Assembly (NCBI GenBank): GCA_028713935.1
Contig: JAQTNI010000041.1
Span: forward strand, 1-10,468
Reading direction: 5' to 3'
DNA from: Candidatus Iainarchaeum sp.
GTDB lineage: Archaea; Iainarchaeota; Iainarchaeia; Iainarchaeales; GCA-2688035
Length of the DNA stretch: 10,468 bases
Made by a program: the position numbers and the translations under genes
Notes under the pieces: model-generated
Database searches by the model: none
The model's input: the letters and a program-made list of their open reading frames with translations, nothing else
What the model was told of the DNA's origin: nothing
Shown: one piece after another, positions 1-10,468 of the stretch
How the letters are laid out: each line of letters starts with the position of its first letter
Position numbering within the stretch: position 1 is the first letter of the stretch

Positions 1-44
1 GCTTCCTTCAAGAAATCACCTAATCTTATAACGCATTATTCCTA

Positions 45-52
45 TTTAAATA
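45..52 (+). promoter_or_regulatory. TATA-box-like element (tttaaata) just upstream of repeat copy B1
   Basis: tttaaata matches the archaeal TATA consensus and lies 9 nt before the B1 element at 61. No downstream gene is assigned, so its function is unproven. Confidence 0.25.
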
Positions 53-60
53 TTTGCTTA

Positions 61-113
61 GGCCTTTCTTTGAAAAAGAAAGCCCTGGGAAAGAAAGACT
101 TGCTTCGCAAGTC
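61..113 (+). repeat. B-family two-hairpin repeat, copy B1
   Basis: ggcc-ctttcttt-gaa-aaagaaag-ccctgggaaagaaa followed by hairpin gacttgc-ttc-gcaagtc. It aligns with copies at 1371-1426 and 1491-1546. A degenerate, rearranged copy lies at about 186-262. Confidence 0.7.
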
Positions 114-265
114 TATCCTTTAGCGAATCCAAACAGGCAACTATTTGTTTTGCTCAATGGTTTTTTACGTTTATCGGGATTCGAAAGGCTTTTTCTTGAA
201 AAGAAATTAAAAGCTCACCTTGCAAGAAGGGAAAAAGAAGCCTTTTCTTTGTTTTGGCAAGAGAA

Positions 266-378
266 ATGTTTATCAAAAGTTCAGGTTTCTTTTCTTTGGA
301 AGCCATTTAAAATATAATTTGGTTTCTTTTCTTTTGGCAACCTACATTTTCTTTTCTTTGTAAGAAAAGAAAAGGGCA
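266..378 (+). repeat. A-family composite repeat, copy A1, ending 1 nt before tRNA-Val
   Basis: Modules shared with 1230-1331 and 10281-10364: gtttatcaaaagttcagg, two ggtttcttttctttgg(g)caac-type units (284-304, 321-341), and a terminal hairpin at 347-373 (ttttcttttctt / tgt / aagaaaagaaaa, 12 bp) followed by gggcag. A TATA-like tttaaaatata sits inside at 306-316. Confidence 0.7.
306..316 (+). promoter_or_regulatory. TATA-box-like element, candidate tRNA-Val promoter
   Basis: tttaaaatata lies 63-73 nt upstream of tRNA +1 (379). This implies a ~40-nt leader containing the 347-373 hairpin. Confidence 0.35.
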
Positions 379-450
379 GGGCCCGTGGTTTAGTGGTATA
401 ACGTCGCATTTACACTGCGAAGGCTGCCGGTTCGATTCCGGCCGGGCCCA
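379..450 (+). tRNA. tRNA-Val (anticodon UAC), no intron, no encoded CCA
   Basis: Hand-folded cloverleaf. Acceptor stem GGGCCCG/CGGGCCC (379-385 / 443-449). Anticodon stem tcgca/tgcga with loop tt-TAC-ac. T arm gccgg-ttcgatt-ccggc. Discriminator A450. Confidence 0.9.
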
Positions 451-455
451 CAAAT

Positions 456-468
456 TCTTTTAAAATAA
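456..468 (+). promoter_or_regulatory. TATA-box-like element upstream of the HAD gene
   Basis: cttttaaaataaa is centred ~28 nt before ATG 491, consistent with a leaderless or near-leaderless archaeal mRNA. Confidence 0.35.
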
Positions 469-490
469 AAAATCCCGAAAGGCAATTTCA

Positions 491-1150
491 ATGCAAAAAA
501 TAAAGGCAATTATTTTTGATTTGGACGGAACCCTCATTGACACTATTCCTTTTCACGCGGAATCTTTCATAACCTTGTTCGGGCTTTTTGGCCACAAAGT
601 GAAAAAGCAAAAAATAAAGCATTACCTGCGCCTGAACACAGAAGAAATATACAAAAAACTCGGGGCAAAAAAAACTTTGAAACTGGACATGAAAAAATTT
701 TTGGAATTAAGAAGGCGGATTTATTATGCCGCAATCAAAGGCAAAAAAACAGTTTTCAATGATGTTTTTCCCGCATTGCAAAAACTCAAAAAATACAGGC
801 TGGGAATTGCAACAAACTCAAGCAGAAAAACACTTCTGAAATCAACTCCCAAAGGCCTGTTCAAGAAGTTTGACTCGGCAATTTCTTTTTCAGAAGTCAA
901 AAGTGCAAAGCCAAGCCCGGAAATGCTCTTGAAAATTGCAAAAAAACTGAAAGCAAAAACAAAAGAATGCCTTGTCATAGGCGATTCAGTAATGGACGTA
1001 AAAGCAGCAAAAAAAGCCGGAATGAAAATAATGTCAATTTACAGGAAAACAGGCGCCTCAACACTCAAAGAGCTTCAAAGGGAAAAACCCGATTTCATTG
1101 CAAAAAGCCTGTCAGAAATTACAGGCACAATCAAAAAAATTGAAAACTAA
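491..1150 (+). CDS. HAD-superfamily (subfamily IA-like) phosphatase / phosphomutase
   Basis: 219-aa ORF. Motif I is IFDLDGTLIDT (DxDGT). Motif II is IATNS. A conserved Lys lies in SAKPSPE. Motif IV is GDSVMDV. A cap-domain-sized insert follows motif I. Confidence 0.85.
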   Translation: MQKIKAIIFDLDGTLIDTIPFHAESFITLFGLFGHKVKKQKIKHYLRLNTEEIYKKLGAKKTLKLDMKKFLELRRRIYYAAIKGKKTVFNDVFPALQKLKKYRLGIATNSSRKTLLKSTPKGLFKKFDSAISFSEVKSAKPSPEMLLKIAKKLKAKTKECLVIGDSVMDVKAAKKAGMKIMSIYRKTGASTLKELQREKPDFIAKSLSEITGTIKKIEN

Positions 1151-1229
1151 TCCCCGCAAGTGCAATTGTTTTAAAACCTTCCCAAACCAATTAATCAATA
1201 CAGCCCAAAAAAGAAGATTAACCAATTTT

Positions 1230-1331
1230 GGTTTCTTTTCTTTGGGCAACAGAGTTTGTTTACCAAAAGTTTAGGCTTCTTTCTTTTGGGCAACTTACAC
1301 TTTTCTTTCTTGGAAAGAAAGAAAAGGGCAG
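1230..1331 (+). repeat. A-family composite repeat, copy A2, ending 1-2 nt before tRNA-Gly(GCC)
   Basis: ggtttcttttctttgggcaac (1230-1250), agtttgtttaccaaaagtttagg (1253-1275), ggcttctttcttttgggcaac (1274-1294), and hairpin 1300-1326 (cttttctttctt / gga / aagaaagaaaag, 12 bp), then gggcag. Confidence 0.75.
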
Positions 1332-1332
1332 T

Positions 1333-1488
1333 GCGGGTGTGGTCTAGTGGCTATGATTCGACCTTGCCAAGGCCTTTTCTTAAAAAGAAAAGCCCTGGGA
1401 AAAGAAGTTTTTGCTAACGCAAAAACAATTTAACCAAAATCGAAATTGCAACGAGGTCGTGGCCCGGGTTCAATTCCCGGCACCCGCA
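1333..1488 (+). tRNA. tRNA-Gly (anticodon GCC) with an 84-nt intron at canonical position 37/38 (intron about 1370-1453)
   Basis: Acceptor stem GCGGGTG/CACCCGC (1333-1339 / 1481-1487). Anticodon stem cgacc (1359-1363) pairs with ggtcg (1455-1459). Anticodon GCC is at 1366-1368. T arm is ccggg-ttcaatt-cccgg. Splice motif: a 4-bp helix 1364-1367/1448-1451 is flanked by 3-nt bulges caa (1368-1370) and cga (1452-1454). Confidence 0.85.
1371..1426 (+). repeat. B-family two-hairpin repeat, copy B2, inside the tRNA-Gly intron
   Basis: ggcc-cttttctt-aaa-aagaaaag-ccctgggaaaagaa, then hairpin gtttttgc-taac-gcaaaaac (1407-1426). It makes up the 5' two-thirds of the intron. Confidence 0.75.
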
Positions 1489-1490
1489 AA

Positions 1491-1546
1491 GCCTTTTCTT
1501 AGAAAGAAAAGCCTTGGGAAAAGAACAATTTGCTCCGCAAAGAATT
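1491..1546 (+). repeat. B-family two-hairpin repeat, copy B3, starting 3 nt after the tRNA-Gly(GCC) 3' end
   Basis: gcc-cttttctt-aga-aagaaaag-ccttgggaaaagaa, then hairpin tttgc-tcc-gcaaa (1529-1541). Confidence 0.7.
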
Positions 1547-1790
1547 TTTTGTTACTTTCGCTGTAGCCTACTTCTAAGGCGGTGCGGCCTGTCAATTCCA
1601 AAATAAATTGAATTTTGCCTTTGGCTAATTGGAAGAAGGGATTTTCTCAAAGTGGGCGAAATTGCACGTGTTCTCTTCCCTGTTGTGCGCGTTTTTCTTC
1701 CTATTGACAATTTAACCATTTTTTCACTGCCATTAAAAAGGCGTTTCCAAATTTTAAGAATTTTTTGTTCGTGCGGCAAGCAAAAAAAAA

Positions 1791-2918
1791 TTATTTTACT
1801 ACCAGGCCGACAAAAGAATTTCTTTTTGAAGAATGGCGTGGTACAGAACCGGAGTTTATTTCATAAAGCTTGACATGAGCCATGTTTGTCCAGGCGCTTA
1901 TCCAGGATGAAAAAACCAGTTCAATTATTATTCTTGGAACAATCAGCAAAATTGCCAAAATCGCAAAAAAAGAGGCAAAGCCAAAAATTGCCATTAGTGC
2001 GGCGTAACAAAGAGCAATTATAACCATGATAATCCCGAAAAGCAGGTTGAAAGCAATCGAATGAATGTATTTTCCCTGTGTTATTTCAATTGCCCTTCTA
2101 ATTATGCCAAAAGGGGTTTCATTTTCAAAAACAGCAATTGGGCCTATTACAACAAGATAAGGCGAAATCAGGAATAGGATTACAAAAAAAATGAACAACA
2201 AGGCAAGAAACATCAGCAAAAAGCCAACCAATGGAAGAATTGCTGAAGCGGCTGCTGTTCCCTGTGCAGCTGAAGCAACAAAAACAGGCAGCAGGTTTTG
2301 CAGCACAGAAGGCAAAGCAATCAAGGCAGGGGAAAAAATAATTACTGCCAGGATAAAAAGCAGTATCCCGACAAGAATTCTTGCGCCAAAAAGAGGAATG
2401 AATCTTTTTGCAGCGCTTGAAAAAGCATCTCCCAAATCCCCTTTTGCATTAAGAAACTGCCTTGCAAGAAAATAAGAAACAGCTTCAAAAAAAGAGGACA
2501 CAAAAACAGAAACAATTATGAAAACAGTTAGCAAGCCAAGAATTGCAATTATCAGTGCAGAAAAAATTGCGGGATTTGAAAGTGCGGTAACCAATTGCAA
2601 GCCAGAAGCCATTGCAGCGGGATTCTGGGCAAGCGCATCAAAAAGCAGTTTCAAAAGGTCAACACCCAAAACTCCGGAAGCCAAAAAAATTCCGGCCAAG
2701 CCAAAAACAACAAGCACTACCCCTGAAGCAATTGTCGCAAGGATAATGACAAGCAAAAAATAAAGAACCAAATAGCCATTCAGAGACTTCTTCAAAGAGT
2801 CAATTACTCCTTCAACATAAATTCCCATAAAAACCACAAATAATAACTGCAAACAACTATTTAAGAATTTCCAAGCATTGCCAAAAACCACGGTTTCAAA
2901 AAAAATAAAATTTTGCAA
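1791..2918 (-). CDS. Polytopic integral membrane protein, function unknown
   Basis: 375-aa ORF made almost entirely of long hydrophobic segments (roughly 9-10 predicted helices by eye). It has a short polar C-terminus. The listed start at 2918 is TTG. An ATG start at about 2828 (MGIYVEG...) is an alternative. Confidence 0.7.
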   Translation of the reverse strand: MQNFIFFETVVFGNAWKFLNSCLQLLFVVFMGIYVEGVIDSLKKSLNGYLVLYFLLVIILATIASGVVLVVFGLAGIFLASGVLGVDLLKLLFDALAQNPAAMASGLQLVTALSNPAIFSALIIAILGLLTVFIIVSVFVSSFFEAVSYFLARQFLNAKGDLGDAFSSAAKRFIPLFGARILVGILLFILAVIIFSPALIALPSVLQNLLPVFVASAAQGTAAASAILPLVGFLLMFLALLFIFFVILFLISPYLVVIGPIAVFENETPFGIIRRAIEITQGKYIHSIAFNLLFGIIMVIIALCYAALMAIFGFASFFAILAILLIVPRIIIELVFSSWISAWTNMAHVKLYEINSGSVPRHSSKRNSFVGLVVK

Positions 2919-2924
2919 AAAAAA

Positions 2925-3150
2925 GGGTCAGGCATCAGTTGAGCGTCTGCCCTTGCCTTGCCTGCGCTCTTGCGCATAAGAAAGAGCTGCGATTCTCCTC
3001 GGAATCTGGCTCCTGCGCACTTCACTGCTGCGCCTGTCAGAGCGCATTCTGGTGTTCACGCGAAAAGACGTTCCGGGAGAAACCCGCCTCTGGCGTTTGG
3101 AGATTCTTCTGTCAATGGGTTTTGGAATTCCAGCCATTTTTTCACCAATA
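2925..3150 (-). other. GC-rich island: candidate structured ncRNA, or a 69-aa Arg/Ser-rich basic protein gene (ORF 2928-3137)
   Basis: My hand count gives ~57% GC over 2941-3120 versus ~33% in flanking coding sequence. ORFs are open on both strands, as expected when AT-rich stop codons are scarce. Many GC-rich stems are possible (tgcgc/gcgca repeated; gattc/gaatc). On the minus strand a TATA-like tataaattaaata (rc of ~3168-3183) lies upstream. A GGTGA lies 4 nt before ATG 3137. A T8 run follows the tga. Confidence 0.4.
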
Positions 3151-3177
3151 ACAAATAACAGAGTCCCAGTATTTAAT

Positions 3178-3861
3178 TTATAGCTTTAATTTTTTTTTCA
3201 GTTTTTTCCAGATTTCAGAATGAATGTCTTCCTGTGGCCTTACAAAAAAAGAACCGTGCTTTTTCACTGCACAATCAATTGCAATCCACCTGTTCTTTTT
3301 TGCAAGCGAAGCATAAACTTTGCGCGTGCGCTCCAGATAAGCCGCGTCTGCCTCATGCAAATCTTTTTCTGAACCCTTCCTGTAATCCTCTTTCCTGTCC
3401 TGGCCAGCCATTAATTTTTGTGCCACTTCAGTCGGCATATTCAAAAAAACAACAGCATCAGCCCTTGGCATTCTCGATTCAAGGGATTCAACCCAGAAAA
3501 GGAATTTTTTTTGTTCGGAAGCCAGGGAAAACTTTGCTGTTTGATGCGCAATATTTGACTGGACATACCTGTTCATTACAAGAATTTTTCCAGCAGAAAC
3601 CTTTTCTTCAATTTCTTTTTTTATCTGGTACCTGTCAAGGGAATAAAGCAAAGCGCAAAATTCCGGAGCCAGGCTTTTGATTGGGCCGAATTCCCCCGAA
3701 AGGTGTTTTCCAGCCAAAGAGCCAAAAAAAGAGTCGTATCTTGGAAAAGAAAAAAGCTCGGCTTCAATTCCCAAAAACTGGAGCTTTTCAAAAAACAATT
3801 TTGTTTGAGTAGCCTTGCCGCTTGCATCAGTGCCTTCAAAAACAATAATAGCGCCTTTCAT
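3178..3861 (-). CDS. tmk: Thymidylate kinase (dTMP kinase)
   Basis: 227-aa ORF. N-terminal P-loop is IIVFEGTDASGKATQ. A DRY-type motif is present (SLDRYQ). Length and layout are typical of Tmk. Confidence 0.85.
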   Translation of the reverse strand: MKGAIIVFEGTDASGKATQTKLFFEKLQFLGIEAELFSFPRYDSFFGSLAGKHLSGEFGPIKSLAPEFCALLYSLDRYQIKKEIEEKVSAGKILVMNRYVQSNIAHQTAKFSLASEQKKFLFWVESLESRMPRADAVVFLNMPTEVAQKLMAGQDRKEDYRKGSEKDLHEADAAYLERTRKVYASLAKKNRWIAIDCAVKKHGSFFVRPQEDIHSEIWKKLKKKLKL

Positions 3862-3950
3862 GCAGAAACCTGAAAAATAAAGGAAAAAACTGGTTTAAAA
3901 AATAATGCCAAAGAAAATTATTTCAGGTTTTGGCTAAAAACCAAAAAAAA

Positions 3951-4021
3951 GCGTCCGTTGTCTAGCGGTAGGATCGCACCCTTCCAAGGTGCTGACCCGG
4001 GTTCGAATCCCGGCGGACGCA
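3951..4021 (+). tRNA. tRNA-Gly (anticodon UCC), no intron
   Basis: Acceptor stem GCGTCCG/CGGACGC (3951-3957 / 4014-4020). Anticodon stem gcacc/ggtgc with loop ct-TCC-aa. T arm ccggg-ttcgaat-cccgg. Discriminator A4021. Confidence 0.9.
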
Positions 4022-4024
4022 TGC

Positions 4025-4031
4025 TTTTTTT
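4025..4031 (+). terminator. Oligo-T (T7) archaeal-type terminator after tRNA-Gly(UCC)
   Basis: A run of 7 T begins 4 nt after the tRNA 3' end. Confidence 0.4.
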
Positions 4032-4095
4032 ATTTGAAAATTGAACCCCAAAAAAAGCGCTATGCATAAAAAGGAAAAGCAACACAAATTTTTGA

Positions 4096-4881
4096 ATGCA
4101 TGGAAAAAAATCTATTGCGGGAAAGGCCAGGGAGAGCGACAGAAGGCAAGAACGCCTTGAGGCTTTTCAGCGTTTGGTTGCTTCAAACGGCTTTGTAAAC
4201 CTGCAGCAGGTCCTGAGCGTCGCAAGAAAACACAATATTCCAGAAGAACACGCAAAAAGAATTGCTTTTCAACTTGGCTTTTTGGTACGAAAGAACAGGC
4301 GCCCTACAATAGAACATATTCCTGAAAGAAATATTGCCCGAGCTAATTTGAAAATTTTTGCTGCAACTTTTAAAAAATTTGAGAAGCTATTTTGGCAATT
4401 TGCAAATCCCTATATTGCGAAAGGAGTTCCTGAAACAATGCGGTATAATTATTGCATGGATTATTCAATGGCAACTATAGGAAAATTCAGGGGCGCGCGT
4501 TCGAAACTCAATTCTTGGGTTACAAATGGATGGGCGCAGGCAATGCGATCCGCATATCGGGATTTTTTAACAAGAGAAAAAAAGGAACATACAGTCGGCT
4601 CAAAAAAGAAAGGCTATTCTTTTTGGGATACGCAGGGAAGCGAACAAATGAGGCCTGAAGAAGAAACAATTCTTTTTGAACAAAGGCAGAGACTACACAA
4701 AGCGCTAGCACAGTTGCCTGCAAGAGAACGGGAAATTATCCAGCGGTATTATGGAATTGGCACAGGGATTAGCGAGACACATCAGGAGATAGGGGACAGC
4801 TTGGGCATTTCCAGAACTGCTTCAACCCAAAATGTGGAGAGAGCGCTTAAAAAGCTCCGTGAAGCCCTGCAAGAGGAATAA
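4096..4881 (+). CDS. Sigma-70-family-like protein (region 2-like and region 4 HTH) with an N-terminal extension
   Basis: 261-aa ORF. The C-terminus LPAREREIIQRYYGIGTGISETHQEIGDSLGISRTASTQNVERALKKLREAL fits the sigma-70 region 4.1/4.2 pattern (L..RE..v...RyG......T..EIg..lgiSr..v.Q.e..AL.KLR). The central KFRGARSKLNSWVTNGWAQAMRSAYRDFLTREKK resembles region 2 (F..W....a.n...d.lR). Confidence 0.6.
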   Translation: MHGKKSIAGKARESDRRQERLEAFQRLVASNGFVNLQQVLSVARKHNIPEEHAKRIAFQLGFLVRKNRRPTIEHIPERNIARANLKIFAATFKKFEKLFWQFANPYIAKGVPETMRYNYCMDYSMATIGKFRGARSKLNSWVTNGWAQAMRSAYRDFLTREKKEHTVGSKKKGYSFWDTQGSEQMRPEEETILFEQRQRLHKALAQLPAREREIIQRYYGIGTGISETHQEIGDSLGISRTASTQNVERALKKLREALQEE

Positions 4882-4900
4882 TACACCCAAGAGTGAATTT

Positions 4901-5209
4901 ATGAAACCAAACAAGAATTTTGTGCAAAAAATTGCTTTGGAAAGGATTTACAGATTGTTTGAATTGGCAGAAGAGGAATTTGAAAAAAACCCGGGTTTTG
5001 CAAAAAAATGCATTGAATTTGCGCGCAGAATAAGCACGAGAAACAAGGCAAAAATTCCGGCTGAACTGAAACAAAAATTCTGCAAAAAATGCGGAGCTTT
5101 CTTAAAAAACGGCAAAAATTGTGAAACTGAAAAAATTGGCTGCCTTGTAAAAATAAAATGCCTTGAATGCGGCTTTGAAAGGAAAACAAGGGCAGAGAAT
5201 TCGAAATAA
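4901..5209 (+). CDS. rnp4: RNase P protein component 4 (Rpp21/Rpr2 family)
   Basis: N-terminal helical part is ALERIYRLFELAEEEF...AKKCIEFARRIS. C-terminal zinc ribbon is CKKCG...(23 aa)...CLECG. ATG 4901 was chosen over the ORF-track start 4832, which would overlap the upstream gene. Confidence 0.75.
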   Translation: MKPNKNFVQKIALERIYRLFELAEEEFEKNPGFAKKCIEFARRISTRNKAKIPAELKQKFCKKCGAFLKNGKNCETEKIGCLVKIKCLECGFERKTRAENSK

Positions 5210-5217
5210 TAAAACAA

Positions 5218-5574
5218 CTATTTGTTTTTTCGCTTGTCGATTCCGGAACGCCTGTCGTCAAAATAATAATAACGAGTATTTCCTCTCATTTCTGGCGGAG
5301 GACGCGCATTGAGCTCTTGCATTTCTGGAGCATCCGATGGCAACAATTGTACTGGGATGGTGTTAGGAAACTTTACGGGAAGTTTGTCGCGCCCTTTGCC
5401 GATTCGCATAAGAGAAAAAACGTTGTATCCTCTTAAGCCATATCCCTGCTTTTTTAATTCTTCATAAGTGAAAAACCGTTTGCTATTTTGGCTCTGGACG
5501 GCAAACCCATCATCCAATTTCTTGATAACCCTTGTTTGGGTTATCCATTTTCCTTTTTGTTCGCGTAAATCCAT
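5218..5574 (-). CDS. Hypothetical 118-aa protein, no recognisable family
   Basis: Clean ATG ORF preceded on the minus strand by ggagttggtaaATG (SD-like). It is divergent from the AbrB-like gene and shares the palindrome-rich promoter. Confidence 0.5.
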   Translation of the reverse strand: MDLREQKGKWITQTRVIKKLDDGFAVQSQNSKRFFTYEELKKQGYGLRGYNVFSLMRIGKGRDKLPVKFPNTIPVQLLPSDAPEMQELNARPPPEMRGNTRYYYFDDRRSGIDKRKNK

Positions 5575-5590
5575 TTTACCAACTCCATTT

Positions 5591-5668
5591 TAGGTACCTA
5601 AATTAGGTACCGAAATCTTTTAAATAAGTAGGTACCTAATGATAGCATTAAAAGTCGTGGGTACCTAC
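5591..5668. promoter_or_regulatory. Divergent promoter with four GGTACC-core palindromic operator candidates around a bidirectional TATA-like element
   Basis: Sites: taggtaccta (5591-5600), taggtaccga (5604-5613), taggtaccta (5629-5638) and gggtacctac (5659-5668). The near-palindromic cttttaaataag (about 5616-5628) lies between sites 2 and 3. Only one other GGTACC occurs in the window, at 3627-3632. Confidence 0.6.
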
Positions 5669-5669
5669 T

Positions 5670-5852
5670 ATGAACGGAATGAAACTCCAAAAACAGTCAA
5701 CCAGAAAAGTAGGCACCAAAGAATATGTAAAATGGGTTACCACAATTTCCCCAAAACTAATTCAAGACCTTGATTGGAAAGAAGGCGACCAACTTGAACC
5801 ATCGACAAGAGGAAAAAAACTTATAATTCAAAAGAAAGGGGAAAAGAAATGA
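5670..5852 (+). CDS. AbrB/SpoVT/MazE-type (swapped-hairpin) small DNA-binding protein
   Basis: 60-aa ORF. VTTISPKLIQDLDWKEGDQLEPSTRGKKLIIQKK fits the AbrB-family pattern (v.IPk.i.e.Lgl.eGD.le....g..l.i.k). Confidence 0.6.
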   Translation: MNGMKLQKQSTRKVGTKEYVKWVTTISPKLIQDLDWKEGDQLEPSTRGKKLIIQKKGEKK

Positions 5853-5906
5853 CTTTTACCGGCATCGCACCGCCACCAAAAAGTTTTAGAATAAAAAATT
5901 GACGAG

Positions 5907-6881
5907 ATGAAGGAACCGTATATGACCATAGCATATGATTGTGTAAAATGCGGAAATGCGACCGATGCAAAGCAAGGTACAAAAAGATTGGCTATCCAGT
6001 TCTGCCGAGATTGTTTTGGAAAAAGGAAAGATTTACGACAAAATAGATTAAACAATTTGAATGGGAAAGAGTGGGCTGGATTTAGCAAGAGTGTTGAAGA
6101 TTACCCTGGAAATCGAACAGAAAAACAACGCGAACATGGCGCTTGTTATCCGCTTTCGCTTGCCAAACAGCAAATCAGTATTTACACAAAAAAAGGGCAC
6201 ACTGTTTTTGACCCTTTTTTGGGGGTCGGAACAACAGCAGAAGCCGCCGAAATGTTGGGAAGAAAATCCATTGGAATCGAGCTAAACAAAAAATTTGTTG
6301 AACTCGCAAAAAAAGACATAAAAAATAAAGAAAACCATACAATCATACAGGGCGACGCAAGAAACCTTTTGAAGCACATAGCCCCCAATAGCATTGATTT
6401 TCAATTAACGAGTCCACCATATGGCAATCTACTTAAAACAGTGAAAGGAGAGTTTGCGTTCAAATGGAAAGAACATTCAAAAATGAACACTGTAAAAAAT
6501 CCGATTCCCTACTCGTCCGATATAAAGGATTTAGGAAACTTACCATATGCAGAATTCATATCAAGCATTGAGAATATTTTCAAGGACAGCCTTAAAGTAC
6601 TTAAAGATGGTGCATATGCAGTATGGGTTGTAAAAGATTACCGAGACTTGGAAGAAAAAAAACCGCTCGTAAACTTTCATTCTGATATTATTCGCGCTGC
6701 CGAAAACGCGGGTTTAACCCTTTGGGACATTAAGATTTACGACCAGACAAAATTTCGCCCACTTGTTGTATTAGGCTATCCATCAAACAACTATTATCTA
6801 AACATTGGTCACTCTTATATTTTGGTTTTCAGAAAATATTTGAGTGGACGATATGCAAGAGAAACTGGTCAAAGAGTATGA
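5907..6881 (+). CDS. DNA methyltransferase 1 (N4/N6 family, SPPY type) with N-terminal zinc ribbon; AdoMet motif precedes the catalytic motif
   Basis: CVKCG...(17 aa)...CRDCF zinc ribbon. GACYPLSLAKQQISIYTKKGHTVFDPFLGVGTTAEAAEMLGRKSIGIELN matches the AdoMet-binding module of N4/N6 methylases. About 60 aa later comes IDFQLTSPPYGNL (motif IV). Then LKVLKDGAYAVWVVKD. Confidence 0.8.
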   Translation: MKEPYMTIAYDCVKCGNATDAKQGTKRLAIQFCRDCFGKRKDLRQNRLNNLNGKEWAGFSKSVEDYPGNRTEKQREHGACYPLSLAKQQISIYTKKGHTVFDPFLGVGTTAEAAEMLGRKSIGIELNKKFVELAKKDIKNKENHTIIQGDARNLLKHIAPNSIDFQLTSPPYGNLLKTVKGEFAFKWKEHSKMNTVKNPIPYSSDIKDLGNLPYAEFISSIENIFKDSLKVLKDGAYAVWVVKDYRDLEEKKPLVNFHSDIIRAAENAGLTLWDIKIYDQTKFRPLVVLGYPSNNYYLNIGHSYILVFRKYLSGRYARETGQRV

Positions 6882-7344
6882 AAAAAGCGCGAAAAACATC
6901 GCACTTGACCTTGATAACTACACTAATAACAACTATTTAACCCACAATTTTCACCCCTACCCCGCAAAGTACATACCGCAGATACCGAAGGAAATTCTTC
7001 TCCGATTATCAAAAAAAGACGATTGGATACTTGACCCATTTTGCGGCTCTGGAACGACTTTGGTAGAAGCCAAACTCTGTGGCAGGAATTCCATTGGCAG
7101 CGATATTAACCCGCTTTCTTGTATAATTACAAAAGTAAAGACAACAAAATTATCTGAAAATCAAATAAAAGAAATTCGGGAAATCTTAAATCAAGCGAGA
7201 GCAGACTTTATTAGCAAGAAAAAATACCCCGTTCCAGAATACTTAAACATTGATATGTGGTTTGACCGAGAAATAAAAGAGCAACTTGCCATCCTAAAAT
7301 ACCACATCAGTTTGGTCAAAGAGGATGAAGTCAAAATTTTTTAA
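6853..7344 (+). CDS. DNA methyltransferase 2, N-terminal fragment/subunit (AdoMet-binding motif I)
   Basis: HNFHPYPAKYIPQIPKEILLRLSKKDDWILDPFCGSGTTLVEAKLCGRNSIGSDINP. The ORF-track start is GTG 6844; the ATG is at 6853. The ORF ends at TAA 7342-7344, immediately after an A4T6 tract. Confidence 0.7.
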   Translation: MQEKLVKEYEKSAKNIALDLDNYTNNNYLTHNFHPYPAKYIPQIPKEILLRLSKKDDWILDPFCGSGTTLVEAKLCGRNSIGSDINPLSCIITKVKTTKLSENQIKEIREILNQARADFISKKKYPVPEYLNIDMWFDREIKEQLAILKYHISLVKEDEVKIF

Positions 7345-7991
7345 TGGTTGCTTTTTCTTCCATACTTGTAAAAGTGTCAAATCAAGATAGCGATACCCGT
7401 TACGCTGCAATTAAAAAAAAATTGCCACAAAATGCTGTTTGGTCTTATTTTGACAAGAAAGCAAAAGACATGCTGAAACGGATTGAAAGTTTTAACGCAG
7501 AAGCATCAAATTGTCCATGCGAAGTTTATCTTTCGGATTCTCGCAATCTGGACTTTCTCAAAAAGGAAATTGACCTTGTAATCACATCCCCGCCATATTT
7601 GAATAGCTATGATTATTACCTTTACCACAAACACCGGATGCTGTGGTTGGGACTAGACTACAGGAGTGCACAAGAAAAAGAATTTGGCTCAAGGAACAAG
7701 CATAGTGATAACCATGAAGGTATAGAAAGCTATGTAGATGCAGTAACCGCGAGCGTAAGTCATATTTCAAAAAATCTGAAAAAAAACGCGCATTTCTGTG
7801 TAATCATTGGCGACGCAATATTAAAAGGGGAAATTATAAAAATGAATGCGATCTTTGACGAAATTTTTCTAAAACAAGGATATACAAAAACTCGCGAAAT
7901 TCGTTTTGAGCAAAGAAAGTACACAAGAACATTTACCCCAAATATTAAAACCAAATTCAAGGAGTCATATATTCTAATATATCGGCGTTAA
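7344..7991 (+). CDS. DNA methyltransferase 2, C-terminal fragment/subunit (catalytic SPPY motif IV)
   Basis: Contains IDLVITSPPYLNSYDYY and HFCVIIGD. The ATG overlaps the upstream stop (TAATG). The frame is open only from 7329. Its stop overlaps the convergent nuclease stop (ttaa, 7988-7991). Confidence 0.7.
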   Translation: MVAFSSILVKVSNQDSDTRYAAIKKKLPQNAVWSYFDKKAKDMLKRIESFNAEASNCPCEVYLSDSRNLDFLKKEIDLVITSPPYLNSYDYYLYHKHRMLWLGLDYRSAQEKEFGSRNKHSDNHEGIESYVDAVTASVSHISKNLKKNAHFCVIIGDAILKGEIIKMNAIFDEIFLKQGYTKTREIRFEQRKYTRTFTPNIKTKFKESYILIYRR

Positions 7992-9139
7992 AGCGAAGAA
8001 TATCTTTTATCGCCAAAAGAAGAATATTCCGTTGAACTTTTTGAGATTACTCTAACTATAAACCAAACATCAGGGTTATCCGTCAATTTGAACTCCAAAA
8101 TATCGCCGCTTGAAAGAGAATTTAACATTGTTCGATTTAGAAATGTAAATCGCAATTCTTGATTCTTTCGTGCATGGGTTGGGGCGGGCAAGTAGTGAAT
8201 TGCTCTGACATTATTGAGTCGATTTTTTTCACCTGCTGAATCTAGCATAATAATATTAAAAAAAACGTCTGCTTGTCTGGCGTCACTTTCGGTGGTAACC
8301 CAATCAGAAAACGGTGGAAAATAGGTCAAAAACTGAATAGGTATTACTATTTGGCCTGGGGAACTGGTTTGGCTCACGTCATTTTTAGATAACTTTTTCC
8401 AAAAACCGCGATTGATTGAGGATATTCCAGTAACTTCCAAATTTTGTTCATCTCGTTGGTGTATGATAGTAACGGGCGGCGGGCGAAAGGATTCTGAACC
8501 AAATATTGGTTCCTTTCCAGCAGATTGGGATTCAAATCGGCTCCCGTATCCTGCCCCAGATTCAACTTCCTCATTCCCCAAATAATTTTTTTGAATGAGT
8601 CGATTAAGTAGTTCGGGTGAAAGGCACTTACAACAGGGCGAGGTTGCACTTGAATAAGAGGAAAATATCGATTTGTATTTTGAATACTCCGTTAGTTGTT
8701 CTTGGTTTGTCAAATCAAAATCATACTGGCAGTTTATTTCATAATTTGTGTATAGCCCACCCGCAGTTAGATTACTTGAACCAACGATAACTATAGCCCG
8801 CAAATTATTTTTTTCAAAAAAATATATTTTGGGGTGAAACGTTTGGGTTATGCTCTCGCTATGATACACATAAAGCTCATCACACAATGGGAGTAACATC
8901 TGAAGCCCTTGTTGCGAAGTATTTTTTTGGTCAATCCCAACGATTCCTTTAATGTGCCCGCCCGATTGTCGAAATCGTTGAAGATATGGCTGTAATCGAA
9001 TTACTCCGCTTTTCTTTACATACGCCGCCATGAAATAGAAGGTATCAAAGGAATCTGTTTGTGGGAGGTTCAGAAGTTCTGCGAGTTTTTCCCCTGCCTT
9101 TTTGTTTCGGGGCTGGTCAATAAGTTCAATCCAAGTCAT
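7988..9139 (-). CDS. Restriction endonuclease candidate: N-terminal HKD/PLD-family nuclease fused to a C-terminal B3/EcoRII-N-like DNA-binding domain (BfiI-like)
   Basis: 383-aa ORF. It has a single HKD motif, HPKIYFFEKNNLRAIVIVGSSNLTAGG (HxK...GSxN). The C-terminal GFWKKLSKNDVSQTSSPGQIVIPIQFLTYFP ... SGDILEFK fits the F.K.Ls.nDv......q..IP......fP ... GD...F pattern of B3 / EcoRII N-terminal pseudobarrels. Confidence 0.7.
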   Translation of the reverse strand: MTWIELIDQPRNKKAGEKLAELLNLPQTDSFDTFYFMAAYVKKSGVIRLQPYLQRFRQSGGHIKGIVGIDQKNTSQQGLQMLLPLCDELYVYHSESITQTFHPKIYFFEKNNLRAIVIVGSSNLTAGGLYTNYEINCQYDFDLTNQEQLTEYSKYKSIFSSYSSATSPCCKCLSPELLNRLIQKNYLGNEEVESGAGYGSRFESQSAGKEPIFGSESFRPPPVTIIHQRDEQNLEVTGISSINRGFWKKLSKNDVSQTSSPGQIVIPIQFLTYFPPFSDWVTTESDARQADVFFNIIMLDSAGEKNRLNNVRAIHYLPAPTHARKNQELRFTFLNRTMLNSLSSGDILEFKLTDNPDVWFIVRVISKSSTEYSSFGDKRYSSL

Positions 9140-9159
9140 GTTGTAATTAAAGTGGTAAA

Positions 9160-9174
9160 AACTTTAAAAATATG
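9160..9174 (-). promoter_or_regulatory. TATA-box-like element for the nuclease gene
   Basis: The minus strand reads atatttttaaag, centred ~28 nt upstream of ATG 9139. There is no SD, suggesting a leaderless mRNA. Confidence 0.35.
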
Positions 9175-9417
9175 ACCAAACAACGCTTTTGATGGATTTG
9201 AGGCAGTAGACAAAATAAGTGACAAAAACAGGGTTTAATCGAATATGCACACAGCCGAGTGAATACTTAAACAAAGCCTCATATGAGGCGCTCGCAAGGC
9301 TTTTAAACACTCTTTTTCAAGAACTTATTATTGAATTGAAAAATTCTTTTTTTTGCTTCCGAAAGGTTAAGCAAAAAGCGCCGAAAGGGCGTTGAAAAGT
9401 ATTGAGAGGGATTGTAA

Positions 9418-10011
9418 TTGAAAGCGTTTGATGTTGCACCTGGAAGGCTTGTTGAAGCAACTGCACTGGAACTGGAAAAGCTTGGCACAAAGGCGCCTGA
9501 ATGGGCTTTGTTTGTCAAGACTGGCTCGCACAGGGAAAGAGCGCCTCATAAGAGGGATTGGTGGCAGTTCAGGCTTGCAAGCATTCTTTACAGGATTTTA
9601 CGGGAAGGCCCGATTGGAACCCAGAGATTGAGAACTTATTATGGTGGAAGGAAAAACAGGGGAGTTGCGCCTCCAGTATTCAGGAGATCCGGAGGAAAAA
9701 TTATCCGGGTTTGCCTGCAGGAATTGGAAAAGCTTGGCTTTGTGCAAAAAAACAAGGCAGGCGGAAGAATTATTTCCGCAAAAGGCAATGCGTTTTTGGA
9801 TAAAATGGCAAAAGAAGCGGCAAGAATTGAAGCAGAAGAAACAGCCCATGCTGTTGAGAGAAAAGCAGAAAAGGAAAGGGAAAGGGCGAAAAAAGACGCT
9901 GAAGAAAGAAAAGTAAAGGAAGAGCTCAGAAAAATCGGGGGTGCGCCTGACAAGAAGCATGAAAAAAAGGCTGTGAAAAAGAAAAAGTCCGAAGGCGAAA
10001 CAAATGAATGA
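9418..10011 (+). CDS. rps19e: 30S ribosomal protein S19e with a Lys/Glu-rich C-terminal extension
   Basis: PEWALFVKTGSHRERAP..RDWWQFRLASILYRILREGPIGTQRLRTYYGGRKNRGVAPPVFRRSGGKIIRVCLQELEKLGFV is the S19e signature. The listed start is TTG. About 65 aa of tail follow the conserved domain. Confidence 0.9.
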   Translation: MKAFDVAPGRLVEATALELEKLGTKAPEWALFVKTGSHRERAPHKRDWWQFRLASILYRILREGPIGTQRLRTYYGGRKNRGVAPPVFRRSGGKIIRVCLQELEKLGFVQKNKAGGRIISAKGNAFLDKMAKEAARIEAEETAHAVERKAEKERERAKKDAEERKVKEELRKIGGAPDKKHEKKAVKKKKSEGETNE

Positions 10012-10276
10012 GCGGCCTGAAGAAAGCAATTCCGCAAAACAGGAAAAAATTGAAGCAGAGCTTGAAGAAGGCCTGCGAATGGCTCTTACCCAAGAAGCCA
10101 AAATGCGGCTTGGCAATGTAAAGCTTGTAAATCAGGAACTTTATTACAAGGCTGTCCAGGCAATTCTGTATCTTGTAAAAAGCGGAAGGATAAGCGGAAA
10201 AATTGATGAGGCGCAAATAAAGCAATTGTTGGAAAAATTATCTGTAAAAAGGGAAATTAGCATTAGACGGAGATGA
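10004..10276 (+). CDS. PDCD5/TFAR19-like double-stranded DNA-binding protein
   Basis: 90-aa ORF. LTQEAKMRLGNVKLVNQELYYKAVQAILYLVKSGRISGKIDEAQIKQLLEKL fits the archaeal PDCD5-homolog pattern. It overlaps the S19e stop by 8 nt, which suggests an operon. Confidence 0.75.
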   Translation: MNERPEESNSAKQEKIEAELEEGLRMALTQEAKMRLGNVKLVNQELYYKAVQAILYLVKSGRISGKIDEAQIKQLLEKLSVKREISIRRR

Positions 10277-10280
10277 AAAA

Positions 10281-10364
10281 CAAAGTTTGTTTACCAAAGA
10301 TAAAGGTTCTTTTTCTTTGGGCAACTTGCACTTTCTTTTTCTTTGAAAGAAAAAGAAAGTGCAG
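10281..10364 (+). repeat. A-family repeat, copy A3, not next to a tRNA, with a perfect 17-bp hairpin
   Basis: agtttgtttaccaaagataaagg, ggttctttttctttgggcaac (10305-10325), and hairpin 10328-10362 (gcactttctttttcttt / g / aaagaaaaagaaagtgc), then ag. Confidence 0.75.
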
Positions 10365-10392
10365 AAGGGAAATTAGCATTAGGAGAAGATGA
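10365..10392 (+). repeat. Second copy of a 28-bp direct repeat (first copy 10249-10276, the last 8 codons plus stop of the PDCD5-like gene)
   Basis: aagggaaattagcattagacggagatga versus aagggaaattagcattaggagaagatga. That is 25/28 identical, and both read REISIRRR-stop in frame. Confidence 0.8.
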
Positions 10393-10401
10393 GTTGGTGA
10401 T

Positions 10402-10468
10402 ATGTCGAGCAATAAGGATTCTGAGTTTAAGGAATTTTTGATTAGTTCCAGGAAAAAAATTGGGCCCG
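10402..10468 (+). CDS. 5' end of an unidentified gene (runs off the window)
   Basis: ATG 10402 is preceded by ttGGTGAt (SD-like). The frame stays open to the window end (MSSNKDSEFKEFLISSRKKIGP...). Confidence 0.35.
   Translation, partial: MSSNKDSEFKEFLISSRKKIGP

Follow-up and report, generated by a model that had tools for sequence, protein, structure and literature searches.

An apparently undescribed triplex-type repeat, probably mobile, at tRNA ends and intron borders of DPANN archaea

The 3' ends of the MALAT1 and MEN-beta RNAs are generated by RNase P, which cuts at a tRNA-like structure located beside a triple helix, and the ENE elements of transposon RNAs clamp an A-rich tail in a U-rich internal loop. 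SINE and LINE elements, in turn, are inserted by target priming, which leaves a precise 3' junction, a variable 5' extent and long target duplications of variable length; to our knowledge, elements of this type are not known in prokaryotes. Intrastrand triplex repeats have been described in bacteria under the names BoxC, PIT and TM_ECO (Holder et al. 2015, PMC4666352). The full text of that work contains neither the word "tRNA" nor the word "duplication", and reports no association with tRNAs or introns, no target duplications, no mobility and no diversity of the arms. Regarding archaeal tRNA introns, "intron transposition" between tRNA genes of Thermoproteales is known from work that PMC4090602 cites, gains of tRNA introns have been described in Asgard archaea (bioRxiv 10.64898/2026.10.13.758758), and the route by which such introns arrive has been stated to be open (bioRxiv 10.64898/2026.10.13.758758; PMC3293823). 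Literature searches for triplex or mirror repeats at the tRNA genes of archaea, DPANN included, gave nothing relevant, and the repeat family analysed here, hereafter A, is an apparently undescribed, probably mobile repeat of the triplex type.

The window, i.e., the whole stretch of DNA that was analysed (10,468 nt), is the entire contig C41 of a Candidatus Iainarchaeum genome (G000; 1.23 Mb in 72 contigs, 39.7% G+C, 94% complete, 90% coding). It was compared with two congeneric genomes (G001 and G002) and with three other genera of the family or order (G013, G014 and G025). An HMM of the A family, built from 26 copies and used for a genome search at E<1e-3, detects about 60 copies or fragments in the 1.23 Mb of G000. 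Other DPANN genomes contain related copies at 57 loci, their labels being Iainarchaeum, Diapherotrites, Micrarchaeota, Pacearchaeota, Aenigmatarchaeota and Nanoarchaeia; this foreign sample is independent, and its members were picked by the linker only. The closest named records with the repeat are Candidatus Iainarchaeum/Diapherotrites MAGs.

The full A unit has about 76 nt and consists, from 5' to 3', of YTGTTTAYC, arm 0 (CCAAAAG-like), a spacer, a pyrimidine arm 1, an 11-nt linker (GGCAACTTACA-like), a pyrimidine arm 2, a 3-nt loop, a purine arm 3 and a GGCAG tail. Its conserved core (about 50-55 nt) is formed by arm 1, the linker, the hairpin of arms 2 and 3 and the tail. The local subfamily has, in addition, the 5' module TGTTTAYCAAAAG, which includes arm 0, a tract able to pair with the terminal part of arm 1. 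Core-only copies (from arm 1 to GGCAG) are common in G000 and in other genomes, copies often start at HMM positions 17-27 or 40, and the short form may be no more than the core element. Terminal inverted repeats are absent from A, the ends of which (YTGTTTAY... and ...GGCAG) share at most CTG in the alignments. A second family, B, has the same architecture as A read on the opposite strand, with a hairpin and a mirror purine tract. When the window was scanned with Rfam, tRNAs alone were matched, the A element belonging to no family and the snoRNA and miRNA scores being far under threshold. The relevant features of the window are these:

267..300, + strand: partial A copy, comprising the 5' module with arm 0 and an arm-1 tract (HMM positions 3-36, E=6e-5)
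301..320, + strand: insert of about 20 nt specific to G000, with a copy of the arm-1 tract on either side, absent at the same site in G001 and G002
306-317, + strand: TATA-like box TTTAAAATATAA, resembling boxes 28-55 nt upstream of other G000 tRNA genes
321..378, + strand: A core copy before tRNA-Val(UAC) (HMM positions 20-77, E=3e-12), with arm 1 at 323-335, linker at 336-346, arm 2 at 347-358, loop at 359-361, arm 3 at 362-373 and the tail GGGCA at 374-378
379..451, + strand: tRNA-Val(UAC) (ARAGORN; Rfam RF00005, 73.9 bits)
1166..1178, + strand: TATA-like box TTGTTTTAAAACC before the tRNA-Gly(GCC) unit, its motif and the flank CAATTG being conserved in G000, G001 and G002
1223..1250, + strand: fragment of an older or duplicated A copy, an arm-1 tract plus GGGCAAC (HMM positions 13-40, E=0.03; direct-repeat family D1)
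1256..1331, + strand: full A copy before tRNA-Gly(GCC) (HMM positions 2-77, E=5e-21), with arm 0 at 1263-1269, arm 1 at 1277-1287, linker at 1288-1299, arm 2 at 1300-1311, loop at 1312-1314, arm 3 at 1315-1326 and the tail GGCAG at 1327-1331
1333..1489, + strand: tRNA-Gly(GCC) with an 84-nt intron at about 1370-1453 (Rfam 1333-1488, 45.5 bits; ARAGORN with introns)
1490..1545, + strand: B-family element flush with the 3' end of tRNA-Gly(GCC) (direct-repeat family D4), present in all three congeners
3951-4021: tRNA-Gly(UCC), with no A copy adjoining
10249..10276, + strand: upstream copy of a 28-bp target duplication (D18, 89% identical to 10365-10392)
10277..10286, + strand: junction sequence of about 10 nt from the duplication to the 5' end of the element, from the alignment with empty sites
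10287..10364, + strand: full A copy away from tRNAs, a lineage-specific insertion (HMM positions 2-77, E=4e-17), with arm 0 at 10294-10300, arm 1 at 10307-10318, a perfect 18-bp stem at 10327-10344 / 10346-10363 and the tail ending at 10364
10365..10392, + strand: downstream copy of the target duplication, directly after GGCAG

The three A copies were first noticed in a sequence-only reading of the window, and both the sequence and the repeat search place them where it had put them, i.e., before tRNA-Val, before tRNA-Gly(GCC) and in the 10281-10364 region; likewise, tRNA-Gly(UCC) at 3951 lacks a copy, as it had stated. Its statement that the elements end 1-2 nt before the tRNA is right for the Gly copy, which a single T (1332) separates from tRNA-Gly(GCC), and has to be amended for the Val copy, the last G of whose GGCAG is already base 1 of the tRNA (379; gap 0 or -1). 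The distances from the stem ends to base 1 are 5 and 6 nt, in agreement with a hairpin 5-6 nt upstream of the RNase P site. Perfect stems of 12, 12 and 17 bp had been reported, of which the first two (347-358 / 362-373 and 1300-1311 / 1315-1326) were recovered as such and the third turned out to be longer by one pair. What that reading overlooked is that its module ggtttcttttctttgggcaac holds a third tract, the mirror of the 5' stem arm: arm 1 agrees with the mirror of arm 2 at 12/12 positions in the Val copy and at 11/12 in the Gly copy. Compared with shuffled sequence, the folding z-scores of the three copies are -2.7 (Val), -2.6 (Gly) and -5.8 (10287-10364).

The surroundings of the two leader copies suggest how they might be expressed. 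At the site orthologous to the 267..300 region, G001 has one uninterrupted full A copy, and the G000 insert at 301-320 is flanked by a 16-nt duplication of arm 1. The TTTAAAATATAA box within this insert may act as a promoter, and a leader started there would probably hold the hairpin and not the third strand. Before tRNA-Gly(GCC), the TTGTTTTAAAACC box is conserved in the three congeners despite their different upstream genes, and is probably the promoter of the unit, in which case the whole Gly A copy would fall within a leader of about 135 nt. The RNase P RNA is encoded in G000 (C23:18151-18419; 80 bits, E=8e-23), so ordinary leader removal is available. The intron of tRNA-Gly(GCC) begins with a B-family element and is absent from G002. 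A leader-trailer BHB was also considered at this gene, where GAAAAGGGC of the leader could pair with GCCTTTTC of the trailer, but the pairing leaves a 3x3 internal loop and has no counterpart at tRNA-Val, and the candidate was rejected.

The arms of A vary widely from copy to copy and do so in a coordinated manner. Among 37 G000 copies there are 19 distinct arm-2 sequences, each perfectly paired with its own arm 3, so that the compensatory stem changes pointed out in the window extend to the genome. Nor is there any build-up of uncompensated mismatches when the sample is enlarged: 105 distinct stems from G000 and other genomes comprise 1311 Watson-Crick pairs and about 10 non-pairs, one conserved A.G mismatch at the stem base being counted apart. 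The co-variation reaches arm 1 as well, which is the mirror image of arm 2, i.e., the same letters backwards, and thus neither a direct nor an inverted repeat of it. In G000, arm 1 is 94.5% identical to its own mirror versus 78.5% across copies (none of 5000 permutations was as high), the residual mismatch being due to a C-to-G change found regularly at the outermost position. The 56 copies from other genomes show 31 arm patterns (7-16 nt); their own-mirror identity is again 94.5% (0/2000 permutations), and the linker has exactly 11 nt in 53 of them. Where G000, G001 and G002 have copies at the same leader sites, these are intact and their arms differ in all three tracts in concert: at the Val site, the arms of G001 and G002 are different yet internally matching, and the Gly copy of G001 has three extra T/A positions in arm 1, arm 2 and arm 3 alike. 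One T.G mismatch is found in the leader copies of G001.

Arm 1 runs parallel to arm 3, its T and C lying opposite A and G, respectively, which is the geometry of a pyrimidine-motif triple helix, and the complementary strand of A presents the purine-motif arrangement. Judging from this layout, a single strand can fold as a hairpin with a Hoogsteen third strand, i.e., as an intramolecular triple helix; the combination of an inverted pair with a mirror homopurine/homopyrimidine tract, by which intrastrand triplexes are recognised, is present in the 37 own and the 56 foreign copies. How could three arms remain matched in this way? Neither templated copying nor gene conversion within the hairpin can make mirror repeats, from which we infer that the three-way co-variation reflects selection on the three-stranded fold. 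The level at which it would act is a separate matter, the stem mismatches of the T.G and C.A types (2 vs 1) being too few to separate selection on RNA from selection on DNA. Arm 0 and the end of arm 1 co-vary weakly (Fisher p=0.05, uncorrected for relatedness), and decay is seen in several arm 0 tracts; given so weak an association, a two-state switch, in which pairing of arm 0 would compete with the triplex, was dropped.

The placement of A follows a border rule. Out of 45 G000 copies with a complete 3' end, 12 sit at tRNA ends or intron borders: four in sense at the 5' ends of Val-UAC, Gly-GCC, Pro-UGG and Val-GAC tRNAs, where GGCAG is placed at base -1 to +1, three in antisense flush with tRNA 3' ends, four in antisense at intron starts (position 37/38) and one in sense at an intron end. 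The closeness to tRNAs claimed for two of the window copies is thereby seen to be non-random in a census of the genome, seven of the 45 copies abutting a tRNA end within 1 nt versus 0.04 expected from random intergenic placement (binomial P ~3e-14). In other genomes, 30 of 65 matches obey the same rule (5 sense 5' ends, 9 antisense 3' ends, 12 antisense intron starts and 4 sense intron ends), the tRNA borders from ARAGORN being accurate to a few nt. The hairpin (GGCAG) end faces the exon in 30/30 foreign and 12/13 own cases, with the third strand pointing away; passive flushness through deletion of a spacer was rejected, as it does not predict that the hairpin end alone should face the exon. 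Many other exon borders in G000 have B or its reverse flush against them, and B also builds the intron of tRNA-Gly(GCC). The three window copies are located outside the tRNA body or far from tRNAs and are thus not BHB introns themselves, although other A copies do form tRNA introns starting at 37/38. A duplication of exon-1 ends at intron 3' ends, predicted if the introns had arrived with the long target duplication of A insertions, was unsupported (own pairs 4.8 vs mismatched pairs 4.5, permutation p=0.14). The G000 copies away from tRNAs are intergenic and at least 10 of them start, in sense, 3-10 nt after a stop codon; towards the next gene, 25 copies are sense vs 11 antisense, an orientation skew that is only moderate, and 16 of 39 upstream neighbours are divergent starts.

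The leader copies of tRNA-Val(UAC) and tRNA-Gly(GCC) are common to G000, G001 and G002, and the same tRNAs have no upstream A copy in G013, G014 and G025. Within G000, four of about 40 tRNA genes carry A upstream, with a reversed B-type or other hairpin at two or three more. Individual sites change even inside the genus. In G001 the tRNA-adjoining copy at C28:12704 (3' side) no longer has a third arm, and in G002 it is degenerate; at the 3' end of tRNA-Ala(TGC), the antisense A of G000 has as its counterpart a B-type element in G001 and, in G002, a hairpin of yet another kind, each lying flush with the tRNA; and the intron of tRNA-Gly(CCC) is an antisense A in G000 and a B-type element in both G001 and G002. 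These comparisons indicate that the borders are hot spots of nucleotide-precise turnover and that individual copies are dispensable. The leader copies therefore do not constitute an essential RNase P signal: they are limited to the genus, and sister species have other elements in the place of A at such borders. As a side observation, the tRNA at C28:12704, called Val by ARAGORN, is probably tRNA-Leu(UAA), according to its anticodon loop and long variable arm.

Empty sites provide a view of how copies are gained. G001 and G002 lack the copy at 10287-10364 and have a single copy of its 28-bp flanking segment, and empty sites exist in sister genomes for the copies at C30:3414-3491 and C52:6044-6117 too. 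In the window, the upstream duplicate (10249..10276) is the functional 3' end, stop codon included, of the ORF at 10004-10276, and the downstream one (10365..10392) retains the ancestral stop codon, the 10-nt spacer and the ATG of the next gene (10403). At C30:3414-3491 the duplication (35-42 bp) comprises the last codons and stop codon of a gene, and at C52:6044-6117 (36-49 bp) a ribosome-binding site, a start codon and the first 12 codons. The downstream duplicate begins at the first base after GGCAG in all three, the 3' junctions share 0-1 nt with the target, and the 5' junctions are irregular. Between them, the two duplicates leave both neighbouring genes intact at each of these sites, which, in a genome with 90% of coding sequence, is probably why such insertions survive. 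In total, target duplications of 28, 35-42, 36-49, 17 and 18 bp are known in G000, and at least 10 further ones in other genomes (12-55 bp, starting 1-2 nt after GGCAG). As far as these sequence comparisons reach, new copies arise, each creating a long target duplication (12-55 bp) right after GGCAG. The 3' junction is precise, the 5' extent variable and the duplications of variable length, as in the footprint of a retroposon; this footprint resembles that expected from 3'-end-first (SINE-like) insertion or from template switching during replication. Two foreign copies deserve a separate mention: L100 joins inside the T-loop of a tRNA, which is rescued by a duplication of its last 17 nt, and L065 is flanked by duplicated fragments of the 3' half of a tRNA.

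As for the enzymes that could be involved, RVT_1 was not found in G000 (94% complete) or in 5 other genomes of the family that were searched. Across the order, 11 of 81 genomes have this domain, which is not co-distributed with A; G019, for instance, has RVT_1 and no match to positions 1-1700 of the window. The TnpB domain was not found in G000 (94% complete) either, for which a guide model of the TnpB/omega-RNA kind was rejected. G000 has a single Y1_Tnp gene (C7:22310-22777), flanked by GC-rich hairpins of the CCGCC/GGCGG type, and a Y1 transposase was rejected as the mobiliser since these hairpins are unrelated to the pyrimidine/purine arms of A. The HMM matches in G000 include no longer autonomous relative of A, and the transposase-encoding relatives that the sequence-only reading had envisaged are missing among them. 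Its proposal of a MITE-like element targeting tRNA-proximal DNA survives in part: there are empty sites for three copies and an extreme association with tRNA borders, but A is not a classical MITE.

Considering these data as a whole, A is probably a small non-autonomous mobile element of DPANN archaea. The two leader copies of the window would be transcribed within long pre-tRNA leaders and subsequently cut off by RNase P, which would make them tolerated passengers instead of required processing signals, and the match between the three arms would be kept because the fold is needed for the copying of the element itself or for its persistence as a single-stranded intermediate. Some observations fit this picture less well. 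The persistence of a selfish element with no partner across several DPANN lineages is odd, and could point to a function for the host; the intact same-site copies with concerted arms in three species could mean that selection acts on resident copies and not only on moving ones; and the precision of the borders, to the nucleotide, is not explained by selection on insertions alone, a point alongside which the T-loop junction of L100 should be noted. An unlikely alternative is that A is a module useful to the host that gives transcripts structured, exonuclease-resistant ends. Before a tRNA, the RNase P cut would leave an upstream RNA ending in a triplex-capable fold, as in MALAT1/mascRNA, and after tRNAs or stop codons the module would be a terminator, stabiliser or insulator, like REP elements. 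The flush position of the hairpin end at RNase P, 3'-end and splice sites would be accounted for, and so would the sense copies that follow stop codons at 3-10 nt (at least 10), the 25 vs 11 sense orientation towards the next gene, the same-site copies kept intact in three species and the conserved TATA-like box upstream of the tRNA-Gly copy. However, the orientation to transcription is mixed (16/39 upstream neighbours being divergent starts), and most tRNA-linked copies are antisense, so that their RNA would need a purine-type triplex. Triplexes of this type are weak in RNA. Besides, only a minority of tRNAs and genes have a copy, the copies are lineage-specific, decaying and replaced by other elements, and the predicted leader RNA of tRNA-Val, given the position of the TATA-like insert, probably has no third strand.

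A distinctly improbable explanation would do away with any transposon-like process and rely on the replication and repair of the host: the triplex or hairpin would stall the fork, and the nascent strand would copy the element elsewhere and return behind its departure point. The variable length of the duplications (12-55 bp) and the irregular 5' junction of the element would follow from this, it would require no element-specific enzyme (none was found in the RVT_1, TnpB and Y1 searches), a 16-nt duplication of arm 1 likewise flanks the unrelated 301-320 insert (about 20 nt), and bacterial intrastrand triplex repeats have been reported to block polymerase in vitro and to mark variable regions (PMC4666352). 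Nonetheless, the GGCAG junction is nucleotide-precise, with 0-1 nt shared with the target at the three checked 3' junctions, this process does not predict that insertions should prefer exact tRNA and intron borders in a fixed orientation, and template switching leaves the three matched arms unexplained. Returning to A as a mobile element, its junctions coincide with RNA processing sites, which is a hint at an RNA step; that A spreads from its 3' end, joining the ends of processed RNAs (tRNA 5' and 3' ends and the exon ends left by the splicing endonuclease), is nevertheless a very improbable version. The candidate route would be template switching or ligation of the excised leader, trailer or intron RNA with the tRNA, followed by copying into DNA, and the triple helix would stabilise the RNA intermediate. 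If true, prokaryotes would have an equivalent of SINE-type retroposition, which would also provide a general way for archaeal tRNA introns, leaders and trailers to be born. Finally, it is extremely improbable that the hairpin is a dedicated leader signal for RNase P processing, protection or insulation of these tRNAs, as the sequence-only reading had suggested. The stem does end 5-6 nt before base 1 in both window tRNAs, and the layout recurs before tRNA-Val(GAC), tRNA-Pro(TGG) and five tRNAs of other genomes, but most tRNAs have no such A copy (tRNA-Gly(UCC) of the window among them; in G000, 4 of about 40 tRNA genes have one upstream), it is missing before the same tRNAs in other genera, and the identical element is found reversed at 3' ends and in introns, and also far from tRNAs.

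The interest of A lies in the fact that a single sequence family is the source of tRNA introns, leaders and trailers alike, which bears on the origin of introns and leaders in archaea. In the comparison of sister genomes, some copies are additions with clear insertion footprints and others are swaps at one border, and this makes intron gain testable. The approximately 50 arm patterns that follow the mirror rule would represent natural evidence, of unusual clarity, that an intramolecular triple helix is under selection, and they offer a defined set of sequences for biophysical tests. In terms of annotation, the family explains long "introns", missed tRNAs, contig breaks and duplicated gene ends in DPANN genomes.

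Several known systems share part of these properties. Like MITEs and REP/BIME elements, A is small, structured, non-coding, multi-copy and mostly intergenic, is often found just after stop codons, and varies in presence between close relatives; unlike both, it has a mirror third tract, and it further differs from MITEs in the absence of terminal inverted repeats, in its variable 12-55 bp duplications, which in MITEs are short and fixed, and in that an autonomous parent was not found. REP/BIME-RAYT systems and the PATE elements derived from IS200/IS605 are set apart as well, given that the sole Y1 gene has unrelated hairpins and that A insertions make duplications. With SINEs and LINEs A shares the precise 3' junction, the variable 5' extent and the long variable duplications, and it departs from them in having no A-rich tail and in that a reverse transcriptase was not found in G000 and 5 family genomes. 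The leader copies recall MALAT1 in placing a triple-helix-capable fold directly upstream of an RNase P site; unlike ENE and MALAT1, its fold is a pyrimidine-pyrimidine-purine fold-back, and most A copies are antisense to the tRNA. As with archaeal BHB introns, one family forms introns at position 37/38 of different tRNAs, gained or swapped between close relatives, whereas A also makes up leaders, trailers and insertions with target duplications at the ends of protein genes. BoxC/PIT/TM_ECO and A are alike in being short, dispersed intergenic repeats with a hairpin and a mirror third tract on one strand, and in having no associated transposase and no assigned function (PMC4666352). They are set apart by taxon and length, the former being 37-nt repeats of proteobacteria and A a 50-76 nt repeat of DPANN archaea, and, whereas TM_ECO copies are nearly identical, those of A display dozens of co-varying arm patterns.

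The A element, a mobile repeat of about 76 nt closed by a main hairpin and a GGCAG tail, also takes nested and apparently modular forms in the genome under study (G000):

C55:4136-4205, A copy whose main-hairpin loop is interrupted by an insert (about 50 nt)
C58:2576-2645, A copy interrupted at the same place, likewise by about 50 nt
C62:757-796, C51:1408-1445 and C52:6673-6712, hairpin-GGCAG modules with another conserved 5' part (…ATTTGATTGTTTGACATTGTG)

In both nested copies, which retain flanking duplications of 17-18 bp, the insert is itself another small hairpin element (…GCAAAAC…GTTTTGC…). The copies with the alternative 5' part, one of which stands before tRNA-Val(GAC), suggest modular elements with one common 3' end. 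The single IS200-type Y1 transposase gene of this genome (C7:22310-22777) has GC-rich hairpins on both flanks, CCGCC TTCG GGCGG upstream and CGGCGGGC TTTA GCCCGCCG downstream, and lies about 430 nt from tRNA-Arg(CCU).

Where target duplications fall at gene ends, the paired copies differ almost exclusively by synonymous changes:

Window, 10249-10276 versus 10365-10392, target duplication pair
C30, around 3379-3413 versus 3499-3540, target duplication pair

All three differences in the window pair are synonymous (AGA CGG AGA versus AGG AGA AGA), and the C30 copies present synonymous differences in four codons, one conservative R/K change and unlike stop codons (TAA versus TAG). Both copies have changed relative to the congener G002, and this pattern is found despite the fact that only one copy of each duplicated gene end should be coding.

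The tRNA genes and their surroundings also vary among congeners. The tRNA-Gly(GCC) intron (window 1370-1453) measures 84 nt in G000 and 90 nt in G001, and is absent from G002 (locus L004, on G002:C64), while a 16-nt intron in tRNA-Val(UAC) occurs in G001 only. The HAD-family gene at 491-1150, between these two tRNA genes, is missing from G002, where they are spaced by 145 nt. Elsewhere in G000, the intron-containing gene at C28:12704-12909, called tRNA-Val(tac) by ARAGORN, has an anticodon loop and a long variable arm that look like those of tRNA-Leu(UAA). For several isoacceptors (Ile, Phe, Tyr, Lys and Gln-UUG), neither ARAGORN nor Rfam gave a match, probably because of unusual introns.

Two tRNA leaders in the window carry features of their own:

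3923-3946, small hairpin (GGTTTTGGCTAAAACC) in the tRNA-Gly(UCC) leader
301-320, G000-specific insert of about 20 nt in the tRNA-Val(UAC) leader, containing a typical TATA-like box

The former lies between a TATA-like box (about 3893-3906) and the gene; therefore, hairpin leaders exist without the A element. The latter, which may have re-created a tRNA-Val promoter nearer to the gene, is bordered by duplicated arm-1 sequence of 16 nt and shares the footprint of the A element, an insert plus a long duplication in both.

Follow-up and report, generated by a model that had tools for sequence, protein, structure and literature searches.

The tRNA-Gly(GCC) intron of an Iainarchaeota contig is headed by a structured two-hairpin repeat

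The window analysed here is a complete contig of 10,468 nt from the MAG 'Candidatus ainarchaeum' (Iainarchaeota, DPANN), in which a tRNA-Gly(GCC) gene at 1333–1488 is interrupted by a stretch resembling repeats that lie right behind the same gene and near the contig end, and this raises the question of what the insert is and how a repeat could come to be its body. The Rfam tRNA model scored 45.5 bits at 1333–1488, against a gathering score of 29, and treated 86 nt of the anticodon loop as an insert, ARAGORN in intron mode called tRNA-Gly(gcc) with an intron of 84 nt, and a clean cloverleaf of 72 nt was obtained once 1370–1453 was taken out, in agreement with the preliminary description of this DNA, which had placed an 84-nt intron at 37/38. 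The parts of the gene are given below, where L045 is the 12.6-kb syntenic locus used for comparison.

1333–1369, + strand: exon 1, tRNA positions 1–37, anticodon gcc at 1366–1368 (Rfam, ARAGORN; 37 of 37 nt identical to L045)
1370–1453, + strand: intron, 84 nt, at the canonical 37/38 site (Rfam, ARAGORN intron mode, cloverleaf after removal)
1454–1488, + strand: exon 2, tRNA positions 38–73, CCA unencoded (Rfam; 35 of 35 nt identical to L045)
1359–1363/1455–1459, + strand: anticodon stem, the outer helix of the splice motif (sequence reading, script check)
1364–1367, + strand: central helix, 5′ strand ttgc, tRNA positions 32–35 (sequence reading, 4 of 4 pairs by script, constrained fold)
1368–1370, + strand: 5′ bulge caa, with the predicted cut between c1368 a1369 and a1370
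1448–1451, + strand: central helix, 3′ strand gcaa (sequence reading, script check, constrained fold; conserved in L045)
1452–1454, + strand: 3′ bulge cga, with the predicted cut between c1452 g1453 and a1454
1427–1447, + strand: intron tail between the repeat and the central helix, with a possible weak AAUU/AAUU hairpin abutting the helix

The splice motif consists of a 4-bp central helix and two 3-nt bulges on opposite strands, with the predicted cut after the second base of each bulge, and both the script check and a constrained fold reproduced the bulges caa and cga around a ttgc/gcaa helix on the anticodon stem that had been reported before. The fold constrained to the motif has −27.9 kcal/mol, and the unconstrained minimum of −31.0 kcal/mol lacks it. 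The inner helix amounts at best to two G·U pairs (1371–72 with 1446–47), so the intron belongs to the relaxed hBH class rather than to the strict hBHBh′ one, and a local hairpin (1371–1395) adjoins the 5′ bulge in place of that helix. One flanking helix had rightly been noted as missing, but it had been taken for the outer one, which is present as the anticodon stem; it is the inner helix that is absent. We regard it as confirmed, as far as sequence can tell, that this gene carries an intron of the archaeal protein-spliced type, with splicing itself predicted.

Archaeal BHB introns of the relaxed classes (hBH or HBh′), which are cleaved by splicing endonucleases of broad specificity, likewise lie at 37/38 with a 4-bp helix, two 3-nt bulges, symmetric cuts and the anticodon stem as outer helix, and relaxed motifs with independent splice sites, as well as DPANN endonucleases tied to the disrupted tRNA genes for which this group is known, have been described (PMC4090602, PMC5829648). 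The introns treated here differ from them in having a hairpin of a repeat family instead of an end-to-end inner helix. A local hairpin apparently can replace one helix of the splice motif, which bears on intron-aware tRNA prediction in DPANN, and the tRNA sets of DPANN genomes often appear incomplete.

The repeat, termed B, has two hairpins and three copies in the window (B1, B2 and B3), and a 31-nt degenerate pattern matched at precisely these three places, i.e. at 62–92, 1372–1402 and 1491–1521. Pattern search and covariance model both bear out the earlier assignment of the first ~56 nt of the intron to this family, with the start moved one base upstream to the conserved A1370. The relatives proposed elsewhere in the window were found as well, with their boundaries corrected to 60–113 and 1489–1542, and the latter starts 1 nt past the discriminator base, not 3. 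The copies and their parts are:

60–113, + strand: B1 (pattern search, covariance model 62.7 bits, folds), 59 nt from the contig end, with hairpin 1 at 61–85, mirror run at 89–96 and hairpin 2 at 97–113
1370–1426, + strand: B2, the intron body, 57 nt (pattern search, covariance model 64.2 bits, folds)
1371–1395, + strand: hairpin 1 of B2, preceded by A1370, with the mismatch C1373·C1393 (folds)
1399–1406, + strand: purine run of B2 (g1399–a1406) after a linker, mirroring the 3′ arm of hairpin 1 (mirror test)
1407–1426, + strand: hairpin 2 of B2 (hairpin 2 survey)
1489–1542, + strand: B3, 1 nt past the discriminator A1488 (pattern search, covariance model 65.3 bits), with hairpin 1 at 1490–1514, a mirror run ending at 1525 and a short hairpin 2 at 1530–1542

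A T6 run (1545–1550) lies downstream of B3. Hairpin 1 of B2 has 10 pairs; across the family hairpin 1 is 99.5% paired, with three covarying pairs, and a conserved A, which lies outside the search pattern, precedes it in 45 of 46 copies; A-R-GCC, GCCYTGGG and the C·C mismatch of hairpin 1 are invariant over ~90 copies from many genomes. Among 64 distinct variants, the downstream purine run is a perfect match to the reversed 3′ arm of hairpin 1 in 47, and to the arm read as a direct repeat in 7. Of 57 copies, about 40 have hairpin 2, whose stem varies in sequence. At scores above 27 bits the covariance model retrieved ~80 copies from 289 kb, and many of its weak matches were bare pyrimidine/purine hairpins. 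Such matches, together with a window of 37–40% G+C that is rich in A- and T-runs, would suit a chance likeness between low-complexity purine and pyrimidine runs, to which the preliminary description had feared the similarity might be confined. However, the 31-nt pattern did not occur in any of 200 dinucleotide-preserving shuffles, even with three mismatches allowed, and the likeness therefore exceeds that of such runs; moreover, B has features that are no part of the runs (GCC...GCCYTGGG, the C·C mismatch, the second hairpin), and the invariance of its non-run parts over so many copies contradicts the confinement. The probability of chance is in our estimate negligible.

A search with the exon sequence for orthologs of tRNA-Gly(GCC) in the metagenome collection returned no matches, and the ortholog in L045 was reached via a neighbouring HAD protein (80% identical). 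L045 stems from a DeMMO sample, and the runs SRR22315506–09 have genes in common with the window. The exons are identical at all 72 of 72 positions, whereas introns and flanks have diverged. The L045 intron, of 90 nt, occupies the identical site, is headed by B and ends in the same six nucleotides, GCAACG; the introns differ by paired changes in hairpin 2 and by a three-way change in B (U12>C, A16>G, A37>G), and the tail (1427–1447 in the window) has diverged save for its 3′ end. A B-like trailer follows the gene in L045 as well. Since this ortholog is B-headed too, the intron is not a recent gain, and the mobile-element origin suggested before stands as far as a duplicating family is concerned and falls as regards recent acquisition by this gene. 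That orthologous B copies keep an intact structure is compatible with mobility, but equally with a host-level function or with gene conversion. In L045 the tRNA-Gly(UCC) gene has a non-canonical intron without B. The tRNA-Leu(CAA) gene of a more distant relative has no intron, which speaks for mobility.

The same comparison bears on whether tRNA-Gly(GCC) is a pseudogene disrupted by the repeat, with a separate intact gene serving the cell. ARAGORN in default mode made no call at 1333–1488, and the contig spans just 10.5 kb with the remaining genome unseen, both of which would accord with a dead copy; yet the exons have stayed identical next to diverged introns and flanks and a HAD protein at 80% identity, the splice motif is conserved in L045, and the same design recurs in 18 tRNA species, many of them single-copy in archaea, so we hold the pseudogene to be very improbable.

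The B family comprises ~90 non-redundant copies in ~75 MAG and metagenome loci (40 genome and 38 metagenome loci were found to carry B, mostly MAGs labelled Iainarchaeum or ainarchaeum), and one MAG has 13 strict copies on separate contigs, to which the covariance model adds more. Thirty of the 90 stand at the start of canonical introns; the tRNAs concerned represent 18 anticodons, and no intron copy is antisense. The three copies noted before thus belong to a clade-wide family, which appears to be the usual 5′ module of canonical tRNA introns in this phylum. All B-headed introns found lie at 37/38 or within 1 nt of it, the 5′ splice site falls immediately before the conserved A of B in the 13 listed introns, a core of 40 nt is common to B-headed introns of many unrelated tRNAs, and the shortest ones (45–47 nt) amount to B plus about 8 nt. 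Outside tRNA introns, one copy forms an insertion inside a 16S rRNA, others start 0–2 nt past tRNA 3′ ends, and in nine cases a stop codon ends within −2 to +2 nt of the conserved A, with no comparable peak for antisense genes; some copies fill the space between a stop codon and the ribosome-binding site and ATG of the next gene (e.g. in L040 and L028). About 40% of copies lie within or beside tRNA genes, a share that, like all context percentages, is biased because the loci were chosen for containing B; the unbiased sample, i.e. L045 plus the window, has five copies, four of them at tRNA-Gly(GCC). Tandem arrays, reversed copies and copies upstream of tRNAs were found as well. The orientation of B relative to protein genes by open-frame scan was discarded as too noisy in A/T-rich DNA, about half of the copies falling within spurious open frames, and the sharp peak of stop codons abutting B is the sole result kept from these scans. 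A viral origin was also dropped, upon finding no match of the B pattern in 2.9 million viral contigs.

These contexts could mean that B is mainly a host RNA 'punctuation' or end module, i.e. a compact nuclease-resistant fold at places where RNA is cut or ends, which would direct or insulate processing, stabilise neighbouring RNA or, by way of its U-rich arm, act as a terminator; selection for such a role would have spread B as a side effect, and tRNA maturation would depend on the intron copy, which would then be no relic of an insertion. Consistent with this are the uniform sense orientation in introns, the nucleotide-precise junctions at the splice site, tRNA 3′ ends and stop codons, the structure kept in orthologs with compensatory and three-way changes, the copies between stop codon and the next ribosome-binding site or ATG in L040 and L028, and the window itself, where the other two tRNAs end in plain T-runs and tRNA-Gly(GCC) has CCTTTTCTT of B there. 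However, a terminator within an intron would abort the tRNA, B stands at a minority of gene ends (along its 12.6 kb, L045 has two copies, which share a single tRNA), and tandem arrays, flank duplications and reversed or tRNA-upstream copies are unexpected of a positioned signal; besides, we know of no processing enzyme that recognises a B-type fold. As the main explanation this is rather doubtful, though, given that B in introns is always sense and phased to the splice site, an RNA role is at least as likely as purely selfish spread.

The third strand of B changes together with its duplex: columns 12-16-37 and likewise columns 5-23-30 change in concert as sets of three, L031 shows a joint extension, and the mirror relation is kept across at least nine sequence variants. 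B accordingly has the traits looked for in an intramolecular triplex, namely a homopurine/homopyrimidine mirror repeat with a co-changing third strand; this geometry is triplex-like and suggests that a triplex may form, and the covarying mirror repeat puts B among the few natural sequences that are candidates for a long triple helix of the purine type. Ordinary antiparallel pairing between the purine run and the 5′ arm would suit the two main variants but fails at the two column sets above, and was rejected. Purine·purine-pyrimidine triplexes are well established for DNA; to our knowledge, purine-motif triple helices have not been established for RNA.

A second element, A, has the architecture of B in reverse complement and is found in the window at:

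321–378, + strand: directly upstream of tRNA-Val(UAC) (379–450)
1274–1332, + strand: upstream of tRNA-Gly(GCC), forming its 5′ leader should the TATA-like box further upstream serve as promoter, conserved in L045; made up of a pyrimidine run (1277–1287), the spacer gggcaacttaca, a 12-bp pyrimidine/purine hairpin (1300–1326) and ggcagt up to the tRNA 5′ end
10305–10363, + strand: inserted after the dsDNA_bind (PDCD5-like) gene

In the L045 copy of the A element at 1274–1332, hairpin and upstream run are lengthened together. In all four copies examined, the upstream run of A repeats the hairpin arm in direct as well as in mirror order, so that a triplex and an alternative hairpin would look alike, and a triple helix was not adopted for A; leader-trailer pairing of A with B3 around tRNA-Gly(GCC) was likewise set aside, as it reaches only 5–7 bp.

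Both elements might alternatively act as DNA, their mirror repeats forming an H-DNA-like triplex that affects replication, recombination or supercoiling, with the intron site incidental and the position beside tRNA genes marking where such structures form or are tolerated. The mirror relation across the variants and a triplex class established for DNA and not for RNA would accord with this; either strand of B can in principle fold into three strands, and A offers the same architecture on the opposite strand. Yet nothing at the level of DNA would call for intron copies to be strictly sense, or for B to be phased to the nucleotide with sites of RNA processing, hairpin 2 covaries in the manner of an RNA stem, and A, with its run readable as direct or mirror repeat, does not require a triplex. 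An action as DNA is unlikely on this evidence. Among RNAs, the ENE with its A-rich tract forms triple-helix stability elements, e.g. in MALAT1, where RNase P generates the 3′ end by cutting upstream of a tRNA-like structure. The A elements at 321–378 and 1274–1332 similarly combine one A-rich with two U-rich runs and end 5–6 nt before an RNase P site at a tRNA 5′ end, but the upstream run of A can as well be read as a direct repeat of the arm, and a sense-strand B would need the purine-motif triplex instead.

Duplications of the upstream flank end exactly at the first base of B in L027 (26 nt), L033 (22 nt), L035 (17 nt) and L021 (9 nt), and those in tandem arrays measure 23 and 45 nt, with a maximum of 10 nt in the control; several copies being flanked by such 9–45-nt duplications, the family inserts or duplicates. 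These four delimited copies start with A-R-GCC and have unrelated ends, and terminal inverted repeats are absent from B, its inverted repeat being the internal hairpin. All sequences are MAG or metagenome assemblies, in which perfect duplications around repeats could be assembly artefacts, but the diverged pair of 28-nt duplications in the window (10249–10276 and 10365–10392) cannot be one; the segment between its members (10277–10364), which contains the A element at 10305–10363, is missing at the orthologous site in L045. A rare CUC/GAG/GAG variant of B is shared by two different tRNA introns of one MAG. The earlier claim that the family duplicates or inserts is upheld by the flank duplications, by this insertion polymorphism against the syntenic genome and by the shared variant. 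At the window intron and 12 other B-headed introns no flank duplication was detectable, and these 13 introns therefore give no direct trace of insertion into tRNA genes. A decayed target duplication in the intron tail was rejected as well, own-exon scores of 6–12 over 13 introns lying within the range of the cross-tRNA control (mean 9.4, maximum 14), although the window tail CGAAATTGCAA and exon end CGACCTTGCCA are alike at 8 of 11 positions.

We think it fairly probable that tRNA-Gly(GCC) is a working gene with an 84-nt protein-spliced modular intron, whose body is a portable, structure-constrained B element with its hairpin standing for the inner helix. The first module is B, i.e. the first 57 nt with the conserved A, hairpin, mirroring purine run and second hairpin; the second would be the tRNA-specific last 6 nt, of which GCAA would pair with U32–C35 of the anticodon loop and CG would lie in the 3′ bulge. 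In the precursor, anticodon stem, 3-nt bulge, 4-bp UUGC/GCAA helix and second 3-nt bulge would make up the relaxed hBH motif, and the B hairpin, beginning one nucleotide past the 5′ cut, may act there at the place of the inner helix of a full motif; the archaeal splicing endonuclease would cleave both bulges and an RtcB-type ligase would join the exons. As a portable cassette, B heads the 16S rRNA insertion and the canonical introns of 18 or more tRNA species, and it spreads within genomes via insertion or duplication that can duplicate 9–45 nt of upstream flank; the spread may have gone from the element into introns or from introns outwards.

A wider reading, which is possible and which we advance tentatively, is that A and B form an undescribed class of archaeal elements, each a hairpin with a mirror third strand, that serve as intron bodies ('archaeal introners') and as RNA-end markers and are installed by a mechanism sensing RNA ends or processing complexes and leaving long flank duplications of variable length. 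The installation sites would be next to the 5′ splice site, at tRNA 5′ and 3′ ends and at stop codons. Rfam gave no match to either A or B, whether at the gathering threshold or at E ≤ 1, in neither element were C/D, H/ACA or K-turn features seen, and a full-text literature search returned no description of an element like them. If this wider reading were true, one mobile cassette would be the ancestor of most tRNA introns of a whole phylum.

How tRNA introns originate and spread in archaea, and by descent in eukaryotes, is a long-standing question, for which the similarity of Thermoproteales introns was so far the best clue, without a mechanism. Near-identical introns shared by tRNAs of differing identity in one lineage ('intron transposition'), as reported for this group in 2010 work cited in PMC4090602, suggest in that account intron gain by copying, with a mechanism suspected at the DNA level. 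Like them, B-headed introns share highly similar sequence across tRNAs, here over 18 anticodons; they differ in belonging to another phylum, in lying at canonical sites only and in having a defined structured module. Unlike in the earlier cases, this module also occurs outside introns, with insertion footprints (flank duplications) at some copies, which makes intron gain testable. Another structured RNA in a tRNA intron is the C/D box guide RNA carried by the archaeal tRNA-Trp intron. B resembles it as a conserved module that is embedded in an intron and, by prediction, released by splicing, but has no C/D or H/ACA boxes or Rfam match and occurs in many tRNAs. The introner elements of algae and fungi, transposons that create spliceosomal introns (reviewed in PMC11282704), likewise have members of one family in introns as well as in intergenic DNA and bring most of what splicing needs; B introns would differ in relying on a protein endonuclease that recognises RNA shape, and no co-opted target duplication was detected when the intron ends were tested for it.

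With bacterial REP/BIME elements and prokaryotic MITEs, B shares being a small, non-coding, imperfect palindrome in many copies, with a possible preference for gene ends, sometimes in tandem and prone to break assemblies. Of the MITE traits, B shows small size, lack of coding capacity and high copy number, but neither terminal inverted repeats nor a short target duplication of fixed length (9, 17, 22, 23, 26, 28 and 45 nt were found). REPs have a GTAG-type head, whereas that of B is A-R-GCC; they are extragenic palindromes downstream of genes, and B too follows stop codons and forms tandem arrays, yet some 40% of its copies are in or beside tRNA genes. The additional mirror-repeat strand and the residence in spliced introns in one orientation further set B apart from both. 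In Logan, exact matches to the proteins of the window were found on short contigs only, which end at the repeats.

A search with the Rfam tRNA model identified 1333-1488 as a tRNA (45.5 bits versus a gathering score of 29) with an 86-nt anticodon-loop insertion. The tRNA-Gly(GCC) gene was not called there by ARAGORN in default mode; intron mode returned tRNA-Gly(gcc) with an 84-nt intron, and joining the exons 1333-1369 and 1454-1488 yielded a clean 72-nt cloverleaf, verifying the interrupted tRNA of the preliminary description. Reading of the sequence with a pairing check also bore out the splice-site geometry proposed there, namely 3-nt bulges around a ttgc/gcaa helix:

1359-1363 with 1455-1459, anticodon stem
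1364-1367 (ttgc) with 1448-1451 (gcaa), central helix
c1368, a1369 and a1370, 5′ bulge, predicted cut after a1369
c1452, g1453 and a1454, 3′ bulge, predicted cut after g1453

No convincing outer helix had been seen in the preliminary description; the helix that is absent is the inner one, with two G.U pairs at most. The splice motif belongs to the relaxed hBH type, a bulge-helix-bulge without one flanking helix, and the intron belongs, in this relaxed form, among the archaeal introns spliced by proteins. The unconstrained pre-tRNA-Gly fold (-31.0 kcal/mol) extended the anticodon stem instead of forming the splice motif, and the fold held to the motif (-27.9 kcal/mol) was 3 kcal/mol costlier. 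The intron is composed of B, a ~57-nt two-hairpin repeat, and then a short tail specific to the tRNA, its final six bases contributing two bulged bases and the pairing partner of U32-C35.

The genus Iainarchaeum is placed in the phylum Iainarchaeota, kingdom Nanobdellati, i.e. DPANN (taxonomy look-up). The syntenic contig L045 of Iainarchaeum MAG DeMMO3_25, whose HAD protein is 80% identical to that of the window, has the same gene order: HAD, tRNA-Gly(GCC), membrane protein, thymidylate kinase, tRNA-Gly(UCC), sigma-70-region-4 protein, Rpr2, S19e and dsDNA-binding protein. The tRNA-Gly(GCC) exons are identical at 72/72 bases, and a 90-nt intron occupies the same site, with B at its start and GCAACG at its end as in the window. 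This conservation argues that the gene is under selection, and that it is a pseudogene is very improbable; the B-headed intron at the same site further indicates an intron older than the split of the two genomes. The tRNA-Gly(UCC) ortholog (L045 9030-9145) contains a ~43-nt insertion between D-loop and anticodon stem, a non-canonical intron without B that is absent from the window copy (3951-4021), so that intron presence differs between close relatives. The sigma-70 region 4 domain (Pfam E=2.6e-13), of bacterial type in an archaeal genome, lies in a 261-aa protein (window 4096-4881) kept at the same place in L045. Between Rpr2 and S19e, neighbours in L045, the window carries a restriction-modification island (~5210-9400) with two N6_N4 DNA methyltransferase genes, the second of them interrupted at 7344 and so present as two ORFs, a gene for an NgoFVII-like restriction endonuclease of the PLD family and two small ORFs without Pfam matches.

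The repeat noticed earlier in the intron and at two other window sites was recovered with a 31-nt degenerate B pattern, which matched 62-92, 1372-1402 and 1491-1521 and none of 200 shuffles; a chance similarity of intron and repeat can practically be dismissed. An alignment of 46 copies gave the order of parts as a conserved A (45/46 copies, though outside the search pattern), hairpin 1, linker UGG, a purine run and a second hairpin. Hairpin 1 (R-G-C.C-CUUUYYUU / AARRAAAG-C.C-C-Y) is 99.5% paired, with an invariant C.C mismatch and covariation at three pairs, among them the closing pair, for which 22 copies have A-U and 17 have G-C. The purine run mirrors the hairpin 1 3′ arm at a constant offset, the reversed arm matching it perfectly in 47/64 distinct variants versus 7/64 for a direct repeat. 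Beyond the two main B variants, the mirror relation is preserved in three further changes: U-A/A to C-G/G at columns 12-16-37 (loci L045, L033 and L013), a change at columns 5-23-30 (L013), and a hairpin 1 longer by 2 bp with two extra A's in the purine run to match (L031). Antiparallel pairing of the purine run with the 5′ arm was rejected, as it cannot account for the 12-16-37 and 5-23-30 changes. A purine/pyrimidine mirror repeat is the signature of an intramolecular triplex, and B carries it, a candidate fold for RNA or DNA; an element acting purely as a DNA-level triplex seems improbable. Hairpin 2 directly follows the purine run in ~40/57 copies, with a sequence-variable 7-10 bp stem and conserved loop-adjacent bases, UGC-N3/4-GCA. 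In longer B-headed introns (L021, L025, L031, L035), it is followed by extra xAATTGC-N3-GCAATTx hairpins having the same UGC...GCA motif. The tRNA intron at L080 ~1990 (minus strand) carries the purine-run unit TGGGAAAAGAA four times in tandem after hairpin 1, and window 184-262 is B-like but rearranged or decayed (AAGGCTTTTTCTTGAAAAGAAA ... GGGAAAAAGAAGCC), the covariance model scoring it weakly, at 15 bits for the hairpin core only.

The B pattern was found at 40 loci when archaeal and bacterial assemblies were searched with one genome for each species; almost all of these loci come from MAGs that carry the label Iainarchaeum, ainarchaeum or unnamed archaeon. Metagenomes gave 38 further loci, every sequence compared being an assembly from uncultivated organisms; no match was found in the viral contigs searched. 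A covariance model from the alignment, applied to 289 kb, gave ~80 copies scoring more than 27 bits. Among 82 classified copies, at loci mostly chosen because they carry B, 20 lay in tRNA introns (18 at the very start), six directly after a tRNA 3′ end, 11 at -1 to +4 nt from the stop codon that ends a long ORF on the same strand (B's conserved A often being the last base of that codon), eight in tandem to another copy and 37 outside these classes. With metagenome loci included, 30 of 90 non-redundant copies started introns, and antisense copies inside introns were absent from these 90. In L045 plus the window, the only sample not picked for B, there are five copies, and tRNA-Gly(GCC) accounts for four. 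B-headed introns span 18 anticodons and 11 amino-acid families (Ala, Arg, Asp, Cys, Gly, Ile, Leu, Pro, Ser, Thr, Val). In the 13 listed introns, the conserved A directly follows the 5′ splice site, and most keep an intact 4-bp helix with the anticodon loop; the shortest introns are B plus ~8 nt (Ser-CGA 45 nt, Val-GAC 47 nt). One copy lies in a 16S rRNA insertion (L020), where B's 5′ arm and the 3′ end of the insertion form a helix like a normal inner one. In L010, two weak B-like matches (29-33 bits; 2394-2435 and 2575-2615) fall within a 23S rRNA gene ~180 nt longer than the Rfam model, and the operon's spacer tRNA-Ala(UGC) has a B-headed intron.

Published work documents relaxed motifs whose splice sites are independent, as well as DPANN endonucleases that have extra loops and are associated with numerous disrupted tRNA genes (PMC4090602, PMC5829648). 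In the model proposed here, the B hairpin, one base past the 5′ cut, would stack in place of the inner helix, so that a broad-specificity endonuclease would meet the 5′ site as a 3-nt bulge with a helix on either side. With its hairpin so positioned and the motif relaxed, B would probably serve as a portable intron body, open to any tRNA with an anticodon loop able to pair with a few bases after B.

The A elements of the window are as follows:

321-378, A element
1274-1332, A element
10305-10363, A element
284-299 and 1230-1250, partial A elements

Each comprises a pyrimidine run, a GGGCAAC(N5) spacer and a 12-14 bp pyrimidine/purine hairpin, and its reverse complement has the architecture of B. 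Two stop 5-6 nt short of a tRNA 5′ end, an arrangement that recalls the triple helix plus RNase P of the MALAT1 3′ end. Since the run upstream repeats the hairpin arm directly as well as in mirror image, the A sequences do not require a triplex. At L041 3807-3846 and L052 346-376, a reverse B directly abuts the 5′ end of an opposite-strand tRNA, on the tRNA's strand the same place as the window A elements. A TTTTAAAA box (1169-1176) lies ~160 nt upstream of tRNA-Gly(GCC) in a block conserved in L045; if it is the promoter, the pre-tRNA-Gly leader would be ~120-130 nt, A element included.

Several B copies have a duplicated flank: the stretch that stops precisely at the first base of the element recurs immediately behind it; in controls with flanks from 500 nt away, the match never exceeded 10 nt:

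L027, 26 nt, perfect, insert of 67 nt
L033, 22 nt, the 3′ end of an opposite-strand tRNA-Arg
L035, 17 nt, the first 14 nt of tRNA-Ser plus three upstream bases, gene left intact
L021, 9 nt, the tRNA's last 9 nt
L013 (23 nt) and L005 (45 nt), flank-B-flank-B-flank arrays

Similarly, the window segment 10277-10364 (88 nt, with an A element), after the stop codon of the dsDNA_bind (PDCD5-like) gene, is bordered by 28-nt copies of that gene's end (10249-10276 and 10365-10392), which differ at three bases and both encode REISIRRR-stop; L045 lacks the segment, having only the stop, 24 nt and the next ATG. Such arrays and duplications are at odds with a host end module that would serve processing, stability or termination, and so is the scarcity of B where ordinary genes end; the strict orientation, single-base phasing and conservation in orthologs would suit one, and we regard it as a possible but rather doubtful explanation. 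A rare CUC/GAG/GAG variant of B heads two different tRNA introns in DeMMO3_25, which points to copies arising by within-genome copying or gene conversion. Relatives also differ in intron presence: the intron of tRNA-Leu(CAA), headed by B in three genomes, is missing from L047. The suggestion of intron gain by, or intron-derived spread of, a small mobile element holds in part: the duplications outside introns and the A segment absent from L045 favour it. Intron tails resembled their own exon ends no more than cross-tRNA controls did, which speaks against an insertion into tRNA genes, and this intron is older than the genome split. The B family resembles the shared introns of Thermoproteales, but also occurs outside introns, leaving insertion footprints there; it differs from classical MITE/REP elements, without terminal inverted repeats, a fixed short duplication or a GTAG head. 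No Rfam family matched B, and full-text literature searches found no description of a B-type element. Two to four B or B-like copies stand in tandem at L064, L018, L036/L009, L035 204-353 and L005 2967-3091; several of these arrays lie a short way upstream of tRNA genes (at L064, tRNA-Ser(GCU) is 170 nt away), and many contigs start or end inside a B copy, suggesting that the repeat breaks assemblies.

Follow-up and report, generated by a model that had tools for sequence, protein, structure and literature searches.

Genes and features of the locus

The window, by which we mean the whole stretch of DNA analysed here (10,468 nt), is an entire contig (C41) of a 1.23-Mb genome that is distributed over 72 contigs, is 93.7% complete and has 39.7% GC. 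A GC-rich island lies in it between a dTMP kinase gene (tmk) and a gene for a membrane protein, both of them on the minus strand. The features of the locus are as follows.

1791–2828, minus strand: membrane protein gene, downstream of the island; likely start ATG 2828, preceded by a conserved TTAAATA box of its own (about 2858–2864)
2898–2905, minus strand: second T8 run, part of a direct repeat TTTTTTTTG[C/A]AA shared with 2913–2924
2917–2924, minus strand: T8 run, 3 nt past the stop of the small ORF; aligns with a T9 run after the tmk stop in a genome of the same genus (G001)
2925–3166, minus strand: lineage-specific insert of 242 nt (52.9% GC), between the 11 stop-proximal nt of tmk and the putative T-run terminator
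2928–3137, minus strand: 69-aa ORF (P0001), coordinates including the TGA stop; 18 Arg, 9 Ser, pI 12.0, net charge about +15
3142–3146, minus strand: Shine–Dalgarno sequence GGTGA; GGTG starts at –9 from the ATG
3170–3183, minus strand: TATA-like CTATAAATTAAATA, overlapping the tmk stop codon (3178–3180); possible promoter of the ORF's own
3178–3861, minus strand: dTMP kinase gene (tmk), upstream of the island; Pfam PF02223 at 6.4e-22, NCBIfam dTMP kinase

Oligo-T runs act as transcription terminators in archaea, and the run at 2917–2924 may well have this role. The membrane gene has no Pfam family match. Called mechanically, its frame extends over 1791–2918 and begins at a TTG inside the spacer (window 2826–2918). 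Both the protein start MGIYV.. and the TTAAATA promoter box are conserved in G001 and in a second genome of the genus, G002. Thus, the real start is most likely ATG 2828, which would leave the membrane gene clear of the island. Of the 18 family genomes with a tmk match, at least 12 have a membrane gene of 300–430 aa on the same strand about 10–70 nt after tmk. The succession of tmk and a multi-pass membrane protein of this size without a Pfam family is a conserved pair across the family (loci L078–L092).

Base composition of the island

The original prediction, made from the letters of the window, put the GC content of the island at about 57% over 2941–3120, and our measurement agrees with it (0.572; 0.540 over 2925–3150). 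The same prediction set the adjacent coding sequence at about one-third GC, which proved too low: both neighbours are at about 40% (tmk at 3178–3861, 0.405; membrane gene, 0.394), close to the whole window (0.391) and the genome (0.397). The 150-nt GC peak of the island reaches 0.593, near the top of the 99 islands of at least 0.54 that we found in the genome. Since windows at or above 0.54 GC make up 0.25% of the genome, the island is a real compositional outlier.

The structured-RNA idea started from the premise that such islands in AT-rich archaea are usually stable RNAs. This premise fails in the present genome, where 72 of the 99 islands lie inside ORFs of at least 150 aa and few correspond to known RNAs. 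Among the 27 islands outside long ORFs, those with Rfam matches are rRNA, tRNA and SRP islands only, while several others are genes for small basic proteins, such as L34e-like and L19e-like ones. Further GC islands outside long ORFs and without an Rfam match are located at C17:2041–2216, C11:2403–2602, C12:2502–2784, C9:28759–28955 and C24:6490–6642. The first of these contains a 56-aa Arg/Lys-rich ORF with a coding score of –6.05 (for the model, see below) and resembles the island studied here.

A 242-nt insertion specific to one lineage

Each of the two flanking genes aligns to a single contig of G001 (about 80% nucleotide identity) and of G002 (about 70%). The gap between the flank matches is 55–62 nt in these two genomes versus 313–380 nt here. 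The alignment pairs the tmk stop codon, TAA here, with a homologous TGA in both G001 and G002. With G001 it extends over the 11 nt past the stop and resumes at the T-run plus GAA. The insert is located between these 11 nt and the T-run, which in G001 comes directly after tmk. An alignment of homologous intergenic regions had been proposed earlier as a way of setting covariation against codon-wise conservation; we carried out the comparison of homologous spacers, and those of G001 and G002 turned out to lack the island. The small ORF was likewise absent from the spacers between tmk and the membrane gene in the family genomes examined. As congeners and family are without the insert, it was, by parsimony, gained in the lineage of this species.

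A search of sequencing runs traced nearly identical DNA to landfill metagenomes; there was no RNA run among the listed holders of the insert. Contigs from three runs, assembled independently, bridge the insert. In a freshwater run from a different study (X4), a 151-nt contig spans 3005–3160 at about 97% identity. The bridged junctions and the X4 sequence together indicate that the insert is not a misassembly. The X4 relative (about 97% identical, at low depth) was also seen at window positions 2768–2918. Its presence in a freshwater metagenome means that the species is not confined to landfill.

We also considered de novo birth of the ORF from native non-coding DNA. The spacers of the outgroups, of about 55–62 nt, do not contain the 242 nt, and no native source was found. 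With no corresponding DNA in the outgroups, we rejected an origin of the ORF de novo from a native spacer that could be aligned.

Translation signals and putative transcription signals of the 69-aa ORF

The original prediction described the minus strand of the island as framed by a TATA-like box and a T8 run, and pointed to GGTGA, AAAA and an ATG leading into a 69-aa ORF with roughly 18 Arg. All these elements are present, with CTATAAATTAAATA at 3183–3170, the T8 run at 2924–2917, GGTGA at 3146–3142 followed by AAAA, and the ATG at 3137–3135.

The distance between GGTG and the ATG is the one preferred in this genome. Among 892 crude gene starts, the modal position of GGTG upstream of the start is –9 (37 cases), where it is about 60-fold over background; anywhere between –15 and –4 the motif accompanies 11.4% of the starts versus 0.8% in a control window. 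The 17-nt start context GGTGAAAAAATGGCTGG of the ORF (within window 3126–3151) is identical to that of an unrelated 368-aa gene on the minus strand of contig C45. When 195 genomes of the order were searched by blastn, no copy of the insert was found and the matches were 20–57 nt only. In 19 other genomes of the order there were weak matches, all of them to window 3105–3158; the two that were examined are translation-start contexts of other genes (L40e and HMG-CoA synthase). As these two fall on the starts of other genes, they do not represent homologs; rather, the start region of the ORF resembles the typical start of the group. The shared GGTGAAAAAATGGCTGG and the L40e and HMG-CoA synthase matches point to a strongly stereotyped context of Shine–Dalgarno sequence, spacer, ATG and GCT in this group.

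The hexamers TTAAAT, TAAATA and TTTAAA peak at –36 to –28 from ATGs genome-wide, and the motifs in front of the ORF start at –39 and –45. The equivalent of the TATA-like site in G001 is not TATA-like. A scan for sigma-70 promoters and hairpin terminators, which is not applicable to archaea, gave nothing useful.

Coding properties of the ORF

In the frame of the ORF there are 18 arginine-type triplets (CGN, AGR), versus 6 and 5 in the remaining phases (p about 0.005, in a post hoc test made once the ORF had drawn attention). The codon-position base bias of the ORF lies between that of real genes and that of RNA genes (chi-square 10.6). We then scored the ORF with a native 3-periodic Markov model trained on 901 long ORFs. 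Its frame ranks first of the six. The absolute score of –5.3 is nevertheless exceeded by 99% of the 70-codon chunks from real genes (mean +11.9) and equals the best-of-six range for chunks of SRP RNA, RNase P RNA and rRNA, while real small basic proteins of this genome (L34e-like, L19e-like) score +15 to +17 under the same model.

In the X4 relative, one 151-nt contig at a depth of 2.4 shows 5 substitutions over 3005–3160 and a single indel, a 6-nt deletion at 3096–3101. The deletion removes exactly codons S13 and K14.

Native codon usage predicts a GC content of 0.505 for this peptide; 0.556 is observed, and the genome mean is 0.40. The amino-acid make-up therefore explains about two-thirds of the GC excess over 40%. 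The residual is seen as a GC3 of 0.55 and a preference for CGC (7 of the 18 Arg codons versus 12% natively). Thus, the high GC is due mainly to codons for Arg, Ser, Gly, Pro and Ala, plus the unusual CGC preference.

The original prediction had further remarked that ORFs are open on both strands of the island. Several frames are indeed open, but this is nothing unusual at such a composition: in dinucleotide shuffles of the island a given frame is open in 20% of cases, and some frame of at least 69 codons is present in 78%. The plus-strand ORFs had no Pfam or PHROGs match.

Comparison with structured RNAs

The local GC stems listed in the original prediction are present in the island. The minus strand has three copies of GCGCAG (at 3033, 3018 and 2967), there are two TGCGCA palindromes (at 2971 and 3014), and a nested GAGC..GATTC / GAATC..GCTC hairpin is found at 2984–3012. 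An Rfam scan had been suggested as the check, and we ran it with Rfam 15 (4227 models) at gathering scores and at E ≤ 10. At gathering scores only three tRNAs were detected in the window. At E ≤ 10 the region 2780–3300 yielded mir-266 (E 0.91) and the leu-phe leader (E 7), both at chance level, and no match fell on the island, leaving the structured-RNA reading unsupported. Elsewhere in the window, a 156-nt tRNA reported by Rfam at 1333–1488 (45.5 bits) is absent from the ARAGORN output, which suggests that this tRNA contains an intron.

Particular RNA classes were also rejected. The models for SRP RNA (RF01857, gathering score 96.5 bits) and RNase P RNA (RF00373) do not match the island. The genome copy of the former is located at C26:12450–12724 (123.8 bits), and the best genome match of the latter at C23:18151–18419 (80 bits, E 8e-23), which refutes an earlier hint that the island might supply the RNase P RNA. 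The score of the C23 candidate is just below the Rfam gathering score of 84, and annotation at gathering thresholds would thus miss this locus. C/D box sRNAs need a C box (RUGAUGA) and a D box (CUGA) near their ends. No C box RTGATGA was found on either strand of 2900–3190, so that the few CTGA sites have no C-box partner.

We compared the folding energy of the island with that of dinucleotide shuffles and observed no excess (z –0.47 for the minus strand, +0.09 for the plus strand and +0.07 for the whole insert), which argues against a structured stable RNA in general. The genome's own controls gave z –4.34 for the RNase P RNA candidate at C23 and –1.95 for SRP RNA in the same test.

Another candidate is a novel non-coding RNA restricted to this species. 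It could be read off the minus strand, with the TATA-like box and the T8 run as its borders, or off the plus strand, and it would account for the promoter-like and terminator-like motifs that flank the island, for its many local stems, for a GC content that resembles the stable RNAs of this genome and for an ORF coding score within the range of RNA genes. We nevertheless consider it improbable. Neither covariance models nor folding energies single the island out as they do the RNase P and SRP RNAs, which have been located elsewhere; the C/D box architecture is missing; and a core RNA would not be missing from congeners, as the insert is. Moreover, a Shine–Dalgarno sequence, an ATG and Arg triplets in phase are not needed by an RNA gene. 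The two readings that the original prediction left side by side have therefore parted: the structured RNA lost ground, whereas the Arg/Ser-rich micro-protein gained from the spacing of the Shine–Dalgarno sequence, the in-frame Arg triplets, the codon-aligned indel and the GC content contributed by amino acids.

Searches for relatives of the insert and its product

At the protein level, the ORF had no match in Pfam, NCBIfam, PHROGs, PADLOC or PDB sequences (neither a family nor a chain at E ≤ 1 or E ≤ 10). Known families of small basic proteins, both ribosomal and chromatin ones, were rejected as there was no Pfam, NCBIfam or PDB profile match. A word-indexed search of 5.8 billion clustered proteins and a full HMMER search of 1.84 billion representative proteins each returned the query itself only. 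A tblastn-type search of the genomes of 60 relatives gave just two matches, both at chance level (E 0.05 and 0.12). The ESM Atlas model of the protein is of low confidence (pLDDT 0.48, pTM 0.16), and a feature search of the same resource gave only chance-level matches (0.90) to unnamed clusters. Scans of metagenome, viral and genome contigs with protein patterns confirmed nothing.

At the DNA level, the genome contains one copy of the insert, and no source was found there in any frame (blastn, blastn-short, nhmmer, six-frame tblastn). Phage and plasmid records contained no match to it by blastn, and genome and viral contigs gave no match to exact 23-nt patterns. Scanning metagenomes with tmk for close carriers of the island gave best matches of at most 42% identity, which were of no use.

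A clean, small insertion in a spacer, with a T8..T8 direct repeat at one end, could in principle be a small mobile element, MITE-like or a structured repeat, that contains an ORF by chance. Such elements are recognised by multiple copies, terminal inverted repeats and target-site duplication. The insert is present once, its termini carry no inverted repeats besides A/T runs, and the T8 repeat lies at one end. As there is also no copy in the 195 genomes of the order or in the phage, plasmid and viral collections, we regard a mobile element as very unlikely.

The same lack of relatives, together with the absence from congeners, would be expected if foreign or filler DNA had simply been fixed in the spacer, with an ORF and start signals that are leftovers or chance and a product that is irrelevant. 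The native coding score, which is the same as that of non-coding GC-rich RNA genes, and the frequency of open frames at this composition (20% per frame in shuffles) fit such an inert insert as well. Against it, GGTGA is placed at the exact modal distance from an ATG whose frame runs through the entire GC-rich core, the Arg triplets are in phase (18 versus 6 and 5), the X4 deletion is aligned with codons, and the insert has been kept at about 97% identity in a second habitat. On balance an inert insert appears possible but somewhat unlikely.

Discussion

We conclude, with moderate confidence and from sequence comparisons, that the GC-rich island is probably a species-restricted orphan small gene, a predicted ORF carried by a 242-nt insertion. 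What we find is an intact ORF with a Shine–Dalgarno sequence and an ATG that has no homolog outside the species, being present only in this genome and in the relative at about 97% identity, as is typical of an orphan gene. Most likely the ORF is a fairly ordinary lineage-specific gene of this known kind.

We propose the following course of events. A 242-nt piece of DNA entered between the stop codon of tmk and its putative oligo-T terminator, in the lineage of this species only. The insert would carry one translatable gene on the minus strand, consisting of the Shine–Dalgarno sequence GGTGA, ATG, 69 codons and TGA, with the old T-run behind it. This gene may be transcribed in either of two ways. 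The first is read-through from tmk, which is plausible since the 40 nt from the tmk stop to the ATG contain no T-run. In the second, transcription would start from the TATA-like box overlapping the tmk stop, giving a leader of 7–15 nt. Translation would then proceed from the ATG led by the Shine–Dalgarno sequence, and the transcript would end at the former tmk T-run. The predicted product is very basic (pI 12, 26% Arg) and Ser-rich, with RS-like stretches and no hydrophobic core, and is probably disordered. If it is functional, we infer that it would most likely bind RNA, DNA or ribosomes non-specifically. What the sequences show directly is the insertion with its polarity, the translation signals, the in-frame Arg periodicity and the lack of relatives; transcription, translation and any role of the product are predictions.

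The non-native coding score, the missing relatives and the unconfident structural model are what an orphan gene of recent or foreign origin would show; to the same degree they make selection on the ORF harder to argue.

According to a published survey (PMC11293555, Vakirlis & Kupczok 2024), species-specific orphan genes (SSOGs) make less use of optimal codons and are more disordered. The present ORF resembles SSOGs and ORFans (PMC11293555; review PMC12315717) in having no homolog outside the species and in being absent at the orthologous site of outgroups. It is also short, uses native optimal codons poorly, is predicted to be disordered and has a high isoelectric point. There are differences, too. 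Here the outgroups lack the DNA itself and not only the gene; the GC of SSOGs on average matches that of the genome, while the ORF lies above genome GC; and the host is a DPANN archaeon, not a gut bacterium.

Archaeal small basic ribosomal proteins such as L34e, L19e and L40e are similar to the predicted product in being small and Arg/Lys-rich, with genes that are locally GC-rich in an AT-rich genome, and the start context of the ORF, led by its Shine–Dalgarno sequence, resembles that of L40e of relatives. The ORF differs from them in lacking a Pfam, NCBIfam or PDB match and conservation within the genus, and in its coding score (–5.3 versus +15 to +17 for the L34e-like and L19e-like genes). 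The archaeal SRP RNA (RF01857) and RNase P RNA (RF00373) share with the island a length of about 250–300 nt and GC enrichment relative to the genome. Unlike them, the island has no covariance-model match and no excess folding stability, and both RNAs are encoded elsewhere.

In a bolder version of the orphan-gene interpretation, which we hold to be quite unlikely, we would be looking at an early stage of a newly born or captured gene, in which Arg-rich coding DNA had come to lie between a stop codon and its terminator and thereby gained transcription at no cost. The ORF would then belong to a recurrent class of Arg-rich orphans, residing on GC-rich inserts in reduced DPANN and CPR genomes, and the class might have a shared unsampled source (e.g. 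viruses) or a shared role (RNA-binding or as an anti-viral peptide).

The analysis removes a false lead, as the island is neither RNase P RNA nor SRP RNA nor another core RNA. It also calls for caution with AT-rich genomes, in which a GC island can mark Arg-rich coding rather than a stable RNA. For this DPANN archaeon the locus represents a clean, polarised novelty in gene content, with a predicted orphan ORF placed between a stop codon and a putative terminator, and such cases bear on the debate over the origin of prokaryotic ORFans (PMC11293555, PMC12315717).

Follow-up and report, generated by a model that had tools for sequence, protein, structure and literature searches.

A strongly derived sigma-70 family protein encoded in the chromosome of an Iainarchaeota archaeon: domain anatomy, rapid evolution and a possible role in DNA-binding regulation

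Transcription initiation is defined by sigma factors in bacteria and by TBP and TFB in archaea. A protein that combines the sigma2 and sigma4 domains and has stayed intact and been duplicated in DPANN archaea, whose genomes are very small, therefore raises the question of what role the sigma fold plays in cells that lack the polymerase it belongs to. Archaea employ sigma4-like helix-turn-helix (HTH) domains, such as those of Tfx, HTH_10/Bat and LuxR-type proteins, as ordinary regulators (PMC5413776), and Castelle et al. 2021 (PMC8204110) reported genes of the sigma-70 family itself (fam00359) in DPANN; archaeal marker genes lie on the same contigs, and the genomes encode TBP, TFB and TFE and contain no anti-sigma factors. 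In our survey of the literature, the function of archaeal sigma-like proteins was not addressed by any study. Here we analyze a sigma-70 family gene in a window of 10,468 nucleotides, the whole stretch of DNA under analysis, from Candidatus Iainarchaeum sp. (assembly GCA_028713935.1, contig JAQTNI010000041.1). The gene represents the same phenomenon as the DPANN genes of the 2021 report, the absence of anti-sigma factors included; that report, however, stresses Woesearchaeota and provides no domain anatomy, whereas the family described here belongs to Iainarchaeota and Micrarchaeota. Given this report and the NCBI name of sigma-70 family factor that this exact protein already bears, the novelty implied in a preliminary description of the locus, made from the sequence alone, was overstated. 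Beyond the 2021 report, we describe an N-terminal module, accelerated evolution, arrays of paralogs and a region 2.2 that has lost its signature; with a compact subfamily and its domain boundaries now defined, the question of the role of the sigma fold becomes more testable.

By sequence and profile comparison, the product of the open reading frame (ORF) does belong to the sigma-70 family, although in a strongly derived form. The protein passes the cut-off of the sigma-70 superfamily model TIGR02937 (69.1 versus 42.9 bits, aa 125-258), and no equivalog or subfamily model (SigK, RpoD, RpoS, FliA, ECF subfamilies) comes near its own cut-off (36 versus 252 for SigK). For comparisons at the level of the family, which only an exhaustive phmmer search brought to light, we used 14 sequences. 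The hhalign alignment to bacterial primary-like sigma factors (probability 99.8%, E 1.6e-27) spans regions 2.1-4.2 with sigma3 deleted, the family profile matches SigA and RpoS in the PDB with 110 and 96 bits, respectively, and all of the best 50 Foldseek matches of the full-length model are sigma factors. The predicted architecture consists of an N-terminal helical module, sigma2, a linker and sigma4, without sigma3 (Table 1). The protein does not belong among regulators that carry a LuxR/GerE-type HTH and no region 2, a class against which the preliminary description had asked the assignment to be checked: GerE is absent from the Pfam matches at E <= 0.1, sigma2 is detected with profiles, and HTH_10 is a marginal match (E 0.033).

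Table 1. Coordinates of the sigma-70 family gene, its predicted domains and the adjacent features in the window
Feature	Position	Strand	Basis
tRNA-Gly(UCC), directly upstream of the sigma-like gene	3951..4021	+	ARAGORN; Rfam 61.6 bits
Conserved upstream block, putative promoter	4050..4084	+	Comparison of the window with the Iainarchaeum ortholog
CDS, sigma-70 family protein, 261 aa	4096..4881	+	ATG 4096-4098, stop TAA 4879-4881
N-terminal module, aa 1-77	4096..4326	+	AF2 model, family alignment
Sigma2-like domain, aa ~78-169, four-helix unit equivalent to regions 2.1-2.4	4327..4602	+	Family profile, hhalign
Region 2.2 equivalent MRYNYCMDYSM, aa 115-125	4438..4470	+	Residue comparison
Region 2.3/2.4 equivalent KLNSWVTNGWAQAMRSAYRDF, aa 137-157	4504..4566	+	Alignment with SigA regions 2.3-2.4
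Disordered sigma2-sigma4 linker in place of sigma3, aa 170-186	4603..4653	+	AF2 model, hhalign/RpoS alignments
Sigma4 domain, aa 187-260, regions 4.1-4.2	4654..4875	+	PF04545; PDB alignments to SigA, RpoS
Sigma4 recognition helix SRTASTQNVERALKKLRE, aa 239-256	4810..4863	+	Residue comparison
19-nt spacer between the sigma-like gene and Rpp21	4882..4900	+	Read from the sequence
RNase P protein component 4 (Rpp21/Rpr2), 102 aa	4901..5209	+	PF04032 E 5.8e-12; NF003045 E 1.3e-18

The C-terminal 55 residues, previously assigned to region 4, indeed match the full Pfam Sigma70_r4 profile (PF04545; aa 203-256, 49.7 bits versus a cut-off of 24.1, E 2.6e-13). The same profile is matched by 14/14 family members, whereas the ECF-type profile PF08281 reaches 30.5 bits with the window protein and is matched by 7/14; the domain, which carries the R-[FY]-G-[IL] motif and an insertion, belongs to the group 1-3 type. 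As judged by residue comparison, region 4 is canonical across the family and divergent in the window protein. The family consensus of the recognition helix is E-R-V-R-Q (E585 in 10/14, R586 in 6/14, R588 in 10/14 and Q589 in 9/14), and L598 and R599 are kept in the family as well. Of the residues that contact the -35 element (R584, E585, R586, R588 and Q589), the window protein retains R584 and Q589 alone (R-T-A-S-T-Q), and the recognition helix of its ortholog, I-E-T-V-R-N, is strongly different again.

Pfam Sigma70_r2 does not match the window protein alone at E <= 0.1, and the region 2 assignment therefore rests on the family profile; the HMMER comparison proposed in the preliminary description was thus positive for region 4 and negative for region 2 in the single sequence. 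The profile of the 14 relatives matches sigma2 of SigA (160-225) by itself (i-E 2e-5); a profile restricted to sigma2 matches the sigma2 domains of SigA and RpoS with E 1.4e-6 to 2.2e-6, and the best 40 PDB matches are all sigma factors. Individually, 6 of the 14 family members match PF04542 (Sigma70_r2; best E 1.2e-4). The region 2-like segment noticed earlier aligns with SigA regions 2.3-2.4 within this domain and is borne out by the sigma2-only profile. The isolated sigma2 model (pLDDT 91; best TMq 0.52-0.57 to sigma70, with a non-significant Foldseek E > 1) appears to lend the assignment moderate structural backing.

This domain is remodelled in region 2.2, where the bacterial core-binding signature DLIQEGNxGLM gives way to the family motif x-L-Y-D-Y-C-x-D-x-S. 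Nine residues of regions 2.1/2.2 (N383, L384, R385, D403, I405, G408, N409, G411 and L412) do not vary among 16 bacterial sigma factors, yet the family and the window protein have replaced all nine, and the signature is absent from the window protein; the family has its own conserved residues in this region (D at 406 in 12/14, C at 408 in 8/14, D at 410 in 11/14 and S at 412 in 9/14). The conserved cysteine is Cys120 of the window protein, and two paralogs have AhpC and DsbA/Trx/Grx as neighbours. The pocket for the -10 element is partly retained in the family, with F419 present as F or Y and an aromatic residue at 430 in 14/14 members. Tyrosine 430 is replaced by W in 12/14 and W433 by N in 9/14, W434 is kept in 13/14, I435 is deleted, and Q437 and T440 are variable; positions 430, 433, 434, 437 and 440 are occupied by W, N, W, Q and R in the window protein.

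Upstream of sigma2 lies an extension, as the preliminary description stated, but its length is about 77 rather than about 100 residues, given that sigma2 begins at aa ~78-85. In the AF2 model, this module comprises a basic tail, three helices (aa 7-31, 36-45 and 50-59) and a low-confidence linker (aa 60-77). The module occurs in 12/14 family members but not in bacterial sigma factors, and neither a PDB profile search nor Pfam relates it significantly to a known domain. The PDB matches were only designed 'dTor' helical repeat proteins, with a repeat-inflated score in which each stretch had an i-E of at least 0.13, and Pfam yielded only a marginal HeH/LEM match (E 0.065, 1/12 members) and Ish1 and TetR_N in single members, and the module was given no assignment from these matches. 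As read from the sequence, the basic, hydrophilic N-terminus lacks a signal peptide, a transmembrane segment and any export signal. Between sigma2 and sigma4, the sigma3 segment is deleted in the alignments to RpoS and to primary-like sigma factors, and a predicted disordered linker of 17 residues is found instead (pLDDT < 50 for aa 168-182).

Among the described sigma factors, the window protein matches those of bacterial groups 1/2 (RpoD/SigA, RpoS) best, by sequence and by profile and for sigma2 as well as sigma4; these proteins share with it the R-F-G-L motif and insertion in sigma4 as well as, at the family level, the E-R-V-R-Q recognition helix. Unlike these proteins, the window protein lacks region 1.1/1.2 and sigma3, has the signature of regions 2.1/2.2 replaced and W433 lost, and is encoded by an archaeal host. 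The sigma2-linker-sigma4 arrangement without sigma3 is shared with ECF (group 4) sigma factors, and the superfamily model passed by the protein is denoted 'sigma70-ECF'. However, sigma4 favours PF04545, the ECF sigma factors in the PDB are matched with E 0.003-0.03 compared to 4e-5 for SigA, the window protein has the extra N-terminal module, and a co-encoded anti-sigma factor, which is typical although not universal in ECF, is absent in six contexts. The likeliest functional analogy is with Tfx, HTH_10/Bat and the archaeal LuxR solos, in which, as here, a sigma4-type HTH operates in a TBP/TFB cell, but which lack the sigma2 domain that is present in the window protein.

The family is rare. 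The phmmer search with the window protein yielded 12 matches at E <= 1e-10 among 1.84 billion representatives, and the named members are all archaeal (Ca. ainarchaeum (Iainarchaeota), Ca. Micrarchaeota and 'archaeon'). Some genomes encode two or three paralogs, including a tandem triple and two copies on one 831-kb contig that also carries an intron-containing tRNA and an archaeal-type PGI. Across six genomic contexts of family genes, with Rpr2, AhpC/radical SAM, an ArsR-like HTH, tandem paralogs with a Nop2-like methylase, DsbA/Trx and hypothetical proteins as the respective neighbours, no shared neighbour and no anti-sigma factor were detected. A word-index homolog search with the single protein returned only weak bacterial sigma4 matches; with the family alignment, the search was swamped by bacterial sigma factors, with two family members recovered, and with the sigma2-only alignment it returned zero matches. 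The locus search of GTDB genomes with a 3-sequence alignment produced only the already known Iainarchaeum locus, and the one locus from JGI metagenomes, L014, adds no new ortholog because it is 100% identical to L004 over six compared genes. A recent mobile-element or viral origin was rejected because the searches of IMG/VR viral contigs, GenBank phages and PLSDB plasmids revealed no relatives.

The gene is located on the same strand as, and 19 nt upstream of, the Rpp21 gene, as initially described, and it is chromosomal and archaeal, with no chimera, in agreement with the preliminary view that it is no binning artefact. The gene order HAD, membrane protein, Tmk, tRNA-Gly, sigma, Rpp21, S19e is the same in Ca. 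Iainarchaeum DeMMO3_25, a genome from another site; on its 32-kb contig, the genes run HAD, membrane protein, Tmk, sigma, Rpr2, S19e, PDCD5-like, L31e, eIF6, LX, prefoldin, FtsY. Over the junctions, the Logan re-assembly shows 99.98% identity, and a single-base indel concerns the second methyltransferase; GC3 of the sigma-like gene (0.374) is like that of its neighbours, the composition is uniform over positions 4001-5800, and the flanking genes are archaeal only. The survey of the neighbourhood had a divided outcome, with the Rpp21 adjacency conserved in the two Iainarchaeum genomes only and the other contexts differing; the adjacency therefore demonstrates residence rather than a functional link.

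The sigma-like gene changes rapidly. The identity between the window protein and the ortholog is 39-42%, compared to 74-86% for the products of neighbouring genes, and dN is 0.66 versus 0.08-0.15 in six neighbouring genes, that is, non-synonymous evolution is about five times faster than in the neighbours, the recognition helix included. Despite this divergence, the ORF is intact in both orthologs, and the motifs GVP, DYC.D.S, FDP, WVTNGW and RFG are kept in the window protein. Because dS of the sigma-like gene (1.6, NG86) exceeds that of the flanks (0.42-0.98), we considered xenologous displacement, which was set aside given that the identity at four-fold sites in conserved residues was not significantly different (0.50 versus 0.62, Fisher p = 0.17). 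With the dS of the flanking genes, dN/dS nears 0.7-1, which could reflect weak constraint. Taken together, the intact ORFs, the conserved family motifs and the paralog expansion argue that a function is maintained.

The best-supported and, in our view, most likely reading is that of a domesticated, repurposed DNA-binding regulator; to the explanation as a whole, an archaeal-resident derived sigma-70 protein acting as a DNA-binding regulator, we assign a probability of roughly 0.55. A group 1-3-like sigma gene transferred long ago from bacteria presumably gave rise to the family, which was then inherited within archaeal chromosomes. Expressed from an archaeal-style promoter on a nearly leaderless mRNA, probably jointly with Rpp21, the protein would act in the archaeal cytoplasm as a sequence-specific transcription regulator that binds DNA via the sigma4 HTH. 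It is not expected to be a specificity subunit of a bacterial-type core polymerase because all residues that grip the beta-prime clamp are replaced, and the family-conserved residues at the former clamp-binding positions suggest that the remodelled region 2.2 is a new partner surface. DNA binding through sigma4 is plausible given the residues conserved at the family level, but it is not assured for the window protein because three of the five -35-contact residues are changed. Since the fast evolution includes the recognition helix, the DNA targets probably differ even between close relatives. The analysis thus locates both a changed surface, region 2.2 with its family-specific conserved residues, and a surface that is canonical in most members, the sigma4 recognition helix. 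If the protein is only a DNA-binding regulator, a basal factor would have been demoted after transfer to an ordinary repressor or activator. The conservation of a complete sigma2, which is not explained by a simple HTH-regulator model, hints at a role related to the polymerase or to single-stranded DNA. A polymerase-related role could be that of a specificity or initiation factor adapted to the archaeal RNA polymerase (RNAP), which would redirect or compete with TBP/TFB/TFE initiation, with the region 2.2 helix docking on the clamp coiled-coil of Rpo1N (A') and sigma4 reading an upstream promoter element. The Rpo1N clamp coiled-coil, to which TFE and Spt5 bind, is homologous to the bacterial beta-prime clamp helices, the core-binding helix holds family-conserved residues instead of decaying, the complete sigma2 fold and part of the -10 pocket are retained, no anti-sigma factor is present, and the paralog sets in one small genome resemble sets of alternative sigma factors. 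However, W433 and I435 are lost and Q437 and T440 vary; bacterial sigma4 docks on the beta flap-tip helix, whereas the corresponding environment in the archaeal RNAP differs and is bound by TFB; and the low identity to the ortholog against well conserved neighbours is unusual for a subunit that has to fit a conserved polymerase. On balance, we regard such a factor as unlikely, and somewhat more doubtful still is the proposal that the family was refitted to the archaeal RNAP with region 2.2 bound to the Rpo1N clamp coiled-coil and sigma4 and sigma2 both reading promoter DNA. If that were true, some DPANN would operate a bacterial-style layer of alternative sigma factors, formed by the two or three paralogs of a genome, that either supplements TBP/TFB/TFE initiation or competes with it; binding to the archaeal RNAP would amount to a rare cross-domain transfer of a basal transcription factor.

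The elevated dN and low identity, the strongly different recognition helices of the two orthologs and the rarity of the family could also be taken to indicate a decaying, functionless relic of transfer that drifts nearly neutrally, with its ORF open by chance. This appears improbable: a neutral ORF of 783 nt should hold many stops and frameshifts (about 20 stops by our own estimate) but both orthologs are intact and share the start context, the family motifs are kept in the window protein, and members of the family have been duplicated repeatedly. A function directed at the polymerase of a bacterial host or partner, raised in the preliminary description, would fit the membership in the sigma family, the frequent episymbiotic lifestyle of DPANN and the lack of a cognate core enzyme in archaea. 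It is disfavoured, to the point of being very improbable, because the core-binding signature of region 2.2 is lost, along with all core-binding residues of regions 2.1/2.2, and the N-terminus carries no signal peptide, transmembrane segment or other export signal; moreover, there are no secretion genes near the sigma-like gene in the window and DeMMO3_25 neighbourhoods, and the known DPANN hosts are archaea (PMC8204110). Finally, the contig comes from a metagenome-assembled genome and Pfam sees only region 4 in the window protein alone, so that a bacterial fragment joined to an archaeal contig, or an over-called LuxR/GerE-type HTH, might be envisaged. Such an artefact is hardly credible when both a second assembly and another Iainarchaeum genome, sampled at a different site, show the same junctions, the composition is uniform across the region, sigma2 is detected independently of sigma4 and GerE is not matched.

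The sequences flanking the gene are compatible with expression of the archaeal type. In the conserved upstream block, about 31 of 35 nt, as counted by eye, are shared with the Iainarchaeum ortholog, and an A-rich stretch precedes TATGCATAAAAA, itself located about 30 nt upstream of the start codon; no Shine-Dalgarno motif was seen ahead of this codon upon inspection of the sequence. This block is a putative archaeal BRE/TATA promoter that would give rise to a nearly leaderless mRNA with a predicted start near position 4092; the start context TTTTTGAATG is identical in both Iainarchaeum genomes. A scan for bacterial sigma-70 promoters yielded 6 sites versus 2.5 expected, a result that is uninformative in an AT-rich archaeal genome. 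The spacer that follows the gene contains no oligo-T run and includes a weak Shine-Dalgarno-like motif, GAGTGA, before the Rpp21 ATG, and the first T6 run (5225-5230) lies downstream of the Rpp21 stop codon; the two genes are probably co-transcribed. Rpp21 is 86% identical to the ortholog in L002 (BLASTP, 96 aa), and the L002 ortholog of the sigma-like gene is also preceded by tRNA-Gly, which there contains an intron-like insertion.

The protein encoded upstream of the Rpp21 gene is a member of the sigma-70 family that contains the sigma2 and sigma4 domains and lacks sigma3. Region 4 of this protein is unambiguous: the PF04545 profile is matched over its full length (aa 203-256; 49.7 bits, cut-off 24.1), the cut-off of PF08281 is also passed, and the TIGR02937 model of the sigma-70 superfamily scores 69.1 bits (curated cut-off 42.9 bits), with the alignment extending back to aa 125. 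No match to GerE/LuxR was detected at E <= 0.1 in the Pfam search. The preliminary description was correct in noting the resemblance to region 4 and in placing the gene and the 19-nt spacer. The NCBI pipeline already names the protein a sigma-70 family factor, the identical entry being 'MAG: sigma-70 family RNA polymerase sigma factor [Candidatus ainarchaeum sp.]'. The contig is complete at 10,468 bp and its remaining genes are archaeal.

Features of the contig and domains of the sigma-like protein
Feature	Position	Strand	Details
tRNA, intron-containing	1333-1488	+	156 nt; Rfam only, 45.5 bits; missed by ARAGORN
Two ordinary tRNAs			
Thymidylate kinase and HAD hydrolase			
Sigma-like ORF	4096-4881	+	261 aa; ATG start, TAA stop 4879-4881
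N-terminal module	aa 1-77		basic tail; helices 7-31, 36-45, 50-59; then low-confidence linker
Sigma2	aa ~78-169		four helices
Linker	aa 170-186		disordered, in place of sigma3
Sigma4	aa 187-260		regions 4.1-4.2
Spacer, sigma to Rpp21	4882-4900		19 nt
Rpr2/Rpp21 RNase P subunit	from ATG 4901		102 aa; PF04032 E 5.8e-12; NF003045 E 1.3e-18
Orphan ORF (island)	5218-5574	-	
AbrB/SpoVT-like protein (island)	5670-5852		60 aa
Two N6_N4 DNA methyltransferases (island)			second split, ORFs 6844-7344 and 7344-7991
PLD/NgoFVII-type restriction endonuclease (island)	7988-9139	-	
Ribosomal protein S19e	9418		E 1.6e-41
PDCD5-like DNA-binding protein			

Because the Pfam Sigma70_r2 profile does not match the protein as a single sequence, we constructed a family alignment. 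Run exhaustively against 1.84 billion representatives, phmmer yielded 442 matches at E <= 1e-3, only 12 of them at E <= 1e-10. The best matches are full-length relatives of 217-323 aa, headed at 42% identity by P0008, the ortholog from Candidatus Iainarchaeum DeMMO3_25, and continuing with P0009, P0010, P0011, P0013, P0014, P0017, P0019, P0025-27, P0031 and P0036 (alignments A1/A2). With the family profile, regions 2.1-2.4 (sigma2) of cyanobacterial SigA are matched as a stretch of their own (i-E 2e-5), and RpoS is aligned in a single piece, with sigma3 deleted. A profile of sigma2 alone (A3) matches sigma2 of SigA and RpoS at E 1.4e-6 to 2.2e-6 and, when run against the PDB, gives sigma factors as all 40 first matches. 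In the hhalign comparison of the family with 16 bacterial primary-like sigma factors, the probability is 99.8% (E 1.6e-27; family columns 81-253, template columns 52-277), and PF04542 is matched individually by 6 of the 14 members. The AF2 model is all-helical (mean pLDDT 81; disordered at aa 64-74 and 168-182), with sigma factors accounting for 50/50 best Foldseek matches in the PDB. The isolated sigma2 model (pLDDT 91) superimposes on sigma70/sigmaA with TMq 0.47-0.57 at ~3 Å; given that the Foldseek E-values for it are non-significant, the predicted structure supports region 2 without proving it alone. The region 2-like segment noticed initially is thus confirmed at the family level, and because the protein is more than a generic HTH without a region 2 signal, the sigma-70 assignment stands.

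The family shares a two-domain architecture with the ECF sigma factors, but its sigma2 and sigma4 are most similar to those of group 1-3 factors. The N-terminal extension, previously put at ~100 aa, measures ~77 aa. This module is common to 12/14 relatives (alignment A4), which speaks for the family having arisen once; it is not found in bacterial sigma factors and was left unaligned by hhalign. Searches with the module recovered only designed repeat proteins from the PDB, with no significant match (per-stretch i-E >= 0.13), and nothing from Pfam beyond a marginal HeH/LEM match in 1 of 12 members. The phmmer matches also include giant proteins with an unusual architecture of 5-11 tandem, separately matched sigma4 repeats (6-11 in P0012, P0015, P0016, P0018, P0020 and P0022, which are 647-1,722 aa long); the sole name among these is 'DNA-directed RNA polymerase sigma subunit', attached to an 87-aa fragment in the P0022 cluster.

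The sigma-like gene resides in an archaeal chromosome. P0008 is encoded on a 32-kb contig ('MAG: Candidatus Iainarchaeum archaeon isolate DeMMO3_25') with the order HAD, membrane protein, Tmk, sigma, Rpr2, S19e, PDCD5-like, an unknown gene, L31e, eIF6, LX, prefoldin and FtsY, and with tRNA-Gly upstream of sigma; the window has the same order, apart from ~4 kb that it carries in addition between Rpp21 and S19e. An independent Logan assembly (run SRR22315509) covers window positions 2208-7930 at 99.98% identity with identical junctions, the GC3 of the sigma-like gene (0.374) falls within the range of its neighbors (0.31-0.42), and there is no break in tetranucleotide composition across 4881-4901. 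These observations bear out the earlier view that the gene is not a binning artefact, and the Logan assembly and DeMMO3_25 both speak against a chimeric join between 4881 and 4901; within the limits of sequence data, both chimerism and mis-binning can be excluded. The tRNA at 1333-1488, which presumably escaped ARAGORN owing to one or more introns, has a 162-nt counterpart in the DeMMO3_25 contig (3565-3726), and the tRNA-Gly contains an intron-like insertion there and none in the window copy (3951-4021).

The named family members are archaeal without exception (Ca. ainarchaeum, Ca. Micrarchaeota and 'archaeon', HLD58555-58557), and no relatives were detected in IMG/VR, GenBank phages or PLSDB plasmids. 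Paralogy is prominent. Three tandem paralogs (HLD58555-58557; 252, 254 and 259 aa) adjoin a Nop2-type methylase (loci L007, L009 and L010), and P0009 and P0027 are dispersed paralogs (L012 and L004) on one 831,093-bp contig, which is archaeal by virtue of a 145-nt intron-containing tRNA, an archaeal-type PGI above the cut-off and a KaiC_arch match. Some of the multi-copy genomes are very small. The genomic contexts are diverse, including Rpr2, AhpC (with a 4-nt overlap) along with radical SAM, an ArsR-like HTH protein, tandem paralogs, DsbA/thioredoxin/glutaredoxin and hypothetical proteins, and no recurrent anti-sigma-like partner was found among those examined. Because the contexts differ across the family, the adjacency to Rpp21 is a peculiarity of Iainarchaeum and is uninformative as to function.

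To characterize the functional surfaces, we compared the family with the 16 bacterial sigma factors and E. coli sigma70, the numbering of which is consistent (end at residue 613; Y430, W433 and W434 correctly placed). None of the core-binding signature residues invariant in the 16 bacterial factors (N383-L384-R385, D403, I405, G408, N409, G411, L412) is kept in the family, which has its own conserved residues in the region 2.2 helix (MRYNYCMDYSM in the window protein): D occupies 406 in 12/14 members and 410 in 11/14, while 408 is C in 8/14 and 412 is S in 9/14. In the -10 region, F419 is F/Y in all 14 members, Y430 is replaced by W in 12, W434 is kept in 13, W433 is replaced by N in 9, I435 is deleted, and Q437 and T440 are variable. 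Sigma4 is near canonical at the family level (L551 14/14, E555 12/14, R562 12/14, F563 as F/Y 14/14, G564 13/14, E585 10/14, R588 10/14, Q589 9/14, L598 13/14, R599 12/14). In the window protein, the recognition helix reads R-T-A-S-T-Q, with R584 and Q589 alone kept, and I-E-T-V-R-N in the DeMMO3_25 ortholog. Thus, the fold is retained, the DNA-reading helix is canonical in most members, and the surface that holds the core enzyme has been exchanged. The conserved Cys of the remodelled helix (8/14; C120 in the window protein) and the redox-related neighbors of two paralogs may point to redox-responsive regulation: the P0009 gene overlaps that of an AhpC/TSA peroxiredoxin by 4 nt (L003/L004 4513-5855), and P0019 is followed by genes for DsbA-like, thioredoxin-like and glutaredoxin proteins (L011 471-4594).

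By analogy with Tfx, Bat/HTH_10 and LuxR solos, other sigma4-like or LuxR-like HTH proteins that archaea employ, we infer that in the archaeal cytoplasm the protein would be a sequence-specific DNA-binding regulator acting through sigma4, with sigma2 and the N-terminal module contacting a partner. Repurposing as a DNA-binding regulator, as originally suggested, is the favored reading. Action on the polymerase of a bacterial host or partner, the other original suggestion, is unlikely, given that the protein has lost the core-binding residues and carries no export signal. The most interesting alternative to a plain regulator is a factor that operates on archaeal RNAP, its remodelled region 2.2 helix docking on the archaeal clamp coiled-coil; we consider this improbable.

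The initial surprise at a sigma factor in an archaeon was legitimate but had been anticipated: sigma-70 genes (fam00359) have been reported in DPANN archaea, especially Woesearchaeota, with mis-binning ruled out, no anti-sigma factors found and the mechanism left open (Castelle et al. 2021, PMC8204110). We found no functional or structural study of DPANN sigma-like proteins in the literature. New here is the description of a compact Iainarchaeota/Micrarchaeota-type subfamily, marked by an N-terminal module, by a region 2.2 in which the signature has specifically been lost and replaced, by accelerated evolution, by arrays of paralogs and by a recognition helix that has diverged in the window protein.

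The sigma-like gene evolves fast. Between the window and DeMMO3_25, protein identity is 39-42%, compared with 74-86% for six flanking genes; dN is 0.66 versus 0.08-0.15, and dS is 1.6 versus 0.42-0.98. Four-fold-site identity within conserved residues is 0.50 (19/38) versus 0.62 (218/353), not a significant difference (p = 0.17), so that allele replacement is not favored; the simplest reading is orthology with approximately five-fold faster amino-acid change. The dN/dS ratio ranges from ~0.4 to ~1 according to the dS chosen. Neither ORF is interrupted and the motifs of the family are maintained, so that a gene that still functions, under selection that is weak or in part diversifying, is favored over a relic.

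The 35 nt at 4050-4084, which include a TATGCATAAAAA element ~30 nt before the sigma ATG, are conserved in the ortholog and form a putative archaeal promoter that would yield a nearly leaderless mRNA. Because the start context TTTTTGAATG is the same at the upstream ATG of the ortholog (5968-6756), the true start of the latter is probably 11 codons upstream of the NCBI call (251 aa, start 6001), in agreement with the 262-aa JGI version. Co-transcription with Rpp21 is likely because the spacer contains no oligo-T run and the first T6 (5225-5230) lies beyond the Rpp21 stop.

The ~4 kb between Rpp21 and the S19e promoter (~5218-9139) are missing in DeMMO3_25, where Rpr2 and S19e are 100 nt apart. 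This segment looks like an inserted restriction-modification island; its tetranucleotide correlation to the whole contig is down to 0.78-0.88. The split in the second methyltransferase may stem from an indel introduced in assembly, or it may be genuine, as a frameshift or phase variant: over 5,724 nt the Logan assembly shows a single gap relative to the window, and its ORF (at least 359 aa) runs uninterrupted across the split point. The leader upstream of S19e (~9345-9400) is conserved in DeMMO3_25 and includes, by eye, two small hairpins, GCTTCCGAAAGGTTAAGC and CGCC-GAAAG-GGCG, whose loops are of the GAAA type; a compensatory change is seen in the second stem in DeMMO3_25 (CACC...GGTG). This region may represent a structured 5' leader of the ribosomal-protein operon.

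Follow-up and report, generated by a model that had tools for sequence, protein, structure and literature searches.

The locus and its genes

The DNA analysed here (the window) is an entire contig, 10,468 nucleotides long, of a metagenome-assembled genome (MAG) of Candidatus Iainarchaeum sp. which, the name of the source being taken at face value, is presumably a DPANN archaeon. Its housekeeping genes are archaeal, coding for S19e, the Rpr2 subunit of RNase P and a PDCD5-like double-stranded DNA-binding protein. The features that concern us are arranged around a short region separating two divergent genes (Table 1). On one side lies an orphan open reading frame (ORF) of 118 amino acids. On the other side, a very short gene coding for an AbrB-like protein is followed by two genes for N6/N4 DNA methyltransferases, M1 and M2, and then by the convergent gene of a restriction endonuclease. 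The latter enzyme has a PLD-type nuclease domain of the NgoFVII/BfiI kind (E=0.0014 against the BfiI structure 2c1l).

Table 1. Coordinates of the genes, palindromic sites and TATA-like boxes discussed in the text (positions in the window; bits refer to the family weight matrix)
Feature	Coordinates	Strand	Remarks
Divergent 118-aa orphan ORF	5218..5574	-	Place held by a DDE transposase in most family loci
Site 1	5591..5600		Perfect 10-bp palindrome TAGGTACCTA; 22.3 bits
Site 2	5604..5613		TAGGTACCGA, 9/10 match; 21.1 bits
TATA-like box A	5618..5627		TTTTAAATAA; between sites 2 and 3
Site 3	5629..5638		Perfect palindrome TAGGTACCTA; 20.4 bits
TATA-like box B	5647..5654	+	ATTAAAAG; GATAGyATTAAAA conserved in L001
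Site 4	5658..5667		TGGGTACCTA, 9/10 match; 15.3 bits
AbrB/MazE/SpoVT-fold gene	5679..5852	+	57 aa from ATG 5679; 60 aa from ATG 5670
Degenerate fifth site	5710..5719		TAGGCACCAA; inside AbrB-like coding sequence, codons V-G-T-K; status uncertain
M1, N6/N4 DNA methyltransferase	5907..6881	+	PF01555, E=8.7e-28
M2, second N6/N4 DNA methyltransferase	6844..7991	+	PF01555 on both halves
Restriction endonuclease, PLD-type nuclease domain, NgoFVII/BfiI-like	7988..9139	-	PF13091, PF09565

M1, which has an N-terminal CxxC...CxxC zinc ribbon, begins 54 nt downstream of the AbrB-like gene. This gap holds a TATA-like stretch, TTTTAGAATAAAAAAT (5884-5899), ahead of ATG 5922, and M1 may have its own promoter there and start at that codon. 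As a consequence of this distance and of this possible promoter, control of the restriction-modification (R-M) genes by the sites located upstream of the AbrB-like gene is uncertain. In the window the reading frame of M2 is broken into two ORFs, because a run of A (7333-7336) differs by one base: a Logan assembly (L002) has five A where the window has four, and its M2 is a single continuous ORF.

For the 118-aa protein no homologue other than identical copies was found, no match was found in Pfam or NCBIfam, and its single-sequence AlphaFold model (pLDDT 53) is uninformative. It had been put forward, in an earlier reading of the sequence alone (the sequence-only reading), as a possible ligand of the palindromes described below. 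This role is unlikely for such an orphan, and we rejected the protein both as a binder and as the remnant of a transposase, as it has neither homologues nor domains nor similarity to transposases. No transposase was found elsewhere in the window either (tblastn, best E=0.26).

A very small protein of the AbrB kind

Two start codons can be considered for the AbrB-like gene. Among the 150 representative matches listed, alignments of homologues mostly start at residue 4 of the longer query, and the two closest sequences disagree at residues 2-3; for these reasons the true start is probably ATG 5679, giving a protein of 57 residues. Taken alone, this protein stays below the thresholds of PF04014 (E=0.022, 15 bits versus a cut-off of 24.7) and of TIGR01439 (E=0.0076). 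PF04014 is matched by 34 of 38 aligned homologues (best E=6.5e-10), and the best match of the family profile in the PDB is the N-domain of AbrB (E=0.025). The AlphaFold model of the monomer (pLDDT 89.6) predicts strands at 4-11 and 14-20, a helix at 25-30 and strands at 39-44 and 47-52, in the order strand-strand-helix-strand-strand with a single short helix. Its top Foldseek matches are MazE (1ub4, prob 1.00), the N-domain of AbrB (1yfb/2k1n), SpoVT (2w1t) and Sso7c4 (2l66), and it also matches C68 and C56 of pSSVx and pSSVi. The E-values are weak, 0.05 at best, as is expected when the monomer model of a 57-residue protein stands for a domain-swapped dimer. By its family profile and predicted fold, the window protein is assigned to the AbrB/MazE/SpoVT swapped-hairpin superfamily (PF04014).

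The family is a large one of archaea, and complete genomes that contain it include CP010426.1 and OZ245040.1. A profile search of 1.84 billion representatives retrieved 257 relatives at E<=1e-3, and a search of 90% clusters gave at least 1,671 protein clusters at E<=1e-5. Its members, 53-57 residues long, consist of the DNA-binding domain only and have no C-terminal toxin-binding tail. L3/Q4/K5, R9/K10 and Y16/K18 are invariant.

Four palindromes between the divergent genes

The sequence-only reading had placed four palindromes with a GGTACC core between the divergent genes, and all four are present, the last being better framed as TGGGTACCTA (5658-5667) than as GGGTACCTAC (5659-5668), a shift of one base. 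GGTACC occurs five times in the 10,468 bases of the window, at 3627, 5593, 5606, 5631 and 5660. Four copies are thus inside 5593-5665 and, as had been noticed, only one lies elsewhere. It had further been argued that such a cluster could not be due to chance, and this holds: in 200 shuffles of the window that preserved dinucleotides the mean count was 0.48 and the maximum 3, with five or more copies in none. When up to two mismatches are allowed, TAGGTACCTA has five matches in the window, against 1.15 expected, all of them within 5591-5719. The region is found at 100% identity, whole or in part, in three independent Logan assemblies from other sequencing runs and is therefore no artefact of assembly. 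The array is complete in L002 and L003, and L004 stops at 5628, ahead of site 3.

The centres of the sites are separated by 13 (sites 1 and 2), 25 and 29 bp, without obvious helical phasing. The stretch 5641-5667 is a direct repeat of 5612-5638, with 70% identity, which suggests that a unit made of a TATA-like box and a site has been duplicated in tandem in the window. The symmetry of the 10-bp sites is consistent with the binding of a symmetric dimer. A hairpin at 5593-5611 could be read as a terminator, a candidate that we discarded, as it is just sites 1 and 2 pairing together between divergent genes. A search of Rfam found only tRNAs in the window and no known RNA family at the array, and scanning for bacterial sigma-70 promoters is uninformative for an archaeon.

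A motif that follows the gene in many archaea

Using as a query a 10-sequence subset of the 38-sequence alignment, a scan of genomes identified 80 further family loci. Their hosts belong to at least five archaeal lineages and comprise Woese-, Pace-, Nano-, Aenigmat- and Micrarchaeota, Bathyarchaeia, Nitrosopumilaceae and one Methanosarcinales MAG. In almost all loci, the 130 nt upstream of the gene contain one to four copies of T(A/C)GGTACCTA(A). Counted over 81 loci, GGTACC is found 190 times in the 12.7 kb that make up the 160 nt upstream of each AbrB-like gene (15.0/kb) and 57 times in the remaining 507 kb (0.11/kb), an enrichment of approximately 133-fold. At least two sites are present in 64 of the 81 loci, and at least one in 77; comparison with homologous cassettes, which had been proposed together with the sequence-only reading, thus finds the palindromes conserved. 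Many of the 57 other copies fit the extended motif and are located in promoter-like regions, which belong either to a convergent proteasome-like gene or to a transposase promoter that is displaced. The family consensus is T-[A/C]-GGTACC-T-A, with nearly invariant T and A at +/-4 and +/-5.

A weight matrix built from the other family loci, leaving out the window and its closest homologue L001, finds exactly the four sites of the array in the window, at 15.3-22.3 bits. In shuffled sequences the matrix reached a 95% maximum of 15.7 bits and an overall maximum of 18.2 bits, to be compared with 22.3 bits for site 1. The stray GGTACC at 3627 scores only 1.7 bits, and nothing above 2.7 bits was found in the window outside 5588-5722. 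The degenerate fifth site, at 14.1 bits, falls under the 95% null of 15.7; where the window has this degenerate site, L001 carries TAGGTACCAA.

The motif follows the AbrB-like gene and not the neighbour of this gene. It is present beside transposases of the IS240 type, beside DDE_Tnp_1 transposases and beside the integrase and methyltransferase of L001, and it is also kept at several loci that have no divergent transposase upstream, such as L017, L022, L034 and L086. As the motif tracks the gene family, the AbrB-like protein, one of the two candidates of the sequence-only reading, would be the likely binder of the sites.

The only close homologue of the window protein (73% identity) is encoded on L001, a 1.46-kb metagenome contig where the C-terminal fragment of a tyrosine recombinase is followed by the AbrB-like gene and by an overlapping methyltransferase gene of another type. 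The DNA shared with the window starts at site 3 and ends at the stop codon of the AbrB-like gene, encompassing GATAGyATTAAAA, site 4 (a perfect TAGGTACCTA at this position in L001) and the gene itself. The overlap of the AbrB-like stop codon with the methyltransferase start argues for a single operon in L001. A metagenome scan for close relatives returned L001 again and L086 only, and the R-M-linked subtype therefore rests on two loci.

Usual company of the cassette

Most members of the family live in other company. A DDE transposase gene stands divergently beside the AbrB-like gene at no fewer than 47 of 74 family loci; this transposase belongs to PF13610 (IS240/IS6-like) in 43 of them and to PF01609 (DDE_Tnp_1) in four more, including L035 and L076. 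In DPANN archaea the transposase and the AbrB-like gene form a unit of about 1.17 kb, 75-91% identical at the DNA level between MAGs, that is found in different flanks and twice in single MAGs (L012 with L038, and L018 with L040). By this recurrence it behaves like a mobile element. A search of the roughly defined ends of five such units (L009, L010, L014, L018, L029) found no terminal inverted repeats, and for this reason we do not call it a defined insertion sequence (IS). Phage and plasmid records gave no family match and IMG/VR one family locus, so that the family is not typically viral or plasmid-borne. Downstream neighbours are heterogeneous in the 72 loci considered, the largest cluster being a convergent proteasome-like gene (16 loci), and no toxin family appears in the per-family Pfam counts listed for them. 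R-M neighbours are rare across the family (L001, L047, L064). The cassette is, judging by its neighbours, not specific to R-M systems, and its usual partner is a DDE transposase.

Promoter geometry

The four palindromes flank two TATA-like boxes, not more than 90 nt upstream of the AbrB-like gene. As had been noticed in the first reading, a TATA-like string, cttttaaataag, spans 5617-5628 between sites 2 and 3; it contains box A. The GGTACC core of site 2 ends 6 nt ahead of box A, site 3 stands between boxes A and B, and site 4 between box B and the start codon, the latter interval being the classical position for an archaeal repressor. These distances are those of the family. In the most frequent register a TATA-like octamer starts 5-7 nt past the GGTACC core, with a mode at +6, which puts the site over the BRE; in the alternative register the core ends 19-20 nt past the start of the octamer, between TATA and start codon. 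In the window the offsets are +6 from site 2 to box A, -19 from box A to site 3 and -19 from box B to site 4: box A relates to its flanking sites by two family modes, and box B to site 4 by one. Relative to the start codon, the centres of family sites cluster at -40, -66, -91, or -8 to -19. Loci from Thaum- and Bathyarchaeota match the overall layout of the window, with a divergent gene start and two close sites, then a first TATA box, one site and a second TATA box, in some cases a further site, and finally the gene.

A single TATA element had been proposed as a possible driver of transcription in both directions. The comparison does not support a single shared box. Box A is the probable promoter of the minus-strand 118-aa ORF, and it is also a candidate second, distal promoter for the plus-strand operon. 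However, the homology with L001 runs from site 3 onwards and includes GATAGyATTAAAA, which makes box B the probable conserved proximal promoter of the AbrB-like gene; two boxes would share the work. The usual distance between the centre of an archaeal TATA box and the start of transcription is about 26 nt, which predicts a start at ~5676-5677 for box B, and a leaderless mRNA from ATG 5679. For box A, plus-strand transcription is predicted to begin at ~5648 and minus-strand transcription at ~5596. The latter position is within site 1, which would thus overlie the beginning of the transcript of the 118-aa ORF, and this transcript is predicted to have a 5' leader of ~20 nt with GGAG before the ORF.

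A proposed self-limiting divergent promoter

In our view these features probably belong together, as judged from comparison of sequences: the four palindromes would be operators of the adjacent AbrB-like protein, forming with the two TATA-like boxes a bidirectional, negatively autoregulated archaeal promoter cassette. When the regulator is absent, both box A (5618-5627) and box B (5647-5654) would be bound by TBP and TFB. Transcription of the plus strand would then yield a message for the AbrB-like gene, probably leaderless from ATG 5679, which may extend by read-through into M1 and M2, and transcription of the minus strand would yield one for the 118-aa ORF. As the AbrB-like protein accumulates, symmetric dimers would fill the 10-bp palindromes. 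Box A has sites 2 and 3 directly against it, at the position of the BRE; box B is flanked by sites 3 and 4, and sites 1 and 4 would cover predicted starts of transcription. Occupancy by dimers would block the binding of TBP/TFB and the recruitment of RNA polymerase in either direction, and expression would settle at a low set point. The clustering, the palindromy, the fold class of the protein, the joint occurrence of motif and gene across phyla and the register to TATA-like boxes and start codons are observed; binding by dimers, blocking of both divergent promoters and negative autoregulation we infer. The cassette would be a portable module, controlling a divergent DDE transposase in most genomes; in the window and in L001 it would front DNA methyltransferase genes, limiting methyltransferase synthesis after establishment in the manner of R-M controllers.

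The proposal that the palindromes are operators of a repressor is supported by comparison, with the motif present in 77 of 81 loci and in fixed register to TATA; a promoter-proximal site just upstream of TATA, as in many family loci, would also be compatible with activation through recruitment of TFB. The reason invoked for such a device, delayed or autoregulated expression of the R-M genes, divides in two. No family-type site was found by the weight matrix near the restriction endonuclease gene or its upstream region, so that the array cannot directly delay expression of the enzyme, and the module is not R-M-specific. By contrast, autoregulation of the transcription unit comprising the AbrB-like and methyltransferase genes is plausible. 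Any regulation of R-M by the array in the window would act as a limit on the synthesis of the methyltransferases, not as a timer of the restriction enzyme. A known counterpart is found in systems of the SsoII type, where autorepressing methyltransferases limit their own synthesis.

Other explanations have to be weighed against this autorepression. The protein might bind its sites and mainly activate, or both activate and repress, by recruiting TFB/TBP. The commonest architecture of the family, with a site 5-7 nt upstream of a TATA-like box and centred ~40 nt before the start codon, speaks for such a role, as archaeal activators usually bind upstream of the BRE. Here, however, the upstream site overlaps the BRE instead of being clear of it; the second common architecture, that of sites 3 and 4 in the window, puts the site between TATA and start codon, where repressors bind. 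Such an activating or dual role seems to us unlikely. We think it less likely still that the palindromes are binding sites of a transposase or recombinase, left by an IS-like element and devoid of a transcriptional role in this place. The frequency of divergent DDE transposases (at least 47 of 74 family loci) and the multiple copies of the DPANN unit in varying flanks point that way, but the sites lie between two genes and not at the ends of the conserved unit, and no terminal inverted repeats containing them were found. Transposases of two unrelated superfamilies are accompanied by these sites, which are also retained at loci lacking an adjacent divergent transposase (the window, L001, L017, L022, L034, L086) and stand at fixed distances from TATA-like boxes and start codons.

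Two further explanations are highly improbable in our judgement. GGTACC might be the recognition sequence of the neighbouring R-M system, with methylation feeding back on the system's own promoter as in the CfrBI type; it is indeed a classic 6-bp restriction site, and the cluster adjoins two methyltransferase genes and a restriction enzyme gene. Yet the extended 10-bp motif accompanies 77 of 81 AbrB-like loci, nearly all without R-M genes; L001 keeps it before a methyltransferase of an unrelated type; and conservation reaches past the 6-bp core to T and A at +/-4 and +/-5. Furthermore, the layout of the BfiI type, a PLD nuclease with two methyltransferases, suggests an asymmetric target and not a palindromic one. 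Just as hard to credit is a type II toxin-antitoxin pair, with the 60-aa protein as the antitoxin and the palindromes as the operator of the pair. Source databases do label members of the family 'antitoxin component of MazEF', and the fold matches MazE and VapB. No conserved toxin partner was found, however: the genes downstream are heterogeneous, led by the proteasome-like gene with its 16 loci; the next gene in the window codes for a methyltransferase; and a protein of 53-57 residues has no C-terminal tail to hold a toxin.

A negatively autoregulated cassette of this sort belongs to a known kind, that of small autoregulated repressors with palindromes embedded in their own promoter. What would be distinctive here is the very deep conservation of the operator and the modular association with transposases and R-M genes. 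A bolder proposal, tentative and in our opinion somewhat more apt to fail than to hold, is that of an undescribed pan-archaeal 'plug-in' cassette: a 53-57-aa repressor of AbrB fold and a near-invariant TAGGTACCTA operator in fixed TATA register would have been captured repeatedly by selfish and defence genes, making up here the first non-helix-turn-helix equivalent of an R-M controller in archaea and, family-wide, a dedicated transposase repressor from DPANN to Nitrosopumilaceae. The captors would be DDE transposases of two superfamilies, the proteasome-like gene, an integrase-linked methyltransferase and the BfiI-like R-M system. No description of the module was found in the literature on the motif, on AbrB with transposases or on AbrB with R-M in archaea, which is not proof of novelty. 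Transcriptional regulation is little known in uncultured archaea, DPANN included, and pairs of regulator and operator have been defined in few cases for archaea. In the present case a regulator family and its candidate operator can be read straight from the sequence, the motif being enriched 133-fold and the promoter geometry kept constant in several archaeal phyla; a single 57-aa protein and a single 100-bp fragment are enough to test the hypothesis. If true, it would show how archaeal transposases stay silenced, give the first example of an archaeal R-M module autoregulated by a non-helix-turn-helix protein, and provide genetic tools with a compact, portable and self-limiting archaeal promoter.

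Relation to known systems

The closest functional parallel is with the controller (C) proteins of R-M systems and their C-boxes (C.PvuII, C.AhdI, C.Esp1396I, C.Kpn2I). In both cases a very small DNA-binding protein heads an R-M transcription unit, tandem palindromic operators (putative in the window) overlap the promoter of the regulator itself, and autoregulation, proposed for the window, sets expression after entry into a new host. The differences are substantial. C proteins are bacterial regulators with a helix-turn-helix of the Xre type, acting at sigma-70 promoters, whereas we deal here with an AbrB-like fold and an archaeal TATA/BRE promoter. C genes are usually co-transcribed with that of the restriction enzyme; in the window the linkage is with the methyltransferases, and the promoter of the enzyme gene has no site. 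Helix-turn-helix fold and linkage to the restriction enzyme gene, the two defining features of C proteins, are thus both absent and, unlike C proteins, the AbrB-like family is mostly found without R-M association.

Antitoxins of the AbrB type such as MazE and VapB share the fold and, as we propose for the window protein, bind as dimers to inverted repeats in their own promoter and repress it; in contrast, the window cassette has neither a toxin gene nor a toxin-binding tail. A further parallel is offered by IS-encoded repressors such as InsA of IS1 and by the elements of the IS6/IS240 group, as most family loci pair the protein with a DDE transposase that has the same sites in its promoter. 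Such a pairing implies that synthesis of the transposase would be repressed. IS6/IS240 elements have short terminal inverted repeats with GG tips. Unlike them, the cassette showed no terminal repeats when these were searched for and also accompanies DDE_Tnp_1 transposases, and the window lacks a DDE_Tnp_IS240 transposase. In the IS6 family only one member carries a passenger gene, and the archaeal members come from Eury- and Crenarchaeota (PMC7986276). A 2026 survey of archaeal insertion sequences mentions neither AbrB nor passenger genes.

In architecture, the window protein resembles Sso7c4 (2l66), C68 of pSSVx (3o27) and C56 of pSSVi (7xi6), swapped-hairpin proteins of ~55-68 residues that have no second domain, even though no sequence relationship beyond the fold was detected. 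Our search of the literature on these three proteins found neither a defined, deeply conserved 10-bp operator nor pairing with a transposase. C68 and C56 are themselves encoded on archaeal mobile elements (PMC3159460).

Combinations of the regulatory cassette with transposases and other genes

The usual divergent partner of the AbrB-like gene across its family is a DDE transposase, mostly of the IS240 type. In two homologous loci (L035 and L076), the gene and its GGTACC sites are partnered instead by a DDE_Tnp_1 transposase (IS4/IS5-type), so transposases that are not related to one another have been joined to this regulatory cassette. Six loci (L027, L031, L052, L060, L071 and L075) have a site-bearing promoter region that lies 0.65-2.2 kb ahead of the AbrB-like gene, with other ORFs intervening; this distant region shares its layout with the transposase-side promoter, displaying two sites, or three in the case of L031. 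Such an arrangement suggests either that cargo was inserted within the unit or that one regulator may serve several promoters.

In 16 loci the AbrB-like gene is followed by a convergent gene that encodes about 300 aa and matches the Proteasome family (PF00227) weakly. In 13 of them (L046, L048, L054-L056, L059, L061, L066, L067, L069, L073, L080 and L082), what is probably the 5' end of this gene carries a T(C/A)GGTACC(T/G)A site, approximately 0.9-1.2 kb beyond the start of the AbrB-like gene. Because of this site, the proteasome-like gene looks as if it also belongs to the regulon or to the mobile unit.

Further features of the window

Positions of further features in the window
Feature	Position	Strand	Detail
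Third tRNA (Rfam)	1333-1488	+	156 nt
Sigma-70 region 4 protein	4096-4881	+	261 aa; PF04545, E=2.6e-13
Fifth motif-like sequence	5710-5719		TAGGCACCAA; codons V-G-T-K
TATA-like element	5884-5899		TTTTAGAATAAAAAAT
Zinc ribbon of M1	5907-6030		N-terminal; CxxC...CxxC
M2	6844-7991		
A4 run in M2	7333-7336		

A fifth motif-like sequence is found within the coding sequence of the regulator, 52 bp from site 4, the GGTACC palindrome closest to the start codon. It has a counterpart in the closest homologous locus, L001 (TAGGTACCAA, L001 434-443), and it could represent either an operator further downstream or a chance product of the Gly-Thr codons.

Of the two DNA methyltransferase genes that follow, M1 has a TATA-like element directly upstream, and it may thus possess a promoter of its own and begin at ATG 5922. 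M2 is divided into two ORFs by a run of four A; the Logan assembly of the same organism (L002) has five and a single unbroken ORF. The difference could reflect a homopolymer assembly error or genuine population heterogeneity, resembling phase variation.

Elsewhere, Rfam places a third tRNA, presumably intron-containing, at an interval where ARAGORN called none. Another gene codes for a protein whose helix-turn-helix domain is a Sigma-70 region 4 of the bacterial type, which is unexpected in an organism using TBP and TFB.

Follow-up and report, generated by a model that had tools for sequence, protein, structure and literature searches.

The DNA analyzed here (the window, 10,468 nucleotides [nt] in all) comes from a tiny uncultured archaeon and carries a three-gene DNA defense cassette consisting of a nuclease, R, and two DNA methylases, M1 and M2 (Table 1). 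Judged by the orientation of the open reading frames (ORFs) in the window, M1 and M2 are both transcribed toward R. M1 and M2 share 29 nt at their junction, and the 4-nt tail-to-tail TTAA overlap between M2 and R recurs at six other loci (L001, L003, L004, L006, L007, and L009). All three elements described in a first-pass annotation of this DNA were found where it had placed them, far beyond chance expectation.

Table 1. Features of the cassette, in window coordinates
Feature	Position	Strand	Description
M1	5907-6881	+	324-aa DNA amino-methyltransferase, PF01555
M2, whole span	6853-7991	+	PF01555; broken into two ORFs in the window
M2, N-terminal piece	6853-7344	+	AdoMet-binding half; PF01555, E = 7.6e-16
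A4T6 homopolymer tract	7333-7342	+	Site of the M2 frame break
M2, C-terminal piece	7344-7991	+	Catalytic half plus presumed target-recognition region; PF01555, 27.7 bits
R, whole	7988-9139	-	Nuclease, 383 aa
R, residues 1-165	8645-9139	-	Single-HKD phospholipase-D/Nuc-type catalytic domain
R, residues 166-235	8435-8644	-	Helical segment, then low-confidence flexible linker (AlphaFold model)
R, residues 236-383	7991-8434	-	B3/EcoRII-N-like pseudobarrel, presumed sequence reader (predicted structure)
TTAA	7988-7991		Overlapping convergent stop codons of M2 (TAA, +) and R (TAA, -), read from the sequence

The single HKD motif that had been assigned to the N-terminal half of R (HPKIYFF...VGSSNLT, residues 102 to 125) held up. 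R was matched by the Pfam models PLDc_2 (E = 7.8e-8, 32.7 bits; cutoff, 27) and RE_NgoFVII, a PLD domain (E = 5.3e-6). Residues H102, K104, N123, and E134, the codons of which lie between positions 8738 and 8836, are invariant among 49 homologues, and in the HMMER alignment they correspond to H105, K107, N125, and E136 of BfiI, whose catalytic roles are taken from PMC4267654. Among proteins in the PDB, BfiI (2c1l) was reached from R by a single-sequence search (E = 1.4e-3) and, more strongly, by the family profile (E = 8.4e-9). AlphaFold modeled the PLD region at a pLDDT of 95 to 98. At the level of sequence, the N-terminal half of R is thus confirmed as a member of the Nuc/PLD superfamily that has one HxK motif and a His/Lys/Asn/Glu catalytic set.

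In the AlphaFold model, this domain is followed by helices at residues 175 to 183 and 190 to 205, and pLDDT falls below 70 over much of residues 190 to 240. The C-terminal half carries the signature described in the first-pass annotation, F246-x-K-x-L-S-x-N-D254...IPIQFLTYFP...GDILEF, in which the pattern F-x-K-x-L-S-x-x-D ... IP ... FP resembles the B3 signature. The assignment of this half to the B3/EcoRII-N families fared less simply: the Pfam B3 and EcoRII-N models gave no match to it, but the pseudobarrel was recovered from predicted structure. The AlphaFold model of residues 236 to 383 has a pLDDT of 96.3 and a pTM of 0.89, and all of its top 30 Foldseek matches were B3/pseudobarrel domains, among them VAL1, BfiI, LlaJI.R1-N, RAV1, ARFs, UbaLAI-B3, and EcoRII-N. 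Against the PDB, the VAL1 B3 domain (E = 2e-4; TM, 0.67 to 0.71 on the target) and BfiI (E = 7.9e-4; TM, 0.62 on the query) were followed, in order, by LlaJI.R1-N, RAV1, UbaLAI-B3, and EcoRII-N. We therefore have a confident model in which the C-terminal domain is predicted to be a DNA-binding pseudobarrel of the B3/EcoRII-N type. The same fold as that predicted for these 148 residues is found in EcoRII-N, UbaLAI-B3, LlaJI.R1-N, and plant B3 domains; there, however, it is fused to PD-(D/E)XK nucleases, serves as an effector domain, or belongs to transcription factors, whereas in R it is fused to a PLD nuclease. Among 1.84 billion proteins, the reader domain of R is present in 132 representative clusters at 50% identity, and it is C-terminal in every match long enough to be full length (about 350 to 460 aa). 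The shorter matches look like fragments.

BfiI/BmrI is a type IIS restriction enzyme with the site ACTGGG (5/4; PDB 2c1l), and when the full-length model of R (pLDDT, 91.4) was compared with known structures, Foldseek ranked BfiI first (E = 2.8e-16, with both domains spanned), followed by the PLD domain of SauUSI and the NgoAVII R-protein. R and BfiI are similar in size (383 and 358 aa) and share the order of an N-terminal single-HKD PLD nuclease, a linker, and a C-terminal B3-like pseudobarrel. The catalytic tetrad is identical, and R, like BfiI, is without an ATPase partner gene as judged from gene context and is accompanied by two separate methyltransferases (MTases). BfiI's own system reportedly has two m4C MTases, as described by Sapranauskas et al. 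in 2000. However, identity between R and BfiI is only about 14 to 15% in the Foldseek alignments, and the global TM is low (0.39 to 0.41) because of a flexible linker or a different orientation of the two domains. R also belongs to a separate, uncharacterized clade, the hosts of which include DPANN archaea, and M1 of its cassette bears a zinc ribbon. Because no similarity to BfiI-C can be detected in the sequence of the reader domain, R would almost certainly recognize a sequence other than ACTGGG.

M1, as read from its sequence, begins with a CxxC...CxxC zinc ribbon; its AdoMet motif I (DPFLGVGTT, positions 6210 to 6236, residues 102 to 110) precedes motif IV (TSPPY, with SPPY at positions 6411 to 6422, residues 169 to 172). 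Residues C12, C15, C33, and C36 and T168-S-P-P-Y172 are invariant among nine homologues from archaea and bacteria. In M2, motif I is DPFCGSGTT (7033 to 7059) and motif IV is again TSPPY (SPPY at 7587 to 7598), both conserved in the homologue alignment. The PF01555 scores were 98.2 bits for M1 and 59.2 and 27.7 bits for the N- and C-terminal pieces of M2 (cutoff, 26.7). M1 and the M2 pieces matched PADLOC type II MTase models at E values of 5e-40 to 1e-26 (5.3e-40 for M1 with MTase_II). The nearest solved relatives of M1 are the beta-class N4/N6 DNA MTases 2zie, CcrM, and rotifer N4CMT. M1 and M2 match the AdoMet-binding and catalytic blocks of PF01555 beta enzymes (TTHA0409 [2zie], CcrM, M.PvuII, and rotifer N4CMT), but relative to these they are circularly permuted: motif I comes first and motif IV second, in M2 at a distance of about 180 residues, which is an alpha-like arrangement (classes as defined in PMC2890505). 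These matches place M1 and M2 in the PF01555 family of DNA amino-methyltransferases. SPP(Y/F) has been described as a hallmark of m4C enzymes (PMC3425538), and SPPY as motif IV occurs in m4C enzymes such as N4CMT (PMC10406627). Because m6A and m4C MTases may closely resemble each other (PMC10609329) and the m4C enzyme M.CbeI carries DPPY (PMC3425538), SPPY is not a strict discriminator between the two; the motif nonetheless makes N4 of cytosine the most likely target.

The two SPPY methyltransferases that the first-pass annotation had converging on R are both present, but it overlooked the frame break in M2, which is split at 7342 to 7346 (TAATG) into ORFs of 166 and 215 aa. The ORF of the N-terminal piece is listed from a GTG at 6844; homologues begin at the ATG at 6853. 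This piece is colinear with residues 1 to 163 of the single-chain M2 (377 to 380 aa) of loci L001 to L003, and on one PADLOC MTase_II model (PDLC03364) it covers positions 31 to 156 and the C-terminal piece covers 165 to 376 (E = 4.9e-31). M2 is one ORF at all 11 other loci. Two independent assemblies of the same organism, L017 (SRR22315506; 1966 nt compared) and L018 (SRR22315508; 1822 nt compared), differ from the window in nothing but a gap of a single A: positions 7333 to 7336 are A4 in the window, a 1-nt deletion relative to the A5 (A5T6) of the siblings, in both of which M2 reads straight through (...EVKNFLMVAFSS...). Judged against these siblings, M2 is split because one A is missing from the run, and the frame break reflects either an error of assembly or variation between strains; it is not a designed feature.

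M1, M2, and R are adjacent at every one of the 12 loci. Three different gene orders occur, and the loci span archaea and bacteria (Iainarchaeota, Woesearchaeota, Pyrinomonadaceae, LCP-89, Fictibacillus, Solirubrobacterales, and Arthrobacter). Apart from these three genes, no ORF of at least 100 aa is common to more than two of the 12 loci. The three genes form a type II restriction-modification (R-M) unit in which the nuclease is linked to MTase genes and moves together with them. With BfiI placed first by structure and reached by the profile, the first-pass proposal of a BfiI-type R-M system is supported, and positions 5907 to 9139 very probably make up a type II (type IIS-like) cassette that is self-contained and has the architecture of BfiI. 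Its novelty had been rated too high, since PLD-type restriction enzymes are described as "far from rare": by 2014, REBASE had over 40 putative examples (PMC4081073). The cassette is an uncharacterized example within an already known kind of R-M system; the kind itself is not new.

The PLD plus B3-like build does not discriminate between BfiI and the R-proteins of NgoAVII and CglI, which are dimeric with a single active site and share it with R. Those systems need a DEAD/helicase-like N (H) protein and ATP (PMC4267654, PMC5737866), and published structures leave the stand-alone activity of BfiI and the dependence of NgoAVII unexplained (PMC4267654), so the fold alone is insufficient to decide the type of R. 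If R were such a subunit, dependent on ATP hydrolysis by a helicase-like ATPase encoded elsewhere, it would not cut alone. The match to RE_NgoFVII, a model that takes its name from the related NgoFVII, and the full-length structural match to the NgoAVII R-protein (4rct, over both domains; E = 4.3e-9) fit this reading, which we nevertheless consider quite improbable. BfiI outranks NgoAVII by both sequence and structure, and the family profile misses NgoAVII entirely; the third catalytic residue of R, Asn123, is Asn in BfiI and corresponds to Asp124 in NgoAVII (PMC4267654). Moreover, no helicase or ATPase gene is conserved beside the cassette at the 12 loci, and no DEAD/helicase-like N (H) gene is present in the window or in the annotated neighborhoods of L001 to L004. 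Gene context thus favors a stand-alone BfiI-type type IIS enzyme over an ATP-dependent one.

It is also unlikely that the system is decaying or switched off in this genome, with a real deletion that leaves M2 nonfunctional and with R either silenced or tolerated thanks to protection by M1 alone. The A4T6 tract is really in the window and homopolymers are classic slippage substrates, and called-protein records exist for R and M1 and for neither M2 piece. Yet neither R nor M1 is damaged, every conserved residue is in place, and there are no other lesions; the otherwise 100% identical sibling assemblies have intact M2; and so short a tract (A4/A5) is a poor slippage substrate, which makes a single-base miscall in one metagenome-assembled contig the simpler explanation. 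That the tract is a phase-variation switch, turning M2 on and off in the population, is more speculative. A departure from classical R-M altogether, with R modification dependent (type IV-like) or a nonrestriction PLD nuclease and M1 and M2 acting on RNA or protein, is very hard to credit. PLD domains are indeed known from type IV enzymes, SauUSI ranks first when the PDB is searched with R as a single sequence or as a profile, and the PADLOC mREase_IV model matches R (E = 9e-7). However, the SauUSI match is limited to the PLD domain; R is without the helicase and target-recognition domains of SauUSI and has a predicted B3-like reader as its second domain. Its constant association with two DNA MTases, seen at all 12 loci, is an R-M signature that would be self-destructive for a methyl-dependent nuclease. 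For M1 and M2, matches to RNA-MTase models (Trm11/Trm14/UPF0020 type) were weak and far below the curated cutoffs, whereas PF01555 was passed, so the check that had been proposed against a grouping with RNA or protein MTases came out in favor of DNA.

For the BfiI-type cassette that we prefer, the mechanism would run as follows. The C-terminal pseudobarrel of R would read a specific DNA sequence. The PLD domains of two subunits would pair into one composite active site, to which each chain would contribute H102, K104, N123, and E134; we infer this dimerization because each chain has just one HKD motif, as in Nuc and BfiI (PMC4081073). The composite site would cut near, but outside, the recognition site, without metal ions and via a covalent phospho-histidine intermediate. 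M1 and M2, two different SPPY amino-methyltransferases, would protect the host DNA, most likely with M1 and M2 acting on opposite strands of an asymmetric site, and most likely at cytosine N4. The asymmetry is suggested because there are two separate MTases, as is usual in type IIS systems (PMC4081073). Pooled k-mer depletion over 124 kb of the loci revealed nothing beyond a generic avoidance of palindromes, and no asymmetric site stood out as a candidate.

The search for the R clade gave 361 matches. In a sister clade, the PLD domain is retained together with the linker (54% identity), whereas the C-terminal domain is unrelated, and at the one sister-clade locus examined, the partner is a different, single Eco57I-like MTase. 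Such a swap of C-terminal domain and MTase is expected if the C-terminal domain sets specificity. We suggest tentatively, at somewhat less than even confidence, that the clade is a BfiI-architecture family with a new, uncatalogued site, exchanged between DPANN archaea and several bacterial phyla, and that sister clades swap the reader along with the MTase set but hold on to the PLD-linker module.

The cassette opens no new mechanism and settles no long-standing question. To our knowledge, BfiI and its isoschizomers are the only stand-alone PLD-type restriction enzymes studied biochemically. A second clade, divergent in sequence and built in the same way but with a different reader, would probably have a new type IIS specificity; it would test how B3-like domains encode sequence recognition, and it would illustrate the transfer of an entire cassette between DPANN archaea and bacteria. 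It also gives a function to proteins labeled just "phospholipase D family protein" or "HKD family nuclease." In engineered nucleases, the BfiI catalytic domain has already served as a cleavage module that tolerates EDTA (PMC2094064). If the modular-exchange reading is true, these clades would amount to a toolkit, natural and modular, of type IIS enzymes that cut without metal ions.

The cassette of the nuclease R and a pair of methyltransferases (MTases), named M1 and M2, is likely to be a stand-alone restriction-modification (R-M) system of the BfiI type, the type IIS enzyme that combines a phospholipase D (PLD) domain with a B3-like domain. The resemblance to BfiI lies in architecture, catalytic residues, and gene context; unlike BfiI are the form of the MTases and the hosts, as well as the sequences themselves, which share only ∼14% to 15% identity in Foldseek alignments and whose reader domains have no detectable sequence similarity. 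The reading frames of M1 and M2 share 29 nt, those of R and M2 end in stop codons that overlap in TTAA, and R is on record as a "phospholipase D family protein."

Features of the Iainarchaeum contig (window) and of loci fetched for comparison
Feature	Locus	Positions	Strand	Remarks
tRNA match (Rfam)	Window	1333–1488	+	156 nt
Sigma-70 region 4 protein	Window	4096–4881	+	261 aa
Divergent small ORF	Window	5218–5574	−	118 aa
Palindromic box array	Window	5585–5669		Four copies
AT-rich stretch in the array	Window	5618–5626
ORF with weak AbrB/SpoVT-like match	Window	5670–5852	+	60 aa
M1	Window	5907–6881	+
Zinc ribbon of M1	Window	5940–6017		Residues 12–36
M2	Window	6853–7991	+	Split: 6844/6853–7344 and 7344–7991
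A-run in M2	Window	7333–7336
R	Window	7988–9139	−	383 aa
Transposase gene	L001	10312–11487
Second PLD-like match	L015	1804–2139		Arthrobacter sp. AFG7.2
Sister-clade pair of P0052 (R homologue) and an MTase	L016	5001–7908
Transposase gene	L016	8548–9693

The first-pass annotation had divided R into an N-terminal PLD/HKD nuclease and a C-terminal pseudobarrel that reads DNA, and both halves of this proposal held. R passed the gathering score of Pfam PLDc_2 (E = 7.8e-8) and also matched the PLD model from NgoFVII-type restriction enzymes (E = 5.3e-6). Searched against the PDB as a single sequence, it reached the PLD domain of SauUSI (E = 5e-5) and BfiI (E = 1.4e-3), and a profile of 49 full-length R homologues gave 3.9e-9 and 8.4e-9, respectively. 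H102, P103, K104, G120, S121, N123, T125, G128, N132, and E134 are invariant in this family. HMMER aligned H102, K104, N123, and E134 with H105, K107, N125, and E136 of BfiI, its four named active-site residues; in NgoAVII the third of these is Asp (PMC4267654). Because each R chain has a single HKD motif, we infer by analogy with Nuc and BfiI that an active site would need two chains.

Scans of Pfam, NCBIfam, and PHROGs gave no B3 or EcoRII-N match to the C-terminal half, and so its fold was examined by structure prediction. The best PDB match to the AlphaFold model of full-length R (pLDDT 91.4, with a floppy linker at about residues 190 to 240) was BfiI, with an alignment that spans both domains (E = 2.8e-16); SauUSI (PLD domain only) and then the NgoAVII R-protein (E = 4.3e-9) followed, and a plant B3 domain appeared lower in the list. 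When residues 236 to 383 were modeled alone (pLDDT 96.3, pTM 0.89), the Foldseek top 30 consisted only of DNA-binding pseudobarrels, among them the B3 domains of VAL1, FUS3, LEC2, RAV1, TEM1, NGA1, and ARF, together with BfiI, LlaJI.R1-N, UbaLAI-B3, and EcoRII-N. As a predicted structure, this region passes as a DNA-binding pseudobarrel. The signature from which it had been proposed (F246-x-K-x-L-S-x-N-D254, IPIQF..FP, and GDILEF) is present and mostly conserved.

M1 and M2 had also been read as DNA MTases, and the profile searches bear this out: both passed PF01555 (98.2 bits for M1, 59.2 and 27.7 bits for the two pieces of M2; cutoff, 26.7), and the Trm11, Trm14, and UPF0020 models scored far under their cutoffs. 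M1 matched PADLOC type II MTase models at E = 5e-40, and the M2 pieces are colinear on one such model of 380 residues (31 to 156, then 165 to 376). Among solved structures, the nearest are those of beta-class N4/N6 DNA MTases (TTHA0409, CcrM, rotifer N4CMT, DpnA, and M.MboIIA). In both proteins, however, AdoMet motif I lies ahead of motif IV, by ∼60 residues in M1 and ∼180 in M2, an order that is permuted relative to that of the beta class and is alpha-like (classes defined by motif order in PMC2890505). Both carry TSPPY, and SPP(Y/F) is the hallmark of m4C enzymes (PMC3425538), of which N4CMT is an example (PMC10406627). Because the m4C/m6A boundary is known to be leaky (PMC10609329), m4C is no more than a lead for the product of M1 and M2. 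M1 also has an N-terminal CxxC...CxxC zinc ribbon, an unusual addition for a PF01555 MTase; all four of its cysteines are conserved without exception across nine archaeal and bacterial homologues.

In the window, M2 consists of two ORFs joined at TAATG, whereas it is a single ORF of 364 to 396 aa in all 11 of the other loci. Exact-sequence look-ups of the M2 fragments, with three choices of start, found none on record. Two independent Logan assemblies of sibling samples, L017 (SRR22315506, 1966 nt) and L018 (SRR22315508, 1822 nt), match the window fully apart from one gap, at which they read GTCAAAAATTTTTT and the window reads GTCAAAATTTTTT. In this A5 version M2 runs unbroken (...EVKNFLMVAFSSILVKVSNQD...) and aligns colinearly with its homologues. 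Since the sibling assemblies differ from the window by one A, the split is a 1-nt deletion in the A-run, for which an assembly error is the simplest explanation and a strain variant a possible one. With the difference placed in the A-run and M2 unbroken in the siblings, we rejected a T lost from a T-run, a designed split gene coupled through TAATG, and a −1 ribosomal slip.

The related loci were searched with an 11-sequence alignment. By tblastn against every locus fetched, M1, M2, and R lie side by side in all 12 independent loci, in three gene orders (R convergent on M2 and M1, M1-M2-R, and R-M1-M2) and in hosts from Iainarchaeota, Woesearchaeota, Pyrinomonadaceae, LCP-89, Fictibacillus solisalsi, Solirubrobacterales, and Arthrobacter. 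The NgoAVII/CglI mode requires an N/H protein and ATP (PMC4267654, PMC5737866). An all-versus-all comparison of ORFs of at least 100 aa found only the MTases and the nuclease in more than two loci; no helicase or ATPase is conserved among these ORFs, which counts against that mode. The 4-nt tail-to-tail overlap is kept between the archaeal and acidobacterial copies, which suggests that the cassette has been transferred as a unit. Transposase genes (DDE_Tnp_1; rve/IS240) lie 1 to 3 kb from the cassette or its sister system in two loci, consistent with mobility. The plasmid collection yielded partial PLD-domain matches only and no full-length relative. In Arthrobacter, residues 27 to 138 of R have a further, weak PLD-like match (23% identity) ∼4 kb upstream of the cassette nuclease.

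Many R homologues align over only about the first 57% of R. In the sister clade, P0051 is 54% identical to R across the PLD domain and linker and has an unrelated C-terminal part; P0052 is >50% identical over the same region, with its C-terminal domain beyond the alignment, and adjoins a single 579-aa Eco57I-like N6 MTase in place of M1 and M2, the pair lying beside a ParB-like gene and a transposase. This single sister-clade locus fits a C-terminal domain that is a specificity module covarying with the MTases, and suggests that reader domain and MTase set were exchanged together. Among 1.84 billion representative clusters, 132 contain the reader domain of R; it is C-terminal in every apparently full-length protein (∼350 to 460 aa), and the shorter matches look like fragments.

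K-mer depletion over 124 kb of pooled cassette loci gave no candidate for an asymmetric recognition site; the depleted k-mers were all generic 6-bp palindromes. The window holds 5 copies of GGTACC where 0.48 would be expected. Of these, 4 belong to an array of the palindromic box (T)TAGGTACCTA(A), whose four copies lie within 80 nt, inside the 95-nt gap that separates a divergent pair of small ORFs immediately upstream of M1. Restriction sites tend to be avoided, not clustered. GGTACC was rejected as the recognition site because it is palindromic and clustered in one promoter region, where the boxes look like an operator array around the AT-rich, TATA-like stretch TTTTAAATA. The 60-aa ORF on the M1 strand, 55 nt upstream of M1, has a weak AbrB/SpoVT-like match (TIGR01439, E = 0.0076; phrog_661, E = 3e-4), and no family match was found for the divergent 118-aa ORF. 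Upstream of M1 in two other loci are a 57-aa ORF with an HTH_24 domain (L001) and a 67-aa ORF without a family match (L003). We sought a conserved controller (C) protein among these small ORFs, which by eye look unrelated in the three loci; they might be interchangeable controller proteins.

The host phylum, Iainarchaeota, belongs taxonomically to the DPANN group, and the cassette is flanked by archaeal housekeeping genes (RNase P Rpp21, ribosomal protein S19e, a PDCD5-like double-stranded DNA-binding protein, and tRNAs). Adjoining the Rpp21 gene is one for a protein with a bacterial-type sigma-70 region 4 (PF04545, E = 2.6e-13; PHROG "RNA polymerase sigma factor," E = 1.8e-11), an unusual find in an archaeon; this protein may be a regulator gained by horizontal transfer or derived from a virus. 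A tRNA matched by Rfam (45.5 bits) is absent from the ARAGORN output; the match takes 156 nt to cover all 71 model positions, implying that a long intron interrupts the gene.

A 2014 review of type II enzymes calls PLD-type restriction enzymes "far from rare" and counts over 40 putative examples in REBASE (PMC4081073). A 2023 survey of archaeal R-M systems included only six DPANN genomes and did not mention PLD enzymes. Given its BfiI-like build and the PLD enzymes already listed, the cassette is an uncharacterized representative of a known type of system. The result will not surprise a specialist; it is a solid and useful annotation, and the cassette may offer a new metal-independent type IIS specificity.

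Follow-up and report, generated by a model that had tools for sequence, protein, structure and literature searches.

The window analysed here is a stretch of 10,468 nt from a metagenomic contig of Candidatus Iainarchaeum sp. Toward its right end, the gene for a PDCD5-like DNA-binding protein is separated from the next gene of its operon by an 88-nt repeat element (A3), and the end of the PDCD5-like gene is present on both sides of this element. This arrangement raises the question of how a repeat came to lie in an operon junction with a gene end duplicated around it, and of why the two copies of the gene end differ only at synonymous positions. The junction contains the following features:

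10004 to 10276, + strand: PDCD5-like DNA-binding protein gene, 90 aa, ending with copy 1 (open reading frame, translation, PF01984)
10249 to 10276, + strand: copy 1 (T), the functional last 8 codons and TGA of the PDCD5-like gene, plus 1 base before them (repeat finder, D18)
10277 to 10306, + strand: left part of A3 (V), lineage-specific, homologous to the A2 upstream region and outside the conserved core
10307 to 10319, + strand: upstream pyrimidine tract of A3, ttctttttctttg, which mirrors the hairpin 5' arm; candidate third (Hoogsteen) strand
10320 to 10325, + strand: invariant GGCAAC linker of A3 (family alignment)
10326 to 10364, + strand: TTGCAC, pyrimidine arm, purine arm and GTGCAG of A3 (repeat finder I18, fold, covariation)
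10365 to 10392, + strand: copy 2 (T'), a spare gene end that runs directly into the native sequence before the next gene (repeat D18, relatives)
10393 to 10401, + strand: native 9-nt spacer with a Shine-Dalgarno-like GGTGAT; L230 and L002 keep GGTG(AT) before the ATG
10402 to 10468, + strand: start of the next gene, MSSNKDSEFKEFLISSRKKIGP, which runs off the window (open reading frame, operon position)

Copy 1 (10249-10276; AAGGGAAATTAGCATTAGACGGAGATGA) and copy 2 (10365-10392; AAGGGAAATTAGCATTAGGAGAAGATGA) form a direct repeat in which 25 of 28 bases are identical and the start-to-start spacing is 116. Read by eye, both translate as R E I S I R R R stop, and all three differences between them (aga cgg aga in copy 1, agg aga aga in copy 2) are synonymous changes in Arg codons, as the initial annotation of this locus had described. 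Local alignment of the A3 flanks gave z = 10.3-10.5 relative to shuffles, with none of 100-200 shuffles reaching the score, and the 28-base direct repeat is thus far beyond chance. The TGA of copy 2 (10390-10392) is followed by 9 nt, gttGGTGAT, and then by the ATG at 10402. The gene that starts there encodes a small basic protein, in the L39e position of an S19e-PDCD5-x-L31e-eIF6 operon, and has no match in Pfam. The upstream open reading frame (10004-10276) matched the PF01984 dsDNA_bind/PDCD5-like profile; an exact-protein look-up found no record of this PDCD5-like protein.

Additional features of the surrounding reading frames were observed. The S19e homologue (9418-10011) is 197 aa long, compared with a 137-position profile, and has ~60 additional C-terminal residues rich in Lys and Glu; the PDCD5-like gene starts before the S19e stop, with an overlap at 10004-10011. 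An ATG at 10273, in an ATGA overlap with the PDCD5 stop, is the start of a 39-codon reading frame, MKNKVCLPKIKVLFLWATCTFFFFERKRKCRREISIRRR, which runs through A3 to the copy 2 TGA (10273-10392). A second ATGA in the same segment opens a tiny reading frame, MSW-stop, with a single nucleotide between its end and the ATG of the next gene. The reading frames at these two ATGA overlaps may form a ribosome relay or may be a coincidence.

The initial annotation had also proposed that a tight operon junction was ancestral and that A3 entered it later, in which case orthologous loci should include empty sites. Such sites were found, and the proposal stands. The closest relatives found were L001 (79% PDCD5 identity) and L002 (71%; Candidatus Iainarchaeum or 'ainarchaeum'), which have in common the gene order Rpr2, S19e, PDCD5, small basic protein, L31e, eIF6, LX and prefoldin. 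In both genomes, the PDCD5 stop is separated from the ATG of the same MSSNKDSEFKEF gene by only 20-22 nt, with no insert; because these junctions are empty, A3 is an insertion. In the more distant L230 (55% identity), TGAtGGTGATtaaATG follows directly after the PDCD5 stop and resembles copy 2 of the window together with TGAgttGGTGATATG. From the comparison of L001, L002 and L230, copy 2 and its spacer therefore correspond to the ancestral tight junction. L230 also carries, at 1794-1878, a hairpin-containing 83-nt spacer of a different kind at the junction between PDCD5 and the next gene. This junction is thus a repeated target of insertions.

An A-family insertion that is independent of A3 was found in L134, a 71% relative with the same operon. 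Here the element lies at the eIF6/LX overlap (TAATG; minus strand, oriented 2190-2370; L002 1780-1902), and 33 nt of the eIF6 end are duplicated, with four differences between the copies, all of them synonymous. The eIF6/LX junction is empty in four relatives (L001, L227, L228 and L229). A search for closer relatives with a filled eIF6 site returned genomes of which the nearest are 76-77% identical, all with empty sites.

The DNA between the two copies of the PDCD5 gene end (A3; 10277-10364, 88 nt) is homologous to two other elements of the window, A1 (about 258-379) and A2 (about 1248-1331):

258 to 379, + strand: A1, a family copy that abuts tRNA-Val; conserved core at about 323-379, with a tandem partial unit before it
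1248 to 1331, + strand: A2, a family copy separated by 1 nt from the intron-containing tRNA that follows it (1333-1488), with a partial unit (1213-1245) before it

The last G of A1 is position 1 of tRNA-Val. The hairpin of A3 is a perfect 18-bp stem (10327-10344 with 10346-10363; fold z = -6.1), and its conserved right end is at 10364. Within the left part of A3, a TATA-like TTTACCAA is located at 10290-10297, 30 nt before GGGCAAC. The A3 tract ttctttttcttt mirrors the 5' arm AAGAAAAAGAAA in parallel register with the purine arm, which is the arrangement that characterizes the family, and A1, A2 and A3 all match the family regular expression.

The surroundings of A1 and A2 contain further repeats. 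A tandem partial unit, consisting of a tract and a degenerate GGCAAC, precedes each of them (267-336 and 1213-1289), and the second unit of A1 has a strong TATA-like TTTAAAATATAA about 31 nt before GGCAAC. The tRNA at 1333-1488 has an intron of ~85 nt and is detected by the Rfam tRNA model, although it was missed in a default ARAGORN run. A second repeat family, B, is present at 58-105, 1368-1415 and 1487-1534 as GGCCTTTTCTT-loop-AGAAAAGCC, CTGGG and GAAAAGAA, and resembles a reversed A architecture, that is, a hairpin followed by a mirror purine tract. One B copy, with its hairpin, sits within the intron of the tRNA at 1333-1488, and another directly follows the 3' end of the same tRNA.

The conserved core of the A family is ~55 nt long and consists of a pyrimidine tract, the invariant GGCAAC, YTRCAY, a pyrimidine arm, a short loop, a purine arm and GGGCRG. 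Public metagenomes were searched with a pattern, and one genome per species was then scanned more strictly; the family regular expression (pyrimidine tract, GGCAAC, YTRCAY, pyrimidine arm, loop, purine arm and (G/T)GCRG) yielded 131-136 elements. The genomes that carry them are labelled as Iainarchaeota/Diapherotrites, Micrarchaeota, Pacearchaeota, Aenigmatarchaeota, Nanoarchaeia, Undinarchaeota and Forterrea, and one MAG is labelled as Altiarchaeota, a lineage that is not usually counted among the DPANN archaea. Intron-aware tRNA prediction placed 35 of 131 copies inside tRNA introns, 32 of these 35 in the opposite orientation, and a further 21 of the 131 copies have a tRNA within 5 nt of the GGGCRG end. 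Family copies are found mainly at tRNA introns and tRNA ends.

Rfam models detected only tRNAs above their gathering scores in the window, and Rfam holds no model of this family; the best matches on A3, to snoR137 (E = 0.51) and to a miRNA model (E = 0.22), were both far below the thresholds. Literature searches for the motif strings, and for DPANN in combination with triple-helix or MITE terms, returned nothing relevant. The family is undescribed, being present neither in Rfam nor in the searchable literature. Several possible functions of the conserved sequence were considered and rejected. There is no family-wide TATA-like signal at a fixed distance, as would be expected of a promoter within the conserved element; copies in the window have a TTTAYCAA TATA-like box 30 nt upstream of GGCAAC, and a promoter at A elements is at most lineage-specific. 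A conserved peptide is not encoded, since the reading frames of the window and L134 read the core in different frames, that of L069 contains a stop, and that of L089 lacks a start. Finally, minimum free energy folds of four T-E-T' regions yielded only the element hairpin, with no pairing of the junctions such as a bulge-helix-bulge intron would require.

The alignment of the family revealed a strong dependence among the three strands of the core. In 136 non-redundant copies, 97.7% of the positions of the upstream tract were compatible with the purine arm when the two were read in parallel register. At informative C/G positions, 187 of 214 (87%) matched, compared with 21.5 ± 2.4% (maximum 30%) when tracts and arms were paired at random, and at least seven different tract patterns covaried with the purine arm. 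The first base of YTRCAY covaried with the R of GGGCRG in 132 of 136 copies (T:A in 83, C:G in 49, other combinations in 4). Because the tract and arm covary, as do these two single positions, the element is a constrained fold and more than a decaying repeat. The register is that predicted for a pyrimidine-motif triple helix, unlike that of an alternative Watson-Crick hairpin, and suggests that the family may fold into an intramolecular triple helix. Three-strand covariation is among the clearest signatures of such a structure that sequence alone can provide, and the motif is common to DPANN phyla. Cores with such a mirror tract are located at 323-379, 1276-1331 and 10307-10364 of the window and in loci L008-L226.

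To determine how often A elements are flanked by duplications, we aligned the 250 nt before each of the 131 copies with the 60 nt after it, using a threshold score of ≥16. Sixteen copies (about 12%) reached this score, compared with 3 of 648 mismatched-pair controls (0.5%), and after removal of two paralogous tRNA pairs and one tandem array, about 15 duplication cases remained. The duplications are 16-36 nt long, and the downstream copy begins 0-6 nt after GGGCRG. Between the upstream copy and GGCAAC lie 11 to 199 nt, and the inserted DNA therefore has a fixed right end (GGGCRG) and a variable left end. Apart from the segments at L161 and L187, which are unannotatable, all duplicated segments include a gene terminus or junction:

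Protein 3' ends: window (PDCD5), L134 (eIF6), L089 (S7-like), L069, L123
Stop-to-start junctions: L190 (L34e), L221, L078 (where the insert is another hairpin)
Gene start: L129, 23/23
tRNA 3' ends, starting in the T-loop: L225 (Ile), L198 (His), L209, L167, L204
tRNA 5' end: L020, 18/18

Several of these duplications (L129, L020, L209, L225 and L198) are perfect copies of local gene sequence, so that the local target is the source of the duplicated DNA. Both neighbouring genes survive because the duplication spans a gene terminus, and this preservation of the neighbours is probably why such cases persist in genomes that are nearly without spacers. Family members elsewhere thus do have flanking duplications, with lengths of 16-36 nt, but flank alignment detected none at A1 and A2, the two other copies in the window.

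Some of these loci have further properties of their own. Two Undinarchaeota species share a block of ~235 nt with roughly 95% identity (L209, 3809-4000; L225, 1186-1380), which comprises the left part, the core, the spare copy and a further hairpin, W, and which adjoins a different tRNA in each species. The spare copy embedded in this block is, in each species, the 3' end of the local tRNA. The W block downstream of T' was found nowhere else. In L034 (360-450) and L194 (2690-2870), an unrelated small hairpin insert, ATCAAGCTTTAGGAAAGCTTGAGC, is located beside an A-family copy and is accompanied by a duplication of ~25 nt of a tRNA-Cys 3' end (17-18 nt as scored in L194). Because the non-family hairpin inserts at L034/L194 and L078 have gene-end duplications, such duplication is not exclusive to the A family, and the duplicating process may not be specific to the A element. 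Perfect tandem duplications of 50-68 nt, in which half an element and its flank are included, are present at L204 (648-810), L149 (2896-3085) and L224 (7772-7860) and point to recent local duplication around hairpins.

The copies of the duplicated protein-gene ends were also compared codon by codon. The five protein 3'-end cases contain 17 nucleotide differences in 14 codons, 13 of which are synonymous; the sole exception is a Thr/Ser change in L123. In 20,000 simulation runs, the spare copy was left to decay neutrally, while the functional copy either drifted at synonymous sites or did not. Under these models, 10-12 of the codons would be expected to be non-synonymous, and none of the runs had one or fewer. 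For the window alone, the probability of a synonymous-only pattern was 0.008-0.034, which is suggestive; the pattern becomes compelling only jointly with the other four cases. Spare tRNA ends, by contrast, decay non-functionally (L204, L161 and L167), and the coding pattern therefore does not hold for spare copies at large. Relatives differ freely in these same gene-end codons, so that a strong constraint on copy 2 at the nucleotide level is hard to defend.

These results bear on the two explanations that the initial annotation had offered. One was an unusually long target-site duplication followed by constrained drift. The duplication itself is supported by the perfect cases listed above, whereas unconstrained drift of the spare copy is rejected by the simulations at the level of the family. 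The other was that the element arrived with a replacement 3' end from a different lineage. Taken literally, as the work of an integrase, this fails for the lack of a shared target, the 50-120 nt length of the inserts, the absence of a recombinase from them and the findings at L209 and L225. Its core idea, namely that copies 1 and 2 descend from two functional gene ends of diverged lineages, nevertheless fits the data best, although we infer that the divergence reflects homologous recombination between lineages and not an att site.

If a plain target duplication had been followed by neutral drift, the synonymous-only pattern of the window would have to be a chance event, for which there is some room in the probability given above and in the location of the three differences in two adjacent, six-fold degenerate Arg codons; however, the four further independent coding cases are alike, and their joint occurrence in none of the 20,000 simulations makes chance a very unlikely explanation. 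Assembly error has even less to commend it. The window is a metagenomic contig and its element is multi-copy, and a repeat of this kind could have led the assembler to join two strain variants of a gene end. Yet at least 15 contigs, drawn from a wide range of samples and MAG projects, have the same architecture, which makes misassembly unlikely. The left insertion junction of L134 is also found in the Logan-run contig L002, possibly from the same reads. In addition, the 18-nt stretch shared by the copies is shorter than the k-mers of typical final assembly rounds, and we consider an artefact extremely improbable.

Purifying selection on copy 2 itself, after a long target duplication, would also preserve its codons. 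Copy 2 might act as a translation-initiation region or as the end of a small upstream reading frame that hands ribosomes on to the next gene. In the window, L134 and L123, the next gene starts directly downstream of copy 2, and the 39-codon reading frame that begins at 10273 in the window ends precisely at its TGA. L134 has a similar reading frame, and copy 2 there is in its own right a mini-ORF, MKIDEGLGGE-stop, that overlaps the next ATG as TAATG, and at L078 the three differences are all in the defunct part of copy 1, with none in the spare coding sequence of copy 2. Translation cannot be general, however, since there is a stop codon in frame at L069 and no in-frame start codon at L089. Moreover, ribosome hand-over needs no conservation of amino acids, and in relatives where the same 30 nt have a dual role, they are free to vary at synonymous and at some non-synonymous sites. 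On balance, selection of this kind is an unlikely cause of the pattern. Integration of the att type, in which the gene end carried by the element replaces the native end and leaves it behind as copy 2, agrees with the extension of the duplicated blocks to gene termini. At tRNAs, the blocks run from the T-loop (positions about 57-59) to the 3' end, and many tRNA-integrating elements likewise duplicate the segment from the T-loop to the tRNA 3' end. The spare copy is also nearer to relatives than the functional copy at L134, where relatives have GGA TTA/CTA, the spare copy GGA TTG and the functional copy GGG CTT, and the same holds weakly in the window. On the other hand, the targets (PDCD5, eIF6 and S7-like ends, a gene start and several tRNAs) have no common sequence, and the inserts of 50-120 nt have no recombinase gene and no evident inverted core sites. 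Closely related elements at L209 and L225 lie at different tRNAs, each with a perfect local duplication, and the junction-spanning duplications at L190 and L221 have the geometry of ordinary target duplication. The diversity of targets and the L209/L225 comparison led us to reject the literal integrase model, and we give att-type integration only a slim chance. An attempt to identify the foreign copy from the codons of relatives was likewise abandoned, as the signal is weak and the relatives are only 71-79% identical.

The account that we put forward has two steps, an insertion with a long target duplication and a later recombination with diverged functional alleles, and we consider the chances that it is correct to be about even. 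In the first step, which the data show in outline, an element copy with about 30 nt of lineage-specific left flank inserted at the junction of PDCD5 and the gene in the L39e position. Insertion duplicates 16-36 nt of the target, with the right end fixed at GGGCRG and the left end variable. In compact operons, survivors would be expected only where the duplication spans the gene boundary, such that copy 1 completes the upstream gene and copy 2 preserves the native region upstream of the downstream gene. In the second step, one flank would be replaced through homologous recombination with a diverged allele that lacks the insert, either after the insertion or while the insert spreads between related lineages. 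An exchange tract could extend across the duplicated segment but not past the edge of the insert, to which nothing in those alleles corresponds. Either copy could thus be overwritten by a working gene end, which would leave synonymous differences only. Several observations count against this account, among them the duplications at non-family hairpin inserts. Divergence between T and T' amounts to 7-25% of nucleotides, which is high for recombination within a species. In both the window and L134, a reading frame in the frame of copy 2 crosses the insert, and selection linked to translation of copy 2 may therefore act at these two loci. The family could be linked to no transposase, integrase or reverse transcriptase.

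The molecular process behind the duplication may be transposition-like staggered cutting, template switching at the hairpin or copying from an RNA template. In formal terms, a right end that is fixed, a left end that varies and duplications of differing length are reminiscent of target-primed copying. A DNA-level route by template switching at a hairpin or triplex is equally plausible, since it would fit the perfect tandem duplications at L204, L149, L209 and L224, the partial tandem units of A1 and A2, and the similar duplications at unrelated hairpin inserts (L034/L194 and L078).

A bolder reading is that the A family is a self-propagating element with an intramolecular pyrimidine-purine-pyrimidine triple helix, whose new copies derive from an RNA intermediate, the 5' leader released from a pre-tRNA; we regard this as quite improbable. 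The right end of A3 falls at the tRNA -1/+1 boundary that is observed for A1 and A2. Its left end (AACAAAG...) aligns with the A2 locus from inside the GGCAAC of the upstream partial unit, at a point about 30 nt downstream of a TATA-like box, a distance at which a transcription start would be expected. Both ends of A3 thus match the predicted ends of a tRNA 5' leader, and an origin from leader RNA is speculative. If it were true, capture of leader RNA or target-primed copying would generate the fixed 3' end, the variable 5' end and the duplications of 16-36 nt, and would represent a SINE-like process in archaea that operates without a known reverse transcriptase.

Whichever process is responsible, the arrangement first noted in the window is more general, and its insertion signature recurs with other copies of a DPANN repeat that is undescribed and structurally constrained. 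Repeats can enter nearly spacerless operon junctions without killing either gene when the gene terminus is duplicated. If recombination keeps the spare ends functional-looking, these sites would serve as markers of exchange between diverged, uncultured lineages. For annotation, duplicated gene ends and reading frames through the repeat can be miscalled as genes.

Several known systems resemble the A family in part. Like MITEs such as Correia elements, and like REP/BIME sequences, its members are short, multi-copy, hairpin-forming, non-coding and intergenic, and insert with a target duplication; promoter or terminator signals and the splitting of operons are also possible in all of these. However, the target duplications of MITEs are typically 2-10 nt and fixed in length, compared with 16-36 nt and variable here. 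MITEs have terminal inverted repeats, whereas A elements have none, their left ends being variable and unrelated and only the internal hairpin being palindromic. The A family differs further from these repeats in its core, which is conserved across archaeal phyla, in its three-strand covariation and in its location chiefly in the introns, leaders and trailers of tRNAs. Integrative elements at the 3' ends of tRNA and protein genes likewise generate direct repeats that extend to the gene terminus, with an intact gene and a displaced spare end, and their two copies may differ while both look functional. In contrast, A inserts are only 50-120 nt long, encode no recombinase, have unrelated targets without a common core att sequence, and show perfect local duplications at different tRNAs. 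Target-primed insertion of SINEs and LINEs is similar with respect to variable-length duplications, a fixed 3' and a variable 5' end and an association with tRNA genes, but neither a reverse transcriptase nor a poly(A)-like tail was found for the A family, and the likeness is formal only; archaea are not known to have insertion of this type.

H-DNA mirror repeats and RNA triple helices of the MALAT1/PAN ENE type share with the A core a homopurine/homopyrimidine mirror repeat with its third strand in register for T.A-T and C+.G-C triples. The A family differs from them in that its three strands are all part of a single strand, which also contains a Watson-Crick hairpin and invariant linkers; within tRNA introns, most copies are oriented such that RNA would form the less stable purine-motif triplex. 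Mitochondrial mobile ORFs bring a foreign replacement C-terminus to the gene 3' ends at which they insert, and leave the resident end downstream. They thus share with A3 a duplicated gene end, a resident end downstream and a functional copy of foreign origin, which in A3 is putative, although they encode a homing endonuclease, whereas the A insert carries no ORF. Taken together, these comparisons place the A family among small non-autonomous repeats, in which it is unusual for its long and variable duplications of gene termini, its functional-looking spare coding ends and its three-strand covariation.
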